Shown here: piece by piece, positions 1 to 32,529 of the stretch | Position numbering within the stretch: the first letter of the stretch is position 1 | How the letters are laid out: every line of letters starts with the position of its first letter | Virus record (IMG/VR): IMGVR_UViG_3300036985_007129 | Span: 1 to 32,529 of that record | DNA: 32,529 nucleotides | DNA from: a virus | Taxonomy: Duplodnaviria; Caudoviricetes | Strand: one strand, 5' to 3' | Translations under genes and position numbers: made by a program | Notes under the pieces: model-generated | What the model was told of the DNA's origin: nothing | What the model saw: the letters and a program-made list of their open reading frames with translations, nothing else | The model's database searches: none

Positions 1-154
1 CACCGTGCGCATGTCGTTCAGCCGCACAAGGCAATACCAATCCGTGTCTCCGTCTTCGCGGAGCAGCACAACAGGGATTGCACCGGTCTTGGCGGCATCT
101 TCCTCTGCCTGTTCATAGAACCGCAAGACGCCGATTGCTTTGCGCCCCTTGACC
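1..154. repeat. Terminal direct repeat, left copy (circular assembly overlap)
   Basis: 1..154 matches 32376..32529, with mismatches only at positions 4, 17 and 28; 29..154 is identical. Confidence 0.97.
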
Positions 155-312
155 TCGACATGCAACCCCTCGACATCGACGCGCAAGTCGGCGTCGCCCG
201 TTGCTCCGCTGTACTGGACACCGCGACGGGCATCGGAGCCGATGGCGGCGCGCCAACACTTTGCGGCTTCGCGCTCAAGGCGCTTCCCTTTCTGATTGCT
301 GTTGGTGGGCAT
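1..312 (-). CDS. Holliday junction resolvase-like PD-(D/E)xK nuclease, 5' part; wraps across the junction to stop at 32340 (115 aa)
   Basis: Not in ORF track. Manual translation from ATG at 312: MPTNSNQKGKRLEREAAKCW...RRGVQYSGATGDADL...LHVEVKGRKAI...AIPVVLLREDGDTDWYCLVRL; shows the KG-x-R-x-ERE, D-L and EVK pattern of Hjc-type phage resolvases. Confidence 0.8.
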   Translation of the reverse strand, partial: MPTNSNQKGKRLEREAAKCWRAAIGSDARRGVQYSGATGDADLRVDVEGLHVEVKGRKAIGVLRFYEQAEEDAAKTGAIPVVLLREDGDTDWYCLVRLNDMRTV

Positions 313-366
313 GGCAGGATCATCGGCTCAGCGCGTCGGGTCCGTGCGTCCGTTTAATGCTGCGAC

Positions 367-401
367 AAAAACGAAACCGCCGTGCATCGGCACGGCGGCT
401 C
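367..401 (-). terminator. Intrinsic terminator ending the early region
   Basis: Perfect 9-bp stem CCGCCGTGC/GCACGGCGG (377..398) with 4-nt loop, followed on the minus strand by TTTCGTTTTT. Confidence 0.75.
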
Positions 402-435
402 GCGTTGGGGAAAAGATCTGAGAATCCTACCAAAC

Positions 436-528
436 AGCCCTAGGATCAGCCGTGGGGCGTCCGAACCGTCAGGCAGGGCTTGGACAGCCCCTAGGCTCGA
501 AACGCCCCAGAAGCCGTCGTGGGCGTCC
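436..528 (+). repeat. Dispersed non-coding element, copy 1 (AGCCCTAGGATC-N7-GGGCGTCCGAACC...GAAACGCCCC)
   Basis: Shares 12-nt, 13-nt and 10-nt blocks at near-identical spacing with 18000..18086 and an inverted copy at 6015..6046. Confidence 0.75.
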
Positions 529-538
529 AGTTATCTGG

Positions 539-871
539 CTAGTTGTCGCTTTCCAGTCCGCTTTCGGCGTCCGAAGCGGTACCGGGCGACGCCCTAGCAA
601 TCAACTCCGCTCGAAGCCGCACGACGGCAAGACCGATGGCAAGGCGCGCGGCGGCAACGGACATCGGCTGCGCGCACATGAAATCTAGGTGCTGCATCAT
701 CAGCGGGGTCGTCGCCCTGCACAGCATCTCCTCTGAGATTCGCAGGTCCTCGAAGATGTCGATCAAGTGCGAGACTTCAGAGGATTCAAGAAACTGATTC
801 CACTGCGTCTCGCATCGATCATTCTTGGCGATGGCCTGCATCACGGTTGCCGAGGATTTACTCTTTGCCAT
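539..871 (-). CDS. Hypothetical protein (MAKSKSS...)
   Basis: ORF; start moved to ATG at 871, preceded by GAGGAGGAAGAG. Confidence 0.65.
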   Translation of the reverse strand: MAKSKSSATVMQAIAKNDRCETQWNQFLESSEVSHLIDIFEDLRISEEMLCRATTPLMMQHLDFMCAQPMSVAAARLAIGLAVVRLRAELIARASPGTASDAESGLESDN

Positions 872-983
872 TCTCTTCCTCCTCTTCAATCCTGAAGATG
901 GGTGCGAGCAATCTGCACAGCGCGTACAGACATGCTCCAAGCGTACATGCAGAAGCGATTGCGCTGATGATGTTGAAAGTCAT
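858..983 (-). CDS. Small membrane protein, 41 aa (MTFNIISAIASACTLGACLYALCRLLAPIFRIEEEEENGKE)
   Basis: Below ORF-track cutoff; AAGGAGACACC-ATG RBS, ATGA overlap with upstream stop, hydrophobic N-terminal helix and acidic tail. Confidence 0.7.
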   Translation of the reverse strand: MTFNIISAIASACTLGACLYALCRLLAPIFRIEEEEENGKE

Positions 984-1219
984 GGTGTCTCCTTGAAACA
1001 GATCCAACCTTTAAGGCGAATGGCAGATGACAAACGGTTTACCTCGTTTGCTTGTAGTTCACAAACTTCCCGCCGCGCCTCGTCGCGTTCGGCGCGAAGG
1101 CGTTCAATCTCATTGGCGGCTTCGCACGCTTCTCTACGCGCTTCGTCTCGCTCTTTGATGATGTTTTCAGTCACCGCCAATAGATCACCCAAGCGGCGCA
1201 TATAGTCATGAACGTTCAT
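980..1219 (-). CDS. Small coiled-coil phage protein
   Basis: Internal repeat ERDEARREAC/ERDEARREVC; ATGA coupling with both neighbours. Confidence 0.75.
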   Translation of the reverse strand: MNVHDYMRRLGDLLAVTENIIKERDEARREACEAANEIERLRAERDEARREVCELQANEVNRLSSAIRLKGWICFKETP

Positions 1220-1596
1220 GACGGCTCTCCTGTGAGCAATTCAAACTTTGGTGCATTGTGACCAGCGCACCCGCCGTAGTGACGGCTCGGTGTGTATCGG
1301 TAGAAGTGAACCGTCTGATGAGGATGCGTCGGCGTTCGCTGCAGGATGCACCAACCAATGCCGTCCCTTGCAATCGACCAGAACTCCGGATAGGTCATGA
1401 GCGCCGTATAGAACTTCAGCGTCTCGTGCCCGAACATCCAACCATCGTTGTGGTGCAGGTCGTCAGCGATTGCTCGCTCAAGGAGCCGATCGTCAGAAGA
1501 GTGAATGAGGTTTGACGGCTCTTGGAATCGAGCAACGGTGATGCGCCCCTCGCCGGCGGCGTTGTCCACCCAAGCGGTCTTGTAGCGGTAGTTCAT
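1216..1596 (-). CDS. Hypothetical protein
   Basis: 126-aa ORF, ATGA overlap with upstream gene, GGGGAAGAC RBS-like sequence. Confidence 0.7.
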   Translation of the reverse strand: MNYRYKTAWVDNAAGEGRITVARFQEPSNLIHSSDDRLLERAIADDLHHNDGWMFGHETLKFYTALMTYPEFWSIARDGIGWCILQRTPTHPHQTVHFYRYTPSRHYGGCAGHNAPKFELLTGEPS

Positions 1597-1898
1597 GTCT
1601 TCCCCAATTCGTTTTTGGCGTCAAGCCACATGTTGCGATAGAGGCTGACTTGAATCGTGAGCCGCTCGACCATGACACAGGATTCAATCAGGAGGATGGG
1701 GTCGATTTCCGTCGGCTGCCCCAATGCAATCCTCCGTCGGATTTTCTGTGCGGTCTTGCGCGCGTCGGCGCTGAGGTCCACAGGTTCAAACCTGCCCATG
1801 AATGCAGGGTCATCACGGTCAGAGCTCGAAAGCCCGGGTTGCGTGACGAGTGGTATGCCTGTCTGTGCGGAGCGTTCTTCGTCGTTCATGTTGCGCAT
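1593..1898 (-). CDS. Hypothetical protein (MRNMNDEERS...)
   Basis: Start at 1898 preceded by GAAGGAGACACC. Confidence 0.7.
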   Translation of the reverse strand: MRNMNDEERSAQTGIPLVTQPGLSSSDRDDPAFMGRFEPVDLSADARKTAQKIRRRIALGQPTEIDPILLIESCVMVERLTIQVSLYRNMWLDAKNELGKT

Positions 1899-2221
1899 GG
1901 TGTCTCCTTCATCACGCAGACGATTGCGAGTCGTCCGCTTGTTTGCTTGCGGGTAGTTCCGTTCGGCACGATGCAGCCGAGCCGTCGCAGGTCGCTGCAC
2001 CGTTTCCAGTATCCGGTGAGTCGCAACCCGGCGGCGCTGGCCGCTTCCTCGTCAGTCAGGCCGTCGTGCCCTGCCTGTCGGTACGCGTTCAGGAGCGCCA
2101 CGGCTTGCCCTGCGGCAGCCGTCACGGTGACGGCGGCAATTCGGCTTGTCACAGGATCGGACGCCCTGGCGTTGCCCGTGGTCATTTGGTCAAACAGACT
2201 TAGCATCGGTGTCGTCGTCAT
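1886..2221 (-). CDS. Winged-helix DNA-binding protein
   Basis: ARASDPVTSRIAA N-terminal motif, then GLTDEEAA...YWKRCSDLRRLGCIVPNGTTRK..SGRLAIV, a pattern typical of small phage wHTH proteins; GAGGAGGAAGACG RBS before ATG at 2221. Confidence 0.7.
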   Translation of the reverse strand: MTTTPMLSLFDQMTTGNARASDPVTSRIAAVTVTAAAGQAVALLNAYRQAGHDGLTDEEAASAAGLRLTGYWKRCSDLRRLGCIVPNGTTRKQTSGRLAIVCVMKETPCAT

Positions 2222-2624
2222 CGTCTTCCTCCTCTTCTTCTGGTTCAAGTTGCGCCTCGAGCGCTTCAAGGTCGTGCTCATCAAGCACGGCGTATTCCTC
2301 GAGTTTGGTTTGCGCGGCTTCGCACAGGGCAATCGATTGCACGGCGTGTGGACTGATGGCAATCCATTCGATCCAGCCGACGAGGAAGTGGTTCTCGCAA
2401 ACAACCACATGACCGCAGCACAGTTCGTCATCGGCATCGATGTCATTAGCCAAAGCGGTTGTGATGTCCGCTGTTTCGACGGCGCGCAACTGCGCAAGCA
2501 GCACACGGAAGTTGGATTCATCAACCGTGTTTGAGTCTCGGCAGCGAGACACGGGCGAAACGAGAAACCCGTCCCATCGTTCGCCGTGGTAGTAGCGCGG
2601 CATCTTCCAGGGTTGAAGACTCAT
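2190..2624 (-). CDS. Phage hypothetical protein with very acidic C-terminus
   Basis: RDS...ESNF, HFLVGWIEW and LEEYAVLDE motifs; EPEEEEEDDDDDTD tail; GGGAGG RBS. Confidence 0.75.
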   Translation of the reverse strand: MSLQPWKMPRYYHGERWDGFLVSPVSRCRDSNTVDESNFRVLLAQLRAVETADITTALANDIDADDELCCGHVVVCENHFLVGWIEWIAISPHAVQSIALCEAAQTKLEEYAVLDEHDLEALEAQLEPEEEEEDDDDDTDAKSV

Positions 2625-2818
2625 GTTGCCTCCCTGCTGAGTTTGACGTTAGAGAGAAAGCAGAAAGCAATTCTGACTTTGCCGTCATGCGGAACATGAA
2701 GCACATCGACATGGCCGATGACCTCGCCCGCAATCGAAACGATCATGCGATCGCCCTCACGGCATTCGCGGTTGATGCATCCCGCGCCCGGAAGTTTCTT
2801 GCGTTCGATGGACTTCAT
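2621..2818 (-). CDS. Divergent CsrA/RsmA-like small RNA-binding protein (65 aa)
   Basis: REGDRMIV...VDVLHV..GKVRIAF.....VKLSRE aligns by eye to CsrA RVGETLMI...VTVLGV..NQVRIGV.....VSVHRE; GGGAGG RBS. Confidence 0.55.
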   Translation of the reverse strand: MKSIERKKLPGAGCINRECREGDRMIVSIAGEVIGHVDVLHVPHDGKVRIAFCFLSNVKLSREAT

Positions 2819-3072
2819 CGTGTGCCTCCCTGACGGGCGGCAGGGCGTTGCGCCCCGCCGGCCCGCTTAGTCGGGGAGACAGCCGCGTCGTGCGGTTCCG
2901 ACGGGTCAGAGTCTACAACGCGCCACTGATTCATGCGCGTCACCCATTGAATGGCGGCGAGCTCATCCGTGTCAGCCGCGGCAAGCCGTGCGGCAATCTT
3001 GGCAAGACCTCGAGCAACGACGGGCGAGTAGTGCGGGCGGCGATTGATGTTGAGCGGTTGCCCGTGAATCAC
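2815..3072 (-). CDS. Hypothetical protein
   Basis: GTG at 3072 overlapping the upstream TGA (GTGA), preceded by AGGAGG. Confidence 0.6.
   Translation of the reverse strand: MIHGQPLNINRRPHYSPVVARGLAKIAARLAAADTDELAAIQWVTRMNQWRVVDSDPSEPHDAAVSPTKRAGGAQRPAARQGGTR
2833..2866 (-). promoter_or_regulatory. GC-rich hairpin directly upstream of the RBS of the CsrA-like gene
   Basis: GGCGGGGCG-CAA-CGCCCTGCC stem (one G-U), extendable by GCGGG/CCCGT; ends 2 nt before GGGAGG. Confidence 0.45.
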
Positions 3073-3299
3073 TGAGAGCCTCCTGTTGGAAATACGAAAC
3101 GAGTGACCTCGCCGACAACCTTGCCCTGGTCGTTGCACTGCGCAACGAACACGGTGTCATACGGCGGTTGTTCAGTTGTGACGACGATCATGGAGATTGT
3201 CCACGAGTCACCGGTGACTTTGACCGTGAGGCCTTCTCTCGAGGTCCACAGGCGTGATGACGATCCTGACTTGCTGACGATGGTTGCGCGTCTAGGCAT
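3069..3299 (-). CDS. Hypothetical beta-rich early protein
   Basis: 76-aa ORF with GGAGA RBS and conserved leader hairpin. Confidence 0.7.
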   Translation of the reverse strand: MPRRATIVSKSGSSSRLWTSREGLTVKVTGDSWTISMIVVTTEQPPYDTVFVAQCNDQGKVVGEVTRFVFPTGGSQ

Positions 3300-3329
3300 G
3301 TTGTCTCCGAGTCTGCAGCATCGTGCTGC
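3300..3329 (-). promoter_or_regulatory. Start-associated hairpin repeat (GCAGC-ACGAT-GCTGC + AGACTCGGAGACAAC-ATG)
   Basis: Hairpin 3315..3329, 15 nt upstream of ATG at 3299. Confidence 0.85.
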
Positions 3330-3334
3330 GGTTT

Positions 3335-3368
3335 GAAAGGCAGGGATTGCGTTCCCGCAATCCGTGCC
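3335..3368 (-). terminator. Terminator-like hairpin after the Gp157 gene
   Basis: GGCA-C-GGATTGCG-GGAA-CGCAATCC-C-TGCC followed by only a short TTTC; weak U tract. Confidence 0.5.
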
Positions 3369-3372
3369 GTGG

Positions 3373-3897
3373 TCACTTTATGCTGATGCGGTTTCCGCGT
3401 TCGCCGATCGATGCAAAGGAAACTTCTTTGCCGTCGGTCATAGCGGCGCGGATGGCGTCCTTGTTGACGCTGAGGATTGTCTCGGACTTGACTGCCCACG
3501 ACGGCAACTCATCCATGCCGACGCGGATGTGCAACGGTGCCTTGCCGCCGTTGTTCACCAGACTGACTTTGAAATGGTCCGTCTGCACGGGCTTGAGTCC
3601 CTTGGTTTCGAAGATGAAGCGCAAGCGCTCGCGCAGCGCGTCGGCGGCCTTTGTGTCTGCCTTGACCAGGGCAGCAATCCGGTTGGACTCAACCAGCCGT
3701 GCGTCGGCGCGGGCTTCGATGTCGGCGATCAATCGAACGTAGGCATCGACCTTGCCCGTGAGGTCGGTTTCCAATTCGCGTTCCCATGCTTCAACGGCAA
3801 TGGAAACGGAGACATCTGAGATGTCTCCGTCGTTCTCGAGGAGCAGGGCCTCGAGCGCTTGCATGTCTGATCCAATTTCATAGAGGGTGCGTGCCAT
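3373..3897 (-). CDS. Siphovirus Gp157-family (Gam-like) protein
   Basis: MARTLYEI..., KVDAYVRLI, ESNRIAAL, FKVSLVNNGGKAPL, VNKDAIRAAM..GKEV.FA...RGNRISIK; start at 3897 follows the leader repeat. Confidence 0.85.
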   Translation of the reverse strand: MARTLYEIGSDMQALEALLLENDGDISDVSVSIAVEAWERELETDLTGKVDAYVRLIADIEARADARLVESNRIAALVKADTKAADALRERLRFIFETKGLKPVQTDHFKVSLVNNGGKAPLHIRVGMDELPSWAVKSETILSVNKDAIRAAMTDGKEVSFASIGERGNRISIK

Positions 3898-3929
3898 GTG
3901 TGTCTCTCGTTTCTGCAGCGTCGTGCCGC
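3898..3929 (-). promoter_or_regulatory. Start-associated hairpin repeat (GCGGC-ACGAC-GCTGC + AGAAACGAGAGACACAC-ATG)
   Basis: Hairpin 3915..3929 with one G-U pair, 17 nt upstream of ATG. Confidence 0.9.
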
Positions 3930-3931
3930 GT

Positions 3932-4198
3932 TCACTGAGCAAAGAGGATTGTATCGCCGAGTTCAGCAATGATATCGTTTCGGTTGTAGTTCTCGAGCTC
4001 AAGCGTGTCCTCTTTGCTGACCTCAATAAACTCGCAGCAGAGGGCAATCACGTCAAGCTCGATCGGTGAGCCGCTGTCTTCCTCGAGCGCCTCGAGGTGG
4101 TTGAACATGGCTTCAAGTGCTGGACGGCTGAACTGGTCTCCGCGTCCAGCGGTCTTGAAGGCGTTCTCAAAGTCGGACAGGTAAACCTTGATGATCAT
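3932..4198 (-). CDS. Acidic small phage protein (FS..ALEA.F..LE...ELDVIALCCEF type)
   Basis: 88-aa ORF flanked by leader repeats; about 19 D/E versus 6 K/R. Confidence 0.8.
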   Translation of the reverse strand: MIIKVYLSDFENAFKTAGRGDQFSRPALEAMFNHLEALEEDSGSPIELDVIALCCEFIEVSKEDTLELENYNRNDIIAELGDTILFAQ

Positions 4199-4229
4199 GG
4201 GAAGTCTCGTTTCTGCAGCGTCGTGCTGC
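4199..4229 (-). promoter_or_regulatory. Start-associated hairpin repeat (GCAGC-ACGAC-GCTGC + AGAAACGAGACTTCCC-ATG)
   Basis: Hairpin 4215..4229, 16 nt upstream of ATG. Confidence 0.9.
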
Positions 4230-4237
4230 GGTAGTGA

Positions 4238-4561
4238 TTAGATGACGGTCAGGATGCTGATTGGATGCGCGGACCAGTGCTGCCAAGCCTCATGAGCAAA
4301 GGCATCGCATTCATCGGTGCCGTGCTCGCTGACGTCGATGATTGCGGACATGGCTTCAACCATTACGCCGAGCGTGTCCGTGTGTTGGTTCGATGCGCAG
4401 TCCATGAGGCAGACCGGTTTCTCGGATGCGTTCACGGCGAGCACGGTGATGTACGCGGCTTCGCCGAGTTCCGTGAACAGTTGTCTGCCAAACTTCTTGG
4501 CCGTGCGTTCGATGTTGGCGGCGTAAACAACGGGGTGATTCTTGAGGTTCGTGAGGTTCAT
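4238..4561 (-). CDS. Hypothetical early protein
   Basis: 107-aa ORF between two leader repeats. Confidence 0.8.
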   Translation of the reverse strand: MNLTNLKNHPVVYAANIERTAKKFGRQLFTELGEAAYITVLAVNASEKPVCLMDCASNQHTDTLGVMVEAMSAIIDVSEHGTDECDAFAHEAWQHWSAHPISILTVI

Positions 4562-4591
4562 CTGTGTCTCGTTTCTTCAGCGTCGTGCTGC
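4562..4591 (-). promoter_or_regulatory. Start-associated hairpin repeat (GCAGC-ACGAC-GCTGA + AGAAACGAGACACAG-ATG)
   Basis: Hairpin 4577..4591; its terminal TGA is the stop codon of the upstream ORF. Confidence 0.9.
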
Positions 4592-4780
4592 GTTGAGGAT
4601 CATCGTGCGTTGAATGCTTGGCGGCATGCGGTGCGCAGCCGTGAAGTCGTTGATTGAGTCGTTCCAAACAAGAACGCGGTTTCCGTCTTTGACCAAGCAC
4701 CGGTGCGCCTTGACGATTCCGTCAAAGAAAGCAATGCAACGGACTGAGGTCATTTCAATAGGTTGAAGAGGACGGGTCAT
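4577..4780 (-). CDS. Hypothetical early protein
   Basis: 67-aa ORF between leader repeats. Confidence 0.75.
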   Translation of the reverse strand: MTRPLQPIEMTSVRCIAFFDGIVKAHRCLVKDGNRVLVWNDSINDFTAAHRMPPSIQRTMILNAARR

Positions 4781-4810
4781 CTGTGTCTCGTTTCTGCGGC
4801 GTCGTGCCGC
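4781..4810 (-). promoter_or_regulatory. Start-associated hairpin repeat (GCGGC-ACGAC-GCCGC + AGAAACGAGACACAG-ATG)
   Basis: Hairpin 4796..4810, 15 nt upstream of ATG. Confidence 0.9.
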
Positions 4811-4816
4811 GGGTGA

Positions 4817-5314
4817 TTAGCGAGCAAGGAAAGCCGCATCGTTGCAGGCTTTGCGTGCTTCATCAAAGGACTTGAGCAATCGGCGTGCAGTCATATCAGC
4901 AACTTCAAATGCTTGGTCGGCTTCCCACTTTGCGCGACGTGCTTGATCGCGTTGGTCGCATGATGCGTGATAGTCGGACTGCGCTTTAATCAATGCGCTG
5001 CTAGCAGCGGCAAGCAATGCCCACGGGTCCGTGGTCGGTTCCATCGTTGGTGTTGCAGTCACGACGGTCAGCACTTCATAGACGATGGTCCGCACGATGC
5101 GCTTGCCACAAGTCGGAACATTGGAAATCAGGTTTCCAACCTTGTACCGATTGTCAGCGCGGAAGATTGCTTCAGCGAAGTGCTTTGCATCAACTCCCGC
5201 GCCCTCAGTCTTCGCAAAGCGCAGACGGGTGTGGCGGATTCCGTTGACCTTCGTCTCGAGCACTTGATCGCGGTTCTTTGTTGCTGCCAAGACATTGATT
5301 GTGATCGTTTGCAT
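4817..5314 (-). CDS. Hypothetical early protein, paralogue of 5351..5827
   Basis: MQTITINVLAATKN...CGKRIVRTIVYEVLTV plus C-terminal coiled coil. Confidence 0.8.
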   Translation of the reverse strand: MQTITINVLAATKNRDQVLETKVNGIRHTRLRFAKTEGAGVDAKHFAEAIFRADNRYKVGNLISNVPTCGKRIVRTIVYEVLTVVTATPTMEPTTDPWALLAAASSALIKAQSDYHASCDQRDQARRAKWEADQAFEVADMTARRLLKSFDEARKACNDAAFLAR

Positions 5315-5344
5315 GTGTGTCTCGTTTCTGCGGCGTCGTGCCGC
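5315..5344 (-). promoter_or_regulatory. Start-associated hairpin repeat (GCGGC-ACGAC-GCCGC + AGAAACGAGACACAC-ATG)
   Basis: Hairpin 5330..5344, 15 nt upstream of ATG. Confidence 0.9.
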
Positions 5345-5350
5345 GATGGT

Positions 5351-5827
5351 TTAGATAGCAAGCCGTGCTTCGCAAGCCTTGAGGTCTGCCGCGTCCAATG
5401 CCTCGTTGGCAAACATCAATTCCCTGTCAGCCTTGTACTTTGCACGGAGTGCTGCGTCGCGCTTGGCGAGCATGATGCAGTAGTGGCTCTGCGCTTGGTC
5501 ATATGCTGCTCGAGCAGCAATCTCCCTTTCGGTCCGCACCGAAGGCGCAACCGTCAGGACCTTGAACACGAAGCGACGCACGATGCGCGCGCCGCATTCT
5601 GGTGTGGTTGCCTCGCTTGGAACGAGTTCTCCAACGATCAACCCGCCGAGGTTTGCTGCGCTTGGTGCGTTGCTCAGAAGGGCTGCCGCGAATTGCTGCG
5701 CAGCGAGTTCAGGAGTCCGACCGAAAGCCATGAAGAGTTGAGTCTCGCGCAAGCCCATGAACTGGACTGAAAGTTTGCGACCAGTGTTCTTCGTTGCCTT
5801 GAGGAGATTGACGGTGATCGTTTGCAT
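5351..5827 (-). CDS. Hypothetical early protein, paralogue of 4817..5314
   Basis: MQTITVNLLKATKN...CGARIVRRFVFKVLTV plus C-terminal coiled coil. Confidence 0.8.
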   Translation of the reverse strand: MQTITVNLLKATKNTGRKLSVQFMGLRETQLFMAFGRTPELAAQQFAAALLSNAPSAANLGGLIVGELVPSEATTPECGARIVRRFVFKVLTVAPSVRTEREIAARAAYDQAQSHYCIMLAKRDAALRAKYKADRELMFANEALDAADLKACEARLAI

Positions 5828-5855
5828 GTGTCTCGTTTCTGCGGCTCCGTGCCGC
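5828..5855 (-). promoter_or_regulatory. Start-associated hairpin repeat with ACGGA loop (GCGGC-ACGGA-GCCGC + AGAAACGAGACAC-ATG)
   Basis: Hairpin 5841..5855, 13 nt upstream of ATG; loop contains the ANGGA core of CsrA sites. Confidence 0.9.
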
Positions 5856-5874
5856 GGTTTCTTTGACTAGGTGA

Positions 5875-5905
5875 ATCATAGCGAGCAACAGGCAAGTGGA
5901 AGCAC
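5875..5905 (-). promoter_or_regulatory. Candidate sigma70-type promoter for the early cassette array
   Basis: TATGAT -10 at 5875..5880 in an AT-richer intergenic gap; no convincing -35 at 17-bp spacing. Confidence 0.4.
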
Positions 5906-5964
5906 TTTGCTACAAAGTTTGAGAAGTTTCTAGGAAATGTTGGAAATGGGCTCTGGTTGACCAG

Positions 5965-6046
5965 AAACGCGTGTGGGGAGCCCGGTTCGCGGCAGACCAA
6001 TCGGGCTAGCCGAATGCTCGGATGCCCCACAGGTCATCCTAGAGCC
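5965..6046 (-). repeat. Dispersed non-coding element, inverted copy (GGCTCTAGGATGACCTGTGGGGCATCCGAGC)
   Basis: Reverse complement of 6012..6046 matches 436..470 at 26/35 positions without gaps. Confidence 0.65.
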
Positions 6047-6587
6047 CTTGCTTGGCGGCTGATGATCGACGCGACGGCGGCAGGGTTCGCGACCAGAACA
6101 GCCGCGCCGACATGCCATCGACGTTTCGATCGCGGGCAAGGTCGGAAACGGCGAGCACCCACGTCCTAGGCCACGCGCCCGGGTCGCCGTCAGGTCGATG
6201 CCATCCAAGCGACTCGAGGAAGTGCACTGCGGTTTCAATCGTGGCAGCATCGATCGATGCAAGGTCGCGCCGTACGGCAAACCATTCCATGTCGACTCTG
6301 CTGACGCCAAGATCCATGTCAATCCTCGCCTGATGGCTCGCCACGTCTCTGCGTCTCTCTGCAGCAGCCGTTGACTCGCAATCATGATACTCGCGAAACT
6401 TCGATGGAAGGAATCGACCGAACGTTCCGCCGAAGTCGAGCGCGTACTGGTTCAGCGCAGCCATGCAGACGGCACAGTCTTTGTCTCGCATCCACCGGAC
6501 ATGCAGCGCAAAGATGTCTTCATCCATCGCGCCGCCGAAGAGGGCTCGAACCCTCAGACACAGCGCTGCTAGTTCAATCGCATTCAT
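6039..6587 (-). CDS. Hypothetical protein, possibly replication-associated (helicase loader-like N-terminus)
   Basis: 182-aa ORF with helical N-terminus ending in an F-x-P motif, downstream of a REEKRREEK linker, where lambda P/G39P-like genes usually sit; function is inference. Confidence 0.6.
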   Translation of the reverse strand: MNAIELAALCLRVRALFGGAMDEDIFALHVRWMRDKDCAVCMAALNQYALDFGGTFGRFLPSKFREYHDCESTAAAERRRDVASHQARIDMDLGVSRVDMEWFAVRRDLASIDAATIETAVHFLESLGWHRPDGDPGAWPRTWVLAVSDLARDRNVDGMSARLFWSRTLPPSRRSSAAKQGL

Positions 6588-6816
6588 CGTCTCTCTCTTC
6601 TCCGCGTCGTGCGGAAGTGTCTAGGAGATAGAGAGATAGAAGTTCTTTCTCTTCTCTTCTCTTCTCTTCTCGTCGGCAAGGCCTCGTACATGTATTGCCC
6701 TCGCGAGCGAAAGTACATGGGGAAATGTCTGGATTGTTTGAAACTCCCGTATACCTGACCAAGTTTCCTGAGAATGTGGCGGATGCAATTCCTTGCACCC
6801 GCCACCGGTGAGTCAT
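6574..6816 (-). CDS. Short ORF containing REEKRREEK; possible remnant of a replication initiator/origin region
   Basis: ATGA overlap at 6813..6816; low-complexity product. Confidence 0.3.
   Translation of the reverse strand: MTHRWRVQGIASATFSGNLVRYTGVSNNPDISPCTFAREGNTCTRPCRREEKRREEKELLSLYLLDTSARRGEERDDECD
6588..6615 (-). promoter_or_regulatory. Start-associated hairpin with a different stem (TCCGC-ACGAC-GCGGA + GAAGAGAGAGACG-ATG)
   Basis: Hairpin 6601..6615, 13 nt upstream of ATG at 6587; same loop, outer three pairs changed. Confidence 0.8.
6646..6671. repeat. (CTTCT)n pentamer tandem repeat, about 5 units
   Basis: tttct cttct cttct cttct cttct c. Confidence 0.9.
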
Positions 6817-7172
6817 CGAAGGCATGATGCCCTGATGGCCATGATGGATCGCAGAGCACGATGAACCAGGTCGAATCGGATAGATGGGTCGCACGACTCC
6901 CATTGCACCTCTCGCCTGATCACCGTTGATTGCGACAGCCGCAGCGCCCGAGCAACGGCTCCGCGATTCGGGCGAATGTGCAGAGGCATCAAGTCGTAGA
7001 CGACTCCAACTCGAGCAATCGTACGGCAGTGCTGCACGGCTGCATCGGTAGAGATGATTGCCGCCGCTTCAACCGCTTCGTGCAGCGTGACAGCACGGAA
7101 GACGGATGCGTCGTCTTGCGAAACGCCGAGCATGTGACGGACGCACGCTGGTCCGATGATGCCGTGCCTCAT
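6813..7172 (-). CDS. Hypothetical protein with possible C-terminal HTH
   Basis: ATGA overlap with bet stop; [18 protein letters not shown] resembles an HTH. Confidence 0.6.
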
Positions 7173-8089
7173 GATCCTGCCCCTACGTCTCCGATGATTC
7201 CAGTGACAACACGCTTGCCCTTGACGTCCTCGAGCTCGACGAAGGTCCCGACATCCATTGCAAGGTTGGCTTCGAGCAGCGACGCAATTGTCGGGTCAAG
7301 ACAGGCAATCGGTTTGCTGTCACCAGCAATGTCAATCCGCCACACTCGCCCTCCCTTGGCGTTCTTGACGGCAACGATGCGAGTCCCTGCAGGAATCTCA
7401 ATTCCTCGCACGTTGGCAGGATCGGGAGCCGCCGCCGCCGGCGTGGGTGACAGCAGATGGATGATGTCGTCCTTCCTCTCTTGAACCGTCTGCGGTTCAT
7501 GGCGCGCAGGTTCAGCCGTCTCGGGCGTTGCCTGTGCCATCTCCTCTGCCGTGTACAGACCGGACAACTCAGCAGGAAATGCCTTGCGCAGTGCCAATGC
7601 CTCGGCACACTTGCTGAGCATGAGTGACGGCATCTTCTGCCACATCTTTGTCACGTTGCCTTGATGATCCAACTGCGCGTACTCAGTCCACAGGGCAATG
7701 GCAAACAGCGGTTCACGGAAGCCGCGTCGATGAACGCCAACACGCGCAGCCGCGGGCGGGAACCCTGCTAACCACACGTCTTTCCATTCTCCATCCTCAC
7801 CGCACCAAGTCGGTGACGACTGCCCTTCGTACTCTCCGCTCCTCTGAGCAATCAACCGGGCTCCGTCAATGCTTACCTGAGTTGACATGACCTCGCGACG
7901 TTCGCGCGCGTCCCAACGCTTGACAGCAAAGATTTGCCGTGCAAAGGGGTCAAGCCCCGTCCTCTCGCAGATTTGGCTGAACAGCAACAACTCGTCAGGG
8001 CTTGCGCCCTTGCAGAGTGTGCGACGAAGCAGGTCAAGACGGTCAGCGGCTTGTTGCTGCGTGACCACGATGGCGTTGATTTCACTCAT
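7169..8089 (-). CDS. bet: Phage single-strand annealing recombinase, Bet/RecT family
   Basis: [81 protein letters not shown]. Confidence 0.95.
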
Positions 8090-8180
8090 CAGCCCCTCCC
8101 TTCATCATGTCGACAAACAGAGGCGCAAAGGTCATGAACGCAGAGAATGCGATCAACGCTGAACAACACAGATATGTCAT
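8082..8180 (-). CDS. Small hydrophobic peptide, 32 aa
   Basis: AAGGAGACAGCC-ATG at 8180; [32 protein letters not shown]; overlaps bet start. Confidence 0.6.
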
Positions 8181-8197
8181 GGCTGTCTCCTTGTGAA

Positions 8198-8214
8198 GCG
8201 GACACCGTGCCCGC
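8198..8214 (-). promoter_or_regulatory. Start-associated hairpin variant (GCGGGC-ACGGT-GTCCGC)
   Basis: 6-bp stem with C-G closing pair and ACGGT loop, 17 nt upstream of ATG at 8180. Confidence 0.6.
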
Positions 8215-8238
8215 AAGCAACCATGATATCGTCTTAGC

Positions 8239-8529
8239 GTGGCATCCGAACGCAGTAAAAAACAACGCCATTTGCACCCGTCAATCCGAAGCGCTCGATT
8301 GATTCGGCACGTTGCTGCAACCAAGGCGGCGCTCCGTTCGGCTCATCAACCACTCGGATTCATCACGCGCGACGCATTGAATGGCAACATCGACACAGGC
8401 GACAATGCTGCTCTGCTCGACCTGTTGACGGCTGCGCTTGACCTTGCTGATGACAAGAGGACGCAGACCTTGATTGCCTACGCGCGAACCAGTCTCATCA
8501 TCCACATCACGCAATCAACGTGTCGCTGA
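8239..8529 (+). CDS. Candidate sole plus-strand gene, hypothetical helical protein (start uncertain)
   Basis: Fills the gap between tail and early regions; amphipathic NAALLDLLTAALDLADDKRTQTLIAYARTSL. Confidence 0.4.
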   Translation: MASERSKKQRHLHPSIRSARLIRHVAATKAALRSAHQPLGFITRDALNGNIDTGDNAALLDLLTAALDLADDKRTQTLIAYARTSLIIHITQSTCR

Positions 8530-9880
8530 TGGTCTCGGTTGTACTCACAGCCGTAGGCAGAGTCAGACCACGATTGAACAGATTGAACAGGTAGTCAAGT
8601 CCGGTGGCAAAGCCGCCGGCAACATCATTAGCGAAGACTGTGTACACCTGATCATCGAGAGTCCAATTCGATGAGTTGCAGATCACTCCAACAGATTGCC
8701 CACCAGGTGCAACTGACATGAGCTCCGCTACAAAGATTTCATCGATGTAGACGGCAGCCGTAGCAACGGCAATGGTTGAACTGATAGAGAGATAGGTTGT
8801 TGTCGGAAGAATCTTCGGCGTCCTAAACTGAGCGCTCACCAAAGTCCAAGTGCTGCTTGAAAGTGATGCAATGTTCGGCAGGCTCTCAGCATCAACGATT
8901 GCCGTTCCTCCTGAATCCTCAAGCGCAAGCCGAAGCGAGCCTGTAGCACCAGCGTCTTTCTTGTAGAGCGCTCCAAGTGTGTAGCACGTGTCTGGAACAA
9001 GTCGACCAAGCGTTCCGCTCGAGGAACCAAGTTGCTGCCGCAGTTTGAAGAGCCCGCCCGTCACGGCTGCTTTCATGCTGTAGGTTTGCCGTGCTACCAC
9101 CGTCGACTCACGCAGGAATGTTGTTCCTGCGGTGCCTGTTGAAACGGTGAATTGATCAGGGACATTGCTTGTCCAATCCTCAAGGTCGCTGTTTACGAGG
9201 ATGTTCTGTCCGCGCGGGCCGTCATCAACCGATGCCGTGATGCTGTTGATGTCCATCAAAACTCCGGAGCCACCAGGAGCGCGATAGTCAAGGATCGGAT
9301 ACGCAAATCCTCCTGAGATACGGAACAACTCTGAACCTGCAGTCATTGCTCCACCCTGTGCATCAGCGATGCAGCGCGCTTCCATAATTTCAGTGCGAAT
9401 ATTTGGAAACCATGTTGGCGTGGCAGTGACCGATGCAGGTTGCTTTGGAGAATAGACAAATGAACCGTTGCCGTTGTTGGCTGCTGCGGCACCAGTGCTT
9501 GAGGTGCTAACAATATTCCGCTTGATGGTTTCTCCGTCCAAATCCATCTGCCTGATCAACCACCGCAGTGCGCTTTCAATGTCGCGCGTTGGCATCGGAT
9601 TGTTGGTTGACGACTGTGCTTGAGTCCAGCACATTTCAATGACTGTGCGCTCACTAGATGCAACGATGTCGTTCAGCACACTTCCCGCGTCAGCAATGCG
9701 CGCTTCAATCATGCCGTTGAGTTGCTCGATCATGTAGGCATCGGCTGCAACGTATTCCGTTTGCACGTTTGCAAGCAGCGTCTTCATGTTTGCTTGATGG
9801 GTTCGGACGGCGTTCTGGAAATAAATCAGAGCGCCGAGCCGAGTGAAGATGCCGCCAGTTCCATCGTAAACCAGTGCCAT
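8507..9880 (-). CDS. Tail-tip/receptor-binding-like virion protein with a carbohydrate-binding-module-like C-terminal half
   Basis: Last gene of tail module; NILVNSDLEDW...YTLG...WTLVS..F...YIDEI jelly-roll-like pattern. Confidence 0.65.
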   Translation of the reverse strand: MALVYDGTGGIFTRLGALIYFQNAVRTHQANMKTLLANVQTEYVAADAYMIEQLNGMIEARIADAGSVLNDIVASSERTVIEMCWTQAQSSTNNPMPTRDIESALRWLIRQMDLDGETIKRNIVSTSSTGAAAANNGNGSFVYSPKQPASVTATPTWFPNIRTEIMEARCIADAQGGAMTAGSELFRISGGFAYPILDYRAPGGSGVLMDINSITASVDDGPRGQNILVNSDLEDWTSNVPDQFTVSTGTAGTTFLRESTVVARQTYSMKAAVTGGLFKLRQQLGSSSGTLGRLVPDTCYTLGALYKKDAGATGSLRLALEDSGGTAIVDAESLPNIASLSSSTWTLVSAQFRTPKILPTTTYLSISSTIAVATAAVYIDEIFVAELMSVAPGGQSVGVICNSSNWTLDDQVYTVFANDVAGGFATGLDYLFNLFNRGLTLPTAVSTTETISDTLIA

Positions 9881-9883
9881 GAG

Positions 9884-10171
9884 TTACTCCGTTGGTTGAT
9901 CATCGGCAATCGTCTGTGTGCCCTTGCACCCGCATTTGTTTGCCAATGGCATTGACTTGTTCAGGAATGCTTGACGCGACGCACACGCACCGCATTGGAT
10001 AGAGCGAAACGGCGTGAACGATAGAAGCCACTTGATCGCGTCACCTGCTCCGCGCAATCCGTGACGATACTCGCATTGCGAGCAGATGCCCTTTGATGGG
10101 CGCGCGCCGTACACCGGCAAGGCAAGCCGATTCTTGCAGACGCCGTTTGGCATGTACTCGCATCGAATCAT
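9884..10171 (-). CDS. Small Cys-rich protein
   Basis: CSQC, RGAGDAI, CGACASRQAFLN, CGC. Confidence 0.7.
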   Translation of the reverse strand: MIRCEYMPNGVCKNRLALPVYGARPSKGICSQCEYRHGLRGAGDAIKWLLSFTPFRSIQCGACASRQAFLNKSMPLANKCGCKGTQTIADDQPTE

Positions 10172-10944
10172 TGAATGCTCACAAGCAATCCGCTTTCAGG
10201 CAGGATTGAATACTGCAACCGTGACAACGGGATTGCTGTCTGTGTTGTGTTTCCGATTCGACCATTGGGAGGGTCGTTCCAACTAGGTTGCGTAGTCGTG
10301 TGAATGCATCCAGCCCAATACGTTGACGGACTGAAGTCACCCGTTTGATAGACAAGATTTGTCGGGCAGTTGCTTTGATTTATGCCCGCTCGAGCAGCAA
10401 TGCGGATGAGATTGATGATTGGAGTGTAGTCAGGTGTTGGTCCAACAAACCTGATAGTCCCAATCAATCCTGCTTCCCAACACCTTCCACCTGTTGAACC
10501 AAATCCCCATGACTGCGCAACGTAGGTTGCTGAAATCATTGTGCCCACGTAGTAGCCGCTGAAAGGCGCTCCAGTATTCGGGTTTCCGGAATCAACGCGC
10601 TTGACGAACGAACCGCTGTGGAATCCCGTGCCTGATGTTGGAATCTCTGCAGACTTGTAGATGCAACTTGGAACACCATTGCCTGACACGCTCAGACGAG
10701 TCAACACACGACTTGCCAAGAACGCTGGTCGCAGTCCGATTGTGGCAACGGCTCCATTGACTAACTGTCCAAAAATGTTTGTCGGGTTAGTTGACGCGCA
10801 AGTCCGAATCTTCTCAAGTTGAAAGACGCCATTGCCGTCAACGCCGTCAAATCGCATATTGCCTGCGGTTGCTGACCAGGTCACAGATGTCAATGCACAA
10901 CATCCTGTTCCGCCGCAGCAACATAGGTTTGCTTCCCACATCAT
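10168..10944 (-). CDS. Putative minor tail protein with Cys-cluster N-terminus
   Basis: NLCCCGGTGCC followed by G/T/S-rich beta sequence; ATGA coupling. Confidence 0.65.
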   Translation of the reverse strand: MMWEANLCCCGGTGCCALTSVTWSATAGNMRFDGVDGNGVFQLEKIRTCASTNPTNIFGQLVNGAVATIGLRPAFLASRVLTRLSVSGNGVPSCIYKSAEIPTSGTGFHSGSFVKRVDSGNPNTGAPFSGYYVGTMISATYVAQSWGFGSTGGRCWEAGLIGTIRFVGPTPDYTPIINLIRIAARAGINQSNCPTNLVYQTGDFSPSTYWAGCIHTTTQPSWNDPPNGRIGNTTQTAIPLSRLQYSILPESGLLVSIQ

Positions 10945-11297
10945 TGCTCTGAGCCAAATACGGAAACAGCAACCGCGCTTGCCGTCGACGCGTAGGCAAC
11001 AAGTCGATCGCCCGGATTCATGTACGCCTGAAGCTCATAGAGCGTTGTTTCGTTTGCTTGCAAGAGCATGTCGTACATCAGCGCCGTTGTGACAGATGCC
11101 GACTCTGATGCAATCAAGTGGAACAAGCGGAAGTTGGTTTGCACGGTGCCCGTGTTGCAGATGTTGATAGACGAGACAGTCACAGACTTGCCGACAGGAC
11201 ACTCCCACACAATAAGATTTGCAGCGGGAAGGAGTCGCGCACACAACTTGCGTCGCGTGTTTTGCTGCCTGAGAATTGGAGTTGCGTTCGTCAGCAT
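10941..11297 (-). CDS. Putative minor tail/virion protein
   Basis: SINICN...MNPGDRL.AYAS....VAVSVFGSE jelly-roll-type pattern; start at 11297 overlaps the upstream stop. Confidence 0.65.
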   Translation of the reverse strand: MLTNATPILRQQNTRRKLCARLLPAANLIVWECPVGKSVTVSSINICNTGTVQTNFRLFHLIASESASVTTALMYDMLLQANETTLYELQAYMNPGDRLVAYASTASAVAVSVFGSEQ

Positions 11298-12043
11298 GTG
11301 ACTGCGTATCCGTTCGGACAAAGGAATGTCCAGTTGCCGTTTCTATCTTTCGTGCAATTGACAACGACACCGGTCTTGATTGGTTGCCGCGTGATGGTTG
11401 TTGCGGCCGGCGGACTTGATCCAACGCCATAGGACCCGGCGGAATCGGTTACAGCCTCAGCGCCGTTCCACGCGTTGAAGACTGGTTCTCCGTTCGGCAC
11501 CACCCAAGTGATTGCTCCGCTTTGCAACACGGCGTCGCACATCTGCATTGTGTACTTCCATCGCTGAGTTCCTGATGCAACTGCGCCGGCGACGCGCGCA
11601 ACGATGTCTTGCGACGGCGCGGTCATGACATGGAAGACCAAAGTACCGTTCAGCGGATTTGCTATTCCGCTTCCGATGCCAGCCGTTGAACTGTCCCGAT
11701 TCATAGGGAACAGCATCACAATTTGGCCTGCAATCAATCCGCTTCCGACTGCTGGGTATGCCCAAGAGTCAGTGCCGTCTGATGACACTCTCCCGCCTTC
11801 AACAGATGGATAGGCCAACATCCCCAAAGATGTTTCGTGCGTGACTTCGACAAACGACCACGTGTTGGAAACATTTGGCTTTGGCACAAGAAGGCGCGCA
11901 AGAAACGGACCGGGCTTCGGTCTTCCTTTACCCTTGCTTGCTGCAGGCAATCCATCAAGTGCTTCAATGCGATCAAATATCTCGTTCATCGTTGTGAACG
12001 AAACAGAACCGTTTGAGCCGCGGGAGTATCGTGGGAATGGCAT
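11291..12043 (-). CDS. Putative tail-tip protein
   Basis: 250-aa ORF within the tail operon. Confidence 0.65.
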   Translation of the reverse strand: MPFPRYSRGSNGSVSFTTMNEIFDRIEALDGLPAASKGKGRPKPGPFLARLLVPKPNVSNTWSFVEVTHETSLGMLAYPSVEGGRVSSDGTDSWAYPAVGSGLIAGQIVMLFPMNRDSSTAGIGSGIANPLNGTLVFHVMTAPSQDIVARVAGAVASGTQRWKYTMQMCDAVLQSGAITWVVPNGEPVFNAWNGAEAVTDSAGSYGVGSSPPAATTITRQPIKTGVVVNCTKDRNGNWTFLCPNGYAVTC

Positions 12044-12405
12044 CAGTCGGACAGTATGTAATATTGAAGGTTGAGGGCAAGCGTGTTCGCTCGAGCCGAC
12101 GGCGCATTTGTTCCGAGCCGCAGCAAAGCGCTTTCGCCTGCTGCCAGTTTCATGAATGCGGTGAAGGTCGTTGTGCCAGTTCCAACCTCAACGTAGTTTG
12201 TTGTGTCGGTGTTTCGGAAGAAGGAATATCCGGCGGTGGTCACGCTTCCCATCGTGATCAACCCGGCGGTTGTTGCAACTGTCAACACGCCTCCGCTGGC
12301 AACTGAACCGTTGAGGGTAAACGACCCCGTGCCCGGGTTCTCGGCATGAATCAGATTGCCCTTGGAGACAGAGAGTTTGGTTGTGATTGTGATTTCATTG
12401 GCCAT
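12043..12405 (-). CDS. Putative minor tail protein
   Basis: T/G-rich 120-aa ORF, coupled start/stop. Confidence 0.7.
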   Translation of the reverse strand: MANEITITTKLSVSKGNLIHAENPGTGSFTLNGSVASGGVLTVATTAGLITMGSVTTAGYSFFRNTDTTNYVEVGTGTTTFTAFMKLAAGESALLRLGTNAPSARANTLALNLQYYILSD

Positions 12406-13217
12406 TAGAATTGATCCGAGATTGCGTTGAAGTCAACAAGACCTGGAAACGGTTGGATCCATCGGACAAAGACCGCAGACGGCAAAGCGGTCATGCTGAT
12501 GATGACCTCGCGTTGGGAGTTCATCTTTGGCTGCTGCCCCATGTGGTACCACCCGTCATAGAGAAACTTGTGGGTAAGCGACCACGCGCTGATCGTTGTC
12601 CTGCGGGCGCTGCAGCCTTCGTAGAGCAGTTTGCCTTTGTCTGCGCCGTAGAACGATGCGCTGTTCCGTTTGCCTACAGCAGCCCTTGAGAGGGCTGTGC
12701 GGCCTTGAAGGCTTGCGCCTGAAACGGTTTCTTCGATGACAAGTCGGTGGAGCGGAATGAAGACGCTGGTCGGCACACCTGCAGCGTCGATCGGTGATCC
12801 TCCAATGTCCTTGTCGGTCGGCAATCCGTTCTGGTAATTCAAAGAGCGACCGGTTGAATCGGCTCGGTACATGTCCTTAAACGTTCCCGTGTACTCCATC
12901 GAAACTTGGAGATAGCCAACCTCGGTCGGCATCTTCGCGCCGCCCTCATTCTCGCCTGATGTGTAAGTCCAAGTGACTTTCCAAATACCTCGGCTCTCTG
13001 GAATCACCGATGCAGAGAATGTTTGCGCAAAGAGTTCAGTCTCGCCCGGAAAGGCGTCGCCCTTCTCAGGCATTCCGTTTGCGCCATACTTGATTGTGGT
13101 TGCGTTTGGAATGTCAGTCGTGTCGTCGAACACATGGAAGACGCATGTGCCTGTGAACTTTCCACCGCTGTTTGACAGCGTTCGAGACTCTTTCGACTCA
13201 ACAACAATCTGCGCCAT
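12405..13217 (-). CDS. Putative distal tail/hub protein
   Basis: First gene after the tape measure; beta-rich. Confidence 0.65.
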   Translation of the reverse strand: MAQIVVESKESRTLSNSGGKFTGTCVFHVFDDTTDIPNATTIKYGANGMPEKGDAFPGETELFAQTFSASVIPESRGIWKVTWTYTSGENEGGAKMPTEVGYLQVSMEYTGTFKDMYRADSTGRSLNYQNGLPTDKDIGGSPIDAAGVPTSVFIPLHRLVIEETVSGASLQGRTALSRAAVGKRNSASFYGADKGKLLYEGCSARRTTISAWSLTHKFLYDGWYHMGQQPKMNSQREVIISMTALPSAVFVRWIQPFPGLVDFNAISDQF

Positions 13218-14299
13218 TAGTTTATCCCCGTGTTCACGAAGTCAGAAGCCTTCTTGTTGATGTCCTTGATTGTCTCGAGGATCGACTTGTCAACCTCTTT
13301 CTTCTGCTCATCCGTGTACCCCGCAAAGGTAAAGGAGCCGAACGATGTTGCCATGCTGCCGGTTGATTGCGCAAACTTCAAGCGGTCTTCGTCGCCCTTC
13401 AATGCTGCTTCAGCGCGCATCTTGTCTGCTTCAATCAATCGCTCCTGAAGTTTCTCAGCGGCTTCTTGATCGAGCTTCGCTCGCTCTTCTGCTTCCTTCT
13501 CAACTGCCTTTGACATGCTTTCGGAAAGTTTGGCAACGCGCTCTTGATCGTCCTTCAATTCCTTGTCGGCAAGTTCTTGCTTTGCCTTTATTGCTTCTTT
13601 GACCTCAAAGTCATACTTGGTCTTGATGGCTTCTTTCTCATAGAAGTAAACCATGTCGAGATTTTTCTTCTCGGTGTCACTCTTTGCTGCAAGCAGTTTT
13701 TCTTGCTGCTCACGCCAAAGGATTTGGTTTTCTTGGAAGCGCGAGGTCTCAAGCAATTTGACAGCGTCACCACTTGCTTTGGCGCGCTCCATGCTCAAAC
13801 GGAAAGAACCATCTTGCCTTGCTAGTTCAGAAGCCTTCTTGCCGTCGTCAATCTTCTTCTCGTTGTCGAGGGCAATGCGCAATCCCTCTTCTGCTTCCTT
13901 CAAACGCTGCTGCCCGCGAAGTGTTCGCTGCTCTGATTCGTAAGCACCAGCGCCGAGTTTGATTCCCGATTCAATGATCGTTGCCACAAGTCCGATGATT
14001 GGAATCGACTTGATGGATGAGACAATGGCTTCGCTGAAGCTCGAGCCAGCCGCCGCCTTCTCGAGTGTTGACGAAAGAGCCGTGCCAATGGCAACGGCTC
14101 CGAATGCTTTGCGCATCTTGTTTGAGATGTCGGCGATTGCTTTGTCTATGTACTTTGATTGAGACTCAGCAAACTTGTTTCCAAAGCCCGAGCCCGCTTC
14201 TGCTCCTGCCTTCGTAGCACCCTTGACCGACTTCTCCATCGATGATTGCAATTGTTCGTAGTCTGCTTCGACTGAGATTTCAATGCTTCCTGCGTTCAT
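13217..14299 (-). CDS. Short tape measure protein (360 aa)
   Basis: AGSIEISVEADYEQL N-terminus, A/G-rich hydrophobic segment, long E/K coiled coil; follows the frameshifted chaperone. Confidence 0.75.
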   Translation of the reverse strand: MNAGSIEISVEADYEQLQSSMEKSVKGATKAGAEAGSGFGNKFAESQSKYIDKAIADISNKMRKAFGAVAIGTALSSTLEKAAAGSSFSEAIVSSIKSIPIIGLVATIIESGIKLGAGAYESEQRTLRGQQRLKEAEEGLRIALDNEKKIDDGKKASELARQDGSFRLSMERAKASGDAVKLLETSRFQENQILWREQQEKLLAAKSDTEKKNLDMVYFYEKEAIKTKYDFEVKEAIKAKQELADKELKDDQERVAKLSESMSKAVEKEAEERAKLDQEAAEKLQERLIEADKMRAEAALKGDEDRLKFAQSTGSMATSFGSFTFAGYTDEQKKEVDKSILETIKDINKKASDFVNTGIN

Positions 14300-14317
14300 C
14301 GTGGTGGCTCCAATGCA

Positions 14318-14479
14318 TCATCCAACTTTCCCTCCAACTGCAGCGAGTCGTAGGTGTTCATCGAACTCGCAGACCGTCAGATCAAGTGGGTTGCCGAGTC
14401 CTGGCGCAACTCGAGCAATCAAATGCGCTTCCGAAAGCCAATCACGCCGCCATGCTTTGTCAGGAAGCGCTGTCAGTTT
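14318..14479 (-). CDS. Tail assembly chaperone -1 frameshift extension (gpGT-like)
   Basis: -1 frame after GGGAAAC reads KLTALPDKAWRRDWLSEAHLIARVAPGLGNPLDLTVCEFDEHLRLAAVGGKVG* and ends 18 nt before the tape measure ATG. Confidence 0.8.
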   Translation of the reverse strand, partial: KLTALPDKAWRRDWLSEAHLIARVAPGLGNPLDLTVCEFDEHLRLAAVGGKVG

Positions 14480-14862
14480 CCCGAGTTGTTTGCCTCAACT
14501 CCGTCAACATCAACATTGAGGCAGCGCGCAGCAGCGACGCCGAGTTTGCCGGGCTCGAGCACAGATCCAAGAAGTTCAGCAGTCTTCTCATCTGACGCAA
14601 GGCGAATGACGGAGAGCGCACCCTCAAGGGTCCAACAACTCATGACCACAGCCGACATCCTCTCGGCAGACGATACAGCCTCGCCAACGAAAGAAACCAT
14701 TTCAACTGGCTTCATGCCGACGGCCTTTGCGTTCTCAATTGCTTTCTGTCGCTCACGCTCAATCAGCATGTTTGCGTAGGAAAGCCGTTGCCGCACAGTC
14801 AATGGCTTCAACTTTACTTCTTCACCGTTGCAAAGAATCGTGATGTCAGCACACAGGTTCAT
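14473..14862 (-). CDS. Tail assembly chaperone (gpG-like)
   Basis: GEEVKLKPLTVRQ motif, position, terminal slippery site. Confidence 0.8.
   Translation of the reverse strand: MNLCADITILCNGEEVKLKPLTVRQRLSYANMLIERERQKAIENAKAVGMKPVEMVSFVGEAVSSAERMSAVVMSCWTLEGALSVIRLASDEKTAELLGSVLEPGKLGVAAARCLNVDVDGVEANNSGN
14476..14482 (-). other. -1 programmed frameshift slippery heptamer G GGA AAC
   Basis: X XXY YYZ in the correct frame immediately before TGA; analogous to lambda G-T GGGAAAG. Confidence 0.85.
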
Positions 14863-15128
14863 CGGAATCTCCGCATAAGTTTCTGAAAGTGGTCGTCTGC
14901 TTCTGAGACAACCAACACATTGTCGCCTGCACGGCGAGCCGACTGATCAACAATGTCGCTGTCGCGCAGATTAGATGCCCTGATAGAAAGCACAAGTGCA
15001 TCCATCTCACTCATGCCGTTGCCCGGTGAGATTCGACGATTCAACACACGCCCGTCGCGCGTCATGATCGTTGTGATCCAATCAGATGCACTCGGAGAGA
15101 AGAGAGACATGACATCGTTGGCAGACAT
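14859..15128 (-). CDS. Hypothetical protein between tail tube and chaperone
   Basis: 89-aa ORF translationally coupled on both sides. Confidence 0.7.
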   Translation of the reverse strand: MSANDVMSLFSPSASDWITTIMTRDGRVLNRRISPGNGMSEMDALVLSIRASNLRDSDIVDQSARRAGDNVLVVSEADDHFQKLMRRFR

Positions 15129-15595
15129 CAGATGTACCAGGTGACAACAGGAGCAGTGCCATTGGCGTTCTCGAAGTTGCCTGAGATGGTTGCGTCACCC
15201 ATCTTGTTGTTGCCGAAAGCGAATTGGCTAAACACGACAGTGCCAACAATCTTTGCTTGAGTCGTTGCTGCCGTTCCGGTCCAGAACGCAAGCGACACAG
15301 TGCAAGCCGTGCTAGTTGCGTTTGGATCCATCGTACTAACGAAGAACGACGATGTGTTTGCCGTAGCACCTGAATCAATTGCAAGTGCGCCGCTGACGCT
15401 GCCCGTCATGTCGATGATGCCAAGTCGACGACGCCGGCCTGTGTCACCGAATCCAGTCAGGTCTGTTGAGACGCGTGACAGATTGCAACTGTAATTCGAC
15501 ACCTTGATGAGTGTCTGCAAGTTCGTGGCTGCCGTGCCAGCAATGCCAATGCTCACATCTCCGTCGTTCCCTACAAGGTACGTAGTGACTGCCAT
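15128..15595 (-). CDS. Major tail (tube) protein
   Basis: GNDGDV, DLTGFGDTGRRRRLGIIDMTGSVSG, ATISGNF..NG; AAAGGA RBS; position. Confidence 0.85.
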   Translation of the reverse strand: MAVTTYLVGNDGDVSIGIAGTAATNLQTLIKVSNYSCNLSRVSTDLTGFGDTGRRRRLGIIDMTGSVSGALAIDSGATANTSSFFVSTMDPNATSTACTVSLAFWTGTAATTQAKIVGTVVFSQFAFGNNKMGDATISGNFENANGTAPVVTWYI

Positions 15596-15605
15596 GGTGG
15601 TCCTT

Positions 15606-16022
15606 TCAAAGTTTGAAACTGCTCATGCGGTATCTTTCGATGATCGACCAAGAATCGTCTTGGAATGAGGGAGCCCCGCCACTGACTCGCGTGACAACAA
15701 GCCTGTCCATGTTGCTGATCGTAAATGTTCCGGTGGTCATGGCTGCTTCAAGCAAACCACTCAAAGTATGAAGACCAGCAGTTCCAGTCTTTGCCGTATC
15801 AAAGATGGTGAACTCAACAAGTCCATCGTACTTTTCTTGGTTGCCCATGAAGCGATTGATATCAAACTGCTTCATGCTGTAGACGCAGCATGGAAGAGCA
15901 ACATCGGCTTCTAATCGATCAACAGCAACTCTGTTTGACATCGTGGTCGAAAAACTGCTTCCTGCAATCTTTGCCTTCAGCGAGTCCATCATCATGTTCA
16001 CTGGTGAAAAAACTGCCATCAC
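15606..16022 (-). CDS. Tail terminator/completion protein
   Basis: NRV......ALPCCVYS...VEFTIFD; position before the tube gene. Confidence 0.7.
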   Translation of the reverse strand: MMAVFSPVNMMMDSLKAKIAGSSFSTTMSNRVAVDRLEADVALPCCVYSMKQFDINRFMGNQEKYDGLVEFTIFDTAKTGTAGLHTLSGLLEAAMTTGTFTISNMDRLVVTRVSGGAPSFQDDSWSIIERYRMSSFKL

Positions 16023-16522
16023 TCGCCTCCAGTTCTGAACACGCGCTCAAAGGCAACAGCAAAGATCTTTTCCACGTTGTTCTCAAAGACCTCCATTGAC
16101 GGGCGCAGGTACGGTCGTGCAGCCACTCTGTTGCTGCCGTATTCAAGCACAGGCGCATAGACCACAGAACTGCCGTAGTTCAGAACCACGCGCCCTTCAT
16201 TGGTTGTGATGCTGGCAAATCCATATTTCCACGACCCGAGTTGGTCGGTGATGAAAGAAGCCCTGAGTCTTCCGGTATCAACGGCGGGCGGATACCCGGG
16301 CGCAGACGCACGATGTATGCCTCGAGCTCGAAGGTTGCGCCCTTTGCGTTTCCCCTTGCCAATCCTGTAGAGGCGTCCACTTCCTGCCGTTGACAACTTT
16401 CCGCGGACAAGTCGAGACAGCGCAAGGAAGGAAGCATTCATACCTTCGAGCAGCGCCTTCTCAATCGCCCTTGAGATGCGATCGTATTCAACGTGGTAGA
16501 CAATGTCTTTTTCTTTTGGCAT
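16019..16522 (-). CDS. HK97 gp10-like neck protein
   Basis: HRASAPGYPPAVDTGRLRAS, YAPVLEYGS.RVAARPYLRP. Confidence 0.9.
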   Translation of the reverse strand: MPKEKDIVYHVEYDRISRAIEKALLEGMNASFLALSRLVRGKLSTAGSGRLYRIGKGKRKGRNLRARGIHRASAPGYPPAVDTGRLRASFITDQLGSWKYGFASITTNEGRVVLNYGSSVVYAPVLEYGSNRVAARPYLRPSMEVFENNVEKIFAVAFERVFRTGGE

Positions 16523-16526
16523 AGGA

Positions 16527-16922
16527 TCAAGTAGGCGCGGTGATTGTTGGTGCAACCAATGTGACTTCAACGCTTGTGAAGTTCAATGCTTCATCTGCAT
16601 TCGTGATGCCGAGTTCGCCCGGGTTCACGACGCCTCTGACACGAAACACAGACGTTGCCCCTGTAGTTGCCGTGTAGATTTCATCTTCAATGCGGATGTC
16701 CTGCGCACCAACGAAGTAGATGGTGCCTTGTGTCCTTGTGTTTCCGCGACCTTGAAACGGATCCTCTGCCTGAGTTGACGGCTGAAAGAAACCAGTGAGG
16801 GTGAGGGCCGGCGTGGCAGCCACATATGTCCACAAGGTTGATCCATCAGTCTCTACTGTTGCAACAGGATGAACCACATAGAACGTCCTGCCGAACTTTG
16901 AAACGATCGATGCAATACTCAT
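16527..16922 (-). CDS. Head closure/head-tail adaptor
   Basis: GFFQP, DIRIEDEI, VFRVRGV; position. Confidence 0.75.
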   Translation of the reverse strand: MSIASIVSKFGRTFYVVHPVATVETDGSTLWTYVAATPALTLTGFFQPSTQAEDPFQGRGNTRTQGTIYFVGAQDIRIEDEIYTATTGATSVFRVRGVVNPGELGITNADEALNFTSVEVTLVAPTITAPT

Positions 16923-17734
16923 CGTGCCCTCTTGTAGGTCTGAAGAAGGTCTCTGGCTTCGGCGTCAAACTCACCTGATGAACGGATGGAGTACGAGTAT
17001 CCTCCAAGCGATTCAGAGCCGACGCCCGTATCTCGCTTCCTTCCGTTGTAGATCCTGCTGGCAATCATTGTGGTTGCTTCTTGAATGTCGTACGGAATCT
17101 GCGCATAGCCCGCGGTGTAGTCAATGAACATCGTGCGGTAGCCGTATGTCTGCTTGCCGTAGACAATCCCCGTAGCAAGGTCCACCTGATAGTCATTGAA
17201 ACCACCCATCCATGCGCCGAGATACGCCGTCGATGTCCTCAAGGACATCCCGCTCATCTTGCGCAGATAGACAGATGGAAGATTGATGAGAGAAGTGGCG
17301 CTGAAACCCGTGACCCCATTGATGTGCGTTGCGAGTTCAGCCGTCGTTTTGTGAGTAGCAAAGGAAGGTTCGTTTGCGGTTTCAATTCCTGCGCTGTCTT
17401 TCCTGAACAGCATCAACCCGCTTTCATTCACAGCCACAGTAGTCATCGTGTCTGTCTTGTCAGTTGAGTCAATGGTCAGGGCGTTCTGCCAATCAGTTGC
17501 TACAAGGCGCACGGCGGTCACGGGATTCTGCTTGAGGACAACAGCCCATTGAGAAGTTGTGTCGTGCGTTTCGTAGTACCGGTTCGAGGTGAACGCTCGA
17601 GCGCAATACGACTCGACCGCCTTGCTTGCTCGATCAATGCAACGCTCGAGGACTGTGTCGTCTGTAGTGGACGTGATGCCCATCTGAGACTTGAGTTCAA
17701 CCAGGGTGATCAGGCTTGCCGTGTCGACTGCCAT
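16919..17734 (-). CDS. Head-tail connector (gp6-like) with internal insertion
   Basis: LITLVELKSQMGI...DDTVLERCIDRAS..VESYCARAF; YTAGY..IPYDIQEA; SESLGGYSYS; LLQTYKR. Confidence 0.9.
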   Translation of the reverse strand: MAVDTASLITLVELKSQMGITSTTDDTVLERCIDRASKAVESYCARAFTSNRYYETHDTTSQWAVVLKQNPVTAVRLVATDWQNALTIDSTDKTDTMTTVAVNESGLMLFRKDSAGIETANEPSFATHKTTAELATHINGVTGFSATSLINLPSVYLRKMSGMSLRTSTAYLGAWMGGFNDYQVDLATGIVYGKQTYGYRTMFIDYTAGYAQIPYDIQEATTMIASRIYNGRKRDTGVGSESLGGYSYSIRSSGEFDAEARDLLQTYKRAR

Positions 17735-17957
17735 GAGTTGGCTCCTTGCGTTTCCTCATCGGCTTTGCGTCTGACTCCGAAGAGTCAGTGAAGAGCGGAG
17801 AGGCGGTTGAGATTCTGGAAATGAAGCCGCGCTGCTCGAGCAGCGTCGTCTCCCTTCCATCAAGTGAAACAATGGACCCTGGTCGTAGGTCGCGACGACC
17901 GCGCTTCGGGTCGCTGACGGAGAAGGGACGGCGGACCAACCAGATGTCGTCGTGCAT
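17697..17957 (-). CDS. Small hypothetical protein
   Basis: ATG at 17957; RDLRPGSIVSL....TLLEQRGFI; basic tail. Confidence 0.55.
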   Translation of the reverse strand: MHDDIWLVRRPFSVSDPKRGRRDLRPGSIVSLDGRETTLLEQRGFISRISTASPLFTDSSESDAKPMRKRKEPTHGSRHGKPDHPG

Positions 17958-17999
17958 AAAGTTTGCCCATGCTATTGCATATGCAGTACGGCTGAACGG

Positions 18000-18086
18000 A
18001 GCCCTAGGATCGCCTGCAGGGCGTCCGAACCTGAGCAGCCTCAACACCTAGGCAGCCTCAGGAAACGCCCCTACGGGCTATCGTGG
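18000..18086 (+). repeat. Dispersed non-coding element, copy 2
   Basis: AGCCCTAGGATC, GGGCGTCCGAACC, GAAACGCCCC and TCGTGG at offsets 0/19/62/81 versus 0/19/63/81 in copy 1. Confidence 0.75.
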
Positions 18087-19103
18087 CAGGCTGAACGGCG
18101 GTCTGCCCGCGTCAATGAACTCTGGATGGTATTGGTGATGGGCTTGGAAGTTATCGTCTGGCCAAGTCACGACCAATTGCAGATGCCCGATGCGTACCCG
18201 CGGGCAAAGGCAAACGCGCTTCCCTGCTTGATCGAGCCGCATCCAGAACTTGATGTCCTCGTCAACCTTGCCCTCGCCCCAACTTCCGTCTGAGTCAGGT
18301 GTCGAGTGGAACAATGGCCGTGGGATTCCCTCGAGCGCCGAGAGGCGAATGAGAGTCAGACCAAAGTGCCCGGTGTAGATGTCGACCACATCGGTCTGAA
18401 AGATGTCGTTGGAAACCGTGTTCAGGAATCCGCCCTTGCCGTCTCTGATAGAGCAGAGGTTGTTGACTCTGTCGCGCTGGATCTGCATCGGGACAAGCGC
18501 TGCAATGTCCTTGTTTGCTTCCATGATTTGCCACAAGCGCACAATGTCGTGATGGTCAAACACCGAGTCGTAGTCGACCGTGAGGATGTACTCCATCTTG
18601 TCCTTGATGCCCTGCTCAATCATGCGCTCGAGGCATTGACCCCAGAACACACCGGTTGAGCGCGAAGTCTCAATGCCGAGATGCATACATGCTTCGTGCA
18701 GCACAGACATCGTTGTCGTCCACGCAATCCGTGGGAGCGACATGATTGCTCTGATGTTGCGCATCGGCAACTCAGGCTCAGCCAGTTCATATTTCATAGC
18801 CGTTGCAATCAAGGTTCCAGTCGGCGAGCGCTCGAGGTTCGTCATCATGAACCCTGCAAAGTCCAGAGCTCGCCGCACTTTCGTTTGATTCCAAATCGAC
18901 TTGAAACGGCCATTCTGAAGGACAAGCAATTCTGCTCCTTCTTCGCCGGCCTTGTACGAAGTGACGGCACGATCAAAGTCAGGGACTTCAACCCTGAGCA
19001 ACTCCGATCGCTTCATGCTTGAACCAACCTCCTTGAGGTGTTCAACCGCTTCGTCCGTCTTGAGTTCTGCCAGTTTGAATCCGATGTCTACCGGTTCTGC
19101 CAT
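18078..19103 (-). CDS. GT-A glycosyltransferase-like protein with a degenerate methyltransferase-like N-terminus
   Basis: YILTVDYDSVF (DxD), GHFGLTLIR, DEDIKFW, RIGHL; N-terminal LLRVEVPDF; AAGGAGACACC RBS. Confidence 0.75.
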   Translation of the reverse strand: MAEPVDIGFKLAELKTDEAVEHLKEVGSSMKRSELLRVEVPDFDRAVTSYKAGEEGAELLVLQNGRFKSIWNQTKVRRALDFAGFMMTNLERSPTGTLIATAMKYELAEPELPMRNIRAIMSLPRIAWTTTMSVLHEACMHLGIETSRSTGVFWGQCLERMIEQGIKDKMEYILTVDYDSVFDHHDIVRLWQIMEANKDIAALVPMQIQRDRVNNLCSIRDGKGGFLNTVSNDIFQTDVVDIYTGHFGLTLIRLSALEGIPRPLFHSTPDSDGSWGEGKVDEDIKFWMRLDQAGKRVCLCPRVRIGHLQLVVTWPDDNFQAHHQYHPEFIDAGRPPFSLPR

Positions 19104-19126
19104 GGTGTCTCCTTGCGGTGATGGTA

Positions 19127-19165
19127 GCAAAGCAACCGCGCGACCCCAAAGGAGCCGCGCGGCTG
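19127..19165 (-). terminator. Hairpin/terminator after the capsid and decoration genes
   Basis: 15-bp stem CAGCCGCGCGGCTCC-TTT-GGGGTCGCGCGGTTG with G-U pairs, followed by CTTTG. Confidence 0.6.
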
Positions 19166-19189
19166 TTGAATCAGATTGCTCTGCCGTCC

Positions 19190-19591
19190 TCAGATGTTCA
19201 CAATGTTGGTCGCGTTTGCAAGAGCCGCCGTGACAGGCGCGTCCTTGCTTGCGTTGTACAGAATGCAGGTGAGCACCGGATTCTGAGTTGCAGCCAAAGT
19301 GAAGGTTGGACGGAGATATCGCTTGCGCCCTCGCAAGTCAACATTCCAGATGACCTTTGCAACAGTTGTTGCCGAAGTGACAGTGCTCAGAGTCACGCCA
19401 GTTGAAACGGTTGTGTAGGTGGAGTTGTCGTCCGACTCTTCCAGCAGAGTTGTAGTACCGGCAATTCCACCACTCGTAGACGAGTAAGCAATCAACGTTG
19501 CGTAGGTGTATCCCTTGCAATCGGTCGTGAGTTGAAGTGTCGTCACGCCGGCTCCGCCGAGAGCCGCATTTACTTTGATTTGTGGTCGCAT
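19190..19591 (-). CDS. Putative capsid decoration/cement protein
   Basis: Directly follows MCP; DCKGY, LEESDDNSTY, GRKRYLR pattern. Confidence 0.75.
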   Translation of the reverse strand: MRPQIKVNAALGGAGVTTLQLTTDCKGYTYATLIAYSSTSGGIAGTTTLLEESDDNSTYTTVSTGVTLSTVTSATTVAKVIWNVDLRGRKRYLRPTFTLAATQNPVLTCILYNASKDAPVTAALANATNIVNI

Positions 19592-19610
19592 ATGTGTTGG
19601 ATCCTTTCGA

Positions 19611-20996
19611 TCAGAGGGTCATCTTGATCATGGCACCCGCTGCAGCAGAGCCGCCGACGTTTGCGCAGACGATGTCGAAACGTTGAGAGCCACGGATGAT
19701 GCGCTCATCCTGCTCGAAAGCATTGAGAGCCGAGTCAGAGAAAGCAACCTGCGTTGATCGGCGGTCGCCGAAGTAGGCAGCCTGCTGCATGTCGCCGATG
19801 TACGCATAGACGGCTCCTGCGCCTGACGGTGCAGACAGAAGAACTTGCGTGAACTCAACGGGATATCCGAGGAACGAAGGTCCTGCAACTCCCTTTGCAA
19901 TTTCAGCAGCCGATGCACCGGTTGGAGTGCTGCCGGTCTGGAACATCAAGCGCTCGAAGACGCTGTGATACACCGACTTGTTGCAGAAGATCTTGATGTT
20001 GTTGCGCTGCGCTGCCCAACCCGGCAACTTTGCAAGACCCGCAGCGATTTCAGACAGGAGGACGCCAGATGCTGCAGTCGCTGCTCCGTCAGAGATTTGA
20101 TAGGTAGCATCGGTGAGAGCATTGGCAAGACCAACGATTCCGCCGTAGGTGCTGGTGCCGTCGCCGTTGAATCCTGCGTCGTCTTCCTTGTAGGCAAACG
20201 CGTAGGCAATCTCGCCGGCGATGTCGTCGCCGATGTTGACAACGCTATCCTCGAGAAGCTCGTTGCTGACCGTGGTCAGCGCCATCAACTTCTTGGCAAC
20301 AAGATTGATCTGGTCGAAAGACTGAGTGCTCTCAGTACCAGCGATTGCTTCGCCAACAAAGTAGGCAGTCAAACCCGATGCGCGCTTCGGAATGCGGAGC
20401 GTGTCGCCAGCCATTGGCCACACGCGAGCGTTCTTGCGGAAGACGCCGTACTGCTCGCGCAGCGTGACAAGTTCATTCTCAAACTCGTCAGGGACAAGGA
20501 AACCGCCAGCAACGTTGACGCCTTCGGTATGCGCCTTGCGAATCACGATGCCGTTGTTGGAGCAGAAGTCAGCAGACTTCTTGTGACCCATTGCGCCGAG
20601 GCACCACGAACCGAATCGGAACGCAGTTTCCTTGGACTTCACGTGCTTGAGACGACCGTAAACGCGAGCGTGTTCCCACGCCTTCGGCTCAACGGTCACG
20701 ATGTTCCGAGGCGAGTCGGACATTGCACTAGCGATTGCGCTGCGCACGCTCTTGGTGATTTGGTCTTCAGTCATCTTGGGTTCCTGCATCTTGTCTTCAC
20801 CCATCGGCATTTCAGAGCCAGCCGTCATGAGATGGACGTCAAGCGTTTCAGGGTCAACAGCAACGCCGTCCTTGTCAGTGATCATGAAGTCGCCTTCAAG
20901 CACCAACTTCTTCTGATGCATTGCTCCGGCTTGTCCATGCGTCTTTGCCGCAACGGCAAGCGCATTCTTGAACTGTTCAATCGTGATAGTCTTCAT
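19611..20996 (-). CDS. Major capsid protein, HK97 fold
   Basis: GGFLVPDEF, AYFVGE, KKLMALTTVSNELLEDS, EDDAGFNGDG, FLGYPV, F.QD....RG..RFD; start MKTIT at 20996 after GGAGA. Confidence 0.95.
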   Translation of the reverse strand: MKTITIEQFKNALAVAAKTHGQAGAMHQKKLVLEGDFMITDKDGVAVDPETLDVHLMTAGSEMPMGEDKMQEPKMTEDQITKSVRSAIASAMSDSPRNIVTVEPKAWEHARVYGRLKHVKSKETAFRFGSWCLGAMGHKKSADFCSNNGIVIRKAHTEGVNVAGGFLVPDEFENELVTLREQYGVFRKNARVWPMAGDTLRIPKRASGLTAYFVGEAIAGTESTQSFDQINLVAKKLMALTTVSNELLEDSVVNIGDDIAGEIAYAFAYKEDDAGFNGDGTSTYGGIVGLANALTDATYQISDGAATAASGVLLSEIAAGLAKLPGWAAQRNNIKIFCNKSVYHSVFERLMFQTGSTPTGASAAEIAKGVAGPSFLGYPVEFTQVLLSAPSGAGAVYAYIGDMQQAAYFGDRRSTQVAFSDSALNAFEQDERIIRGSQRFDIVCANVGGSAAAGAMIKMTL

Positions 20997-21058
20997 TGTG
21001 TTTCTCCGTGCGCGTGCTGAACGAGGACTGCTTTCAGGTGTTCCGTGAGGCAGTCCGA

Positions 21059-21721
21059 TCAACCGTAGAGCGCACCACGGCGACGTGCAATCTCTTGCTG
21101 GACGATCGCCTTGACATCAATCGGCGCGACGGCTTTCTGAGTTGAGCCCGCAAACGGAATCTCAACAACGATCGTGGTGCGTTTCGGCATGTCGATATTG
21201 AAGAACCGCTTGACCGCCAGCGGGGACAGGATTCCTTTGCGCACGGCTGTGATCAGCGCGTCAGGATTGCTTTGCAGCGGAGCAAGTGAAATCTCGAGCA
21301 ACTTCCATCGGCTGTAGACGGTGTGCGCCGAGTCGCCGTACTTCTTGCGATCGATGTCAGTTGCCCTGCGCATGCCATTCTGCTCAGACACATAGCCGAC
21401 GCTGATTCCCTTGACGATGCCTTGTCCGACGAGGGCAGCAGCAACATCAGGAAAGAACTCGCCCGTGTAGTTCTCTGGCCGCTTGGCAAAGACGAAGTCT
21501 CCAACGATGTCTCTGTCGCGGCGACGCAACTTGACGGCTTTGCCAACGGGCTTGCCGTAGTCGTGATTCCAGAACAGCACAGGGTTGAGGTCAAACTCCT
21601 TGCTGTTCATGCCGGCGGGGATCAAGACCTCGCCGTCTCGATCAATGGTTTCGGCGGTGATGACTGCGGTGAATCCGCTTGCCGTGCCTTCGATGTTTGC
21701 AGAGAGAGTCTTCTTGATCAT
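21059..21721 (-). CDS. Prohead maturation protease, HK97 family
   Basis: IDRDGEV, NPVLFWNHD, GISVGY, LLEISLAPLQSNPDA. Confidence 0.93.
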   Translation of the reverse strand: MIKKTLSANIEGTASGFTAVITAETIDRDGEVLIPAGMNSKEFDLNPVLFWNHDYGKPVGKAVKLRRRDRDIVGDFVFAKRPENYTGEFFPDVAAALVGQGIVKGISVGYVSEQNGMRRATDIDRKKYGDSAHTVYSRWKLLEISLAPLQSNPDALITAVRKGILSPLAVKRFFNIDMPKRTTIVVEIPFAGSTQKAVAPIDVKAIVQQEIARRRGALYG

Positions 21722-23112
21722 TGCGATTCCTCGTAGGGTCCGTCCTGTGCTGCTGCTTCGGCTTCCATTTCCTTGATCACTGCTTCATAGTCGTCGATGA
21801 GTCTCGGCTGCATGGAACATCGGCAATTCGGGTGGAGCGGAGGACCGTCGATTGCTTCATAGTCCAGGATCATTTCGTTGTCATCTGCGCCCTTCAGAAT
21901 CTCGCCTTGCGCAAAGAACGCATCGTCGATGCCAACGGACGTCTCGCCGAACATTTCAGAAGCAGCCTCGCAGAACTCGCATGGGTCAGGTGCCAGCAAC
22001 CAGGTCTTGCCCTCAACAAGACCGGTTGAACGCCACGCTTCAGACTCTGCTTTGCGGCTTGCCCTGTTGGCTTCTGTGCGCGCAATGGTCAGAGCGCGCG
22101 AGCGTGTTGAGCGCTCTGCGTCGCCTTTCTTTCCTGCCCATTCCATCACGCGAGAAGAGAGTTGCTGCGCCGTCTCGCCTGCTTGAATGCCTTCGCCGAG
22201 CAAGGTCTTGACCTTCACGGCTGTGTACTGCTTCACGCCGCGGGCAATGCCTCGAGCAAGCCTCACCGATTCTGACTTGACGTAGGCGTCAAGGTTTGCC
22301 GTCTGCGGGTTGAAGTCAGGGACAGACGAAGCCAGTTTCTTGATGGTTTCAAAGCCGAGCGTGATGCCCTGCTGTAGCGAGCGCTGCAAGTACGGACGCA
22401 TGGCCTCAACGAGTTGCCTGTCCCACTTCGAGCTCATGAGCATTTGCTCAACCTCGAGCGTCAACTCAGGTGTTGGGACAATTGACGCATTCAACTTCTT
22501 CATGACTGCATCAATCTGCTTGCGAAGAATCTTGTCAACCGCCTTTCCGATTGCCGTCTCGTCTTTCGTGATGTTGTCAAACTCGTTTGCTGCCGTGCTT
22601 GCTGACGGCTTTCGTGCTGCTTTGCAGACCATCGAATCATAAGACCACATGTTTTTGTGAGACACAACGCGTGTTGATTCGCAGCCGCATCCGCACGAAG
22701 CGCTCTTGGTTCGGCGGACTGGCTTGACCTTTGCCAACTTGGGATCGCTCGAGGATGCGTACATGGAGGAGAGAATGTCGTTCATCTCTGCCTCCGACTC
22801 ATTGCCCTTTGCGTCGCGCAACGTGAAGAATTGCCGCCGCTCGAGTCGGCTGTTTGGATTCTCCGTGCGAGTAGAAACCTCGGTATATCCCATTGCCGCC
22901 AGACCTGCGCTGAACTGGTCCACAGTCATCCGTCGAGGATTTGCGGGTATTGCGGCATCGTGCTTCTTCGGAGCGCTCAGGGACGGGCTAGGTGGCTTCA
23001 CGTCGGCGGTAGCACTTCCTCCGTCTCCGCCGCCGCCGCAAGAATTGCCGGGCTTGAAGCCACCCGCTCCACTCCCACAGTCCTTCTGCAAGTCGACAAA
23101 GTTGTCATTCAT
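21718..23112 (-). CDS. Head morphogenesis protein, MuF/SPP1 gp7 family, with N-terminal extension
   Basis: RALTIARTEANRA, KTWL...DPCEFC, PPLHPNCRC. Confidence 0.9.
   Translation of the reverse strand: MNDNFVDLQKDCGSGAGGFKPGNSCGGGGDGGSATADVKPPSPSLSAPKKHDAAIPANPRRMTVDQFSAGLAAMGYTEVSTRTENPNSRLERRQFFTLRDAKGNESEAEMNDILSSMYASSSDPKLAKVKPVRRTKSASCGCGCESTRVVSHKNMWSYDSMVCKAARKPSASTAANEFDNITKDETAIGKAVDKILRKQIDAVMKKLNASIVPTPELTLEVEQMLMSSKWDRQLVEAMRPYLQRSLQQGITLGFETIKKLASSVPDFNPQTANLDAYVKSESVRLARGIARGVKQYTAVKVKTLLGEGIQAGETAQQLSSRVMEWAGKKGDAERSTRSRALTIARTEANRASRKAESEAWRSTGLVEGKTWLLAPDPCEFCEAASEMFGETSVGIDDAFFAQGEILKGADDNEMILDYEAIDGPPLHPNCRCSMQPRLIDDYEAVIKEMEAEAAAQDGPYEESQ
23017..23085 (-). repeat. Peptide repeat KDCGSGAGGFKPGNSCGGGGDGG at the MuF N-terminus
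   Basis: 22/23 aa identical to 24421..24489. Confidence 0.95.
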
Positions 23113-23293
23113 CTTTCTTTACCTTTGATTGAGCAAGCACGATGTCGTATGCCTCATCAGGATCCATGCCATCCGCCATCAGCCGAGCCAGTTCGCGCAG
23201 TGCAACATCGTTGTTGAGGTTGCTCAGGAAACGCTCTTCGGCTCCGGGTAGAGATTCGTCTTCAATATCTGGTGGATTGAATTGCTTTGCCAT
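23105..23293 (-). CDS. Small acidic protein, 62 aa
   Basis: GGAGA RBS, TAATG overlap with the portal stop. Confidence 0.75.
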   Translation of the reverse strand: MAKQFNPPDIEDESLPGAEERFLSNLNNDVALRELARLMADGMDPDEAYDIVLAQSKVKKDE

Positions 23294-26200
23294 TAGTTTG
23301 TCTCCAAGTGCTCAACATCAACATGCAAGACGCCACTCTTGTCAAACTCACTTGTTTGCCTCCACTCCTTTGAGACAATTCTGAATCTTCCACCACGCGG
23401 GAGAAGCACTTCTTTTTCATCTGATTGACGTGCGTATTCCTCTGATATAGGAAGACCTTGACGCGTTGAGATTCTCATCAGCACTCTTGCTGGTGTATTC
23501 CCACCTGTTGCATCAATATCACTGAACTGAGTGAAGGCGATTGCTGTCTTCACATTTGTTGTTGTGCTCACAAATCCGCGATCGGTAAATGTAGAACCAA
23601 CTCCCATTGCATCAAGTGCTTTCAGCGCTGCAACATCTTTGAATCCTCGATAAACAGGAATTGGCTTTTCTCGCAGTTCACTGCGAGTGGCAACATCAAG
23701 AGCAGCAATCTCCATAGATATTTGTTTGCCTGTGTTGTTGAAGCCACTTGTACTTGATCCCGTTCTCAACGCTGCATTTATTTTTGTGTATCCGTCAGAT
23801 GAGTAACTTCCCAAAGCAGCAATTGCCATTGGAGTGTTACTTACTACTGAACGCTGATTTTTAGTGAGTTCAGGATATTGAACTTCCTTCCATTCTTCGC
23901 TGACGCCAACTCGCATTGCACTTGCTGGTGGTGGTGTTCCAGGAGTTGCACTTGGTCCTGCTGTTTTTGCGTCAACAGGTTTCGTTGGTTGATCTGCTGC
24001 AGCACTGAACTTGCTCTGCTGCTTTGGAGGAGCAGTTGGCTCAGCATCGATCGGCGCAACCTTCGATTGCGAACCTGACTTGGCGGGCTTGATGAAGCCG
24101 GCGGCAATTGCTTTTTCCTTTGCAGCAATGCCAGGATCGTTCTTCAGAGTTGCTGCTTTAGCCTTGTTCTCTGAAGCAGATAGAACAATGCCAAAGTCAT
24201 TGGCAACAGATTCACGCTGCCCTGCATCCATTCTTGAAAGCGCTGCCGCTGCATCTGTCTTTGCATCGGCTTTCGACTTTCCTTCAGACTCTGCTAGAGC
24301 CCTCAGGACGGCATACAACTTTGCATCGCCTACTGTTTCAACTACGTCCTTTGGATAGTTGGCTTTGCTCATCCAGTCACCTGGTTTTTTTTTTCCTTCT
24401 GATGATGACTCTGCATCTCCACCGCCGTCTCCTCCACCTGCGCACGAGTTGCCCGGCTTGAATCCACCAGCGCCGCTTCCGCAATCTTTGGTCTGCACAT
24501 CTGATGATCGAGCTCGATCAAACTCATCGCGCTTGCGCTTCGACCACGACCAACCTTCGTCGCCTCCCCATCCGTTCCATGCTTGCCATCCCTTGCCCTG
24601 CTCATCCCACGACTCGCCCTGCTTGTCGACTTCGTGCCGCTCGAAGTAGGCAACCATTCGACGGATGGTTTCCTCGGACAACGGCGTCCTGTTCTGAAGG
24701 TCACGCGCGCGCGCAATGCCGACAGAGGTCATGCCGCGTTGCGACTGAGGTGCTTCGGCTCGAACCTCAAGCGCGCGTCGCGCGTTGTCGGCAACTGACT
24801 GCGGAGGGGTTGTGTCGATGTCCTCGAGCGACTTGGTCTGACCGTCATCGCACATGGAGATTGCAATTGCGATTGCCTGCTCGCGGTCATATCCCTCGTC
24901 AAGCAGTTTGCCAATCTTCTCAGACGTGCATTGGTTGCTTGCTTTCTCGATTGAACCACAGGCGCAGTTTGCTCCTGCACACTTGGCAACGATCGGCACT
25001 GCTGCTGCTGGCGGTTTCTCTTGCTGCTGCTGCTGCGGCGTGATAGGAGAAAAGATGGATTCAATCAGTTGCGGGCTGACAGACGGGAACGCAGCCGACG
25101 CAATTGCGCGGACCGAATCAATGGGCAACTCGGCAAGCGCTGCCGACCGCGCGAGTCCAATCAGGGATGAGATTTGCGCGCCGTTCAACGCGGCTGCCGC
25201 CGGGGCATCAATGGCTACCGCAGGGGCATCACCCGACGGCGCTGCTTCACCCGTGACGGGAGCGCTGGTTGGTTGGTCAATCGGGCTGATTTGCTCGCTC
25301 TCAGCCGCCGGCGTGGTTGGATCGGCAATGGGAAGCGCTTCAGGCTGACTAGGATCGCCTGTGGGACCTCCCAATGGTTGGTTGCCCATCAGTAGTCTGT
25401 CGGCGGCGGGGTCCTCAGACGCGTCCAGGCCGTTCCGTGTGCGAGCCTCGTTCACGGTCATGATGCCGCCCGCAACCGACGACCGGTTCTTTTCAAACTC
25501 AAACCGCTCATCGGACAGGACAGGATTGTCATAGGCGAGGAACGCGTCGCCTTCGATGTTGAACATCGGCAGCAGATTCTGATTCAGGACCTCTTCGTCC
25601 ATGCGCAGAAGCGGGAGGATGGTGTTTGCCTTCCAAGCAGCAAAGCCGATGGTCGCCGACGCAAGGTTTGGATCGTTGGCTTTGAGCATGCTGACAGGCA
25701 CGCCAAACACGGCGGCAATCTCTTCAACGATGTCAGTGCGTCCCTGCAAGTCCTTTGGCGGAAACGACAGCGGCTTGATGTCGATGTCAGCCGATGCCGT
25801 GAGGAATCGACCCGCGCGCTTTGACCCGCGCAACTTCTCTTCAATCTGCTTCTCGAGCCGATCCATCTCTTCCGTGCTCACCATGCCCTTGATGGTCATG
25901 AGCCAATCAGGTCGCGCCTTGTTTGCGAAGAAGTGATAGTCCATCGAGTGAATCTCGTCGTTGGACATGATTGCACCCCACGCCGCTTCCGCTTTTCCGA
26001 TGCCGTAGTAGAGGTCGTTGGGATTCGGTCGCTTGAAGTGGATGACCTCTTCAGCAGGAAACAGGCGGCGCTTGTCTCGCTCTGCTCCGTACAAGTAGCC
26101 ATCAATGAAATCAACTTTGCCCGGAACAATCTCCACGAACTGCGAGGGCATTGTCCAGAGCTCGACTGGAATGCCTAATGCCTTGTCAACGACAGGATGC

Positions 26201-26679
26201 AAGTAGGCGTTGCCCGTCAACTCGGTGTACAGGATGCGCAGCACCGTTGCGTCGAATCCATTCTGATAGGGATTGACCTTCTCGAGCAAGTCTAGCACGG
26301 GATGATTCTCTGTCACCACTTCGTAGTTGTCGCCGTACTCCGCTGCTTTGCGAATGACATGGCGCGACGGAAGATGATCGAGGTCGCCGGCGTGGAACGC
26401 CTTGACGCGCGCCGAAACCGACCGCGTCTTCCAGAGTTTCTTCTTGCCGTCGCGCGATCGCACGTACAAGCGCAACGGTTGAGAAGCAACGGCAACCGCA
26501 TTCAGGTTTGCAGCCGCGTACACCCAAGACGAGTACGACCGAACGGCAGACGCGTAGGAGAAAGGTTGCCGCTTCCCTTCATCACCCATCACAATCTTTG
26601 AGGACGCAGCCATGTAAGCGGCATTGCTGGTTGCAGTCTTCGAGCGCACACGAGAAAGAAAGCGTTCGATCATGTTCAT
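23293..26679 (-). CDS. Portal protein (HK97-like) fused to extra modules and a C-terminal VIP2/Alt-like ADP-ribosyltransferase
   Basis: Portal motifs HPVLDLLEKVNPYQ, LTGNAY, EEVIHFK, EEIAAVFGVP, GIMTVNEAR; ART motifs YTKINAALR, VYRG, GFVSTT, EKEVLLPRG. Confidence 0.92.
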   Translation of the reverse strand: MNMIERFLSRVRSKTATSNAAYMAASSKIVMGDEGKRQPFSYASAVRSYSSWVYAAANLNAVAVASQPLRLYVRSRDGKKKLWKTRSVSARVKAFHAGDLDHLPSRHVIRKAAEYGDNYEVVTENHPVLDLLEKVNPYQNGFDATVLRILYTELTGNAYLHPVVDKALGIPVELWTMPSQFVEIVPGKVDFIDGYLYGAERDKRRLFPAEEVIHFKRPNPNDLYYGIGKAEAAWGAIMSNDEIHSMDYHFFANKARPDWLMTIKGMVSTEEMDRLEKQIEEKLRGSKRAGRFLTASADIDIKPLSFPPKDLQGRTDIVEEIAAVFGVPVSMLKANDPNLASATIGFAAWKANTILPLLRMDEEVLNQNLLPMFNIEGDAFLAYDNPVLSDERFEFEKNRSSVAGGIMTVNEARTRNGLDASEDPAADRLLMGNQPLGGPTGDPSQPEALPIADPTTPAAESEQISPIDQPTSAPVTGEAAPSGDAPAVAIDAPAAAALNGAQISSLIGLARSAALAELPIDSVRAIASAAFPSVSPQLIESIFSPITPQQQQQEKPPAAAVPIVAKCAGANCACGSIEKASNQCTSEKIGKLLDEGYDREQAIAIAISMCDDGQTKSLEDIDTTPPQSVADNARRALEVRAEAPQSQRGMTSVGIARARDLQNRTPLSEETIRRMVAYFERHEVDKQGESWDEQGKGWQAWNGWGGDEGWSWSKRKRDEFDRARSSDVQTKDCGSGAGGFKPGNSCAGGGDGGGDAESSSEGKKKPGDWMSKANYPKDVVETVGDAKLYAVLRALAESEGKSKADAKTDAAAALSRMDAGQRESVANDFGIVLSASENKAKAATLKNDPGIAAKEKAIAAGFIKPAKSGSQSKVAPIDAEPTAPPKQQSKFSAAADQPTKPVDAKTAGPSATPGTPPPASAMRVGVSEEWKEVQYPELTKNQRSVVSNTPMAIAALGSYSSDGYTKINAALRTGSSTSGFNNTGKQISMEIAALDVATRSELREKPIPVYRGFKDVAALKALDAMGVGSTFTDRGFVSTTTNVKTAIAFTQFSDIDATGGNTPARVLMRISTRQGLPISEEYARQSDEKEVLLPRGGRFRIVSKEWRQTSEFDKSGVLHVDVEHLETN
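24385..24394 (-). repeat. A10 homopolymer inside the portal gene
   Basis: GGA AAA AAA AAA CCA on the coding strand. Confidence 0.9.
24421..24489 (-). repeat. Peptide repeat KDCGSGAGGFKPGNSCAGGGDGG inside the portal
   Basis: 22/23 aa identical to 23017..23085. Confidence 0.95.
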
Positions 26680-27870
26680 TTAAATGACCTTGAGGACAAG
26701 AGGTTTCCTACCGCGCCTTGACTGCAGCGCAAGAGCAAGTGCACACACGCCGTCGTCATGGCCTGCCGTGGCTTCGTACTGAACAGCGCCCCTATTGGAG
26801 TATCGGAATCCGAAGGCTTCCAATTCATTGCGAAGCCAACCGTCGGGGAATCGGACGTCCCGCAATTGGACCGCAATCTGCAGCCCTTCCATGAGTTGCT
26901 GCTTTGACTGACTAGTGAACTTGAACCCTTCAGCGCGCCGACACACGCGGGCAATGTCCTCAACCACAGGGTCGCCGACACCGGTCGAATCAATCTGCGC
27001 AGGGGTATCTGAAATCATCTGAGCAAGCCGCTCGCGCGTCACATGCCAAGGAGATTGCCAACGCTCGAGACGGCAGACGCACCCGCCGGCGTCAAGCGCA
27101 ATGGCAACCGTCCAATCGTGTGACTTTGCTAGGTCGACTCCCCAACATTCTGGTTTCGCCGTTGACATCGGACCGATGCAAGATCTGATTGCGTCCAGCC
27201 CGAATGGATTGCCACCGTCCTCAGACGGCATGCCTTCGTATTCCTGCATGAAGACTTGCTCGGGCAGCATCATCTTGGCCGCTTGAATCTCAGCAGGGTC
27301 AAGGAACGGATTGCGCGCGCTGCCGATGCGGAAGGCTTTCATCTGCCCGGTCGTGTCGCCTTCCGCCTCGAGGTAGAGTTGATGGAAGTCGCCCGTGCCC
27401 TTCGGTGTGCCGAGGAACAGCGCGCGCCCCTTCCTGTCCGTGAGCGTTGGTCGAACCGCTTCGCGCCATACTCGCAGCAGCCCTGAGACAAATCCTGCTT
27501 CGTCGAAGACTGCTAGGTCGTATTGACGACCTCGCCCTGCGTTCTCGCCGTTGGCTCCGTCAAGTGTCCAGAAGTCGATCATGCCGCCCGTGCGCAGCAT
27601 CATCCTGTTGTTCTTCCTGTCAAACTGTCGGATGAGCGGGCGTAGCACGCGCTCGAAGTCTCTCATTGGATCATCAAGGTACTTGTATGACGGCGCAAAC
27701 CATCCGACATTCTTTCCGTTGATTGCTTCATATTGCGCGAGCACGTGACCGAATGTGGTCTTGCCCCACCGCCGGCCAATCTCAAGCACGGAGAAGCGCG
27801 CAAGGTCGCGATGGACTTCACGCTGCGACGCGTGGAAGACAGACTCTATAGGTGGCAAGCGGACAATCAA
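26680..27870 (-). CDS. terL: Terminase large subunit
   Basis: GRRWGKT (Walker A), LAVFDEA (Walker B), GTPKG, GVDLAKSHD, IDSTGVG, HDDGVCA; TTG start overlapping the terS stop. Confidence 0.95.
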   Translation of the reverse strand: MIVRLPPIESVFHASQREVHRDLARFSVLEIGRRWGKTTFGHVLAQYEAINGKNVGWFAPSYKYLDDPMRDFERVLRPLIRQFDRKNNRMMLRTGGMIDFWTLDGANGENAGRGRQYDLAVFDEAGFVSGLLRVWREAVRPTLTDRKGRALFLGTPKGTGDFHQLYLEAEGDTTGQMKAFRIGSARNPFLDPAEIQAAKMMLPEQVFMQEYEGMPSEDGGNPFGLDAIRSCIGPMSTAKPECWGVDLAKSHDWTVAIALDAGGCVCRLERWQSPWHVTRERLAQMISDTPAQIDSTGVGDPVVEDIARVCRRAEGFKFTSQSKQQLMEGLQIAVQLRDVRFPDGWLRNELEAFGFRYSNRGAVQYEATAGHDDGVCALALALQSRRGRKPLVLKVI

Positions 27871-28205
27871 GCACCGCTACCGCTTCTGTGGATCGGTTCA
27901 ATCGTGATGGTGTCGTCTCGCCATGTCTCATCAATGCGGTCGCGCTGTCCGAGCAACTGCTTGCCAAGCCAGATGAGCATGGCAACGTTTCCGTCCTTTG
28001 CCTTCTCATATTGCCAGCGACGCAGACTAGTGCGCAGACGATGCATACCGCGCTCGATTGCTTCATGCGCGTCCTTGCGACGCTGCAGAGTTCGCGACGA
28101 AACCTTGAGCACGACGGCAATCTCTTCTTGGGTGCAACCAATAGAGGCGAGGTTCTCAACCTGGTCGATGTCGACGGCTTTGACCGAACCCTTCGGCCTA
28201 CCCAT
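27867..28205 (-). CDS. terS: Terminase small subunit
   Basis: MGRPK, GCTQEEIA.VL.VS.RTL HTH, GNVAMLIWLGKQLLGQ; directly upstream of terL. Confidence 0.85.
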   Translation of the reverse strand: MGRPKGSVKAVDIDQVENLASIGCTQEEIAVVLKVSSRTLQRRKDAHEAIERGMHRLRTSLRRWQYEKAKDGNVAMLIWLGKQLLGQRDRIDETWRDDTITIEPIHRSGSGA

Positions 28206-29268
28206 TAGACACCCCCAACCATTGCTTGCACACGGCTCGAGCAACCGTTTCCATCATGCGAGGCGGCACAGACATTCCGATCATGTACTTTCCAATGACT
28301 TCAGTGCGCGCAATGTAGTCATCGGGGAACGATCCAAACCTGATGCATTCCCTGTACGTCAACCACCTGCATTCAGACCAATGGCAAAGAGCATGCGTTG
28401 CAGGAATCGTTGGACACGGCTTTGCAGGATGGACAACAATCCAGTTGAAGTAGTTGTTCTTGCCTGTGAACTTGATGCTTGCTTCTTTCATAGAAACACC
28501 GGGCTTGGTGATTCTCCACATGCGTTCCATCACGGAACTCAACTTGTACTTGACCTTCTCCTCAGGACTGCTTGGGATGTCAACGCATGCTTCTGAAGCA
28601 GATATCCAACGGGAGCACGGCTCGAGCTCAAGCAACTTCGTTGAGACATCTGAGCGCACGGCACAGAAGAAGACACGCTCCCTCTTCTGAGGTACGCCGC
28701 AATCCGCTGAGTTGATCAAGAAGATTTGAGGTCTGTACCCCATCGACCTCAATCGTTCTGTGATTGCGCGCGTGTATCCCTTTGCGTTTCCCATCAGCAT
28801 GCCTTTGACGTTCTCGGCAATGATGACCTTGGGTTGGATGCGTTGCGCTGCGTCAAGAAAGTCAAAGAACAAGTCATCAAGGACCTGCTCTGTTTGCCCC
28901 TCTCGAAAGTGCTTCTTCTTTCCCCATACCTTGTCTCGCTGTCCTGATGTTGAGAACGTTGAGCACGGCGGCGAGCCGTCAAGAATGTCGATGCCAATCA
29001 ACTCAGGCGGCAAGTCCATCGTTGCAAGGTCTTTGACCGGACAGAGAAAGTAGTGCTTCGGCTTGAGGTTCAACTTGTAGTGCCATGCCATTTCCTTGTC
29101 GATGTCGTTAGCAGCAAGCACCTCGCACCCAGCCAGTTTGTATCCCATCGATGATCCGCCGCCACAGGAGAAGGTTGTCATGACCTTCACGCCGTTGCTC
29201 TTTGCCGAATCGAGCTCTGCCATCATCCAAGCGCAATCAGGCTTCTTTGTTGTTGAACTCGAAACCAC
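28198..29268 (-). CDS. DNA (cytosine-5) methyltransferase (start uncertain: GTG 29268 or ATG 29226)
   Basis: FSCGGG (motif I), DILDGSPPC (IV), ENVKG (VI), PQKRERVF (VIII), FPDDY, IGMSVPP (X). Confidence 0.92.
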   Translation of the reverse strand: MVSSSTTKKPDCAWMMAELDSAKSNGVKVMTTFSCGGGSSMGYKLAGCEVLAANDIDKEMAWHYKLNLKPKHYFLCPVKDLATMDLPPELIGIDILDGSPPCSTFSTSGQRDKVWGKKKHFREGQTEQVLDDLFFDFLDAAQRIQPKVIIAENVKGMLMGNAKGYTRAITERLRSMGYRPQIFLINSADCGVPQKRERVFFCAVRSDVSTKLLELEPCSRWISASEACVDIPSSPEEKVKYKLSSVMERMWRITKPGVSMKEASIKFTGKNNYFNWIVVHPAKPCPTIPATHALCHWSECRWLTYRECIRFGSFPDDYIARTEVIGKYMIGMSVPPRMMETVARAVCKQWLGVSNG

Positions 29269-29749
29269 AACGGGGACACTTGCACTTGAGGTCGAACGCG
29301 TCGACGTTGATTTCCGTGGCACTTGATTGTTCTCCATTCTCCTCAGCATCAAACTGGCGAGCCAGTGCGCGGAGGTCTTGTTCGGTGAAACCGGCGTCAG
29401 CGACTAGCGTGATGTCTTGCTCACGCAATGAAGCAAGCGTGCGCGCAAGTCCTTCATGGTCCCATGCCGAAAGTTCAGATGTCCTGTTGTCGGCGAGCGC
29501 GTAGGCAACTGCATCAGCGCCGTCAAGTTTCGATCGGACGATGGAAATCTTCTTCCATCCAAGTGCGATCGCTGCTTCAAGTGTGCCGTTGCCCGCCCTT
29601 ACAACTCCGCGCCCGTCAACAACGATGGGCTTCTGCTGCCCGAACCTGCGCAGCGATGATTTGATGGCATCGATGTTGTGGCTTGCGTGAAGTCGGACGT
29701 TTGCCGGGTCAAGCGACACGGACTCGATATCAACGGTTTCAACTTTCAT
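29237..29749 (-). CDS. ParB/Srx-like N-terminal domain protein with C-terminal CPRCG knuckle
   Basis: DPANVRLH, SLRRFGQQKPIVVD, AGNGTLEAA, ALADNRTSELSAWD, CPRCGFEF. Confidence 0.88.
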   Translation of the reverse strand: MKVETVDIESVSLDPANVRLHASHNIDAIKSSLRRFGQQKPIVVDGRGVVRAGNGTLEAAIALGWKKISIVRSKLDGADAVAYALADNRTSELSAWDHEGLARTLASLREQDITLVADAGFTEQDLRALARQFDAEENGEQSSATEINVDAFDLKCKCPRCGFEFNNKEA

Positions 29750-30320
29750 GTGCGCCTTGTAGGGAACTCGGGTCAAACGAGATTCCAGAATCTTGATGGA
29801 TCCACCAGTCCTCAATGTCAACACTGCCGCCGTCTTGTTTCAGACCTGCGGTTCCAACGTATTGGTATCCGTTTGCATACATGATCGATGCCATCTCAAC
29901 CATCCGTTGATGTCCCTGGCGATACAGATCATGCTCGACAGTTGCAATGCGGAATCGAAATTGATCAAACGGGATTGCGCGCAAGACCTCGAGCGTTAAC
30001 TCAGGCGGCTCGAGGTCAAGCGATAGGTAGTCAATCCATCCGTTGACGGCGTACGCTTCAAACAGCGACGGCCAATGCGATGTGCGCGCATCCTCAACAA
30101 CGTAATTTCCAGGGCGCTTGGCGATGATGGCAGCGCGCAGCATCGGGTTCTTCTCACAGAGCAAACCCTTCCAGCCAAACTCGCGCTCGAGCACGTAGGT
30201 GTTGCTGATGTCAATCGGGTCACCTGCACCAATGTCGATGTATGTCCCGTTGCGCTTGCCTTGTAGGGCTTCGACAACGAAGCGGTCTTGCCCGAGTTGG
30301 GCTTGCCAGTTGATTTCCAT
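29739..30320 (-). CDS. FkbM-family SAM-dependent methyltransferase
   Basis: QLGQD.FV, GTYIDIGAGD...SNTY.LE..FGWKGLL.E, IDYLSLDLE, ATVEHD, EDWWI; AGGAGA RBS. Confidence 0.88.
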   Translation of the reverse strand: MEINWQAQLGQDRFVVEALQGKRNGTYIDIGAGDPIDISNTYVLEREFGWKGLLCEKNPMLRAAIIAKRPGNYVVEDARTSHWPSLFEAYAVNGWIDYLSLDLEPPELTLEVLRAIPFDQFRFRIATVEHDLYRQGHQRMVEMASIMYANGYQYVGTAGLKQDGGSVDIEDWWIHQDSGISFDPSSLQGAHES

Positions 30321-30342
30321 GATGTCTCCTAGGTGGAGCCTA

Positions 30343-31014
30343 TCAGCGGACGACATCAATTTCAAGCGACATCGCATCAATGTACATGCTTGAAGATGTT
30401 GTGCCAATCAGTTTCGTGATGCGCGCATCTGCTGCCGTGCCGCCAGTTCCAACTGATTGCGTGTTGACAAGAACGCCGTCAATGAAGAAGCGCGCAACAT
30501 CATCAACGCTGACCAGGATTTCCATTGAGTGCCAACCGGTATCAACGGTGATTCCTGTGTCTACTGCTCCCGTTGTCACGCCGGCGCTGTAAACGAGTGT
30601 CTGCCACTTGCCTGAGTTCGTTGCGTAGTGGTAATTGAAATAGACGCCATCGGTTGGAAAAAGTGAGTTGGCTCTGTCATGGAAGCCAACGATTGCGTTG
30701 TAAGATTGCGCAGCCGTGCCGAGCGTTGGAAGTTTCCCAATCCATGTGTAGCGATGCGCGCGAGTTCCAAATACAACGGCAGCACGCTCGGCTTGAGAGG
30801 CTCCGCTCCATCCCGCGGCTGTTGTGCCTGTTTGGCAATCAAGAATGCCCACGCGGTTGCCGTCGTTGTTTGCACCTGTTGAGAAGACTCCGGTTGCGCC
30901 TGTGCCGCTTGCATAGGCCAACCAGTCATCTGCCGTGTTCATGTCGCTATAGAGAATGGCACGGCGACGCAGATTGATTGGTGCAACAACTGGAACAGGC
31001 AGGCGCTTGATCAT
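30343..31014 (-). CDS. LamG/concanavalin-like beta-sandwich protein
   Basis: DGVYF, DTGITVDTGWHSMEI, RFFIDGVLV, MYID. Confidence 0.65.
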   Translation of the reverse strand: MIKRLPVPVVAPINLRRRAILYSDMNTADDWLAYASGTGATGVFSTGANNDGNRVGILDCQTGTTAAGWSGASQAERAAVVFGTRAHRYTWIGKLPTLGTAAQSYNAIVGFHDRANSLFPTDGVYFNYHYATNSGKWQTLVYSAGVTTGAVDTGITVDTGWHSMEILVSVDDVARFFIDGVLVNTQSVGTGGTAADARITKLIGTTSSSMYIDAMSLEIDVVR

Positions 31015-31337
31015 GGTTCCTTCGCCTCTGCTTCTTCAACGTATGAAGGCGGCACGCAGTACCAACCCTCAGGGATGCGGACCTTGTTGCTTGACAGCGT
31101 CCATTGTCCGCTCACCATCGTGTAGACGTGCATGTCAGCCGCTGGACCGATCCTGATTGGACTCTGCTCGGGGACGAACACCGTTCGGCTGCCGCCGCAA
31201 CCAAGTGGCAATGCGACTGCCGCCGCGACGAAGAGTGCCGATGTCGCGATCTGCGTCGCGCGCCGTTGAAGGCGTTGACGCGGACCGACCGACCATTCGG
31301 CACAGGGCTTCAAAGATTGCTGCGATGATTCGTTCAA
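31011..31337 (-). CDS. Lipoprotein, o-spanin (Rz1)-like; start uncertain
   Basis: Hydrophobic stretch and lipobox ALFVAAAVALPLG-C; Pro-rich mature part; overlaps 31135..31341 in another frame. Confidence 0.6.
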   Translation of the reverse strand: MNESSQQSLKPCAEWSVGPRQRLQRRATQIATSALFVAAAVALPLGCGGSRTVFVPEQSPIRIGPAADMHVYTMVSGQWTLSSNKVRIPEGWYCVPPSYVEEAEAKEP

Positions 31338-31341
31338 TCAT
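31135..31341 (-). CDS. i-spanin (Rz)-like small protein
   Basis: AGGAGA RBS; N-terminal hydrophobic helix; overlaps the lipoprotein gene. Confidence 0.5.
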   Translation of the reverse strand: MIERIIAAIFEALCRMVGRSASTPSTARDADRDIGTLRRGGSRIATWLRRQPNGVRPRAESNQDRSSG

Positions 31342-31588
31342 GTTCTCCTGCTTTCGAGCCTAACTGCTCGAGCAAAGTGATGTGCTGCTCGAGTTTCAAG
31401 CAGCGCGCTTTCAGACTATCAATCTCATCGGCGCTTGCTTCAAGTTCTCGTCGGCACTCCGTCCAGAGAGAGAACATTGGAGCGCTTGCCAACATGCGCA
31501 GTCTCTCCGTGTGATCTGTGCAACGAGCGAGGATGGAGGAGTGAAGCGCGCCGGCCTCTGCCCACGCGCGCCACGCTTCCTCGTTCAC
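31334..31588 (-). CDS. Hypothetical coiled-coil protein
   Basis: GTGA overlap with the holin stop. Confidence 0.6.
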   Translation of the reverse strand: MNEEAWRAWAEAGALHSSILARCTDHTERLRMLASAPMFSLWTECRRELEASADEIDSLKARCLKLEQHITLLEQLGSKAGEHD

Positions 31589-31782
31589 TTTGCGCCAACC
31601 GTCTCGCTTGTGACCTTGTTGTCACGGGCAAAGAAACCGATGCCCATGATTCCGAGCGCGGCGAAGCATGCTTCGATGCTGAACGTAGTCAGGACATCGT
31701 TGTCCAGGAGGTAGGAGACTTGCGTTGCGATGATGCCGAGCCCGGCGACGACGCCGGCGGTGGTTGTCTTCCATGATTTCAT
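31585..31782 (-). CDS. Holin-like two-TM protein (65 aa)
   Basis: MKSWKTTTAG...GIGFFARD, two hydrophobic helices. Confidence 0.7.
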   Translation of the reverse strand: MKSWKTTTAGVVAGLGIIATQVSYLLDNDVLTTFSIEACFAALGIMGIGFFARDNKVTSETVGAK

Positions 31783-31786
31783 GTGT

Positions 31787-32065
31787 TCACCAAGATGGAT
31801 GTGATCCGAAGAAGTAGACGGTAGGAGTATTAGTAGTGATGCAACGGACTTCGAGGTCAGCAGACTCCATGACACCAAGTTCTTGATTGACTCCTGTGTC
31901 AATCGCATACTGGTTGTTGGTGTTTGACGGCTGACGCAGCATCACAGCATTCGATGAGTTCTGACAAACAACGCTGCGGTAGATTCCTGCAGCGTCATTC
32001 GGGAAAGCACGTTTCCATGCTCCTGCACTTGATTCGACTGCAACGGTGCTGAGATAGGCGGGCAT
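31787..32065 (-). CDS. Hypothetical protein
   Basis: 92-aa ORF, AAGGA RBS. Confidence 0.65.
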   Translation of the reverse strand: MPAYLSTVAVESSAGAWKRAFPNDAAGIYRSVVCQNSSNAVMLRQPSNTNNQYAIDTGVNQELGVMESADLEVRCITTNTPTVYFFGSHPSW

Positions 32066-32067
32066 GT

Positions 32068-32343
32068 TTATTCCTTTTTGCTTTGTCGTGTCTGTCCAAT
32101 GTCGTCGATGCCCGCACGTGCAAGCATCAGCGTCAACTCAATCACTCCGCGGCTGAGATGTTCAATCGTCTTCTCGAGCTGCACGAGTCTGAACGATGAT
32201 GAATCGGTCTCGCGTTTGATGTCCTGCTGCAATGCCTTGAGGTCTGAGCGCAGACCGTACACCTGACCGAGCAACCAGACAACCGCGCCGATTGAAGGGA
32301 TGAGCACAACGGAAACAATCTTCAGGACGTCTTCAACGCTCAA
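32068..32343 (-). CDS. Single-TM coiled-coil protein
   Basis: TTG at 32343 overlapping the resolvase stop; IVSVVLIPSIGAVVWLL followed by heptads. Confidence 0.65.
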   Translation of the reverse strand: MSVEDVLKIVSVVLIPSIGAVVWLLGQVYGLRSDLKALQQDIKRETDSSSFRLVQLEKTIEHLSRGVIELTLMLARAGIDDIGQTRQSKKE

Positions 32344-32529
32344 GGCTTCTCTCCGATGACGGCAATCTTCCCTGCCACGGTGCGCATGTCGGTCAGCCGC
32401 ACGAGGCAATACCAATCCGTGTCTCCGTCTTCGCGGAGCAGCACAACAGGGATTGCACCGGTCTTGGCGGCATCTTCCTCTGCCTGTTCATAGAACCGCA
32501 AGACGCCGATTGCTTTGCGCCCCTTGACC
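32340..32529 (-). CDS. Holliday junction resolvase-like gene, 3' part
   Basis: Same frame as 1..312 through the overlap; ends ...RLTDMRTVAGKIAVIGEKP*. Confidence 0.8.
   Translation of the reverse strand, partial: VKGRKAIGVLRFYEQAEEDAAKTGAIPVVLLREDGDTDWYCLVRLTDMRTVAGKIAVIGEKP
32376..32529. repeat. Terminal direct repeat, right copy
   Basis: Matches 1..154 (151/154). Confidence 0.97.

Follow-up and report, generated by a model that had tools for sequence, protein, structure and literature searches.

A divergent candidate CsrA-like phage gene and the A..GA leader hairpins associated with it

Background

Can a phage encode an RNA-binding regulator together with the hairpins that it reads? This question is raised by a gene of 65 codons at 2621..2818 on the minus strand of the window, i.e. 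of the whole 32.5-kb virus record analysed here (99% complete). The first-pass annotation had proposed a CsrA/RsmA-like protein with altered specificity, acting on hairpins in the leaders of neighbouring genes and on its own leader. The role of csrA genes for the phages that carry them has been described as an open question for which loss-of-function tests are called for (PMC7366521). Since a candidate protein, its candidate operators and its own leader occur here in one genome, the function is directly testable, in vitro or in E. coli.

Portal, capsid, terminase, protease, RecT and Gp157-like genes are encoded in the window, and the CsrA-like gene and the leader hairpins sit within a cluster of small minus-strand genes. 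All leader elements of the window given below lie on the minus strand. Related phages carrying the gene family are uncultured, have genomes of ~31 kb and share 3-15 genes per locus. The 14 loci retrieved with ORF 2190..2624 had only that gene in common, and a Gp157 query gave no match among viral contigs. As for the structural genes, the portal protein (23293..26679, minus strand, 1128 aa) carries an ADP-ribosyltransferase domain (PF03496, E 3e-13) fused to its C-terminus and has a short Gly/Cys-rich motif in common with the MuF-like protein encoded at 21718..23112.

The commonest Shine-Dalgarno (SD) sequence of minus-strand window genes was GGAGAC, with GGAGGC also present, which suggests a host whose 16S tail would pair as GUCUCC; no match to GUCUCC was found in one paper on anti-SD sequences. 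A genome scan gave six hits, one of them in a Rhodobacteraceae MAG, and capsid matches were distant. The contig in this MAG (L097, 6.7 kb) carries both the gene and its own leader and may be mis-binned.

The protein family and its relation to CsrA

The 65-aa ORF was found as first described and proved to be a conserved gene. A full phmmer scan yielded 13 matches, namely eight short homologues and five long repeat proteins, and profile searches combined with the collected loci gave a family of 57 rows, some nearly identical, whose members occupy the same position in related phages. Single-protein queries of word-indexed proteins, viral contigs, PDB sequences and annotated phages returned nothing useful. 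No Pfam, PHROG or PDB sequence match to CsrA was obtained for the window protein in single-sequence searches, nor did a PF02599 search of the window's own record give a match; the protein falls below the PF02599 gathering cut-off (27 bits), while its best relative reaches 25.2 bits.

The connection to CsrA came from bridging members and from profiles. PF02599 was matched by three of the 16 locus-derived members scanned (L040, L023 and L065), with sub-cut-off E-values of 1.6e-5 to 1e-3. One of these, L040, scored 23.9 bits with a family profile built without it and also matched a CsrA-like PHROG (E 0.011). Comparison of the family with a nine-sequence CsrA alignment by hhalign gave P = 0.0033 and 0.0024 at a probability of 10-12% only, and a score of 17.6, above that of each of 100 column shuffles (highest 14.9). 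The best family-bearing match in the atlas was a CsrA cluster (47% of members, 0.80), which we treat as a lead only. Both structural models consisted of five strands without a terminal helix (pLDDT 84-88); the predicted strands (12-20, 24-29, 32-38, 47-55 and 58-63) have the spacing of CsrA, and the chain stops three residues past R62.

In the fold search, made with monomer models only, the best match had Z 4.0 and TRAP Z 3.9, while RsmN ranked 39th (Z 3.1, rmsd 3.0, 45 residues aligned), tied with unrelated folds. RsmN was the only CsrA-family entry among the fold matches listed for these models, which included no classical CsrA chain. As CsrA chains are intertwined within the dimer (PMC13443453), a monomer model is a poor fold query, and the missing classical chains are no evidence for another fold. 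The weak fold scores, with TRAP above RsmN, would agree with some other small beta protein; that the gene encodes one is highly improbable in our estimate, given the bridging sequences that tie the family to PF02599. Profile comparison, bridging relatives and predicted layout thus point, weakly and consistently, to the CsrA fold first proposed, in a helix-less form and at scores below the Pfam cut-off. CsrA ancestry of the family appears to us probable; the family lies outside PF02599 proper, yet is likely CsrA-like in action.

The residues best conserved among the 57 family rows were R17 (52), F54 (52), D55 (51) and R62 (44), and the window protein deviates at one of them (D55 > L). The profile alignment places R62 at CsrA R44, L60 at V42 and F54-L55 at A36-P37; by extrapolation over one residue, R17 would correspond to CsrA L4. 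As for the terminal R-E, which had been equated with CsrA R44-E45, both residues are present in the window protein, but only the arginine is kept by the family, E63 occurring in 6 of 57 rows.

Leader hairpins in the window

Besides that of the CsrA-like gene itself, eight leader hairpins were detected, with loops at 3320, 3920, 4220, 4582, 4801, 5335, 5846 and 6606. Each lies 5' of GAGAC and ATG, the genes being situated between 3299 and 6587, and the hairpins are placed 21-31 nt 5' of the start codons. The hairpin at 3315..3329, with loop ACGAT, precedes the ORF 3069..3299, which heads a chain of overlapping ORFs. Loop ACGAC is found at 3915..3929 before the Gp157/Gam-like gene 3373..3897, at 4215..4229 before ORF 3932..4198, at 4578..4590 before ORF 4238..4561, at 4796..4810 before ORF 4577..4780, at 5330..5344 before ORF 4817..5314 and at 6600..6616 before ORF 6039..6587. 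The remaining hairpin (5841..5855, before ORF 5351..5827) has a loop of canonical type, ACGGA. With the gene's own leader included, the nine loops comprise seven ACGAC, one ACGAT and one ACGGA, so that GGA occurs in one of nine putative target sites. ORFs 4817..5314 and 5351..5827 are alike in leader and N-terminus (5273..5321 versus 5786..5834, 80% over 49 nt), which suggests that a cassette was duplicated at the hairpin repeat.

Bare ACGAC was hardly enriched in the window (100 occurrences against 80 +/- 10); the signal is the context of hairpin plus SD and not ACGAC itself. The window-specific hairpin pattern was found in none of the viral contigs, and Rfam gave nothing at gathering score on 2500..7000, with four chance-level matches only. 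Neither a terminator-like T-run on the coding strand 3' of the hairpins nor a full promoter at the hairpins was called. Hexamers resembling a -10 box often precede the hairpins, with 28 hits at 17-25 nt among 65 leaders.

The leader of the CsrA-like gene

In front of the gene itself, a -10-like hexamer, TAGACT (2910..2915), for which no -35 was called, lies 24 nt 5' of the loop. There follow the hairpin CCGC-ACGAC-GCGG (2883..2895) and, immediately 3' of it, an anti-SD GTCTCC (2875..2880), invariant in 17 aligned leaders; then a long stem (2833..2866), variable in sequence but kept as a stem in relatives, and finally the SD GGAGGC (2824..2829), predicted to be paired (p = 1.00). The first-pass annotation had located hairpin and stem correctly; the stem turned out to be the inner part of a larger helix which pairs the anti-SD with the SD. 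This leader (2810..2910) folds at z = -4.0, with none of 200 shuffles as good, and values for the own leaders folded range from -1.8 to -8.0. Of 23 gene-bearing contigs, 22 retain this order of elements, the loop hairpin included. In the own-leader stem, one pair is swapped between C-G and G-C in 7 of the 17 aligned sequences. A TANNNT hexamer was present upstream in 22 of 22 folded own leaders, 20-26 nt 5' of the loop where measured, a count for which no null was computed. The SD was predicted to be paired (p >= 0.57) in 14 of the 18 own leaders with a value, and the other four have a second SD copy.

A conserved upstream ORF of 85 aa (2815..3072, no Pfam hit) extends across the leader and shares an ATGA with the start of the CsrA-like gene. 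Such a four-base overlap was seen in 17 of 18 cases, and translational coupling of the two genes is likely. Relative to the overlapping ORF, the anti-SD is found in each of the three codon registers (8/4/4), which indicates that it is kept at the nucleotide level. For the loop, 15 of 16 cases share a single register, so that coding constraint may contribute to its conservation in own leaders. Could the upstream ORF be the true reader? It is present in 21 of 24 gene-bearing contigs, but was not found in the fetched DNA of three relatives of one lineage (L039, L048 and L051) in which hairpins and gene are kept; we place this idea at the same very low level as that of an unrelated beta protein.

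The family of upstream ORF proteins starts with an RP-Y/H-L-S-like sequence. In one relative (L078:1586-3047), a DNA-methyltransferase-like ORF separates the conserved own leader from the CsrA-like gene, and the latter bears a hairpin of its own with a canonical ATGGAT-type loop; the same displaced leader was seen in L079.

The loop code across the family

Which features of the loops are common to the related phages? In 23 gene-bearing contigs, a loop of the type A..GA was found in 89 of 109 leader-located GC-closed hairpins, as opposed to 0 of 24 hairpins of the other strand and to 89 of 3484 at other places; the pattern, A-N(1-2)-GA-N(0-1), was defined after inspection of the loops, and the two inner stem pairs were fixed by the scan. 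Only A..GA is fixed family-wide. The base preceding GA is G in 46 loops, C in 24, A in 11 and T in 8, and canonical GGA is accordingly present in 46 of 89. The loops are mostly of 4-5 nt, with two hexaloops among the 89. Leader hairpins with AGGGT/AAGGT loops, which break the A..GA rule, were noted at L030:11732 and L062:2606, before ORFs of 174 aa. Another element, made up of a stem and a CTCCGCGCC-like motif 3' of it, recurs 20-40 nt before some of the leader hairpins in L023, L036, L030, L062 and L065.

Changes in the outer stem pairs leave the pairing intact, and conservation of the loop is confined to one strand; from this, an RNA hairpin rather than a DNA operator can be inferred. A DNA-operator reading was rejected on these grounds, i.e. 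covarying arms and a spacer conserved on one strand only. Might the hairpins instead be cassettes tied to promoters, unrelated to the protein and serving RNA stability, RNA processing or the shuffling of genes? They recur in front of small, variable early genes and frequently follow a -10-like box, and the PeSL cassettes of T4-like phages provide a precedent (PMC2839356). We nevertheless regard this as very unlikely: a terminator-like T-run is missing from the coding strand, it is the loop that is conserved and the stem that varies, the loop fits the grammar of CsrA sites, and the most elaborate copy is on the CsrA-like gene itself.

Canonical RsmE sites are C-G-closed A(N)GGAX loops, pentaloops such as RsmZ SL3 and SL4 included (PMC4005645). 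Half of the phage loops are therefore textbook RsmE sites, and the other half deviate only at the first G. According to the same report, the core loop bases are not substitutable in the CsrA fold (PMC4005645), so that half of the family loops would need an altered protein. The looped-out N of RsmE sites touches the C-terminal helix (PMC4005645), and the rarity of hexaloops fits the loss of that helix. In the RsmN-RNA complex, strand 1 reads the two adenines, strand 5 and its loop read the two guanines, and the first G packs against a strand-1 leucine (PMC3791407). By analogy, the two adenines read by strand 1 would be the invariant ones here, and the variable first G would be read mainly by strand 5 and its loop. 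The family changes at A36-P37 and L4 would then fall where the guanines of GGA are read, on an inferred numbering. The changed first strand had been suggested to shift the specificity. R17, placed by extrapolation at the first-G leucine, agrees with this in part, but strand 1 is expected to read mainly the invariant adenines. Moreover, ACGAT loops also occur in L040, whose strand 1 is more canonical, and hence do not depend on R17.

A strict switch, by which the protein of each phage would be specific to its own loop (here ACGAC) and form an orthogonal regulon, had been the original proposal. Loop spectra do differ among the phages (six of 20 all-GGA, three of 20 without GGA), seven of nine window loops are ACGAC, and the window protein carries the D55 > L change. 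On the other hand, GGA and non-GGA loops are mixed in 11 of 20 phages, and the window itself also has ACGGA and ACGAT. No residue tracked loop type (best p = 0.007 of 149 tests) and loop class showed no clustering on the tree of the proteins (a value as low was reached in 45 of 200 shuffles), in tests on 20 phages with three near-copy contigs left out. Copying of repeats can also yield uniform loops within a genome. The mixed loops, with neither a tracking residue nor clustering on the tree, indicate relaxed rather than switched specificity; the proposed change from GGA to ACGAC was not supported, and we regard a strict switch as improbable.

Association of the gene with the hairpins

Viral contigs were scanned for stem plus SD without regard to the loop, which gave 55 loci from 49 contigs. 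Loops of the A..GA type occurred in 30 contigs, 22 of which carry the CsrA-like gene. It was found in none of the 19 contigs with other loops (15 available as whole records, four as fetched DNA only). The co-occurrence that the first-pass annotation had proposed to look for is thus real. As the phages are relatives, it partly reflects common descent; several contigs are near-copies.

The first-pass annotation had also named hairpins kept without the gene as an argument against itself. Six of the eight gene-less A..GA contigs are only 17-78% complete and end at most 1.7 kb downstream. Another gene-less contig, L044, has no gene in common with the window. One nearly complete genome (G001/L032, 99%) has a single ACGAT hairpin and no confirmed family gene, and it counts against the gene-hairpin model. 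Conversely, in G024/L040 the gene is present and its own leader is absent. In L032, a more distant phage, a CsrA-looking ORF of a second kind was observed at L032:13456-13683 on the minus strand; it was not significant in the Pfam or the six-frame search.

A hairpin kept without a confirmed gene, as in L032, would be expected if a host CsrA-type protein were the main reader and the phage protein modulated it, for example by forming heterodimers, as the plasmid protein RsmQ does with host Rsm proteins (PMC9928087). The 46 canonical GGA sites among the 89 loops also suit such a host reader. GGA, needed by canonical Rsm proteins, is absent from eight of the nine window loops, and we find a host reader unlikely as the main explanation.

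Proposed mechanism

We favour a model in which a CsrA-derived, helix-less protein binds A-(N)-N-GA-(X) loops and represses the early genes and itself; its probability as a whole is, in our estimate, about 0.55. A helix-less dimer of CsrA type would bind these loops before small early genes, and the bound protein would block the ribosome, repressing early-gene translation as the protein accumulates. The first G of GGA would no longer be required in this reader, rather than replaced, with any base tolerated at its position, which would be a looser code than that of any CsrA tested. The dimer may bridge to another A..GA, located at a distance of 10-18 nt in the SD region. Among hairpin leaders, 56 of 64 had an A at 2-3 nt before the GA of the SD region; the figure for other leaders was 84 of 125. 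Covariation between loop and SD was not found, loop type failing to predict SD type (p = 0.46), and the second binding site is weakly supported. Self-feedback would run via the SD-sequestering leader and the overlapping ORF chain 3299 > 3072 > 2818 > 2624, which starts behind the 3320 hairpin and recalls the control of iraD by CsrA through translational coupling (PMC7652899).

The same protein and sites might also serve activation with positive feedback, by opening the SD-sequestering helix or by protecting 5' ends. The predicted pairing of the SD in most own leaders would suit this, many hairpins closely follow a -10-like box and hence lie near a predicted 5' end, and precedents exist in CsrA action at E. 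coli ymdA, where an SD helix is opened, and at flhDC (PMC7652899). In folds of the eight target leaders, however, the SDs are mostly unpaired or weakly paired, which leaves little for an activator to open. The hairpin stems also end within what we take to be the ribosome footprint, a further point against activation, which seems to us rather unlikely. At the own leader, default pairing of the SD is equally compatible with activation and with repression, and the direction of regulation there is the least certain step of the repression model.

As for the origin of the system, we can only tentatively suggest that a helix-less phage CsrA lineage dropped the need for the first G, and that phages such as this one shifted their operators to GGA-less loops, which would be unreadable by host CsrA; with a conserved, riboswitch-like anti-SD leader, these would make up a private, self-regulated translational regulon.

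Comparison with known systems

No description of the family or of the hairpin motif was found in the openly accessible literature searched. In mycobacteriophages, start-associated sequences are repeated elements before small non-essential early genes. The PeSL cassettes are likewise repeats before small non-essential early genes, but their stems are terminators (PMC2839356), whereas here the loop is conserved and a candidate reader is linked to it; the strong sigma-70 promoter plus terminator stem-loop that characterises PeSLs was not found at the window hairpins.

With CsrA, RsmA and RsmE (PF02599), the phage family has in common a predicted five-strand layout and an arginine at the R44 position, as well as C-G-closed A..GA hairpin loops just 5' of the SD and likely autoregulation. 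It differs in lying below the Pfam cut-off, in having no C-terminal helix in the models, in F-D for A36-P37 in most members and R at the L4 position, and in its putative sites, of which about half are without the first G and whose loops have 4-5 nt instead of six. RsmN/RsmF of Pseudomonas aeruginosa is also a CsrA relative without C-terminal helix; it possesses an internal helix and reads ANGGA (PMC3791407), while no such helix is predicted in the phage family.

CsrA homologues on mobile elements are represented by Bci/RsmM, CsrA-like proteins of Vibrio phages and RsmQ (PMC7546807, PMC7366521, PMC9928087). csrA genes linked to TldR are chromosomal and hence not relevant here. Most known phage and plasmid homologues are close to E. 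coli CsrA, unlike the window family: in the phage collection, 94 records match E. coli CsrA, 69 of them at an identity of at least 60%. Those tested are described as reading GGA (PMC7366521, PMC7546807, PMC9928087), and RsmQ, which binds GGA/ANGGA, has host genes as its targets (PMC9928087). In the accessible text of these reports, no phage-internal set of target hairpins is described (PMC7546807, PMC7366521, PMC9928087). Natural CsrAs vary in target tolerance, but the GGA region is still required by the two that were studied closely (PMC13443453). Binding of the phage protein to GGA-less loops, if it occurs, would be at odds with the idea that the A(N)GGA code is dictated by the CsrA fold (PMC4005645); the protein could then also serve as a small regulator of translation beyond the reach of host CsrA.

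Follow-up and report, generated by a model that had tools for sequence, protein, structure and literature searches.

Hairpin leaders of the early genes

Why would a phage place the same small hairpin in front of one early gene after another, and what reads it? In the window, by which we mean the whole 32,529-nucleotide stretch of viral DNA analysed here, nine early-gene hairpins lie on the minus strand at the starts named in a preliminary description, with the stems, the loops and the 13-17-nt distance to the ATG that it gave. They include a consecutive run of seven genes (5827-3299) and a copy, before gene 4561, whose stem is reduced to 4 bp. The stem stands directly 5' of the Shine-Dalgarno sequence, the placement of canonical CsrA/Rsm operators, and the tract downstream of the hairpin has GAGAC as its invariant part in all nine leaders. 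A check for enrichment in this genome yielded six window matches to a 26-nt consensus and none in 100 shuffles.

8181..8214, minus strand: leader of the first early gene (32 aa); 6-bp hairpin, loop ACGGT, then AAGGAGACAGCC
Just upstream of 8181..8214, minus strand: -10-like TATCAT
6588..6616, minus strand: leader of a conserved 182-aa gene; hairpin loop ACGAC, GAGAC at 6589-6593
5828..5855, minus strand: leader of a 158-aa gene, first in the seven-gene run; loop ACGGA, GAGAC at 5830-5834
Upstream of 5828..5855, minus strand: -10-like TATGAT
5315..5344, minus strand: leader of a 165-aa gene; hairpin loop ACGAC and GAGAC
4781..4810, minus strand: leader of a 67-aa gene; hairpin loop ACGAC and GAGAC
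4562..4590, minus strand: leader of a 107-aa gene; 4-bp stem, loop ACGAC and GAGAC
4199..4229, minus strand: leader of an 88-aa gene; stem GCAGC/GCTGC, loop ACGAC and GAGAC
3898..3929, minus strand: leader of the Gp157/Mu-Gam-like gene 3897-3373; G-U stem, loop ACGAC and GAGAC
3300..3329, minus strand: leader of a 76-aa gene; hairpin loop ACGAT and GGAGAC

GGA is present in one of the nine leader loops, the ACGGA of the 158-aa gene; the other eight are without it and are therefore not canonical CsrA sites. A -10-like box lies upstream of three of the eight true window hairpins scored, most internal copies having none, and no U tract or terminator was found on the coding strand at the hairpin sites. 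GGAGAC also occurs, with no hairpin, before genes 1898 and 986. A tenth hairpin (2883-2895) heads a separate element and is followed by no start codon. Genes 5827 and 5314 share 5' ends, and the phage encodes RecT.

The single G-U case in the window could not by itself show strand-specific selection. Related phages were fetched by protein only, and their early and late leaders were compared. Leaders of the form C-ANGRN-G carry a 5-bp stem in 55 of 65 distinct early cases and 1 of 25 late ones, a count that presupposes only the closing pair; control loops gave such stems in 5/88 and 1/24. Loops without GGA are fully stemmed in 24 of 24 cases in these relatives, and the inner stems comprise 43 distinct sequences. 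The covariation first noticed in the window is borne out by the orthologous leaders of the first gene, where 96% of 150 cells are paired (score 0.833; 0 of 500 shuffles). Among stems with one non-Watson-Crick pair, relatives have six G-U, one A-C and two other cases, and so do show selection on the RNA strand. The absence of hairpins before structural genes holds across 57 loci, the window among them: none of the 444 late starts has one, against 54 of 407 early starts. The hairpins are real RNA structures.

Across the clade the stems vary freely while loop and GAGAC are fixed. The commonest loop is ACGGA (44/235); several loop types occur within single phages, and no covariation of loop class with protein class was found. 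A loose -10-like box lies upstream of 19/26 first-gene and 38/104 internal hairpins, and in some phages the leader is duplicated together with its flanks. Rfam covariance models gave no match at gathering score over the whole window, and over 2700-8400 only four chance matches (E 1.7-5).

A CsrA-like protein encoded by the phage

A protein-bound operator had been proposed at the outset, of a CsrA-like, boxB-like or processing kind. The CsrA type is the best of the three because the phage encodes a CsrA-family protein, although binding is putative; the boxB-like and processing options found no support.

2621..2818, minus strand: 65-aa divergent CsrA-family protein of the Phycisphaerales second-paralogue type; five strands, no C-terminal helix, predicted homodimer

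Judged by profile comparison, the product of ORF 2818-2621 is a divergent member of the CsrA family. The window protein has no Pfam, PHROG or PDB-sequence match, and PDB sequence searches with ORF 2818 and with the family profile returned no CsrA. Pfam CsrA (PF02599) is matched by 4 of 20 homologues (best E 1.2e-5), which makes membership indirect for the window protein. The closest relative is the second CsrA paralogue of Phycisphaerales: the family profile matches it with a probability of 97.4, versus 9.7 for canonical CsrA, and this paralogue itself passes the Pfam cut-off (54.8 bits). Scores of 35-48 bits were obtained in 29 of 29 parsed paralogues, and one of 31 canonical CsrA entries scored (13 bits). 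The phage host is likely a member of the Phycisphaerales; a prophage search in 301 genomes of this order gave a single weak partial match, and the host is therefore not shown directly.

The model of the protein has five antiparallel strands (pLDDT 90.8). An intertwined homodimer is predicted, with strand 1-4' and 5-2' contacts and a score of 0.64 against 0.00 for the best control; of solved pairs, 20 of 30 attain the dimer mark, and of single chains, 1 of 23 does so; contacts agree by at least 92% between runs, at a pLDDT of at least 77. The score may possibly come from likeness to solved CsrA. Helix H1 is absent from the model, the chain ending three residues after a conserved arginine. This residue, R62, corresponds in alignment to the arginine that follows the histidine in the host paralogue, the R44 equivalent. 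The window protein keeps it, as do 13/20 homologues, and 7/20 have lost it, in an alignment judged by eye. Fold searches with the monomer model gave no significant match, CsrA being absent, probably because the fold needs its partner; an Atlas search had, at rank 8 and with a score of 0.80, a cluster that contains CsrA, which is no more than a lead. The phage's own csrA-like copy is kept in 29 of 31 hairpin-bearing loci, and the protein is still present in six of nine loci with fewer than two ANGR hairpins.

A candidate guide RNA

An element consisting of a predicted promoter, the tenth hairpin, a seed and a long hairpin adjoins the csrA-like ORF on its upstream side.

2910..2915, minus strand: predicted -10 box TAGACT of the guide/csrA-like transcript; TA..T conserved in relatives
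2883..2895, minus strand: operator-type hairpin of the candidate guide RNA, CCGC-ACGAC-GCGG
2873..2884, minus strand: candidate guide seed GGCUGUCUCCCC, complementary to GAGAC(A) of the hairpin leaders
2838..2860, minus strand: long GC-rich hairpin between seed and csrA-like start; structure conserved, no U tract

The TA..T of the box is invariant in 23/23 aligned relatives, and its spacing to the hairpin is almost constant, among copies pre-filtered for such a box. A competing fold is predicted to bury the guide hairpin in the window copy, the seed can pair in cis with the csrA-like Shine-Dalgarno, and no terminator marking a free small RNA was found at the element. In a strict-filter search the element was present in 30 of 31 loci with at least two hairpin leaders and in none of nine with fewer. 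A 10-member subclade has the element separated from the csrA-like gene and the seed within a loop. In L126, L157, L178, L361 and L363 the element is unlinked from that gene, with the seed in a loop, and L374 has a cis lock plus a separate loop seed.

Seed and target tails across lineages

The preliminary description had noted GAGA in place of a GGAG Shine-Dalgarno sequence in most of the leaders. The tract is more than a weak ribosome-binding site: its GAGAC is complementary to the seed GUCUCC of a separate candidate phage RNA. The host 16S end is CACCUCCUUUCU in five of five genomes, and the anti-Shine-Dalgarno therefore does not ask for GAGAC, which stands in 52/57 hairpin leaders versus 21/181 other early leaders. 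The seed GTCTCC is found in all 24 main-lineage loci, and AC follows GAG in 99 of 107 targets of loci with this seed versus 5 of 21 targets of loci with other seeds.

In divergent lineages, seed and target tail change together. L126 has the seed GACTCC and the tail GGAGTC (3/3 targets), L157 the seed GCTCC and the tail GGAGC (3/5), and the seed/tail pairs across lineages are GUCUCC/GGAGAC, GACUCC/GGAGUC, GCUCC/GGAGC, UGUUUC/GAAACA and UGAUUC/GAAUCA. Cognate pairing exceeded permuted pairing in seven CTCC-anchored lineages (16/5040 permutations; 16/720 without the window). The lineages are related, and counts therefore overstate their independence. The seed GACTCC of L374 was predicted in advance and then found; the GTCTC seed predicted for L375 was absent at the csrA-like leader, and no seed was found within 6.8 kb in L366. 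The match between seed and targets is weak in L363 (0/5 at the first tail base), L361 (2/5) and L178 (1/3). Within the main lineage there is no cognate bias in pairing beyond GAGAC (p 0.11, 0.82, 0.63). GGAG sites that have no hairpin offer the seed equally good pairing, and so does the Shine-Dalgarno downstream of the seed itself. Main-lineage loci all share one seed, yet GGAGAC is its cis partner in only about half of them.

Discussion

We propose that the mRNA operators, an A-N-G-R-(N) loop beside a GAGAC-tailed ribosome-binding site, are silenced by a three-part phage device, and we put the chances of this proposal at about even. A dimer of the phage CsrA-family protein would bind one hairpin on an early mRNA and, through its other site, the like hairpin on a separately promoted phage guide RNA. 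The seed GUCUCC of the bridged guide would then pair across the Shine-Dalgarno of the early mRNA, and the duplex would block ribosome loading and turn translation off late in the early phase. By itself a 6-8-bp duplex is too short to be selective, hence the bridging protein. Somewhat more tentatively, and at a little less than an even chance, the device may be an RNA-guided repressor built on the CsrA fold, in which the dimer clamps guide and target hairpins and a swappable 6-8-nt seed picks the ribosome-binding sites; lineages would have re-addressed it by joint change of seed and Shine-Dalgarno tail. On this reading, early mRNA that captures the seed could at the same time turn on production of the repressor, because the seed otherwise closes the ribosome site of the csrA-like gene in cis. 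The analysis shows the hairpins, their covariation and restriction to early genes, the enrichment of GAGAC, the guide element with its complementarity, and the protein's place in the CsrA family; we infer the host, the promoter, the identity of the binding CsrA, the bridging and the repression late in the early phase.

The phage dimer might instead hold the loop and a GAGAC/ACGAG site on the same mRNA, in which case 2915-2825 would be an autoregulated csrA-like leader whose GUCUCC locks its own Shine-Dalgarno in cis. Fold prediction favours that cis pairing in the window and many relatives, RsmE-hcnA is a published case of two sites bridged on a single mRNA (PMC4005645), and the main lineage lacks a cognate pairing bias. 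We nevertheless regard a two-site operator as rather unlikely: the main-lineage seed is constant although only about half of the loci offer it GGAGAC as a cis partner, the five unlinked elements carry a loop seed that tracks target tails, and L374 has both the cis lock and a separate loop seed. The binder might also be the second CsrA paralogue of the host, whether or not the guide takes part, so that early translation would read the state of the host and the phage protein would act as antagonist or modifier. CsrA occurs in 61/61 sampled Phycisphaerales and the second paralogue in most, often with a C-AGGAG-G pentaloop in its own leader, and the GGA-less motif before host starts has 5-bp stems in 7/19 cases, against 1/14 when the loop is shuffled (p 0.056, or 0.087 once the seed hit is removed). 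However, raw motif counts show no enrichment (19 versus 14), the hairpin of the pilC-like leader, which was the original lead, lies near the start in only 1 of 23 parsed orthologues, a broader pattern gave one true leader among 17 matches in 251 genomes, and the phage's own copy is retained in 29 of the 31 hairpin-bearing loci; we hold a host binder to be distinctly improbable. A pattern scan of GTDB returned 67 matches, 27 with 5-bp stems and one convincing leader, mostly by chance; a host regulon of such hairpins is suggestive at best.

Hairpins that protect or process 5' ends, or PeSL-like cassettes that recombination has spread and that owe their common GAGAC to descent, would account for the -10-like boxes upstream of first-gene and internal hairpins, for leaders duplicated with their flanks, and for the common 5' ends of 5827 and 5314 in a phage that has RecT. 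Yet stems vary freely around a fixed loop and GAGAC, most internal window copies lack a -10 box, no U tract follows the hairpins, and descent leaves a complementary seed that changes with the tail unexplained, so that we hold this origin to be very unlikely. The inverted 5-5-5 geometry and boxB-like size might also suggest an operator in double-stranded DNA, an antitermination site of boxB type or a sigma-54 promoter, and the GGCACG of hairpin leaders resembles a sigma-54 -24 box. A sigma-54 promoter has a GG-to-GC gap of 10 nt, whereas the gap here is 9 nt; no boxA-like partner was seen; and both arms change jointly to unrelated sequences within one genome, G-U outnumbers A-C by six to one, and position is fixed to start codons. 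Any of these would be a great surprise to us; geometry, covariation and gene content led us to reject all three, along with an N4-type hairpin promoter.

The proposed guide-directed switch has partial counterparts. The C4 antisense RNA of phages P1 and P7 acts in trans on ribosome-binding regions, and we know of no use by it of a CsrA-type protein or hairpin operators. The candidate guide would likewise be a phage RNA acting in trans; unlike C4, it has no Rfam match. As set out in PMC7366521 and PMC4005645, CsrA/RsmA/RsmE operators such as RsmE-hcnA are likewise short C-G-closed hairpins with an A-started loop beside the Shine-Dalgarno, and in both cases a CsrA-family dimer is encoded in the same genome; a further likeness is the clade's most frequent loop, ACGGA. 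Their loops read A(N)GGAX, and a change of GGA to AGA abolishes RsmE binding (PMC4005645), whereas the phage penta- or tetraloops dispense with GGA, the phage Shine-Dalgarno lies outside the loop with a fixed GAGAC tail, and the phage protein lacks helix H1.

In Bacillus subtilis, CsrA binds SR1 and ahrC and promotes their base pairing (PMC6546359, PMC7237705), to which the proposed phage switch may be likened, with CsrA on both small RNA and target. SR1-ahrC involves host CsrA, GGA sites, one target and pairing downstream of the start codon; the phage, in contrast, would encode both protein and RNA, with like hairpins on the guide and up to nine targets, and with a 6-8-nt anti-Shine-Dalgarno seed that changes together with its targets. 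csrA alleles are reported in 30 of 2517 phage genomes (PMC7366521), likewise as CsrA-family genes in phage early regions. These were found by homology, and their targets are unnamed in the sections of that review on phage alleles; the csrA-like family here comes with targets and a candidate guide, and is too divergent for a search of that kind, the window protein having no Pfam match. The PeSL cassettes of T4-type phages (PMC2839356) similarly repeat a stem-loop between the small early genes of a variable region, but each unit joins a promoter to a terminator, whereas most phage copies here have neither promoter nor U tract and carry a fixed loop and Shine-Dalgarno tail. A locus search with Gp157 as the single protein found no relatives, and a literature search that covered mostly papers outside subscription found no description of a system joining hairpin, CsrA-like protein and guide.

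With this clade come targets, a loop code that does not depend on GGA, and a candidate guide RNA for which compensatory mutants exist in nature. The clade also points to an undescribed second CsrA subfamily in Phycisphaerales. If the proposal is true, the switch would be a candidate small orthogonal tool for translational control, and the matchmaker role of CsrA, shown for one Bacillus pair, would have become a dedicated and programmable phage switch.

The phage genome

The tailed-phage genome (32.5 kb) is probably complete, because its first ~150 bases are almost repeated by its last ~150. A scan of the window matched no Rfam family. The genes are encoded on the minus strand, where those for terminase, portal, capsid and neck proteins precede the early block, which includes:

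8089-7169, minus strand, RecT
3897-3373, minus strand, Gp157/Gam-like gene

The portal ORF (23293-26679, minus strand; 1128 aa) carries an ADP-ribosyltransferase domain at its C terminus (Pfam PF03496, E 3e-13), and a MuF-like gene comes next. In a replication-initiator-like region (6574-7172, minus strand), a 119-aa ORF is accompanied by overlapping frames of 91 and 109 aa, which may reflect a frameshift or a split gene; the hairpin of gene 6587 lies within these frames. The neighbors 4817-5314 and 5351-5827 (minus strand) are 80% identical over their opening ~49 bases, a likeness that probably reflects duplication running through the leader. An additional strong hairpin without a long U tract (3334-3368, minus strand) follows the Gp157 stop and precedes the operator of gene 3299.

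Early leaders carry a strand-specific RNA hairpin

The preliminary description placed hairpins 13-17 nt upstream of the ATG of nine early genes, and all nine are present. A 26-nt hairpin consensus has six matches in the window and none in 100 shuffles. We found a tenth hairpin at 2883-2895, ~65 nt upstream of a csrA-like gene (ORF 2818-2621, minus strand). Relatives were collected by motif and, to guard against circularity, separately with either the neighboring tail protein or the product of gene 6587 as the query. Across 57 protein-selected loci, the window among them, ACG(A/G)N loops occur at 54/407 early and 0/444 late starts, which bears out the proposed confinement to early genes. Requiring only the loop and its closing C-G, and counting outside the window, 5-bp stems are closed at 55 of 65 distinct early sites versus 1 of 25 late sites; control loops have such stems in 5/88 and 1/24 cases, and GGA-less loops in 24/24. 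Stems with a single odd pair have G-U (6), A-C (1) or another mismatch (2). In 25 orthologous first-gene leaders, pre-filtered for the stem, 96% of cells are paired, two-sided changes occur at 5/6 stem pairs, and the covariation score, which takes no account of relatedness, is matched by 0/500 shuffles. Clade loops fit A-N-G-R-(N) (ACGGA 44, AGGA 29 and ACGAT 27 of 235), with a C-G closing pair in 195/235. The stem counts, the excess of G-U over A-C and the covariation therefore show that selection acts on a strand-specific RNA hairpin, as first suggested, and the loop consensus indicates that the loop is read by sequence. The hairpins are thus a well-supported, real family of RNA operators. 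Lone hairpin-plus-GGAGAC leaders also occur in L016, L024, L028, L031, L036, L038 and L048, loci with few or no proteins in common with the window.

A divergent CsrA-family protein and a likely host

The 65-aa product of ORF 2818-2621 has no library match itself. The ORF is kept across relatives, and 4 of 20 homologs match Pfam CsrA. The phage family profile matches the second, divergent CsrA paralog of Phycisphaerales with a probability of 97.4, versus 9.7 for canonical CsrA; it scores 35-48 bits in 29/29 paralogs (those parsable from 41 regions) and 13 bits in 1/31 canonical entries. Phycisphaerales have canonical CsrA plus, usually, the second paralog, with at least one in 61/61 genomes. 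Because the profile matches this paralog and, among 40 named genomes spanning many phyla, is restricted to the three Phycisphaerales, these bacteria are the likely host. A search of 301 Phycisphaerales genomes turned up no prophage.

The ORF 2818 product is modeled as five strands without a helix; fold searches with the monomer model were uninformative. Two-copy prediction scored 0.64 (best control 0.00), with contacts at least 92% concordant between runs and pLDDT of at least 77; the pass mark was attained by 20/30 solved pairs and 1/23 single chains. This pass may reflect resemblance to solved CsrA. The predicted strand-swapped contacts are consistent with the intertwined dimer that CsrA forms (PMC7366521). 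The window protein retains the arginine equivalent to R44, as do 13/20 homologs.

Canonical CsrA sites are ruled out, because canonical CsrA requires GGA (PMC4005645) and GGA is missing from 8/9 window leader loops. No tie between loop class and protein class was found; loop classes are mixed inside single phages. The host paralog may share the loop code. It is conserved (e.g. L207, L253-L292), with an insertion after strand 2, and its own leaders often place AGGAG within a C-G-closed pentaloop; canonical csrA leaders have ANGGAA hexaloops. GGA-less loops at host starts have longer stems (7/19 versus 1/14 for a control loop, p 0.056), and the lead host example is not conserved. In L303 (G054:C47), a GGA-less ATGAG hairpin precedes a host gene that by eye resembles fliW, the gene for the CsrA antagonist.

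A candidate guide element complementary to the leader tail

GAGAC is present in 9/9 hairpin leaders of the window, and in 52/57 distinct hairpin leaders versus 21/181 other early and 16/202 late leaders. Because the 16S rRNA 3' end is CACCUCCUUUCU in 5/5 Phycisphaerales, AGAAACGAG matches the extended Shine-Dalgarno at 8 of 9 positions, and the ribosome does not require the AC following GAG. GAGAC is selected by something besides 16S.

Most relatives have a common arrangement 5' of the csrA-like gene: the TA..T box comes first, followed by the operator-type hairpin, then GTCTCC, and finally a long GC-rich hairpin that precedes the Shine-Dalgarno. GTCTCC, the seed, is complementary to GGAGAC. 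Under a strict filter, this guide element is found in 30/31 loci with at least two hairpin leaders and 0/9 with fewer, and the CsrA-like protein in 29/31 and 6/9; these rows include near-identical phages. The seed could lock, in cis, the ribosome site of the csrA-like gene itself; roughly half of loci have GGAGAC as this cis partner, and the seed is constant. In the window copy, a competing predicted fold sequesters the guide hairpin.

Seed and targets also change together. In a 10-member subclade, defined on a quick tail-protein tree, the guide element is relocated away from the csrA-like gene and the seed is exposed in a loop.

Seeds and matching targets in individual phage loci
L126: seed GACTCC; targets GGAGTC, 3/3
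L157: seed GCTCC; targets GGAGC, 3/5
L178: seed-target match, 1/3
L361: seed-target match, 2/5
L363: seed-target match, 0/5

AC follows GAG in 99/107 targets under GTCTCC seeds versus 5/21 under others. Cognate seeds form 6.36 pairs versus 5.01 for permuted seeds (12 loci, p 1e-5); for seven CTCC-anchored lineages, the observed pairing is reached by 16/5040 permutations, or 16/720 with the window removed. Within the main lineage, there is no cognate pairing bias past GAGAC. The sister clade (L366, L374) has a GAGTC tail in 9/9 leaders with GCCGA-type loops. A GACTCC seed, predicted beforehand, is located unpaired in the csrA-like leader of L374, behind a TACACT box; an ATGAT hairpin follows it, with a separate cis lock. 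The order is swapped, and the strict filter did not pick it up. The corresponding predicted seed was not found at the csrA-like leader of L375, and 6.8 kb of L366 yielded none. A further swap, UGUUUC/GAAACA in L388 versus UGAUUC/GAAUCA in L368, was chosen post hoc with one target each. Independent seed-target changes are few, perhaps three or four. Early leaders of L364, L366 and L374 carry other loops (GCCGA, GCAGA, GGAGA), which suggests a second specificity switch.

A proposed model of guided repression

Against the 8180 leader, the window seed forms 10 pairs; against the remaining leaders, it forms about 5-7. Because this pairing is short and equally good at hairpin-less GGAG sites, the seed sequence alone could not select targets. 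RNA can be bound at two faces of the CsrA dimer (PMC7366521), and similar hairpins 5' of complementary segments would lie at opposite duplex ends, one on each dimer face. We therefore infer that a CsrA dimer would bridge guide RNA and early mRNA, with the seed pairing over the Shine-Dalgarno; as a putative transcript beginning near 2903 builds up, early translation would be shut off. We give this three-part guided repression an even chance of being correct.

There is a known case in which CsrA promotes base pairing between an sRNA and an mRNA, that of SR1 and ahrC (PMC6546359; PMC7237705). Phage csrA alleles occur in 30/2517 genomes, and the consulted sections of that review do not name their targets (PMC7366521). 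Our literature search found no published description of the arrangement of hairpin, CsrA-like protein and guide. The hairpin-plus-CsrA layer is a variation on an already known type; what is new in these phages is a putative guide whose seed changes together with its targets.
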